A stretch of 63,514 bases of DNA, filler included, from Collodictyon triciliatum (Eukaryota): NCBI GenBank assembly GCA_043381765.1. It is 7 parts of 7 records of this genome, joined end to end, with 100 filler letters (N's around TTAATTAATTAA, not from the genome) between each part and the next. Parts side by side here need not be neighbours in the genome. Positions count along the whole stretch, not along the records: positions 30,377 to 40,397 come from JBHJMP010002820.1; 6 more parts are not named here. The stretch is one strand, 5' to 3'. The first letter of the stretch is position 1. Each line of letters starts with the position of its first letter. Positions 1-63,514 of the stretch are shown piece by piece. The notes under the pieces are model-generated. The model ran no database searches and had not been told where the DNA came from. It saw only the letters and a list, made by a program, of their open reading frames with translations. Made by a program: the position numbers and the translations under genes.

Positions 1-16667: not shown

Positions 16668-17303
16668 NNNNNNNNNNNNNNNNNNNNNNNNNNNNNNNNN
16701 NNNNNNNNNNNNNNNNNNNNNNNNNNNNNNNNNNNNNNNNNNNNNNNNNNNNNNNNNNNNNNNNNNNNNNNNNNNNNNNNNNNNNNNNNNNNNNNNNNNN
16801 NNNNNNNNNNNNNNNNNNNNNNNNNNNNNNNNNNNNNNNNNNNNNNNNNNNNNNNNNNNNNNNNNNNNNNNNNNNNNNNNNNNNNNNNNNNNNNNNNNNN
16901 NNNNNNNNNNNNNNNNNNNNNNNNNNNNNNNNNNNNNNNNNNNNNNNNNNNNNNNNNNNNNNNNNNNNNNNNNNNNNNNNNNNNNNNNNNNNNNNNNNNN
17001 NNNNNNNNNNNNNNNNNNNNNNNNNNNNNNNNNNNNNNNNNNNNNNNNNNNNNNNNNNNNNNNNNNNNNNNNNNNNNNNNNNNNNNNNNNNNNNNNNNNN
17101 NNNNNNNNNNNNNNNNNNNNNNNNNNNNNNNNNNNNNNNNNNNNNNNNNNNNNNNNNNNNNNNNNNNNNNNNNNNNNNNNNNNNNNNNNNNNNNNNNNNN
17201 NNNNNNNNNNNNNNNNNNNNNNNNNNNNNNNNNNNNNNNNNNNNNNNNNNNNNNNNNNNNNNNNNNNNNNNNNNNNNNNNNNNNNNNNNNNNNNNNNNNN
17301 NNN
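16668..17303. other. Assembly gap
   Basis: Run of N with no linker. Confidence 0.95.
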
Positions 17304-17570
17304 ACAGGCCAAACCGCAGGATGCAATTCCTGATTACCGACTACTTCTCTGCCAACCAGCCACCAAGTAGCGTCCATGCAAACGATGACTAGCGAACCAA
17401 AGCCAACATCTTCACCATCCTGCACAAAATTGAAAGGAAGAAAAAGGAAGAAAAAAAATGAACCCCGAATAAGTCATACGCCGCATCGCGCATATTACAA
17501 AGTCTCACCTCCAAAAAGGAGAAGCAAGATACCCATCCACGCAGAATGCTGAGCAGCGAGCACCCGAACA

Positions 17571-18750
17571 ATGACGGCGACGACAACCAGCGAGCGGACA
17601 AAGACACAGAGAACTGCGACACAGAATGGGGCCTGGGTAGGAGACTCGGACCGAACTGAAGCAACTGCTCCACCTTGGAATCCCCACAGTATTGACAAAT
17701 CTGCTGCTGTTCCTACTGCATACTACGGACCAGATGATGGTGGAGCACTAAACAAGAATGAGCTGGCAGCAGCAGCGCTGGGCAACGCATGGTTCAAACT
17801 GTCGTGGTTCTTTTGTGTCTGCATGAGCACCTATCTCGACATGCTGGGGACATGATGCAGCCATTGCGTGGCTGACGGGCGACTACTGCCTCTGGGTGAT
17901 TCCCGGGGTGTCTTTTCTCGTTGTGTCCACGGTCCTGCAGGACCACCAGCATGCGCAAGGCTGTATGGTTCCGTGTCTGGCCCTGGGCCTTGCCAACAAC
18001 TTCTTCAACATCCTAGCAAACTATGCGCTCATCTGCGCTGCGGAACTCGGGCTCACAGGCACAGCCATGGCCACGTTTCTGACACACGCGATGCTCAGAG
18101 CGGGTTTTGCCTGGTGGGTGTGACAGATGGACGTATGCGGCGAGGCAGCAGCCGGAGCCATGGCTGCGCTGGAGGTGTCAAGCTTCCAAGGAGCCGCGGT
18201 TCTGGCAGAGGCGGCGGGTGACATTGTTGCGCTTGATGCCCACGTCATCCTCCTGACCGTCTACATCCTGCTCTATATGGCGCTGGCCATCTGCATGGAT
18301 GTCCTTGTCGGACTTGTGCTGCTGCCCTTCGTTGCGACCCCAATCCATCTTGCGCGTGCCTATGTGCTTGCGGCCTTCACCAGCGACAAACGGCCGCCCT
18401 CATCCCAGTCGGCGCCCTCTTCCACATTGCCGACAGGCTGCAAGGCAACGCGGTCTGGGCCGTCACTGTCTGGTTGCTGTCTGGTTGCTGTCTGGTATCC
18501 TCTCGGCTACTCGCTCGTCACCATTCCCCTGACGGCACTCCTGGCTTTACGCCTCCCTTTCCTACCCGACCTTTGCATCGGCCTCGTCGGTATCTGGTGG
18601 GCACTCTTTGCCATCGCATTAGCCCCCACGGACAGGCACGCTTGCGCCCACGACGCTCCTACTTATCTCCTTCAGGACGTCTGCAGCAGTGCGCAGCTGT
18701 CCGTCTCAATCAATGATTCTTTGGTAGGCGTAAAGTCGCAAAAATTGTGA
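17571..18750 (+). pseudogene. MATE-family transporter pseudogene, intronless
   Basis: MATE-like pieces fall in different frames: NELAAAALGNAWF...MSTYLDMLGT*, IPGVSFL...AQG...NFFNILANYALI...LGLTGTAMAT*, GAMAALEVSSFQ...ALDAHVILL, and LVGIWWALF. Contains stops, frameshifts and large deletions. Confidence 0.7.
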
Positions 18751-19706
18751 GGTCTTCTATTCTATTCTTTCTCCTCCTGCTCTGTTATCGATACCAATAC
18801 AAATATATGTTCCGGTCTGTGCTCTCTGGGGTCGATTATAGCTGAAAGGAGACAAAGTGCTCTGTGGGTGTAGGATTAAGTGGATGTGATGATTTCTTAA
18901 CAAATTAAGGTCTGGTATTCACCCTCAGCCCTGTATGGCTCGGGTAGTGAAGGAAATAAATATAAATATAAAAATGATATTGATATTGATATTGATATTG
19001 ATATTGATATTGATACTAGCCTTGGTACCTGTGCTTCGCCTCGGAATGGGTGAAAAGAAAAAAAGAAAAAATGGAAACGGATGAACGAAGCATACAATTA
19101 ATACTGAGCACTATATTCATAATTATGTCGTCTATGACTTGATGGCTAGAACATGAAGCATACTAGCCCTTTCATCAGGCCTTTCTTGTTCTCTTCGATT
19201 CATTTCGCGGATTGCTTGGTCATGAAGCCATTCTTCTATTTGCTGCAGTGTCTCCTTTTGCTTTCTTTGCCTGTCGTAAACCTGCATATTTGTTAGTTGG
19301 GTTTCTCTCTTTTTCAGGCGTCTCATTATGCTTCTCATTTTGCAGCCAATTTTTTTCTTATTTCCTTCTCAAATTATGGGAATTTACTTGGTCGTCGCTC
19401 ATGCAGATAGGATGATGAAATAACCTTTCTGCTTATCTTTTCGCTCAGTCAAATCGAACTAATTAGTTTTATATGTATGCCATTCAATATTCAAACTTCT
19501 TAACACAATATCAGCATGAAAAGCCGTCAAGTATATCTCAATCTTTTCAAATGACATAAAACTTACACTGTTTTTTACGTAGCTGTTTTAACCCACTTCA
19601 TTAAGGTGAATATACTTGCATTGATTATTATTTCTAGGGGCAGGAAGGGTATAAACTTGTCGTGCCTAATTAATAGTAATATGGATGGGCTCTATATGGG
19701 TAAGTA

Positions 19707-19993
19707 GGACGGCCTTGGAAGGACGCTGAGAACACCGGCAGCCACCACGGAGCGATGATGCGCAGCATCGGGTACAGCACTTAGATGGCGAGCCTGAAGT
19801 GTACCAGGCGCCACGCAATCACCAGCCGTGCCAGCGAAATCTCCATAGAGTACCAGCGCTCGCATATGCATTCTGCCTGGATGACCCGGAAGATGTTATT
19901 CGTGATAAACTTTTTCTACATGTCCTCCATAAACACCTGTCGCACTCCGATCTTGAGTGCCTTATCGTGCGCTGCCTCGGAGTCATTTTTTTC
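19707..19993 (-). pseudogene. ASS1: Argininosuccinate synthase pseudogene fragment
   Basis: KNDSEAAHDKALKIGVRQVFMEDM*KKFITNNIFRVIQAECICERWYSMEISLARLVIAWRLVHFRLAI*VLYPMLRIIAPWWLPVFSASFQGR resembles ASS (KALKLGA..V..ED...F...Y..GTSLARP.IA...RFEL...IAPWR.P.F...F.GR). It has two in-frame stops and lacks the HGATGKGNDQ segment. Confidence 0.75.
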
Positions 19994-20154
19994 AGAGTGG
20001 GTTTTTTTGGTCGTGTGTCTTGAGCCTTTCTTTTTTCTTTTTTCCTTTTTTTCTTTTTTTCTTTTTTACTTTTTTACTTTTTTACTTTTTTACTTTTTTA
20101 CTTTTTTACTTTTTTACTTTTTTACTTTTTTACTTTTTTACTTTTTTACTTTTT

Positions 20155-20254
20155 NNNNNNNNNNNNNNNNNNNNNNNNNNNNNNNNNNNNNNNNNNNNTT
20201 AATTAATTAANNNNNNNNNNNNNNNNNNNNNNNNNNNNNNNNNNNNNNNNNNNN
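20155..20254. other. Artificial scaffold-joining spacer
   Basis: N44-TTAATTAATTAA-N44. Confidence 0.95.
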
Positions 20255-20466
20255 TTTTATTATTCTTTTTATTATTATTCTTTTTATTATTCTTTTTATT
20301 ATTCTTTTTATTATTATTTTATTATTATTTTTTATTATTCTTTTTTATTATTCTTGTTATTATTCCTTTTCTTATTCCTTTTCTTATTCCTTTTCTTATT
20401 CCTTTTCTTATTCCTTTTCTTATTCCTTTTCTTATTCCTTTTCTTATTCTTTTTATTGCATAACAG

Positions 20467-23400
20467 ATTGCTGTGGAACTCGACAAAGAGCTAGACTTGG
20501 AAGTCCTCTCCATTTCTTCCCACTCCCTCGCGGACGCAGACAACGCCGTAACAAACTTTGCTTGCATCCTCCAGACTATATTGTCGCAAGAACATAATTT
20601 CTAAATGACTAAAGCTCAATGACAGAACGAGGTTCTGAGGGATGGCGACCATCTGAAAGCGATCGATCGCACTGAATACATCGATGCCATTTATAAGTGA
20701 ACTTTACATACATACAAATAAATTTATGGCTATGTTTATGTTTATGTTTATGTTTGTTTGCCTCAGTTCTCTCAAGGGTTATTCAATAGAGGCTGTACCT
20801 ATGTCCACGAGTTCTCCCGCTCGGACTATGTTGATGACGTTTCCAAGTCCATCGAGCTCTCTAGGCACCGCATCCACGGTCTCTTCTTGTCCACGGTACT
20901 CGAGAAGAAAAGAACGGTGAAATTCATCAAAAGACAGGTGCCCCAATAGATATGGTTACCCTATGGCCTGTATATGAACTCTTGGCTTTTTAACAAATAA
21001 AAAAAAGCAGAGTGATAAAAAAATCTTTTTGCCTCCCTAACCTTTCATATTTTTCTTACATTATACTGCCACCTCAACCTCTGTCTTGGATAGGATGTCG
21101 TGAATGCTGGTAAGGAATTTGCATATAATTCTGATTTGATGGCATAGTCAATTAAACCTCAAAAATCTATCCATCTTTTGATCAGCGACAAAGAAGCTGG
21201 ACTATGATATCAAGTGGAAGAACTCACATCTCAGTGCGGAATGGTGGATAGAAGATGAGATTCTCAAAGGTAGTAATTAATGAGAAAATGATTTCGACGC
21301 CTCAAAAAAAGTTCAGCATATCATGAAAAAGCCCTAATAATATCCGTAACTCTACAAAAAAAAAATGTATTCAATATTGCAGGCATCAGCCTCCGCATTA
21401 AAACTGCTTCTGATGACAACTACGGAAAAGTTGTAAGTGCTCTCCATGTGTCAAAAAAATTGGCACTCATTAAAAACAAACTGGTTCATTTATTTTTTTG
21501 GATACACTAGCATGGTTTTTTTCTATTGTTCATTTCATAGGACAACTCCAAAATTATCTCTATTCCTTTTACTCAAGCCATCCTAAAATAATAATAGAAT
21601 GTACCTTTGTCCCTGGAAAATGGTGATATCGTCACTGGGGATGCCTCTGAGGTAGTTGAGGAAAAGCAACAGGAGGAACAGACCTTGGATCTATCTCAAT
21701 ATGATTTTCCAGCAGCTGAAAAGACTGGCTCTGAGATAGACCTTAGCTGGGGTGCGCAATTTTTTCTCTTGCTTTCCACTCTAATATGCTCCAAAGCAAT
21801 ATCCCGAAGTGATACCTAATAATAGTGTGTGTGGTTACATTTTGTCTATACTCAATAGAGCCCCCTGCACTAAATCCCCCTCAAATTTCTGGCGACTCCT
21901 CTATTCGCTTGAGCCATCAAGATGAAATAACCGCTAATCAGGGATGGGGATCAGGCGATAATCAGTATGGGCACTACTATTTAATTTAAATTAATGTGCA
22001 TATGATGCTTTTAATGAAACCATAGAACCACCTTGCATACGGAACTGTCTCGCCTATTTGATCTAACTTATCGGCTTTAGATTCCCAAATTATTTCTTTA
22101 TCAATCTACTGGCCTCTAACACCGACCAGAGCCATGACAATAGTCTTGTAAGTCAAAAATACGCGTGCATGTCTTTTTTAATTACTACTCTCTAGTTTAA
22201 TGATTGAATCAATAAATGTGTCAGATCAATCCCACCGCTTTCTATCAGAAAGATGGAGAGTGGGTTTCCGTCGATGTCATGCTTGGCTCTCCCTACTGGT
22301 CGGTAAAATATGTTCAACGATTTGTAAAGAGAAGGCTTATTGTTGTGTCGATAAGGTTGGCTATTTTCCTTAATATAATTACATCAAATAATCCAGCGAG
22401 TCTTGGTTTGATGAGAAGTCGCTGAATGTGCGTCAGGGAAGCTCTGTTTCGTTCGGTGTTCGCATCACCATCACGGCTTCTGGGACCCCTGGATCTGATT
22501 ATCCCCGTCGCCGACGGTGATTGTGATTGCGAATTGATATTGATGTATTCTGTTATTGGTATTCGACGATGTTTGACAACAACAAAAAATTATTATAATA
22601 ATAGTGCACACGACTCCCTTCCGTCTCCATTAAAAATGAAGGTTTCTTTTGAGGACCTTACTGGCAAGCGCGCAGAAGTAATTCTTGGCTTGGGAAATAC
22701 AATACATAGATTGACCCTGAGCCCTTCTCTGAATTTACAAACACCTTCAGGCTATCGTCGAGTTTGCAAATAAGAAGATTGACTTCATTTCAACAAGAGA
22801 GGAGTTGGAGTCGTCTGCCGGTACAAAGTTCGATGCTTATGTTTTTTGCGATAATCCGACTGCTCTCCAGCGTGTATCCATCAGGGTTCGTGCTTTGATA
22901 TTTCTTTATCGTCTTTCCTTTTTCTTTCTTTCCTTTTTTTATCTGCCACATGGCTCGCCATAACTTGATTACATTGGCATTATCTCTTATTTATTTTTAT
23001 TTCTGAATCTGTATTTTTAAGTAATTTACTCGTTTACTGACCCGTACCTTGAATCCGTTGTAAATTAATGTTCATTGACATGCAGCTATTCCGCAAAGAC
23101 AATGAACTAAATGTCCAGCACAGAGGATATGACGGTGATGGCTGCACTACCACGTATTCCTATAGTGCCCAGGTTTTGCGCAGATTCGTCTTCCAAGCAA
23201 TTCAAAGTGGCACTTCTGAAGTCGAAGTGGATATTGATGGCTGGAGCTCTAGCTACGAAAGAGGAATCAAGTAAGTAGCTCAATACCACCCCAACAACTG
23301 ATTTCCTGTAATGCCTTTTGCATGTCTATCAGCAACTTGGTTAGTATATCTGGTACAACATTTTGGCACGCTTTTGATAAATCACATACTCGATGTGAAC

Positions 23401-23632
23401 ATAAGTTTCACTGTATTTTTGTTGGTCTATTTGTTCTTTGTTTTATCTTTCAGACATTCGCCACACACTCATTAGCATATTAAATTTGACAAAATAAAAA
23501 TAAAATAAAAGGATGTGGGCTCTTATCGACTTGACCAAGAAGCTTATCTACGGCTTTAAACTCCACATTGTGGCCCTCGAGGGCTCGGCGACTGAGTATG
23601 TTCCTTTCCGTCCTCTTGATGGTTCGGCCTAG
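20467..23632 (+). CDS. Multi-exon protein of unknown function, 5'-truncated
   Basis: Chain of GT-AG-bounded exons, e.g. KLDYDIKWKNSHLSAEWW, AHDSLPSPLKMKVSFEDLTGK, DAYVFCDNPTALQRV, and a last exon MWALIDLTKKLIYGFKL...DGSA*. No family recognised. Confidence 0.65.
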
Positions 23633-24768
23633 ATACTCTATGCTGCTTATGGACTGCTCCAATCTGGGTATGCATCGCGCTTTGGAACAATTAAAAAACA
23701 CTCGAAAACAAAAATTGACAAGGGCAGCATACTCATGAATAAACAGAAGAATTCAACCACCAAAACCTCTCTTCCTTCTACTTTCGAAAACTACAAGAAT
23801 GGTGTGAATGTATTTGTTCCGGTGTTACTCTGTTAGTTCATGGCCTGTGTTGGGTTGGCATTGTGGGGGATGAGCCCGAATTCCTTGGAGGATGTGGCTT
23901 GCTGCCGACCCAGCGCCCTGCTGTTAGTATTTCCACAATAAGTCATTTCTTGTAGCTCTCTTGGTTAATGTCGTACAAAAAGCTACGAATAGAAATGAAG
24001 GTACATAAATCTATGCATTAGCTACCAGGATCATATGATAAATTAATATACAATATTAAAGGTGCAAATATATTTATATAAGGATCAATGCCTCTCCAAA
24101 CTATAGAAATCGCTTATGTATCATAAATTCCGCAAATGTAAAAGAGCTTTCTGGACATCATGCCCATACGCGGTTAAAATTCAAAAGTTCGAACCTATTC
24201 GGCATTAACCACGCACCAGATTTGCAGACGCGATTTTTCTCGAATACTTGTCGTGTCGCGCAGCGATTGGGCAATGGTGGAAATCCAAAAATGGGGCGTC
24301 ACAACGGCTAGAACGTGTGGCCTCCTTACAGAGACCCTATTGCTTGTATCCTACTTGTAGTATGTGGCTTCAGTCCGATGGAAGCATATATATTTGCTGG
24401 AGTCTGTAATGGTTCCACGCCTCAGGTGTGATAATGAATATAGCTAAACAAGCTGAGAACGCGATCGAAATGCATCGAATAATTCTGCTGCAGCACATCT
24501 CTTAACACCGCGGGCAACCTCGTACCGCCGAGCTCTTGTCGCCACCGCAATTGAATTCTCGCCCAACATGTGCAGTTCACAAGCGAAGTCAATCGATCGC
24601 ACCCGATCACACCTCACACATAGCCCTCCCAGAAACACCAACCTCTCTTCCCAGTTCCCCCAATATCATATCCACAACAAAACAACACAAGAGACTCTTA
24701 CTCACAAACCCCTAATGACCAACGATCCAGAAGCCGATCCCAACAACCTCGATCTCACCACGAGCAAC

Positions 24769-26112
24769 ATGAGCGCCCCTGCCCCAGTCGTCACCCCCGC
24801 CCCCACTCCGATCTACTACGGTGGAGCCACCCGCTCCTTCGCCTACCCCGGCACTTATGCCGCCCCCGTTCCGGTTGTCGCTGCTTCGACCACTGAGACC
24901 ACCACGACCAGCACTGCTGCCCCCATCTTGACCCCCGCCCCCACCCCGATCTACTACGGAGGAGCCACCCGCTCGTTCGCCTACCCCGGCACATATGCCG
25001 CCCCTGTTCCAGTTGCTGCCGCTTCGACCACTGAGACCACCACGACCAGCACTGCTGCCCCCATCGTGACCCCCGCCCCCACCCCGATCTACTACGGTGG
25101 AGCCACCCGCTCGTTCGTCTACCCCGGCACATACGCTGCTCCCGCCCCTGCCCCTGTTGTCGCTGCCACCAGCTCCTCCACAGCAACTAGTGCCCCCGCT
25201 CCCGTTGTGACGCCCGCCCCCACCCCGATCTACTATGGCGGTGCCACCCGCTCGTTCGCCTACCCCGGCACATACGCTGCTCCCGCGCCTGCCCCTGTTG
25301 TCGCTGCCACCAGCTCCTCCACAGCTACCAGCGCCCCCGCCCCCGTTGTGACCCCCGCACCGACTCCGATCTACTACGGCGGCGCCACCCGCTCATTCGT
25401 CCTGCCCTCTGCCACCACCACCGCCACCACGACCAGCACCGCCACCCCCGTTGTGACCCCCGCCCCGACCCCGATCTACTATGGTGGTGCCACCCGCTCC
25501 TACACCCTTCCCGCAGGCGCCCCTGCCCCAGTTGACTACACCTACGCCCCTGTCGGCGCCACCCGCTCCTTCGCTGTGCCCCCGCCCCAGGCCAAGCGCG
25601 AGGTTCTCTTCGAGCTGAACCTTGACCAGTACCAGTTTGAAGAGCCTGCCCCAGCACCGGCCCCGGCACCCGCCCCGGCCCCAGCCCCTGTCGTCCCCCG
25701 CCCTCTGCGCGCAGGCGAACAGCCCTTCACCGGCTCTAACGCTATCTCTTCCTTCCCTATTGCTGGCCATCACTACACCATCACCGTTGTCAGCGCCTCT
25801 GGCCTGCCCAGCCGTATCACCGATCGCACTGACCCCTACGTCAAGGTCACCATCAACGGAAAGACCCTGCAGACCACCTACAAGGAGGACGCCGGCAAGA
25901 ACGCCACGTGGAACGAGACCCTGTCCTTCGGACTCGTCACCGGCAACGTCGGCGTTGGCAAGGTCGAGGTCTTCGACAAGGACGACTTCACCAAGGACGA
26001 CTTCCTCGGCTCCGGCGAGTTCCGCCTGACCAACGGCGATCACACCGTCTCGCTCAAGAACGCCAAGGGCAAGGACACCGGCTCCGTCGTCGTCATTGTC
26101 TCGGTCGCCTAA
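24769..26112 (+). CDS. Intronless Pro/Val/Thr/Tyr tandem-repeat protein with a C-terminal C2 domain
   Basis: Six TPAPTPIYYGGATRS units, a PA linker, then a C2 domain (ITVVSASGL...TDPYVKV...NATWNETLSF...VEVFDKDDFTKDDFLG). Strong bias to C-ending codons. Likely start MSAPAP at 24769. Confidence 0.85.
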   Translation: MSAPAPVVTPAPTPIYYGGATRSFAYPGTYAAPVPVVAASTTETTTTSTAAPILTPAPTPIYYGGATRSFAYPGTYAAPVPVAAASTTETTTTSTAAPIVTPAPTPIYYGGATRSFVYPGTYAAPAPAPVVAATSSSTATSAPAPVVTPAPTPIYYGGATRSFAYPGTYAAPAPAPVVAATSSSTATSAPAPVVTPAPTPIYYGGATRSFVLPSATTTATTTSTATPVVTPAPTPIYYGGATRSYTLPAGAPAPVDYTYAPVGATRSFAVPPPQAKREVLFELNLDQYQFEEPAPAPAPAPAPAPAPVVPRPLRAGEQPFTGSNAISSFPIAGHHYTITVVSASGLPSRITDRTDPYVKVTINGKTLQTTYKEDAGKNATWNETLSFGLVTGNVGVGKVEVFDKDDFTKDDFLGSGEFRLTNGDHTVSLKNAKGKDTGSVVVIVSVA

Positions 26113-26650
26113 GCGCCTCCCCAGCTGCACAGACAACCAAACACTTACACTCACACACAGACACACACACACAGCGCTGCCCTGCCTCCCTCCTGTCCCC
26201 ACCTTCTTCTCGTCCCCCCTGCGTCTATTTATTTCATCCCCCTGCACCCTGCCCTCCTTTTGCCGCCCCGCTCCACCCACCCCACTCCCACGGCGGGGCT
26301 GTGTACACTGCACACGACGCACCATAAAGGAATGCAAAACACACACGCCTGCGCCACGCCGTCGGCTGCGTCTCTGCGCCCCCGCGATACTCACACCGCC
26401 AAACGGATCTCTGGCAGCACCAGACGGGAGAGCAGCCGGCCAGCCAGCCAGCCAGCCAGACAGGCAGAGAACTCGGGAGAAGCAGCAGCCATGCAGCCGC
26501 CAAGCGCACCGCGCTCGAGTCTCGGACCCGCACGAGCCGGCCCGGGGCAGAGCGCAGACTTTGGCAGCACCGCGGCGGAGGGCACACGGGTCGATCGGGC
26601 CGGGCGGGTCGGCGGGCTCCTGATCGGGGGTCCCGGGGTGGTCACCTCGC

Positions 26651-27026
26651 NNNNNNNNNNNNNNNNNNNNNNNNNNNNNNNNNNNNNNNNNNNNNNNNNN
26701 NNNNNNNNNNNNNNNNNNNNNNNNNNNNNNNNNNNNNNNNNNNNNNNNNNNNNNNNNNNNNNNNNNNNNNNNNNNNNNNNNNNNNNNNNNNNNNNNNNNN
26801 NNNNNNNNNNNNNNNNNNNNNNNNNNNNNNNNNNNNNNNNNNNNNNNNNNNNNNNNNNNNNNNNNNNNNNNNNNNNNNNNNNNNNNNNNNNNNNNNNNNN
26901 NNNNNNNNNNNNNNNNNNNNNNNNNNNNNNNNNNNNNNNNNNNNNNNNNNNNNNNNNNNNNNNNNNNNNNNNNNNNNNNNNNNNNNNNNNNNNNNNNNNN
27001 NNNNNNNNNNNNNNNNNNNNNNNNNN
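26651..27026. other. Assembly gap
   Basis: Run of N with no linker. Confidence 0.95.
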
Positions 27027-27084
27027 CGTATCTTTGATTTATTTTACTATTTCCATCTTAATTCATGATTTATAATCAATTTTA

Positions 27085-27118
27085 ACCTCGCTACACTTTG
27101 AATCGAATAAAGGAAAAA
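27085..27118 (+). mobile_element. Micro-insertion of the TTTGAATCGAATAAAGG-(A)n family with a perfect 20-bp TSD
   Basis: acctcgctacactttgaatcgaataaaggaaaaa lies between two identical atgatttataatcaatttta copies (27065-27084 and 27119-27138). Confidence 0.75.
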
Positions 27119-27137
27119 ATGATTTATAATCAATTTT

Positions 27138-27328
27138 ATCATTTATCATTTATCATTTATCATTTATCATTTATCATTTATCATTTATCATTTATCATTT
27201 ATCATTTATCATTTATCATTTATCATTTATCATTTATCATTTATCATGTATCATTTATCATGTATCATTTATCATGTATCATTTATCATGTATCATTTAT
27301 CATGTATCATTTATCATGTATCATTTAT
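27138..27328. repeat. (ATCATTT)n heptamer array with ATCATGT variants
   Basis: Read directly from the sequence. Confidence 0.9.
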
Positions 27329-27842
27329 CGTTTTGTTCTTGGACTTATTTCTTTGAGATGTGTCACACCGCAGAAGAGAGAATTGGAGAGAGCATTCCGG
27401 TGCAGGGCATAGATAGTCCCGCTGTAGGCGGAATTCGTACGTATGAATCAAACGTACAGTTGGGACAAACACCACACCCGCCACTTTCACCCGTTTCAGG
27501 TTTCGACCATTTTTACCCAGATGGTCAAGATGGTCGACTTACCAAGCGCCATAGGAATATGCAGCCGCCCAGCATTTTGAGCCATGGTAAGGAGAGGGTT
27601 TATTTTTATTACCTTTTTACATATGCAACTTTTCTCTCGTCCAGGATGTAATAAGATTATGGAAATCAAAACCAATACTTCCATCGAAAACATGAAACAG
27701 TAATCAAACAACAATATGTTATTCAGCTCACGTTACTTAATCACCAAATTTGCCATTTGTAATTATTTCTTTCTTTCTCGAGAAACGATAAAAAAAACAA
27801 CAACATATACCGCCATACCTTATCCCATTTGCTACACCTTAA

Positions 27843-29912
27843 ATGACAAGCGAGTCATTGCAAAACAGGCAGCTAATGGCAGATAGTGAATATTATGGTT
27901 TCGATGACATTTTCAATTCTGAGAGAAAACTATTCTACCTTATATTCAAAGATAATCCTAATGCCGCCACATTCTACCGGCCTGCAGACAAGCAAAGAAA
28001 TCTCGAGTATGCAGCATATGGCGAAGACTATTTTCCGCCCGCTGAAAATCAGTCATCCCCACCAAAGCAAAATCCAGTCCACAGCAGCAGAAATCAATAC
28101 CATTACATGACTGTCAATGGGGAATTCTCACACAACGAGGATATCAAGCCAAATATACACGCACAAAATGACCGTGTCGGTTATGAAGAGCATTTTGAAA
28201 ACGAGGCCGCTCCCGCGACGGTGGATAGAGACCATTTTGCTTCACAGGGTGCGGATGCCGAGTTAGATGCAAATGAATCGGCACATAAGCAAAACCCAAA
28301 CAAGAAGCCCTCTACATGGGAACGATTGCAGTTTGGTCTTTCTCATTGGGGAACACTTGACGTACCTTTTGAAATATCAGCAGAGACCTTTCAAGATTGT
28401 ATCCAATTCTCACAACAAGTGAGTAGCTCGCAACTTACATAAGTAGTTTCACTCATGTCCAATGATTCTATTCGCAAATGACATTCTTTTACTATTTGGA
28501 GTAGTTCTTTCGAGTGGGCCCAGTGATTATTTTTTTTTGATTTTGTTACATATTATCCTCTTTATTGGCATCTGGTCTGTATTCGTCTTGTTTTCATTTT
28601 TCAATAGCTTATTGCTGGTGTCATGCAAAAATTCGGACAATTGTGTATTATTCCCGATGATATCTCAATCACCACATTATCCATTTCATACACGAGGGAT
28701 ATACGTAAACTGATACATGGAATAAATTGACATTCATATGTATACTGACACCTTCTGTTCTTTATATTCATCTTATTTGTCTACTTTTGCTCGTCTCAGG
28801 TGAAGCGAAAAGCACCACCATATGACCGAAAAAACTTTCGCTTGCTTTTGGCTGCAGAAATCTTGCAACCAGGATTTGCCAAAGCGAATCCCAAATATTA
28901 CAAGGTGCGTAGTATAATGTTGCCTCATTTGTTATTGATGTATTTTTTTTTTTTTGTATTACCATTATGACTCATCAATACACTTCAAATGTTAAAATTT
29001 CACTGTTGATTTTTCATTTTTATTGTTCAATATAAAAACAAATCATTTTTATTCTCAAAGTAAAGTAATAAATTTTTTCCGTCCTCAAAATCACCATCTC
29101 AAATCTATATTCATACACCACGTACCATCCTATTTCTCTTAATACTATAACTCAAATATTATGTATATTTACTCCCACAGGCTGTAGAGAATGCAAGAGT
29201 CTTAATCAAGTCATCACACGCCCCTTTGAAGCGCCATTCTTCAGCTGACCCTGTAGAGAGATCAGATAGAGGTGATAGATTAGATAGAGCAGACCGAATG
29301 GAAAAAGTAGACAGAGCCGAAAGAGCAGAGACGGCAGACATAGCAGAGACTGCAGAAACTGCAGAGACCGGAGATACGCCCGAGGATGACGACGGGCAAG
29401 AAGGCAATGGCAAGAGCGGCGCCGATTTCATGAAACTTTTTGTCGAGGCGACACACAGGAATCAGAGGACCAGCCGCCCAAGGATAATGACGCCACGGGT
29501 GATGAGTTAATTCCTTTCACAATCAATCGGAATCCCTCGGTATCACTTAATTTATCAACCTACACTCAAGTCATTGGGGTGTATTGGAGCTAATATATAT
29601 GTGCGGATGATTCACTCGATATTCACTCACTGCAATTCTTGTATTTTCGACATATTCAGAAACCGCCGAGGCCTGGTACGCATGAATAAAATAAAATAAA
29701 ATAAAATAAAATAAAATAAAATAAAATAAAATAAATACACATACTCAAATTCACCCCATTACACATACTTATCTATTTCTTCGTAACTGACGTCCGATAT
29801 AGCAGGGAATTCATCGCCGACACAGGAGGAAAGGAACAAGCCAGTGACTCGGTCGGTGGCGATGGCGCTATTAACAGGACAAACATCTTCTAGACAAACC
29901 GCAAATCCGTAA
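27843..29912 (+). CDS. Multi-exon hydrophilic protein of unknown function
   Basis: A ~190-codon first exon, then GT-AG exons (VKRKAPPYDRKNFRLLLAAEIL...; one with DRA/ETA tripeptide repeats). The end is approximate. Confidence 0.55.
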
Positions 29913-30186
29913 CGTGCTCCCTCATGGAGATACTGAAGGCCTCTTTCACCTTTCCCTCCCAACCACCTTCCCTTTCATCCCCTTCTCTTTTTAATTCCTA
30001 TTCCCATTTTCCTTTTTTTTTTTTTTAGCTGCCCTTCACTCCCAATCCGCGTCCCTCTGCCATCTCCCACTCAATGACTGTTTCATTCTCCCACACCCGC
30101 TCGGCCATCACTGGCTCCACCTAAAATGAAAAGAAGACAATATCAAACTATGTTTCCCCTCCTCTCCTCCCTCCCTTCCTTCTTCC

Positions 30187-30245
<59 letters not shown>

Positions 30246-30276
30246 TCTTCCTCTTTCCTTCCCTATCTCCCTCCCC

Positions 30277-30376
30277 NNNNNNNNNNNNNNNNNNNNNNNN
30301 NNNNNNNNNNNNNNNNNNNNTTAATTAATTAANNNNNNNNNNNNNNNNNNNNNNNNNNNNNNNNNNNNNNNNNNNN
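30277..30376. other. Artificial scaffold-joining spacer
   Basis: N44-TTAATTAATTAA-N44. Confidence 0.95.
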
Positions 30377-31099
30377 AACAAACAAACAAACAAACAAACA
30401 AACAAACAAACAAACAAACAAACAAACAAACAAACAAACAAACAAACAAACAAACAAACAAACAAACAAAGGAAATATTCGTCGTAGTTCAACCCAGCGA
30501 CTGAGTAAAATGATACGAAATACAAGAAAGACAGGGAGCGTGCGCCATCCCCCTGAGTCGGCTGCTGCTCTGCCCTTGCGGTTGCTTCATCTACTTCGAC
30601 ACCCTGACCCACCCATCGAAACAACGGCACAGGATATTGAGTCGGGTCGCTCAGACATCAACACGTTCTGCCACAAATCATAGAAACCACGCGAAATTAC
30701 ATCAGAAAAAAATCAGCGGCACTTCGATTCCAGAAGTAGATAAAAGTCGTTTGTCATGGTGGTAGAGGAGGCCAAGCGGAATGATGGAGATGTAGCTCGC
30801 ACAAAAAGGTAGTGCTATCTTATATCCAATAGAATTCCTTTTTATATCAAAAGCAGGAAGCTGTTTAACGAGATTAATATGTATCGATTATTAAAAATAT
30901 CAATATTTTTGATTTCTGGATTTTTTTTACCAAAGATTTAAAAGAAATATCAATATCAATATCAATATCAATATCAATATCAATATCAATATCAATATCA
31001 ATATCAATATCAATATCAATATCAGAATCAATATCAATATCAAAATCAGAATCAGAATCAAAATCAAAATCAACACATTTGAAATGACATTCTGATTTA

Positions 31100-33048
31100 T
31101 CACTTCGACGCTTGGGCTTGCTTCTTTTTTTCCAGCTCCTCCAATGCGATTTCCCATTCCGAAGTTGTGAGAACAGGGTCAATAGCATTTGAATGTGCAA
31201 AAGCCTGTTTTGTTGATTATTATTATTATTACAGATGCACATGATTTATTGCACATAATGGAAATGGTTTTGGCGAAACCCAGATGCAAATAATATTTGA
31301 ATAGGTAGGGCCATCACGAGAATTTGTACTTGTGTTCTTTCCAGGCAAGTTCCACACTTGAGACACGGTCTTTCCTTTCCATCGTAGCAACTCCAGGTCA
31401 AATCCAAAGGAGCCTTCAACTTAATCCCTGGAGATATGGAGCAAAGAGAAAAGAAAAGTATCGATATTTGTGTCGATAGTTACATTTTGAGTGCATTAAA
31501 AATGAAGAGCGATACCATAGAATTTCTTCCAAACACTGACGCTTCATATATTTTGTCTGTTTGTTCAATCTGTTAGGGTGCTATAAAAATGTAACCTTCA
31601 GTAATTATTTGGGTCTTTGTCATATGCTGGAATGGAGCGACAAGTGAAACCGGAGTCCATGCGTTGCCACTCTCCAATGCAGCATTCAGCTTTGAAATAA
31701 AATCGGGTCTGCAATCAGGATACACGTTGAAGTCACTCGCGTGAGCCGCATATGCGATGTATCGAGCAGCTGAAGGAAAATGTTTAGTCCTTTATGTAAA
31801 ATGATATTAAAATAATATCCATCCATACAAAAAAAAAAGACGCATCAACCCACTCGTATATATAAATGTGTGGTTGACTCACACAGAGTTACAGCTCGAC
31901 CAGCCGCAATGCTGAGAAATATCATGTTTCTATTGGGTACTACAGTGACTTTCTGAGTCTCTGTTGTATAAACAGCCTACGAATTAATGAGCACATAAGA
32001 ATTACAAAATTTGATGTCATTGTATATTTTTCTCATTTTAATAAAAAAAAATGAAAAAAGATAAAAAGAGAGATAGACAGTTATGAAACTCTACTAACTA
32101 CTTGTCTGGCTGAGAAACAAAATTAAAATATTGTAATAAAACTATGGCTGCCTCTGACCTAAATGGTGGATTAAAAATTACCTTAGGCAGCTCTGCTTCC
32201 CCGGTAAGAGCTCCACTACTTATCAGCCTCCCAATATTGGTCATATCAACAAGGTTATGTTGAATATCTGGAAAGTTAGTCATTCAGTGAATCATTTATT
32301 AAAATTTTTTTTTTAAAAAAAAGGGATCGAAAAGATGGTTTCTTTATGATAAAAAGAGTACACCATGTAAGAAAAGACAAACAAGCAACTTACTTTTTTC
32401 AAAATCTTTGTTAAAGCGTTTCACTACTGCCCGTGCGTTGTCAATCTCCTTTAAGTGGCGTTGTCCATAATTAAAAGACATGGCTTCCACTATATCAAAA
32501 CTATGCAGCAACACGAGGAAAGATTATAAGGCACATATTCTTCATTATGGCGCTCTTATTTTTTGGATGATATTTCGGAATAAATGATCAGAAAGAAAGA
32601 AAATAATATCCCGCTTTGCTGATGTCTAAACCAAGAGATAAGAATTCATTCAAGGTATTATATTCTACCCGTTGTTTTGCAGGTGCCATAGCATAACAGT
32701 GCTGTCTGCACCTCCACTGACGACAGCAACAGCCTGTATTCGATTGGTAGTTAGGTGGAGAATAGGCGATAAGTAGAAAGAAAGAGTAAAAGGGGAAAAA
32801 AGGAAGGGAAAAAAAGGAAAGAGAAGAAAAAAGAAGAAAAAAAGAAGAAAAAAAGAAGAAAAAAAGAAGAAAAAAAGAAGAAAAAAAGAAGAAAAAAAGA
32901 AGAAAAAAAGAAGAAAAGAAGAAGAAAGAAGAAAAGAAATAGGGCTCATAAGATTAAATAAAGAAAATAACTTAACCGGAATGGGCTTGGCTGAAGAGAA
33001 AAAGCGACTGGCGATGTAGCGCGAGAGAGATCGGCCAACAGAAAGCAT
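31100..33048 (-). CDS. queC: 7-cyano-7-deazaguanine (preQ0) synthase, 8 exons, 266 aa, with a mitochondrial-type presequence
   Basis: Exons 33048-32977, 32733-32669, 32500-32394, 32267-32182, 31976-31883, 31769-31596, 31427-31330 and 31204-31100 splice in frame via GT-AG (801 nt). Motifs: SGGADS (PP-loop), [54 protein letters not shown] (Zn site), ER..AF...IDP. Confidence 0.92.
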
Positions 33049-33381
33049 TTTTATCTTCTTTTTTTTTTTTCTTTTTTTTTTCTCCGTATTGAAAGCATAT
33101 GAGTAAGACATAAATCACTTTGAAAAGGTCAGATTTCTCATCCAAATATATTGCCTTAGCAAAAGCAAACACAAAGATGAACACAAACACATACAGAATT
33201 ATGAAAAACTCCACGACATAACGCCACGAGGTCCTCTTTGAAGCCCAGAGGCTTTGCATGAATGGTTCCTCTGCACGTGATCCTGGTCAAAGTCACTCCT
33301 CCATCGCCCCGACTGCTTGTTTCTTATGATAACATCAGATTAGGAGGTAGAAGGAAGAAAAGGAGACACGAGAGAAGCAAT
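33049..33381. promoter_or_regulatory. Probable bidirectional promoter region between queC and the G-patch gene
   Basis: Only 333 bp separate the two divergent ATGs. Confidence 0.5.
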
Positions 33382-35523
33382 ATGAATCCGACTTCGATGG
33401 AAGAATATGCCCGAAGGAAGCGCGACACCGTATGTTTATTAGCTTCGCCGTTGGGCCCAAAACAACTCGATCCTTCGTCCCGCAGAGACTTGTGCTTGAT
33501 AAAAGGAGAACCTCTCTCAGGCAACTGCCCACTGCTGAATATAAGCTTGAGCGTGAGCCAAAACACTCTTATGTCTATAGTACTATACGATGGTTCACAA
33601 ACTGGGGGGCAAGGCCAACGACTCGGAGGAAAATAGTGAGGAAGAAGACTCTGGGCACCTTGAAGACTTTGGCGACGATCGGGCTCTTGAGGCAACCGAA
33701 TTTATGCGCAAGAAAGAAGAGGCGGAAGAGGCGGAACATCAGGAGAAAGAGGCTGAAAGAGCGAGCCTGGATAAAAGTATATCGGAAGAAAACAAAGGGT
33801 ACAAAATGCTGTTGAAAATGGGTTGGAAACAAAACACTGGACTGGGGAAAGAAGGGCTTGGTGTGTTTCTTCCTTCTACTGCCTTTTCCTTTTGATTGCC
33901 ATTTAATTTTTTATATGCCTAAAATATTTGTTCATTTTTTTATTCTCTTTCGGGATTTTCGCTTTCATACATATTATTGTTTCTAATCATGTAGTAACAT
34001 CCTTATTGATTGAACTGACGTTTTTACTTTTATTATTGCTATTGTTATTGTTATTGTTATTGTTATTGTTATTGTTATTGTTATTGTTATTGTTATTGTT
34101 ATTGTTATTGTTATTATAACTCCCATTCTTATTTAGATTGGTTTTTAACGACTTTCTATATCTGTCGTGTGAACACTTAATTGTTTATAAATGTATGTAA
34201 TCCATTGTAGGCATAGCCGAGCCGATTAGAGTAGATACTAAAGTTGACCGTATGGGTCTTGGACGGTTCGAGTATGAGCGAAAGTATGTGGACCCTGAAA
34301 ACATTAAACGGTGCACACTTTTATCGGAACTACCCGAAGACCACGAATTAGTTGTTCAACAATCGGTATATTTACTTATATATATTTTTTTAAAAAAAAG
34401 TTTATTGTGTTAGTTGTTTTTGCAAATAAATAAATATTTGCCCTTCTTCCTTTCTGAATATAATCGCGTTTTTTTAAAAATAAATCATGAATGCTCACGC
34501 ATCTTTTGTTTTTAATACATTCCTCCTTTTATGAATTTTTTCCTACTACTCACGACGCGTGTTCATCATTAGTTGAAAAGAGAGAAAGAGGAAGAGTTGA
34601 AAAAGGTTATTCTGGAAAATACTCGACCTTTTTACTGTGAGTTATGCGACCGGCAATATCGAAATGCGATTGAAATAGGCACGCATCTCTCCTCCCATGA
34701 GCACAACCATAAAAAGGTTCCTTTTGAATTTCATATTGTTAACTACTTTGCTTGCAGCGTAAAAAAAAAAACTGATTGTATTTTGTCCGCCAGAGATTTC
34801 TGGAGATGAAAAATCTGCAAAATCAAAAGAAAACACAAGAAATGAAGAAAAAAGAACAACTGAATGAAGAAAGGGAAATAAAACGACTTAATAAGCTCGC
34901 TAAGGCGTACAAAGAAAAGGAGACTGAGAGAGAAACTGTGACGGAGACGTATTCTTTTATAGCAATAATTTGCTCACTTTCATATTTTATGTATTCTTTC
35001 ATAAAATTTTGAATGTCATAATCAATCATCAGTATGAACATCAATTTAAATGTTATATTATAACAATAAGCACCATTTCGATCAACACCAAATCACACAT
35101 TTTGACCCACATTTACGCGACTTAGCTCAAGTGAACCCTCAGCGCCTCAATCTAATCCTGAAGAGGCTACAAAACCATTGGCTCCTATCAAATTTGCGAT
35201 TGGACTTAAATCAGCTGTAAGTGGGCTTTGATACTATGGCGCACCACATTTTTGCATTTGCAAAATGTGATCCACCAGAAAGACGGAAAAAAACCTATTC
35301 TTTGTTCCTCTATATTATGAAAGGATGTATTTTTTTTATTCTACTTGAGCAATAACAGTCTCAAATAAAATATAGAACTGTTTTCTCTTCCATCCTTTCT
35401 ATCACAATACTTGCTACTTGATTATTTTTTTAGACCCAAGCTACTAGTACAATCAAACCGAAGCAAACGGGAGAATCTGCCAGCAAAAAGCCTAAATTTT
35501 CCTTTGATGATGACGATGAATAG
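33382..35523 (+). CDS. G-patch + C2H2 zinc-finger protein (GPATCH8-like)
   Basis: ISEENKGYKMLLKMGWKQNTGLGKEGL/GIAEPI...MGLG (G-patch) and FYCELCDRQY...HLSSHEHNHKK (zinc finger); multi-exon, ends DDDDE*. Confidence 0.85.
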
Positions 35524-36241
35524 ATAAATCATAAGGAAACATTACGCCTACTCACAAACCATCCGCACATTCACCACATTCGGCTTCATATTCTATACAT
35601 CCCTCATTATATTATCCAAAATTGGTTTATTTATATGGCGGATAGATTTGTAGGAAATGTCTGATTACTTCTGAACTTGTAATTTATTTTTATTTTATTT
35701 TATTTTTTGTAATTAATCACTGCGGTGCGTTTCAGGGTGAACCCTTCTGAGACCTCTCCTGTATGGCGTAGCGCATAGATTTCGCAATGTATTTTGCGTA
35801 TGAATTAAAAAAATCACAGGGATACATATGATGGCAAAACAGCATTATGGTTATCATTTCTTTATAAAAGAAAAAGTGGGAATACCATCTCTGCGGGGCT
35901 GGTGTGGTAAAACTAGAAAGTTTTGCCTCTCCACCACACGCCACCAAAGAACATATTGTATGTATTGTACCATACAAGAATTTACAAATAATTGTACGTT
36001 TAATTAATATATGGAAGGGATTACGCCAATCTATGTATCTTTGCCTTCATCAGATTAAAACACGCCAATCGATTCATAAAATAGAGAATTGATTTAAATT
36101 CCGCATATGGATTTTATCTCTAGTTTAATAGCATCCTGCCGATCCATTACCGAAAACCCCGAAATCTCTTCGCTTCACACTCCCCGCCCGCAAGTTCAGT
36201 CGCCCAGGCCGGCACATCCAACATCACAACACAGAAGCACA

Positions 36242-37096
36242 ATGGTAAGCCTCCCGACGCGACCACCTGACACGCACGACAGAAGACTACACCATTTTTG
36301 GCATCGCTGGCCAGTAATCATAATTGTCTCTGGTGGATTGAAATTCAGATTGTCCGTGTGGTATCGATACCATAACCTGGCAAACCACCCATCACGCCGG
36401 TTGCCCGAAACCTCACCAATCAATGATAACCCAACACTCTTCATAAAATACATAGTTCTTTCAGAGGGCCGTTTAGCTCTCCAATTTTATGATCACGCTT
36501 CCTTCCTCGCGTTGACCTAATCCCACCCCTTCTGCTGCGGCCAAACAGTCCTGGAATTACTTTCACTGTTACCTGTTCACTGATCAGATCTCCCCCTTCA
36601 CGAAAAGGTCAAGCGCACCAAGAAGGTCGGAATCGTCGGAAAGTATGGTACTCGTTATGGTGCCTCCCTCCGTAAGCAAGTCAAAAAGATGGAAGTGACC
36701 CAGCACGCCCGCTACACCTGCCAGTTCTGCGGAAAGGTATCTCTCTCTAGCCCCCACGTCCCAGCACATTGATCCTGAAAGCCCTGCGATGCAGAATACG
36801 GACAATCTCTTAACCGCACATCCACCTCTAGGATGCTGTCCGCCGTGTTGCCGTCGGTATCTGGAAATGCCGCGGCTGCCAGAAGGTCACTGCTGGCGGT
36901 GCCTGGTTGGTCGAGTAAGTCACTCCCACTTATTTTCCTTTTCTCCGTGCGACGGGTGGCTGAATACCTGTTCCCCCATTCGTAGCTCCCCCTTCCTTCA
37001 AATCTTGTAGTAACGGAACCCCTTCCCTGTAGAACCTCCGCCGCCGCCACTGTCCGCAGCACCATCCGCCGCCTCCGCGAATCCCAAGACGTATAA
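36242..37096 (+). CDS. RPL37A: 60S ribosomal protein eL43 (L37a), 4 coding exons
   Basis: ATG|GT, then [43 protein letters not shown] / [25 protein letters not shown] / ...STIRRLRE. Confidence 0.95.
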
Positions 37097-37313
37097 ATCC
37101 GTTGTTGTAGCAACTTCCCCTGAAACCACCATTCCGTCCCATTCGCCTTCGCCACCCACACTTCCCCCGCATAGAACTACCTGAAGTATGACAGGGAAGT
37201 ACCGTAGCTGGCCTGGTCCACGACGCGCTCGTGTCTGTTTTTACTAGACAAACAGTCTACACCACGGCCCTTGGGCTCTGCGTCCCCCTGTCGGTATTTA
37301 TTCGGCTGAAAGC

Positions 37314-40212
37314 CTAGAGACGGGAGCGGAACGCGGCAGGGTTATCAGCGCGGATCATATCTGCGGCCTTCTCAGCGACCATCATGACGGGCGCGTTTGT
37401 GCTTCCGGACGGGACAAAGGGCATGACGCTGCAGTCGGCCACACGGAGGTTCCTGAAGCCCTTGACTCTCAGCCGAGGATCCACAACGCAGGTCGGGTCG
37501 CTTGGGGCGCCCATTTTGCAGGTCCCGACCGGATGGTAGATGGTGACGGCCTTGCTTCGGATCAGATGCTCGATGTATTCCTGCATCATTCACGCGTGCG
37601 TGTGTGCGAGTGGGCAGATTTAGGAACGAGTTTTGTTGTCATTCTCGTGGCTGTATCTGAGTCTGTCAGTCGTGTCTGTGATGGAACGTGAAATGCATGT
37701 CGAGGGTCATTAAGAGGCGCCAATGGGCGGGAGATTACGTCGCTGTCCGGGTTGCTGGCGTATGGGGATGTCTGGTCGATGATTTCGCTTCCTCTGATCT
37801 CGTCCATGGCCGGCTGCTTGATCACCTGCCGCGCCATCTTGACTCCTTGGATCATCACGTCGATGTCTTGGCGGCGCTGGAAGTAGTTTGGCTCGATGAC
37901 GCAGTGCTCAAAAGGAGATGCAGAGCGAAGCGTGATTCTGGGTGTGTGTATGTGATTTTGTGTGTGATTTTGTGTGTGATTTTGTGTGTGATTATGTGTG
38001 TGATTATGTGTGTGATTATGTGCGTGATTTTGTGTGTGATTTTGTCAAGGCAAGAAGTGGGATGAGAGCGCGTACGATCCGACGCTCTTTGGATGAAGAA
38101 GGGCAGTCATGATAGTAAACATGGACTTTGGAAGATTGTCCACATCGGCGTCGATCTCCATGTTTTCTTTGACTTTTGCATTGCCGCCTGCGCTCACAAA
38201 GTGGAATTGAAGGTCGGGCATCTGCAATGGTACAAGGAAGTGCGAGAGGTCGTTACATACGTATTTCATCTAGTAAAGTAATCTTACAGGCAGTGCTGAG
38301 ATGGTTGCACATATATAATAAGAAGAAAAAAATAAAGTGATTTCTACTAGTGTTTCCTTCCTTTTCAGATATATATATTGAGGCAGGGTAAATGAATCGT
38401 GTGTGGAGTAATAAAATGTGTATATGTATGCATAATGTAATAAAATTAAACGGGAAGATATGTAACAAATATATCTACATCTAGATAAGGCTTGGTCTTG
38501 TGGAATATCATGGCTTCTAGAATCTAATGTTTTATGGAATACATAGGATTTCCCGTCAATCAAAATGGAATTAAATCCTATTCCTGACACAACTGATTGG
38601 TTGATTAAGAATACATATTGCTAAAGTCATACCTGCGATGAAAGGGGGCCACGGCCGAATAATGCGTACTGGGTGTTGATACTTCAAATTAGTTTGGAGA
38701 TGAAAAATATATGCAACAGATCTTGAAATTTCTCGAGAGCAAATTAAAAAGTTACATTCATCACCGTAGGCAGCACGTTAGTAGGAGACAAAATGACTTT
38801 CTCATCTAAGCTCACAGGTTTGAGGCACTCATAGGAGACACCCACAAACAAGTGGTCCTGATTATTTAAGGCAAAGTGTTTGCAACAAGCAAGTAAAAGT
38901 TCAGTATCGATAGCGGCAATAAGTAGTTAATGGGACACAATCCTTTATGGATATATAATTATGGTGCACTCTTTTGCCTATAGTTGAAATGAAACAAAAT
39001 TGGATTACAACATTTTGTGTTCATTTTTTAAGTAGGACTTTGATTTTAGAACCTGTAGATTCTTGCCGGTGGGTAAATCGGCGATACATTTGATTCCAAC
39101 ACGACTGAGCTCTTCCTTGGGTCCTACGCCAGAAAGCATCAACAGGTGAGGAGTCCCTATTATTGATAGCCATGTATGTGTTAGAATTAAACTGCCTAGA
39201 GCGTAAATTATGGATATGGAAAAGAAAAGAAGAGGTACTTCTGAGAGAATCAAATATGGGAAGGCTGAATGCTTGAGCTAAAGTTTTAGGAAACACTATA
39301 TACTAAAGACAGACCAATTGCACCGCAACACAGAATTACTTCCCGACGGGCTTTGACAATACTCAGCGGTCCAAACTTTCATAGTTTTTATAAATCAAAC
39401 GAACACATAAAGTCTTGAATGTTGGATACTTGACACAACAGAAAAGAAACGAATGCCTTTTTGTATTACCTCAAGGCCAGGGGGCTTTCCATCTTGCTTA
39501 TTCCATTCTGGCTTACTCCGCAGGAATTCTACACCAGTTGCAACATCGCCATCAAATAAAACTCTTGTTGCCTAGTCAGGGTTGTATTGTCCATTGATAC
39601 TTTGCTATCTCAAGATAATTTACACGCGTTATGTTGTTCAATCTTATGATAGAGACAGAAGTTTGTCCACAGGCTTCAATGGTTGATGCAAATCGAATAA
39701 AAAATATAAATCATTGAAAATTGAGAGGGAAATCGTGGATTGATTGATTGATTTTTTGATTGATTTTTTGCTTTTTTGTCTTTGTTTTCTAAAGAAAAAA
39801 AAGCAAACTTGAGCACATGCAGCGACAGTGAGGTTTTTTCGTCCCATAATAGGGTGGATGAAAGAGTGAGCAGTACTTTGTCTTTGTCCTTTGTGAATGG
39901 ATACCTAGACAGACTAATTATTTCATGCACAGCACTATGAAGAGGATAATCTCGAAAAGAATATTATCCCAAACATGTCTGGAATAAATTACATTGAAAC
40001 ACTCTCTTACAACTATATTGATTAGATTTTATCAAAAAGAAAGTGTATATTATTATTTATTATTATTTGGAACAGGTGTGCGAAAATAAAATCAATATAG
40101 AAATACCATTTAGTTTGAGAATGGGTATTAACGTTTACTAACCTGAGAATAGCAAACACCGTAGATATTGTCACCATTGAAATCAGGGTTAAAAGGGATT
40201 CCGTATTCCCTG
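37314..40212 (-). CDS. GMC oxidoreductase (choline dehydrogenase-like), 5'-truncated, ending in -SRL
   Basis: ARREVILCCGAI/GTPHLLMLSGVGP, GKNLQ/DHL, PDLQFHF, LLHPKSVG, YHPVGTCKMG, VVDPRLRVKGFRNLRVADCSVMP, STNAPVMMVAEKAADMI. Confidence 0.9.
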
Positions 40213-40268
40213 AGATTTTTTTTTGGAGTGATAAAGACTTTCTTCAGAGGATGTTTTTCTTTCCAAAA

Positions 40269-40299
<31 letters not shown>

Positions 40300-40397
40300 A
40301 CGGAGAGAAAACATGAATGGAGTGAAAAAATTTCACACAATTCAAGGTTATTGTAATCGATTTTTTTTTCTAATAATACGGCCATTTCACGCTACGT

Positions 40398-40497
40398 NNN
40401 NNNNNNNNNNNNNNNNNNNNNNNNNNNNNNNNNNNNNNNNNTTAATTAATTAANNNNNNNNNNNNNNNNNNNNNNNNNNNNNNNNNNNNNNNNNNNN
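40398..40497. other. Artificial scaffold-joining spacer
   Basis: N44-TTAATTAATTAA-N44. Confidence 0.95.
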
Positions 40498-41393
40498 GCA
40501 TTTGACGACCAATCCCTCAATCCCCCTTGAGTCAACCATCAACACCAACTCAAACAGAAATGAAGGAGGTTGGGAGGAGGAGGAAATGACGGGCATGAAT
40601 CTGTAATCTGCAAAGAGTTTGACCTCTATTCGAGTTAGTTTATGCGGAGATGCGTACCCTGGCGTGATGGTTGTGGTGCGGGGTGGAAAAAAATGTGTGT
40701 TGGGATGGGGCTGCTCTACCCTTTCTTTGCCGTTTTGTTCATTTATGGAATATAAAATGAGATTTTTAAGAATACTATATATATCAATATTTACCTTATT
40801 ATAAGTATAAATACCTGTAGTAACATATAGCTATAATATATATCATGTTATCATATGTCCCCCGTACCGCAGCGAAATGAATTGTGGACGAATGTTTGCC
40901 AAAATTTACAAAAATTAAAGAATGACCACATGAATTCAATCATTCTGTACTGGAATGGAATAAATATTTGAATCCGCTATTCGAGGGCACTGGAAAGGAA
41001 ATATTTCGGTAGAAAATATTACTATAGACAGATAAAAAAGGGTAAAATTCTGAAAAACTATTTGTGGATCTAAACGCATTTTAAAAATGTTTTCCGCGTC
41101 TCCTAAAAATGCGTTTGGGACATATAGGCATTTCCCTTCAGTTCTGGCCTTCCTTGTGGTTACTTTGGTGACTTTGTGCATTTCCCTTTGAATCAGACTT
41201 TCTCTCCGCCTCTTCTCCAAGCAACTCCCACGGTCGACGCGCTCTGTCCACCAGGTAAGTCTGACCAAAGCCAACCTCACCCAGACAAGCAGAGCAAAGC
41301 AAAGCACAAGCAACACCCAACCCTAACAACACGAATCCCCAACTCTCCAGGTCTCCAAACCCTCTCTACACCCTCAACCGAAAAACTTAAGCA

Positions 41394-42129
41394 ATGTCCG
41401 CACGCGGTAAGACAAAACTTCACAAAGAATATAAAACAAAAAAGAAAAAAAGAAAAAAGCAACAAAAGAACAAAAGAACAAAACAACAAAACAAGAAAAG
41501 AACACAAAACAAGCCAGAATCACAACCAGTGGAAAAGACAACAGAGCACTAAACAACACCCTCGCGGGGCGTCCCAGTGCGCGGTGGTGCCGGCGCCGGC
41601 AAGTTCCACATGTCGCTTGCGCTGCCCGTAGGGGCGGTGATGAACTGCGCAGACAACACCGGGGCCAAGAACCTGTACGTGATCGCCGTGGTGGGGATCA
41701 AAGGACGCCTGAACCGCCTGCCGTCCGCCTCCGCCGGCGACATGGTCATGGCCACCGTCAAGAAGGGCAAGCCCGAGCTGCGCAAGAAGGTCCACCCTGC
41801 CGTCGTGGTGCGCCAGCGCAAGGCCTGGAGGCGCCGCAACGGAGGCGTCTTCATCCACTTCGAGGACAACGCCGGCGTCATTGTCAACCCCAAGGGCGAA
41901 ATGAAGGGCTCCGCAATCACCGGCCCCGTTGCCAAGGAGTGCGCCGATCTCTGGCCCCGTATTGCCTCAAACTCTGGTGCGTCTCTCTTTCTTTCTTTCT
42001 TTCTCTATTCCTCTCTTTTATTCCATTTTCTCTTTTTCCCTTCCCCTCTTTCATTTCATTTCATGTCATTTCTCTCCCCCTTCCACCCTAATAACACTCG
42101 TCTACTCGGCTTTAGGAACCATCGTCTAA
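41394..42129 (+). CDS. RPL23: 60S ribosomal protein uL14 (L23), 3 coding exons
   Basis: MSAR/VRGG...[19 protein letters not shown]...[43 protein letters not shown]. Probable 5'UTR intron at 41255-41350. Confidence 0.96.
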
Positions 42130-42770
42130 ACATCCTCGCGCGCCGCAGTCACCTGTTCATATCGGCCTTGCAGGATTAGCAGACCATTCTCCCGATAAAC
42201 CCGAGTCTGGCCTATGAACGTTATCTATCTGCCCCTCGACTTGTGCTCTGCGCATGATTTTGCCAGCGTCCAACTCCACCCTTTTTGTCGGGCGAAAACC
42301 GAAGAAGGAATCTATTTCCAGAAAAGGATATTTATCGCCAGAAATCCAGATTCTACCTGGGGAGTCCAATGAATCCGGATTCGTTTCACTGTTGCGGCTG
42401 TGTGGGGTTTTTGGCAACAATCAAAGCGGACTGCCTGATCGCTGGTGTTGATGAAAGAAAAGAAAAGGAAAATAAACAAGGAAAAACAGAAAAGTGGAAG
42501 TATTAGGGATAACCACACTGCCATGATGATGAAGGAGATCTTCTCTCCCATTCTCTGCTGAACAAACCGTCTGTCTTTGAGGTCTTATTTAGAGCTTCCT
42601 CGAAAAAGTGTATTTTGTGGTTCTGTTTGTTTGGAGCCACAAGCAGGCCAACCTAGCGCTTTACTCTTGTCTCTAACTTTCCTAAGTTTTTTACCCACCT
42701 TTCTTCCTTTGTCTTCATTCTCTCTTCTCTGATTTCTCGTCATCGTCCGTAGTTTCTCACACAAAGCGTC

Positions 42771-45700
42771 ATGTCGAAGCCAATTCTTTCACCGGAAACA
42801 ATCAAAATATACGCGGAGGCCACGAATATCTCGAATCTCAAGGAGGATGTGAGTAAAAAGCGGATAGCGTTCTCATTGCTTATATGTACGCGAACAGAGA
42901 ATTGACAAAAGCTTGTTCCAGACATACCTCTATCCAGTTTTGCAAGACTTGACCGAGTAATTTAATATTTACACTCTCCTTCATTCTTTATTGACTTATT
43001 ACTAGGTGGCAAATACATTGATACCTGAAGTCGAGTACAGAATCCGCGAGTTAATTCAGGCTAGTATCTTAGATAGATATCATATGTTCCTTTTTTTTTT
43101 TTAAAGTCTGTCAAAATTTTTCTATATAATTTTATGATAGGTGAAAAATCAATATTGCGGTATAGTCTAATCTTCTTTAAATGAGCTATTTCGACAATAC
43201 GAGATTCTTTCCTAGTTAATATGAAATACCATTCTTTGATTCGAATAAAGGAAAAAAAAATATGAAATACCGTTCTCATATATACTTATTCTGCAACTTA
43301 GGATGCGGCCAAGTTTATGCGACATTCTAAGCGAAAGCGATTGAGTACATCCGACATAAGTCATGCATTGCGCTTGAAAAATACTGAAGTGGGTTTCTAA
43401 ATCATGATCCATCCCTCAAATCCATTTTTTTTTTTTTTGTAAAACCATGGTATCATACCTCATTCAGTGATGTTTTCTTACAAAAATGAGAATAAAATGG
43501 ATGCGCTCTTGCTCAAAATGTGAAGAAAACACAACATAAGAAATAGGAATGAAAGTTATCATGAACCTCTATTATTACCTAATACTTTGTATATTTTCGA
43601 AAGAATTTGTACGGATTTTCCAGCCCCGAACCACTCAAGTTCATTCGGCCGACATCTGACCAAGACTTATATATTGTTGAGGACACTGTAAGCTCTCAAC
43701 ACCCATAAGACTCTTTTTTTTTTTTTTTAAAAAAAAAGGAGAACCACTAATAATGCATAGAAAACGTCACTCATTTTCTGATACTGAAATTGACTCCAGG
43801 AAATTGAGATTGAAGACCTTTTATCTGGCTCCCTTCCCAGATGCCCTACGGAGTGCTCATTTACTATGCATTGGCTCGCTGTCAATGGAATACAGCCGCT
43901 TATCCCCCAGAACCCTATCCCTGTGGAAGGTTTGTAATCAAACTTGATAAAGAGCGTCTGTTGGGAGCTCATTCACTATTTATGTAATCTTTCTAAGTGC
44001 ACCTGTGTATAGGGTTTAAAGAATAATGATGTTTCTTTATCGCAATATTGTCGCACTCAATAATTACATATGTCGTTACTGTAAAATCAATGTAATGCTC
44101 ACCTCCCCACTCCATGTAAATCCTTCAAATGAACTAGAACAATCATCCTCTCAGAATGCGGACCAGGAAATTATCAATCAAAGAACAAATGATGCAAACA
44201 TTCAGGTAATCTTGTTGTGGCTTAGTTATCATTCATACTATCTATACCATAATTCACAACATTCAAGTTCTCTGTTCAGTTTTATTTTTCTACAATTAAA
44301 AATTCCAATGGTTTAAATTTATGTGTTTAGATTCGGGAACTGACCAGACATAAAATCTCTCAAGAGCTACTTCAGTATCTAGAGAAGATAAAAGATGGCA
44401 TACTTGAACCATTGATTAAAGTCCGATATCATAATATATAAAAATACTGCATAGCTCATTTATTTTGATGCTGATTTGCAATTTGAAGGTAAACATAACC
44501 GCAACCTCGGGAATGTTTGACACGAGCAACTCGCTTGCATCAGCTTTAAACGGAAGTGGACCAGCAGCATTATTGATTGGTACAACTAGTCGAAGTACCA
44601 GAGATGATAAAGGAGACTCTTCAACTGAAAAAGATGTATTTAGTTTCGCATATAATGAATAAATTGTAAATTATATAAATGATTTTGATATAATTATACC
44701 CTCCATTTATCTATTCAAATGACATCATCACGTATCCAATAGTTCTAAAATGGAATATTTAATTTCAGGTTAAGTCGTCAAACTTTACTACTTCACCGAA
44801 CCCCATTCAGAGAAAAATTATCAGAAGTCTCACCATAGACCCAGGACTCCAGCAACTCGTTCCGTATATATCTCAATTTATCGCTGAACAGGTTTGTTAT
44901 TTTCTTTTCCTACCTTTTATTATTTTTATTATGTATCTTGGGTTATATCTACCACATTGTAAAAATGGTAATAACGAACATACGCTGCGAGAAATAATTT
45001 ACACCCATCGTGTTGAAACGCTTTCTTTATTATAAATTAGGTGCGGACAAACCTCAGAAACCTGGCAATCTTAAACTCTTTAATGGAAGCTACAAGTGCA
45101 ATTCTGAATAATCCTCATATGAACGCAGAGCCATATGTAAAGAGTCCCTTCGATGCTTAATCCTTACTACCCCATCCTTTAAGCTTTGAGATATATGCGT
45201 CACATAACAGACTCATGGATTTTTTTCTCCGATATTGATAATTGTGTAAGTTTTTTTTATTTTATTTTATTTTCACTGACAAAAATTTGCTTCTTGGCTA
45301 TCCCTGGCTGACTTTGAATCACGAAGCTCCATCAAATTATGCCTTCTATCATCACATGCATTGTCGGCAGTCGACTATGCAGATACCCATCTGAAGACCA
45401 TTGGAAGTTGCGTGAATTTGCCGTTCACATACTATCATCCATTTGCAAGAGGTATTTTTGTCCCAGCTTCAATCCTTTTAGTTAATACTTAATTTGCCAA
45501 ACAATATCACTTCTACGATTTATATATTATTCCAGCTTGTTTCCTTTATCTTGAGAACATAAGAGGAAAAAAATAATAAAGTAAGGGCGAATGACGCAAA
45601 AGTGCAATCCTATCTTCAATGTAACCAAAATCTATTAGATACAATCACACATATCAGTCGCTCCAACCACGACTTGTTAAGACTCTTTTCAGTGCCCTAC

Positions 45701-46809
45701 TGGATACATCCAAACCCCTGACAACTCTATATGGGTCAATACTTGGATTATCTTCTCTGGGCAACCATGTGGTTCAGTTGCTTGTAGGGCTCTGTTTACC
45801 TATCTGTCTCATGCGTGTGATTCTCGATTTATTTACAATCATCTATCATCTCATTCATAAAATACAACTCTCATCCGGTTACTTTTGTTTGTAACTATAT
45901 TTTTTGGGGTTGCATCATCCTCTAAAATATCGATGTGCTTCCTGATTCTTGATAGTGACTTCACACTATTATTACCAGATACTGCCCAACTTGAAGTTCA
46001 TTGGAGATATAATCAATACGAATATGTGCTCTCGTGAGCCTCTGAAACGCATCGAGGCCAGAAAGTGCCATGGAATCCTGCTGGTAATCCAGCATATATA
46101 CTTTTTGCTTCTGATTCATGAGCTATGTGAAATAGTGATATCCTTATGAAACAATTTATAATATACTTTTCCTGCTAGTTTATACATGCTTTTACAACTC
46201 ACGCTAAACAATTATCCATTTTGGATAATCTTTTTTTTTCTTTTTGAATTCTTCTCTCTTTGTTTCTCTGTATTTGACCAAGTGAATCATAACTTTCGTT
46301 TATTTCTTATTCTCTATCCCCCAAAACACCCACAGCAAACCTGTGGACGCTACTTTGTATCACAGAACGAATCCATCCACAGAAGCGCCCTTCTCTCCTT
46401 CGCAAAGAGAGAAACAACCTCGGAAAAGAGCACGACACTGCCCGTATCCCCACCATCCAAGAAAGCGTCCACAAAGACAAGCAAAGAGACAGGCACGGGC
46501 GAAGCCGCAGCAGCCGGGAACAAAGCCGAAACCCAACTCCAGCAAACCGCGTCTGCAGACAGACCCGCACCAGAAAACGGGAGCGAGCGAGACTCGACCG
46601 ACATGGAGGACGAATCAGGACCGGCCAAAGACCCAGCCAAGGCCGCGGATGGTGGCGATGATGGCGATGTTGTTGCGCACAAACAGGAACTTCCGTCGCC
46701 GCCCGACCGGTATTCGGAGCTCTTTGAGGTGTTTGGCGAGGGTCTCATTCCATACGCGCTGACAGGCGCTTTTGGCGTTTTTCTCCCCGAGGCGGATGTA
46801 TTATTGTGA
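42771..46809 (+). CDS. TAF6: TFIID subunit 6, multi-exon
   Basis: Histone fold EVEYRIRELIQ/DAAKFMRHSKRKRLSTSDISHAL, then HWLAVNGIQPLIPQNP, DPGLQQLVPY, EPY/LHQIMPSIITCIV, EDHWKLREFA, YGSILGL. Confidence 0.92.
43236..43258 (+). mobile_element. Micro-insertion of the TTTGAATCGAATAAAGG-(A)n family in TAF6 intron 2, with an 18-bp TSD
   Basis: ttgattcgaataaaggaaaaaaa lies between aatatgaaataccattct (43218-43235) and aatatgaaataccgttct (43259-43276). Confidence 0.7.
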
Positions 46810-47495
46810 TTCACGAGGCGTGCGTGCATTGTCCGTTGATGTGTGCTTTCTTCCTTTCTTTCTTGGGTGGTGGCCCGGTTGCGACAATCGTTGGTGCGCA
46901 AGCCCAAGAAATAATAAAATAATATAAAAATAACAAACAAACAAACAAACAAACGGAATGAAAATAAGCAGGAAAAACAAAACAAAAGAAAATAACACCA
47001 AGTAAATCAATGGTTCAGCAGATTTGCGGGCTGGGTCTCTCTGAAGAATAGGTGGTGGTGAGAAGTAAAAGCCTACAAAATAGAGTACAGGACAGGAGCC
47101 ACAAGCAGACTCGCTCGTGTGGTTGGCTGCTCGGCATGGGTTGCTGCAGGGGGGTTGCAATAGGCGCAGAAGGGGTCCAAGGAAGACGAAAAAGAATAAT
47201 CGAAAAGGAAGAAAAGTAGGGCAGACTGCTTCATGAAGTTGTCGCGGGTTTATGAAGGGCGCAGATGTGAGCTGTGTCACTTGTGTGCGTAGGCCTGTTG
47301 GACAGCAATCAGGTCGTAATAGCATTCCTCTTCCGTTTCCATTTCCTACACGGCGCATATTGTTTGTGATTGGAGAGGGAATGTATTGGTACTGGTGATT
47401 GGGCTGGGGAGCATAACACGCAGCGATGACAAAAATTACGAAAAGCGAAAGATAGATAGAAAAGATATTAACTCGATACTCAATAATAAAGACAA

Positions 47496-50400
47496 TCATA
47501 CACTCAGCCACGGGTGCGAAAATGCTTCCAAGGCTGTAGGGCTATCATTTTTTTTTTTAAAAAAAAATTATTTTTAGATGTTTTTTCCCCCTTTATTCGA
47601 TTCAAAGTAGATGTTTTTTTTTTTTAAAAAAAAAGTTGCATAAAGAGCGCACAAATTCGCAAGCTATCCTCATATTCCTACTCATCATTTTTACATGAAT
47701 GCATTTTTTTTTTAAAAAAGAATCAAAAGGGATGCGCCTGTTTAAAAGAGTAAAATGATGGATAAACTACCGCTTCGCTGGGTCGATTTCTAAAAGTTTC
47801 TGAACAAAATCGAGGAAAGTTCCAGAGGGTGAGCGCAGACGATGTGCAAGGGACGACTTCTTGGGGATAATGAACCTGAAAGCAACAATAAAAGGACATA
47901 TAAAAGAACAATACAAAGCGTTTTTAGAGTTTGTCAATACCTTCATGCCAGCCTTTAAATATAGATGTGCATGTAACGAATTAACCAGACGAGAATACTG
48001 ATTAATTTTTTTTTTATTAAAAAAAAATACTTTAGCTGGGTTCCATTGTTTCTGTACTCATACAAAAGTCCATTTTTGTTGAACATGCGCGAAGAGTGGT
48101 GACCCTGGGCAATCATGTGAGGCGGTATTGGCCCTGCATCAAGGGAAAATAAAGCAAGTAAGCAAAGCAATAACGAACACATTATAACGGCCCTGGCTTT
48201 CTTCCTCTTATGTGTGCGTTTTGCAGTGAAGGTCACCAATATCCCACCTAAAATAGATATGATTCGTCCAATCATCGTGTTGATAGAAATGTTTTGGAAA
48301 AGGACATATCCCGTAAACAATTCAGCGAGGATACAGCCAAGGGACCATATATCGACCTTTTTTCCATACGGGCAACCAAGGACCACCTAAGAGTGAAAGG
48401 TGTTTAGCCAAACTTTACATGAAAAAAAAAAAAAGAAAAGAAAAAAAGAGAGAAAACTTCAGAAAAAACGCATCTATTTTCGATTTCATAGATTGATACA
48501 TTTCAATTGTGGAGGTGTTTTACTCACTTCAGGTGCTCGGTATGAGCGAGATTGGACATAAGAAGTATGGAAATCGGTAGTGTAGCAACTCGACCCAAAA
48601 TCAATCAATTTCACTGCACATCTACGAGATTTATGTTTTGTAATAAATAAATTATGAAATCATAGTAATTATTTTAAACAGGAATAAAGGTTGTGATAGG
48701 TACAAATTGATTTAAAGGTCTTTAATACCGGCTTATGCTTTGCATGAGGATATTTTCTGGTTTCAAATCGCAGTGAATCAAATCAATGCTGTGGATGAAG
48801 TTCAAGGCAGAGAGGAGTTGTCTTTGGCAGTAGATGGATAAGTAAATTAGAAAATAAGGTACTCATAAAAGGTTCTAACAGTCGATCTATCAAAGTCTAT
48901 ACGTCGTTACCTGGTAATTCTGCGCAAACGAGGGATTGTAAAATAGTTTGGGTACCCAGAATCATGGTGATAAGTAAATAGGTCATATAGATTTGACTTC
49001 AAAAGTTCGGTAACCAAAAACAAGTGCTCCTTGTAATAGAAACAATCTAATATTCGTTACACAAAGTATGAATTGAAGTTTAGAATATGAGTATATTAAT
49101 ATGCCCCAAGATTTAACTACCATAGCATCGGACAATCGGGCATTGCCCTTCGGGGTCCATCATATTCAACCTTCTGAGGATTTTGAACTCGTCAAAGGTT
49201 TGATCGATGAAACTCTTGTTGTTTCGAATTACTTTTAAGCAGACCTATTTGTACCAACAAATTAGAAGCCAACTTTGGTTTTATCCTCTCTAATGGAGTA
49301 TCATTACATGATTCCACTCCTTTTCACATCATAATTCTTTTATTTTATTTTATTTTTATTTACCAAATATCCATTGCTAAGGTCCAAGCACTTTATCGCT
49401 CGGCTGAATGCAGCAGAGCCGATATACTCGAGAATTTGATATCTAGCGGCGATAACTCTCCCAATGCTGATGTCAAAATCCTCTGTAGGCTCGAATCCAG
49501 TCTTATCTACCTCGTAAATAACCTACATAATGGCCACTAATAAGAAAATGAACTCCACTGCTTAGATATATGATATAGTTGATCAATTTGGGCGAGTGCA
49601 TAGCATATTCGTTCAAGGTGAATGCATATGTACATTAATTGCCATGCTCTCTATAACGGTGAATTGGAGCTGATATAAGTTGCGCAGATATTCTGGATCC
49701 TCATCTGACAGATCCGGAGAAATAATGGACCTTTCGATGAGTTCTTTGTTTCGGCGCTTTTCGATGGTCACATCACTGATGGGGTCTTCACAGGCAATTT
49801 GAGCAGAATAAAGCTCGCGAGTCTCATTCTCATCTTTCTCCTCTTCGTCAGTATCTTTGTCTTCCATGTCGTGGATGGAAAATGGTCCATTTACACTGGA
49901 AGGATTTCGCGCTGTGGTTATAGCATTATCAGTGTTGATTCTATTTTAGCTAAAGTATATCATGGGAGAATTTGTGTTATAAAACATACCATAGTAATCG
50001 ATATCCTTTCATAAACTTACTTGTGTCGTGATACCGCAGAACACGATAACCACAATCGTTATCGTCATCCCATTCATCCAGAGTTTTTTCTGTCAAATTT
50101 AGACATATATCAATACGAAGCCGAGTTTATGAACCGTGAAAAAAATGATATTGAGAAATATGACTATTCGGGAATCTCACCGCAATCAGGAACGAAGTAA
50201 GGATATGTCACTGATGGGTCAGTGGCTAAAAAATTCGTAAAAATGAATGTATGAAAAATGAAAGATTGGAGAGAATTAAGTCATGATATTATTCGGTATA
50301 TTTATAAATATGATATAGTGATACATGATATATATATATATTCGAACAGAACATCATGCCTGAATGTCTTTACGATCGATAGAAGACATATACCGCACAT

Positions 50401-50518
50401 GCATACATAGGGTGAGAGGAAAAATTCATTGAGGATTCACATAATTTTAATAATGCAGAATCGGTGTGCAGTTAAAAATTAACATTTCCGAACAGCCCAA
50501 AGACAAAGTCGGACGTTG
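47496..50518 (-). CDS. DYRK-family (CMGC) protein kinase, 5'-truncated
   Basis: KTGFEPTEDF, YIGSAAFS, VCLKVI, HCDLKPENIL, IDFGSSCY, SYVQSRSYRAPE, DIWSLGCILAELFTG, IDPAKRPTALEAFSHPWL*. Confidence 0.9.
47587..47607 (-). mobile_element. Micro-insertion of the TTTGAATCGAATAAAGG family in the last kinase intron, with a 12-bp direct repeat
   Basis: ccccctttattcgattcaaag lies between two tagatgtttttt copies (47575-47586 and 47608-47619). Confidence 0.65.
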
Positions 50519-50618
50519 NNNNNNNNNNNNNNNNNNNNNNNNNNNNNNNNNNNNNNNNNNNNTTAATTAATTAANNNNNNNNNNNNNNNNNNNNNNNNNN
50601 NNNNNNNNNNNNNNNNNN
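50519..50618. other. Artificial scaffold-joining spacer
   Basis: N44-TTAATTAATTAA-N44. Confidence 0.95.
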
Positions 50619-50895
50619 GTCTTTTTGTCTTTTTGTCTTTTTGTCTTTTTGTCTTTTTGTCTTTTTGTCTTTTTGTCTTTTTGTCTTTTTGTCTTTTTGT
50701 CTTTTTGTCTTTTCGTCCAAGCTCGTTTTTTTAATATTCTTTTTGCCCTTACTCTTATTTTTTATATTCTTAATATTTTATAGGAGCAGAGCACCTTTTG
50801 AAACAGAACAATAAGTTTCTTTTTTTTTTTTTAGTAATATGATTAAATATGCTAGATAGCTTTTTTTTTTTTGATGTATACATCAACTTAATTAG

Positions 50896-53274
<2,379 letters not shown>

Positions 53275-53555
53275 AATGATATGTAAATAATTTGCATCAA
53301 ACAGATGACCGGACTACTGCGACAGCCAAGAATTAGTTCCTGAGATTTGGCACTTTGCTTTACAATAAAAAAATTACTATTTTTATTTCATTGGAGCGAA
53401 TCAAGTTTTGTCCCTTTGCTTATGCTTGTTTCTTCCTTATGTGAACACCATTTTTGCGTTTGATTAAAAAAAAAATTTTTTTTTTATTTCTTTCTGGCGT
53501 GTTGTGCTGCCTATTTCAATCCCTTTTCTTCTGGTAATCACCGAGGTTTGGTCTA

Positions 53556-56500
53556 CTATTTCGGTGGGGATGGCTCAGAGGGGTGGTAAAATTCGTGGTA
53601 CGTTGAGAGACCCTAAAGATAGTAAGAGGTCATGCGCAATAAATAAATAAATTAATCAAAAGTAAGCGAAAGCCGAATGCTCTCCATGATGTGCGCATGC
53701 CAAGATAATGACTTTTCATAGCCCCAAATTATCAGCATACTTTAATCCACCGAGACATCTCCACTATCGAAGGTGCTATTACAAAAATGTCCATTTGGGG
53801 GTGTATGTCCCCCAAAGGGGAAACAAAAGGATATTGATTAGGGAATACTTTTTTTTTATGGCAATCAAATGTTTTGATGGGTGATGAACACAGAAGAATA
53901 CCTAGAAGTTGGTAGGTGCGAAGGGTGGTGTCTATCACAAAGGGACATCCATCCCTTTTTGCTGATTGGGACAGAACTTCAGCTATGTAGTCGCATTAGT
54001 AATTAGTTGCGTTGAATTTGTCTGGCAAAAAAATCATGGATTACATTAAATATAGATGCTATGAATTAAAATGAGTATGAAAAGACAAACTACAACCTGC
54101 GTGGACATAGGTGATTGCTAGATGAAAATTTAAATGAGTAACAAATAACTCAGGAATTAATATGGTATTTTATTCAAATATAGTGCATTTTAAAAGGATG
54201 GTAGAAATAATATGACATTATGTAAAACAGTAAAATGACTATGTCATGAACCATATACATTGCAAGGGAATCTTGCCAACAGGGTTAGCATCTGTTTTTT
54301 TCTTGTAGTAATATAACGAGTCGCCTTTTATGGAGAACCAACGGTCCTGGGCAACCACGGAGATAGTCGAAAGCACAAAAGAAATAAGAATTTTGTTTGT
54401 ATTCATATTTATTTTGTTAAAAAAAAAAATGAGAATGGGTAATAAAATATTAAATGTAAACTTTTTCATCTAACATAGAAGAAAAATTGAAATGTTTTGT
54501 ATATTTTGAATTCAGAAAAGGCTTTCAATTGTATGAACCTGGTAAATTTGAAAAGGTCCTTCTCTCAATTTACTCAAACTTCCTTGAAGTTGAGGGAGCT
54601 GCGTGAATAGAATGTAAATAAGATTTCCATGTTGTGGCGGAATTAATTTTCACTTATGAGGAAAGGTATGTGTCAGGATTTCTACGCAAAGCAATCCATT
54701 TATACTATCACAAGACGCTGTGGCTCTATCTCCTCTGGTGCCTCGTCCTAAGTGTTTGGCAATTTGAAAAAAAAAAACTAAACGAAGTCCATTTTTCTTT
54801 CCTTTTAATGAAAACAACCCCTCGAAAGAAATACGAGAGGGCTTTAAAAAAAATCCAATAAATTGGAAACCTTGTGCTGCTCAGCAGTTTGGCTATGTAG
54901 GGCGCAATTACGATGTGAATTAAAATATGAAAATACTGAGTTTTGCCTCTATGTAGGCATGCGAATGATAATAGAATAATCAATTTATAATAGAAAATGA
55001 AGGATATGTATATTAGCGATAAATGGCTGACACTGTCTTCAATTGCTCCATCCAACTGGACTGTGCAACGTGATTTTTGAAGTCGATCCAAATGCTCCTG
55101 GAAGATATCCGAACGAGGATGCAATGTCCCAGGCTTTTGATTGGTTCACCTTGAGCAAGAGAGAGTCCTGCCTTATCCTCTGGTGATGGTGTCAGGACAG
55201 CCAGAATATCCTGATTTAATGTTTATTTTATGAATGTGAGACTGACAAAAAAAAAATTATAATTATTAAAAATTAAAAAAAATATAGACTTCAAATTAAT
55301 AGAAATGCAATTATATTCGAAAGGGTGTAGAGATTATTTATTTATTCATTTGCATATTTCTAAATCATACAGATCTGGTAATTATTTCAGGAGTTTGACC
55401 ATCTGTTGCACTCATTTTCGAGTCGTATAATTTAATGAATGAATCATCTAAGCGAAGCCATTTATTACTCCATTCATCACCAACCAAAATAGTTGCTGGA
55501 CCCTCCAAAAGAACCTAGTTACAAGAATCATCAATTGGACATATGGGTATATATCTTATGGCCAAAAGAGGAGGGGGGGGGGGGGGGGGGGGGAAGGATG
55601 AATAGGCTTCATGAATATGGGATAAACAACATATAGCGACACATTGTAATATATGACATTCAAAGACGAACAGTGGAATCAAGCTCTGCTTCCTCATCGT
55701 CGTCCTCATAATTTTGTTCGAACACAAATGACTGTAAGAGTGAAGTAGTTTAGAGGCAGAGGGAGAGAGTTGATAATCTATCAATAAAATGAGATGAAAC
55801 CCCAGCAGCAGATGATTGGTAACTCTTACACGGCGTTGGCTGCGCGCTATAAGGTAAGGAAATTATATAGAGATGGTAAGATGGTAAATATTGATTTTAC
55901 ACATTGTTACAGAAGAATTGGCATAAGAAAAGTATGTGGGTGATGTAATAAATATAAAATAATCTTCAGTGGCGATGACGAGTAGATATACATTTGAATT
56001 TGAGCTATATAGATGAAAATAAGAAGAAAAAAGGTAGTTGAAATTTTATTCATGTTAGTAATTGGAAATAAGCGAGCTCATTTGGTCACACTCTGAAACA
56101 AATTTATTTGACATAACTGGCTTATGAAGATGTAAGTTTATCGTATGCTATGCAAGATAAAAAAAAAAGGGTGTTCTAGAGAATACTTACGAGTTCTTTG
56201 GGTCGGTATCCCATGGGATATTATTTCAGTCACATATAGAGATCGACAGCGCTCCAATACATTCACCCATTGTCGTGCCTTCAAATAGTTCATATTAGTA
56301 TTTAGGATACTAGCGTTATATGAGAGGGAAACAAGATTTTTCCAGAAAAATTGTTCAATTGAGAATTTTATGAAATATGCACCTCCTCACGATTTCGCGC
56401 AGCGAGGTAGTAGGCTCTGTAATCCTATAAGATAGCATATATACACATATATACATGAGCATGACGTGAGTTTTTTAACGGTCTGTATATACTGGTGAGT

Positions 56501-59500
56501 AAGAGAAAGAAAATGACCGGGACTTGACTCGAAAAAAAACATTAGGATTACCGTATCAATCATAAATGCTCCTTCAGAATAAGATCTTGGAATACCCTGC
56601 GTTATTTCCGATAGGTGCACGTACGAAATATCCCTAATTTGTGTTTGTATTGTTAGGTGTGATCTTATTGTTCGTCATTTGAATTAGATTACACTTTGAA
56701 ATGCTAATATAAGCTGTGGGGGGATTACGCAAAAGGTATCGTTCCGGCCAACTCCTCAGGTCGACATAGACTAGATTTGTAGTACTTGAGGCAATTTTCT
56801 GATGCGATTTCATCCATTAGCTCGAGGAGAATCTTGTGATATATTGCAATATTCAAAGCCATCAATTACGAATGAGATATTGATGTACCTTCTACAACAA
56901 ACCAACGCTCGCGATAGGCTGAATTGTATGAGGGTCCTCTTTTTAGAAGCATACCTGTCATCTACAATGGATAAATTAAATATTCAAATGGCAAAATAAG
57001 AGTATATTATAAGGGATGTATATGGAAAATAATACAATCCAAACATAAATTTCAAATTTTTACTATGGCACACTCATCAACTTGCAGAAAACTATAATGA
57101 AATCATAATCCCTTCTATTGTGACAAAAAATCGCCAAAATTACTTACTCTTTCAACAGTCCAATTCGATAAACTCTCACAACGGGATTGTCTCTTTTCTG
57201 TTTTTTCATATGCTGTAACAGCATCTTTTATTGCTGTAATCCATGCTCTAACAGAAGTAGTGAAATATTAATATTTTGAAATGTGGAAGAGATAAAGATA
57301 GAGATAGAGATAGAGATAGAGATAGAGATAGAGATAGAGATAGAGATAGAGATAGAGATAGAGATAGAGATAGAGATAGAGATAGAGATAGAGATAGATA
57401 GAGATAGATAGAGATAGAGATTGTAAGAGAAAAAGAAGTTAAGAATAGTAAATGATATTCTTGTTTTGTTAAAATGACATCTACCTGCGCTCGTCAGAAG
57501 CATTCGCAACAAAAATATATGACCTCGAATTTGTTTCGATAACAAATGAACTTTCGAATTCACGAGCCTGTGATTATTGAGTAAAAGAAGAAGAAATAAA
57601 TTATATTAGGGGGAAGATTTATTAAAAATAATAATAATAATAAAGAAACTAGGGGGAATTAATGACAAAGTTCAAAAGAGTATATAACTTACGCCAGATT
57701 CCAATGGCTCACTCGGTATATCAACCTTAAAGATTTTGTGAAACGGGATGCAGCCCAAGGACTCACGGTCATCGGCGGACTATGTCCCATTGTTTAAAAT
57801 TTTGCTCATATATCGAAAGTTCATAGAATTTTTACTTTATATAATTGCATCATAAAAGGAGTAATGCATTATATACATTACAAATGATTTATTTTCTTGT
57901 GAAAATACGGTACACAATAAGAGTACGTTGGTTCGTTCACTAAAGCTGCCTTACCTTGTAATACAATATTTTATCTCTCTTTAAAACGACATATCTGTCT
58001 TTCCATACAGAAATTGTATTCCCTGGATTTCTTTTGGCCAGTGGTCCTTCTTTAATTATTTCCTGGTATGAATTATAGAAAGCTCATGACACAAAAACAT
58101 AAAAATGTTATAAATTATGCTTATTTTAAGAATTTTTTATTTAACATAGTAGAATATTTCATTTTTTAACTATAAATGGTAACATGCCCTTACTGACTCG
58201 TTGGTGCCCGCATTCGAGCGAAGATCGAGTATGTTACCCATAGCATTCATCCATCTGATATTTTGATTGGGTTGGAAAGGGATGTATTGATACTATGCTC
58301 AAATATAATAGTAATAATAATACTAATAATAATACTAATAATAATAATAGTAATAATGGTAATAGTAATAATAATAAATACTGCATGAATGAGTGCGCAT
58401 TTAATACCTGAGTCTGTCTGGTTTAGATTTAGCAAGAAAGTAGTAAACACGCGCTCGTGTGGTTATACTGAATTCGTACCCGATAAAAGTCTGCAAAAAT
58501 TCATAGTATTGACTTACTGATTTCGTTCCGTGTACTTAGATGGGTACCAGAAAATATCAGTCTCATATAGTTTTGCATAGCACGACGTACCTTAGATGGT
58601 TGACCAGAGGGGCCTTCTAATTTTGTCACAGAGATAACATCCTTGAGTTGGATCTCTCCGACTGGTGATGTATCATCCTGGCTCTTGAAATAATGCACGA
58701 CGCCATCCTAGCACACATATCGCATTAATGGTTTTGCTGAAAAACATAATGCACATATTGTTTAATTTGTCTCATGAACCTAACATACAAGACGAGAATT
58801 TTCTTGGTGAAACCTGTATTTTAATAAATCTGTCTTTCCAAGCCTTGTTACGTCCGCCACGCTTCCTTAAAAATCCGCTTATCTAAATATATTGACGATT
58901 GAGAAAATATTTTTTCTGGATTCGGCATATATAATTAAGCCATCAATACGCAAAGATTGAGCGCGGAATACATGAGTCATACGTTGAATTTGGCTGGTGT
59001 TTTATCGTTTCAATTTATCGTACGGTCCAGATTATCATGCGAGCATAAAAATGAAACAATTTTAGCTGGTCAAGGTATGGTTTACTATCAAATTGTAAGA
59101 CAAAAGCTTGATATTATTCGTGTTTGCCGATATAATTATTTGTTAAATTTGCACAGATAATTATAAAAAAAAAAAAAATGGACGAGTACATACGATCTGG
59201 TATATATTCCCGTTTCTTTTCTCTCCTGCGTACAAAGAGTGACAGTTGTATTGAATTTTTATAATAAAGTTTTTTATTTCTTTTCTACAACTACTAAACA
59301 TATGGAAATTACGGTGATGATATCTCCTTTGAAGCGCTCTGTTTACTCTTATTCATCATGGTTACCCACTATATAAATAGGTTTTAATGGTTACAATTAT
59401 TGTAAGAGATATATATCAGAGGTTAATTTTGCTTAATACAATGATTGGATTCATATCGGTGCTCACAGGAATGCCCGAATGTAGAAATCGAATTCGAAGG

Positions 59501-60464
59501 TGATACAGCAAAATAATTTTACCATTCTTTGCTCTCCTATTGATTTGGCTGCCAAATAATATGTTCTTTCGGGCGTGACGATATTTATACTGAACCCCTA
59601 TTATCTTGGATATTAGAACTTTTCATTTTAACAATCCAGAAGTGTGTGGTTTGCGGTATCTCGTATGTATCATCACCAAATATTCATGAATTCTTTGCAT
59701 TATATTGCTATTTAACTTTCGTTATTGTAGAAGAAAACTGGTTATGCATTAAAATACTGTTTGGAAGGACTTTGTTTCATCAACTCAAAAATGAGTACTG
59801 TTAGTTAACACCAGAAGTTTTTAATTATAAAACCTTTGCTTTAACAGCCGGATTCGGTCCATCTGCATTCACGGATATTTCTGTGACGTTTGCCATCGAA
59901 ATGATCCCTGTATGAAAAGGAATATGCAGATTTTATTTAATCCATGTCTTAATACATAATAGTGAGTAATGTGAGAGGTGAGAGTAGAAAACAGCGGCTG
60001 GCTATAATTCCAGACCCAAGTATTGCGAAGTAGGTTTGTCGGGAAGCAGGTCGTTGGAGGAACTCACCATTCGGTTCGTTCTGATCGCGCTCGCGAAAGT
60101 AATAGAGTTGTGGACCTCTGAGAACAAAGTATCTACAGATAAGAAAAAAGTGTGTGTGTGTGTGTGTGTGTGACTTTAATAATCTCAGATACCTTTTTTA
60201 GAAAAGAAAAGACAAGAAAAATATCAAAGAAAGGAAAAGAAGAGAAAAGGCAAGAAAAAGAAAAACAACTAGTTGATATGTCTAGCTCCGTATAGTGCGA
60301 TCATCCATCTAAATATTTGTCAGAGTGCACAACAGAGCAAGGCTGAGTTGCAAAGAGGAAGAGAAGGAGAAGAAAAAAAAAGGAAACCTGTCCTTGAAAG
60401 ACGAGCTCAGCGCGTTGGCACCCCATTTGAGTAACCAGCCTTCGTGCGTCAGCGTCTCGGTCAT
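53556..60464 (-). CDS. Tandem multi-PH-domain protein (about six PH domains), many small exons
   Basis: Repeated PH motifs: HEGWLLKWG...KDRYFVLRG; SGFLRKRGGRNKAWKDR; KEGPLAKR...WKDRYVVLK; LLKRGPSYNSAYRERWFVVE; NKWLRLDD; DRWFSIKGDSLYYYK...RTYQLLAPSIVEMSRWIK. Confidence 0.8.
57296..57420. repeat. (GAGATA)n microsatellite in an intron
   Basis: Read directly from the sequence. Confidence 0.9.
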
Positions 60465-60646
60465 TCTTTGTTTTGTTTTGTTTTGTTTTGTTTTGTTTTG
60501 TTTTGTTTTGTTTTGTTTTGTTTTATTTTGTTTTGTTTTGTTTTGTTTTGTTTTGTTTTGTTTTGTTTTGTTTTGTTTTGTTTTGTTTTGTTTTGTTTTG
60601 TTTTGTTTTGTTTTGTTTTGTTTTGTTTTGTTTTGTTTTGTTTTGT

Positions 60647-60746
60647 NNNNNNNNNNNNNNNNNNNNNNNNNNNNNNNNNNNNNNNNNNNNTTAATTAATT
60701 AANNNNNNNNNNNNNNNNNNNNNNNNNNNNNNNNNNNNNNNNNNNN
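60647..60746. other. Artificial scaffold-joining spacer
   Basis: N44-TTAATTAATTAA-N44. Confidence 0.95.
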
Positions 60747-60793
60747 CGACTCGTTATTTGTCAATAATCTATAAATTATAGGGTTTGGTTGGT

Positions 60794-60836
<43 letters not shown>

Positions 60837-61443
60837 GTTTCAACAAATCTTTTGTGAATCAATTTCATTTTGATTCATAGTAGTCTTTAATTCATTTTTG
60901 AATAAATGAAATGCGACAAAAAGTTCGGTTTGAAAAAAAAAAAAGACAAACTTAAATATTTTTTTCATGTACCAGTTTCAAACCCAATGTGCGTGACTGT
61001 TCCAACCAAGACCACAAACCAAGGAGCATCTCGATTAATACTGTCTATCATATTCGGCGTTGAAGCAAGACGCCCCGTTATCCTACTATAAGACCAGACC
61101 CTTCAGCCTCACTGTCTATTTATCTACAGCCGACCGCAGCTATATCATCGTTGTACGAGTCCTTCATTTATTTGTTTATTTCAGTCTGATTGCATATCTT
61201 AAACTTGCTCCCCTCAATGATACATAATGAAATTTAATTATACTATACGAACAAACAATTCACTAGGTATACTTGGTTAATTACTATCATTAAAATTTGC
61301 AAGGTAATTTAGTTGACACATCAAAAGCAACCGGGACGCCCAAAATCATCTACACGCTCGGCTATCTTGGACTACCACACGCTTCCTCAATATAATTCTT
61401 TTCATATAGAATAGCATAGTTGCCAACAAAGGTCTTGTGTTCC

Positions 61444-63401
61444 ATGCAAAATCCTTCCAGAGGCATAGATTCGCACAATCTTCGTTCCTCATCCATAATC
61501 GATACCAATCAATTAGTTTCTGCAACAGCACCCGAATCTACGCCAACTATATCAATTAGCAACTCGAATGTATTCTCACCCAAGTCTTACGAAGATGATG
61601 TCCAAGCGGATACTCCTAATATTCAAACATCAAATGAAGTTTATAGCCAGCCTTGTCAACCTATCAATGCAACAAATATGCCGACAGCAGCGCCGGACTT
61701 GCAGCTAAAATATGATTTACAAATTCCTGTCTTACAGCCAGCGAGCTGTCAGTCGTATGAGTGCCAAAATCAACCGCGAAAGAAGGAAGCTCTTGAATGT
61801 AAGAAAACACAATCGTCATCTGGAGGTAGTAATGATGAAAATATAGTTTCATTCGTTGGTTTTGGCGTTGATAGAGGGCAAAACGAGGGAGCATCGGCTA
61901 CCAATCGCATTTCTCCCCCAACATTGGATTCTCTTTCATTCCAAGCTACTAACATTCCCACACAATCAAAAACTGTCCAATCAGGGCCGACAATAAGCGC
62001 GAATGAGCAAAAACCAACAAGTAATTATACCATAACTACAAATGCACAGTTGCAGAGACAGTCGCACGGGACACCTCCTCCTGCCTCAGCGCTCATTCCT
62101 ACAAGTAGCAGTCTGCATGGTATACTGGGAAAACAAACACAAGCAAACCAAGAAAACACCAACATACATGTAAATTCACCAGAAATACGGAATGTATCTC
62201 CTCAAAAACACGCTGCATCCCACACAAACATTTTTCCTCAAATGAAACCCCATGTCTTGGAAAAGGTTATCATACAATCACCAACTTCGTTCATCCCACA
62301 AACAACAGCTGGAAAGCATACGATGATACATCAAAATTCATCAACCATATGTCCATCTCAACTTCCTGGTCCGGTAGAATATCCATATCAAAGCATTATA
62401 TATACCAATGTCACAAATGCAGGCTCTTCAACATCATTACAAAGCGCAGAGAATCAGATAGTTAAGAAAGAAGTCGAACCCAAAACTGTAGACAAAGAAG
62501 TAATCACAACCATACATGAAGACCCATCAGGCAAAAGTTTACTTAGAGTCAACACAAATGCAAAAATAATTTTGCAGAATCCAACTAAAGGGGTAGCGCA
62601 AACAAAACCTACTTCGACTACGCCCGTTCATTCTATTGTGAGTGAACAATCAGTCTCCCAACAAACATCATCACCTAACCAACTGACGCAGCCTCACGCT
62701 CAACAGCACACACACGCACATGCAATAGACTACAATAAAATGGGACAGCTTCCTTATGTCCGATATGTTGCAGTCTCTCATCAACATAAGGGACAGGTTC
62801 CTCTTCCTATGGGTACCTTTTTCGCTCAAGGATTAGCAAGCAATAGCACACAGTCTCCAGGATATGGAACTTTCCTTGTATCAAGCTCCAGCCCTGGACA
62901 ATATCATAGAATGCATACGCAACTCAGCACACAGCCAGACACATTCCAACCACCATCGAACGGCAGACAGGTGTCATCAACACCAACAACAAGCCAAAGA
63001 CAAATACATACAAATTACACACAATTTATCGAACAATCTATAAGCCGAGTAGATGGTGATGGAGCCAAAAAGGAATGTCACGAACCACAACTACTGCCTT
63101 TGAAGATAGACGGAACCACTACCACCACCAGCACTGTCGCATATCCAACTGCGTCAGCATATCCGAACTCAACCCCTCGGTTACTACCACGGCAGAATCA
63201 ACAACAAAACCAACATTATGGCATCCATGGAAGCAGAATAATCCATGGTCTTGGGTCCCATGTGCAAATAGCCCACGCTCCTCTTCCAGCCACTGCCGTT
63301 TCAGCGAGGACTGCTGTGATCCACAAAAGTGAAGTTCTTGATCCAGGGGAAACAACAGAAGGAGAAGATGCCCATGCAGAGTCGACCTCGACATACTCAA
63401 G
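61444..63401 (+). CDS. Long exon (~650 codons) of an S/T/Q/P/H-rich, probably disordered protein; absent from the ORF track
   Basis: Frame is open from ATG 61444 (MQNPSRGIDS...) to an AG|GTTAAT donor at 63401/63402. No stop occurs before the window end, which explains why the ORF caller missed it. Confidence 0.7.
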
Positions 63402-63407
63402 GTTAAT

Positions 63408-63514
<107 letters not shown>

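Follow-up and report, generated by a model that had tools for sequence, protein, structure and literature searches.

An archaeal-type QueC encoded by an intron-bearing nuclear gene of Collodictyon triciliatum, with a candidate mitochondrial leader on its own exon

Background

QueC yields preQ0 (7-cyano-7-deazaguanine), a precursor from which the tRNA base queuosine (Q) is built. QueC by itself is insufficient for the production of preQ0 from GTP; the pathway includes FolE, QueD and QueE. According to an excerpt of a review (PMC5699537), eukaryotes make no Q de novo and obtain queuine from bacteria or from the diet, and a title cited there places the eukaryotic transglycosylase in mitochondria. 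No report of a eukaryotic QueC has been found in our literature search.

A second group of described systems concerns the leader peptides that direct proteins to mitochondria. The gain of presequences by means of added 5' exons is known for genes transferred from organelle to nucleus and for some horizontally acquired genes. In the available part of one source (PMC7723863), the presequences that MPP, the mitochondrial processing peptidase, cleaves are described as N-terminal, 20-60 residues long, rich in Arg, with few or no acidic residues, an Arg at position -2 or -3 and an amphiphilic helix.

In the current analysis we describe a queC gene in a stretch of 63,514 nucleotides of Collodictyon triciliatum (GCA_043381765.1), referred to here as the window. 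The encoded protein is similar to archaeal and bacterial QueC (PF06508, TIGR00364; structures 3bl5 and 2pg3) in its domain, PP-loop, four-cysteine zinc site and mature length. Unlike the prokaryotic genes, it is nuclear, has seven spliceosomal introns and no queD or queE neighbour, and its start lies 24 residues upstream (43 in Diphylleia rotans), in the window gene on a separate exon. The leader is like the R-3 class of presequences processed by MPP and Icp55 in being N-terminal, 24 residues long and acid-free, with an Arg at -3 and an aromatic residue at -1; it departs from that class in a helical amphiphilicity that does not clearly exceed chance and in the Lys that the orthologue has for the Arg, and its site is a predicted one. 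It also resembles the presequences carried by added 5' exons, with an exon of its own and a phase-0 intron at the boundary between leader and ancestral protein. The gene differs from organelle-to-nucleus transfers in being of archaeal type, and no copy of exon 1 was found elsewhere in the window. With eukaryotic queuine salvage (QTRT1/QTRT2 and DUF2419-type proteins) it shares the product family, 7-deazaguanines in tRNA. Salvage needs no QueC, and a QueC gene therefore points to synthesis and not to salvage.

The reading that we favour, at slightly better than even chances, is that of a nuclear, intron-bearing preQ0 synthase QueC, acquired from an archaeal-type source before the split from Diphylleia and provided with a leader exon that would act as a cleavable matrix-targeting signal.

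Results and discussion

Gene structure

The predicted gene consists of 8 exons on the minus strand, with a coding length of 801 nt (266 aa) in which all the QueC motifs are present (Table 1). The initial annotation is silent on the strand. It had described exon 1 as encoding 24 residues without acids, rich in Arg and Ser and containing RFFSS, which the minus-strand translation of 32977-33048 matches exactly. All seven introns are of the GT-AG type, 113-243 nt in length, and have a GC content of 0.26-0.33 as against 0.36-0.54 in the exons.

Table 1. Features of the queC locus in the window, with the evidence for each assignment. P0002 is the orthologue from Diphylleia rotans.
Feature	Position	Strand	Content	Evidence
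Exon 1	32977..33048	-	ATG and 24-codon leader, 72 nt; GC 0.54	Translation, composition, motifs
Intron 1	32734..32976	-	Phase 0, 243 nt, GT..AG; mostly 11-nt tandem repeat, pyrimidine-rich on the sense strand	
Exon 2	32669..32733	-	First strand and PP-loop; 21 aa	Too short for Pfam scoring alone
Exon 3	32394..32500	-	Contains YGQRH	Pfam QueC E = 8.6e-5
Exon 4	32182..32267	-		Gene model; alignment to P0002
Exon 5	31883..31976	-	Contains VVPNRN	Pfam QueC E = 1.2e-4
Exon 6	31596..31769	-	YAAHASD..YPDCRP	Pfam QueC E = 4.6e-13; TIGR00364 E = 1.3e-11; 82% identity to P0002
Exon 7	31330..31427	-	Four-cysteine zinc site	Pfam QueC E = 4.1e-7
Exon 8	31100..31204	-	C-terminal helix and TGA stop	Gene model; alignment to P0002
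Divergent intergenic region	33049..33589	.	541 nt, common to the QueC gene and the G-patch/zinc-finger gene; A10 and A12 runs	

Identity and ancestry of the enzyme

The family and fold tests were run on single exons of the window and on P0002, a Diphylleia rotans transcript in EukProt that is identical to the window protein at 199 of 242 positions (82%) of the mature part and that provides the only expression evidence for this QueC. Four of the five exon pieces searched match QueC of Pfam. P0002 scores 181.9 bits on the NCBIfam QueC equivalog model TIGR00364 (cut-off 150.3) over profile positions 1-201, and single exons of the window reach 44.5 and 28.6 bits on the same model. The PP-loop motif SGGADS of exon 2 is identical in P0002 and falls in nearly invariant columns of our QueC alignment, in which all 32 sequences share the four zinc-site cysteines of exon 7. 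The AlphaFold model of P0002 has a mean pLDDT of 86, and its best match in Foldseek is the QueC of B. subtilis, 3bl5 (target-normalised TM 0.81-0.82, E = 3e-12).

DpdC, Cap9, QatC and phage QueC have the same fold, and Cap9 (9nto_B) ranks fourth among the structural matches to the P0002 model. In another search Cap9 has an E-value of 2.8e-9, compared to about 2e-22 for QueC structures. The model of QatC gives 18.4 bits where 280 are required. It is the model of the true QueC equivalog that the orthologue fits, and PADLOC reports nothing beyond its generic QueC model, which matches the protein in part. A defence or DNA-modification paralogue of the QatC, Cap9 or DpdC type was rejected, as the best match is not to a paralogue-specific model. 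The nearest clusters in the protein atlas are those of bacterial and phage QueC, a proximity that reflects embedding similarity and not phylogeny, and no eukaryotic QueC cluster appeared in the atlas. The presence of phage QueC among several of these nearest clusters is recorded as a lead only.

In the tree, the window protein and P0002 nest among archaeal QueCs. The nearest relatives are 55-60% identical, the named ones being from Heimdallarchaeota/Kariarchaeaceae, Methanobacteriota and Archaeoglobi, and the clade of the two eukaryotic proteins takes in four of the five Heimdall-group sequences that are named. These results support the view that the predicted enzyme is an intact and genuine QueC of archaeal-type prokaryotic ancestry in a eukaryotic nuclear context, and the protein would be expected to convert 7-carboxy-7-deazaguanine (CDG) to preQ0. 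An unlikely and still bolder variant of the mitochondrial-pathway reading taken up in the conclusion would, given this share of the Heimdall-group sequences, make the gene a relic of vertical descent from the Asgard-related host of eukaryogenesis.

Integrity of the locus

We consider it very unlikely that exon 1 lies outside the gene, the locus being a pseudogene, a contaminant or an assembly chimera, or another first exon being used. The window is a chain of pieces of about 10 kb joined by artificial linkers, and non-consensus donors would allow an ATG at 33259 to be joined in phase 0, both of which speak for such a view. Against it, a single uninterrupted piece (30377-40397) contains exon 1, intron 1 and exon 2, and the frame of 801 nt is unbroken and shares 82% identity with an expressed ORF of Diphylleia that also bears a leader. 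The PP-loop would moreover be untranslatable without an upstream start: there is no Met ahead of it in the exon 2 stretch, which is identical to P0002. Prokaryotic contamination is excluded because of the seven introns and the neighbouring G-patch/zinc-finger gene, which is itself intron-bearing and starts with an ATG at 33590 on the plus strand.

Intron 1 and the choice of start codon

Intron 1 has the donor G|GTTAAG and the acceptor ACAG|GCT, its phase following from the length of exon 1. AG dinucleotides occur in it at positions 4, 30 and 241 only, and a tract of some 210 nt, 96% pyrimidine, precedes the acceptor, no AG coming between the two. Its GC content is 0.27 and that of the 5' flank 0.28, against 0.54 for exon 1. 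No in-frame stop is present in the intron. Read-through was considered and rejected, for all three frames are open and this openness is a matter of composition; the (CTT/T)n repeat opens every frame, so that the open frame across the intron has no evidential weight.

The start of exon 1 at 33048 has the context ataaaaATGC, with A at -3. The ATGs upstream in the intergenic region include one out of frame at 33098, whose uORF stops 2 nt ahead of the main ATG, and one in frame at 33111. Initiation at the latter would lengthen the protein by 21 residues, among them one Glu and a run of poly-Lys, and would give a 45-residue leader beginning MSYSYAFNTEKKKRKKKKKIK, whose poly-basic run may be a nuclear or nucleolar signal or part of a longer mitochondrial presequence. 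The stretch is in frame and stop-free up to 33048, and we nevertheless regard this start as quite unlikely. Its context is weak, with T at -3 in place of the A found at 33048; the Lys run is encoded by the A10 and A12 runs of a stretch of 28% GC that resembles a promoter or 5' UTR; and the Diphylleia protein has no poly-Lys run of this kind. Long poly-A tracts stall ribosomes.

Position of the leader with respect to prokaryotic QueC

The distance from the start to SGGxDS has been compared among 124 proteins. It is 3-16 residues in 105 of them (mostly 6-7) and at least 18 in 16, the latter including the two eukaryotic proteins (29 in the window gene and 48 in P0002), and the motif was not found in the remaining 3. 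The initial annotation had placed a phase-0 intron between the leader exon and the point at which prokaryotic QueC begins, and the offsets bear this out, as does exon 2, which opens at the first strand followed by the PP-loop. By our reading of the protein list, Asp or Glu occurs in the pre-motif stretch of each of the 14 other relatives in which this stretch is long. Among 106 other CPSase hits, acid-free N-termini with a net charge of at least +4 are found in only two, both eukaryotic (snail and Corallochytrium). The first 24 residues of prokaryotic QueC proved uninformative as a negative set (1 of 119 acid-free), and the comparison is restricted to pre-motif stretches because the Asp of SGGxDS falls within those 24 residues.

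Composition of the leader and chance expectation

The 24 residues of exon 1 include 3 Arg, 1 Lys and 6 Ser and no Asp or Glu, giving a net charge of +4. RFFSS occupies residues 15-19, with a predicted MPP/Icp55 site of the R-3 class at R15-F16-F17|S18, and residues 8-12 follow a hydrophobic-x-x-hydrophobic-hydrophobic pattern. The earlier claim that such composition and an R-2/R-3 motif typify MPP-cleaved presequences agrees with the rule as given in the part of PMC7723863 cited above: the leader conforms to it in position, length, Arg richness and lack of acids, and in the Arg of R15-F16-F17|S18-S19. Its amphipathicity is modest. The maximal hydrophobic moment of 0.715 in an 11-residue window is reached by 9% of 5000 shuffles, and the value in an 18-residue window by 24%.

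The whole window has 762 ATG-initiated open stretches of 24 codons on the two strands. Absence of acids is common among them (190); 45 combine it with at least three Arg and a sum of Arg and Lys of at least four, and 3, exon 1 counted, have in addition the motif R-x-[FYL]-[SA]. No other of them attains the hydrophobic moment of exon 1 as well. The test is indicative only, because the thresholds were chosen after exon 1 had been seen.

A leader for another compartment, the plastid or the secretory pathway, appears extremely unlikely. Plastid transit peptides are likewise rich in Ser/Thr and poor in acids, and P0002 begins with Met-Phe, features that would suit such a destination. Twenty-four residues are short for a transit peptide, and a hydrophobic core is absent from exon 1: within the first 30 residues of the model, hydrophobicity over 8 residues is highest in the first strand of QueC. 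Plastid targeting is unlikely. Collodictyonids are not known to have a plastid. As far as the available portions of the sources go, Diphyllatea are described as heterotrophic (PMC11603278), and the mitochondrial genome of the lineage as gene-rich, with 62.6 kb and 27 tRNA genes (PMC4779616); a title cited in the latter names tubular cristae.

The leader in Diphylleia

P0002 has an N-terminal extension of 43 residues at the same position as the leader of exon 1. Its first 38 residues are acid-free, and in the AlphaFold model they have a pLDDT of 44-52 and no secondary structure, thus no helix. The two leaders align weakly (local score 25, reached by 4.4% of 2000 shuffles). The position of R15 is occupied by Lys, P0002 yielded no R-3 motif, and its first 24 residues have a net charge of only +2. 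The extension is fast-evolving and, in the model, lies outside the fold. In both proteins the initial Met is the only one ahead of the PP-loop.

These features bear on a possible though unlikely alternative, in which the leader is real but a non-targeting by-product of integration. The nearest usable ATG and splice donor would have been recruited in the bidirectional promoter region, and QueC would be cytosolic, feeding preQ0 or a derivative of it to cytosolic tRNA modification or another pathway. The frequency of acid-free starts in the window and the non-significant amphipathicity are in keeping with this, and so are the lack of conservation of the R-3 arginine in Diphylleia and the failure of the window searches to find partner enzymes with leaders. 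It accounts less well for a long extension kept in both species, both of which have lost the Met near the domain start, and for a presequence-type composition that is kept while the leader sequences diverge. The R-3 site is moreover a textbook one, at which a cut would leave an N-terminus of QueC length.

That exon 1 is a targeting-type exon joined to a prokaryote-derived enzyme is well supported. The proposal of the initial annotation that such an exon was added gains from the archaeal-type QueC and from the leader having an exon to itself. The predicted import into mitochondria is weakened by the modest amphipathicity, by the Lys that Diphylleia has in place of the motif Arg and by the upstream in-frame ATG at 33111.

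Proposed route of the enzyme to mitochondria

In the targeting reading that we favour, the gene would have come from a lineage of archaeal type, at a time when this collodictyonid-type protist (CRuMs) and Diphylleia rotans had not yet diverged. The original start codon would have been lost, and translation would begin on the added 72-nt first exon, whose acid-free Ser/Arg-rich product, with its net charge of +4, may serve as a presequence that targets the matrix and is cleaved off. The precursor is predicted to be imported into mitochondria, through recognition by TOM and passage through TIM23. The putative cleavage site would place the MPP cut after F16, with R15 at -2, after which Icp55 would remove F17. 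The mature enzyme would then begin at S18, seven residues ahead of the first strand and with an N-terminus of about the length of that of prokaryotic QueC, and in the matrix this zinc- and ATP-dependent enzyme would convert 7-carboxy-7-deazaguanine to preQ0.

Search for pathway partners and comparators

Pfam detects no QueD, QueE, QueF or TGT among those ORFs of the window that reach 78 aa, 145 in number. Prokaryotic queC loci, 80 in all (the best 80 of at least 600 stretches from a contig scan), supplied 2742 ORFs for a tblastn search of the window, which likewise gave no queD, queE, queF or tgt, 235 of the 236 HSPs being QueC itself. Neither queD nor queE is present at four annotated archaeal queC loci. 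On the favoured reading, the remainder of the preQ0 pathway would be present in the organism.

Two genes of the window were considered as comparators and rejected. The L14 gene (41553-42176), taken as a mitochondrial comparator, is by sequence the cytosolic uL14, and the GMC oxidoreductase gene on the minus strand (37314-40391) is split by an artificial linker, past which its N-terminus was not found.

Conclusion

The occurrence of an intact and conserved QueC in two members of a deep-branching group of eukaryotes, expressed to judge from the Diphylleia transcript, questions the generality of the rule that eukaryotes do not synthesise Q. The locus also offers a clean case of the domestication of a transferred prokaryotic gene, with introns gained, the start codon lost and a leader exon placed at the old N-terminus. 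If the leader does send QueC to mitochondria, this would point to an organelle-specific 7-deazaguanine chemistry acting on mitochondrial tRNA or mtDNA; preQ0 synthesis in the mitochondrion for either of these is speculation. A bolder and rather unlikely extension is that collodictyonids run the de novo 7-deazaguanine pathway in their mitochondria with a transferred archaeal-type QueC, the product modifying the bacterial-type tRNAs of the organelle (Q34 or an archaeosine-like base) or its DNA. Were this true, they would be the first eukaryotes known to make preQ0 and not to salvage queuine.

Gene structure and family assignment

The gene for QueC, the 7-cyano-7-deazaguanine (preQ0) synthase, was built by coordinates as a model of eight exons, 801 nt and 266 residues. 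The seven introns measure 113-243 nt, each with GT-AG ends, and the GC content is 0.36-0.54 in the exons and 0.26-0.33 in the introns. Minus-strand translation from 33048 to 32977 returns the same 24 residues (the leader) that the initial annotation had quoted for exon 1, and the composition described there also holds, the leader containing by count three Arg, one Lys, six Ser, no acidic residue, and R-x-aromatic then Ser at residues 15-19. Exon 1 is distinguished by a GC content of 0.54; the values are 0.28 for the sequence upstream and 0.27 for intron 1. This intron of 243 nt is largely an 11-nt tandem repeat, is 96% pyrimidine over its positions 41-225 and contains only three AG dinucleotides, the last being the acceptor. 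It has no in-frame stop, which is no argument for read-through, since the repeat is stop-free in each of the three frames. An (AATATC)x21 microsatellite (30946-31073) lies in the presumed 3' UTR, beginning about 30 nt past the stop codon.

Table. Coordinates of features in the window
Feature	Position	Strand	Remarks
QueC exon 1	33048-32977	minus	24 residues by translation; donor G/GTTAAG
QueC exon 2	32733-32669	minus	acceptor ACAG/GCT; opens with the first strand and PP-loop
QueC exon 3	32500-32394	minus	gene model
QueC exon 4	32267-32182	minus	gene model
QueC exon 5	31976-31883	minus	gene model
QueC exon 6	31769-31596	minus	gene model; query that found P0002
QueC exon 7	31427-31330	minus	gene model
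QueC exon 8	31204-31100	minus	gene model
G-patch and C2H2 (jaz-type) zinc-finger gene	33590-~34800	plus	intron-bearing
GMC oxidoreductase gene	37314-40391	minus	GC-rich stretch, 0.53 over 36-38 kb
Carbamoyl-phosphate synthase gene	394-2505	minus	orthologue P0125
551-aa open frame with C2 domain	24457-26109	plus	overlaps 59% GC interval
Linkers N44-TTAATTAATTAA-N44	10031-10130, 20155-20254, 30277-30376, 40398-40497, 50519-50618, 60647-60746		stops in all six frames
N runs	16668-17303, 26651-27026		resemble ordinary gaps

Pfam QueC matches are present in four of five exon pieces scored singly, the remaining piece being exon 2 (21 aa), which is below scorable length. The search with exon 6 identified P0002, a transcript-derived protein of 287 residues assigned to Diphylleia rotans in EukProt, which shares an identity of 82% (199/242) with the mature part of the window QueC. 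On the NCBIfam QueC equivalog, P0002 reaches 181.9 bits (cut-off 150.3) with the whole profile covered, and its AlphaFold model (mean pLDDT 86) is closest to B. subtilis QueC, 3bl5 (target-normalised TM 0.81-0.82). Both proteins have an intact PP-loop and all four zinc cysteines, and defence-type QueC-like models fit much more poorly than QueC. The family searches scored the exons singly, and the probable assignment of the window gene to QueC rests on the exon-wise matches and on its identity to P0002, which passes these tests.

Origin of the enzyme

The QueC tree comprises 136 rows and was obtained by a quick search, with SH-aLRT as the sole support measure. The window QueC and P0002 form a pair on a long stem (SH-aLRT 99), nested in a clade of 51 rows (support 98) that includes one Methanobacteriota MAG along with all but one of the five named Heimdall/Kariarchaeaceae sequences. 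Archaeoglobi QueCs form the adjoining clade and bacterial QueCs are distant; the sister group of the pair is not settled by this tree. The enzyme had been called prokaryote-derived, correctly, as the pair is nested with archaeal sequences, and it is, more precisely, of archaeal type. Contamination as its source is ruled out by the seven introns and by the intron-bearing G-patch/zinc-finger gene lying head to head with it. Phage QueC serves DNA modification, and a viral route of transfer may be considered. Phage (Uroviricota) QueC proteins predominate in several of the embedding clusters closest to P0002 in the protein atlas; such cluster taxa carry a warning and are not evidence of transfer.

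The leader as a putative mitochondrial presequence

Residues 8-12 of the leader follow a hydrophobic-x-x-hydrophobic-hydrophobic pattern, and its features agree with the matrix-presequence list and the R-3 rule (Arg at -3 of the mature N-terminus, processed by MPP plus Icp55) in section 7 of PMC7723863. Cleavage at the predicted R-3 site would leave seven residues ahead of the first strand; the PP-loop offset in prokaryotic QueC is most often 6-7, about the same N-terminal length. Among the 762 ATG-initiated open 24-codon stretches of the window, 45 match the leader in charge and composition, three also carry an R-3-type motif and exon 1 alone attains its own hydrophobic moment as well, at thresholds chosen post hoc. 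Against the presequence reading, 190 of the 762 starts, a quarter, lack acidic residues in the AT-rich DNA of the window. The hydrophobic moment is matched by 9% of shuffles in an 11-residue window and by 24% in an 18-residue window; amphipathicity is not clearly above chance.

P0002 has at the same position an extension of 43 residues, acid-free up to residue 38 and unstructured, with low confidence, in AlphaFold. The extension resembles exon 1 only weakly (local score 25, reached by 4.4% of shuffles); diverged leaders beside a highly identical mature part are a pattern typical of targeting peptides. The other relatives with long predicted N-termini (14 of 14) have acidic residues there. On the other side, the position of the motif Arg is Lys in P0002, the net charge of its first 24 residues is only +2, and an R-3 motif sought in it was not found. 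Neither protein has a Met between the first Met and the PP-loop, and therefore the leader must be translated for a functional enzyme.

A further point against the reading is an in-frame ATG at 33111, from which the N-terminus could be longer by 21 residues. These would include poly-Lys, and their coding stretch, of 28% GC, contains the runs A10 and A12; the start context of this ATG has T at -3 (weak) vs A at -3 for the ATG at 33048. A second upstream ATG, out of frame at 33098, counts on the same side; it starts a short reading frame, again with Met-Leu-Ser, that ends 2 nt ahead of the main ATG and, if transcribed, might act as a regulatory uORF.

Targeting to a plastid is unlikely, because collodictyonids are not known to have one. 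Diphyllatea are described as heterotrophic (PMC11603278), and PMC4779616 gives the Diphylleia mitochondrial genome as 62.6 kb with 27 tRNA genes and cites a title that mentions tubular cristae.

Neighbouring genes

With linkers recurring every ~10.1 kb, the window consists of joined ~10.02-kb pieces whose linkage to one another is not assured, the GMC oxidoreductase gene being cut at 40398 with no continuation beyond. The stretch surely contiguous with QueC is 30377-40397 only. The ATGs of QueC and the G-patch/zinc-finger gene are 541 nt apart, which suggests a common bidirectional promoter. A (TTATTG)x14 microsatellite (34033-34115) lies inside an intron of the latter gene. The GMC oxidoreductase gene, which includes a His/Thr/Asn-rich repeat, may be a further gene of bacterial ancestry; its C-terminal domain shares 51% identity over 78 aa with a Roseovarius ORF. 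The interval 24001-26000 has 59% GC, its surroundings ~37%.

The carbamoyl-phosphate synthase (CPSase) gene matches Diphylleia rotans best (79%), all other matches being at most 44%. The window therefore derives from a relative of Diphylleia, a collodictyonid within CRuMs. About 370 residues with no Pfam match precede its ATP-grasp domains. The precomputed domains of P0125, the Diphylleia orthologue (2162 aa), are CPSase and aspartate/ornithine carbamoyltransferase; glutamine amidotransferase and dihydroorotase are absent from that list. The architecture is CAD-like and unusual.

Implications for preQ0 synthesis

The substrate of QueC is 7-carboxy-7-deazaguanine, the product of QueD and QueE. 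No other que gene was found in the window, either in a Pfam scan of 145 ORFs (78 aa or longer) or by tblastn, in which 2742 ORFs taken from 80 prokaryotic queC loci served as queries and gave 236 HSPs, 235 on QueC and one on the GMC oxidoreductase gene. No report of a eukaryotic QueC was found in the papers searched, and a review (PMC5699537) states that eukaryotes salvage queuine and lack de novo Q synthesis.

The initial annotation proposed that a targeting exon had been added to a prokaryote-derived enzyme. The joining of a leader exon to such a QueC is well supported; mitochondrial targeting is the best single reading of the leader, to which we give only slightly better than an even chance. 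A role of preQ0 in mitochondrial tRNA or DNA would follow only speculatively.
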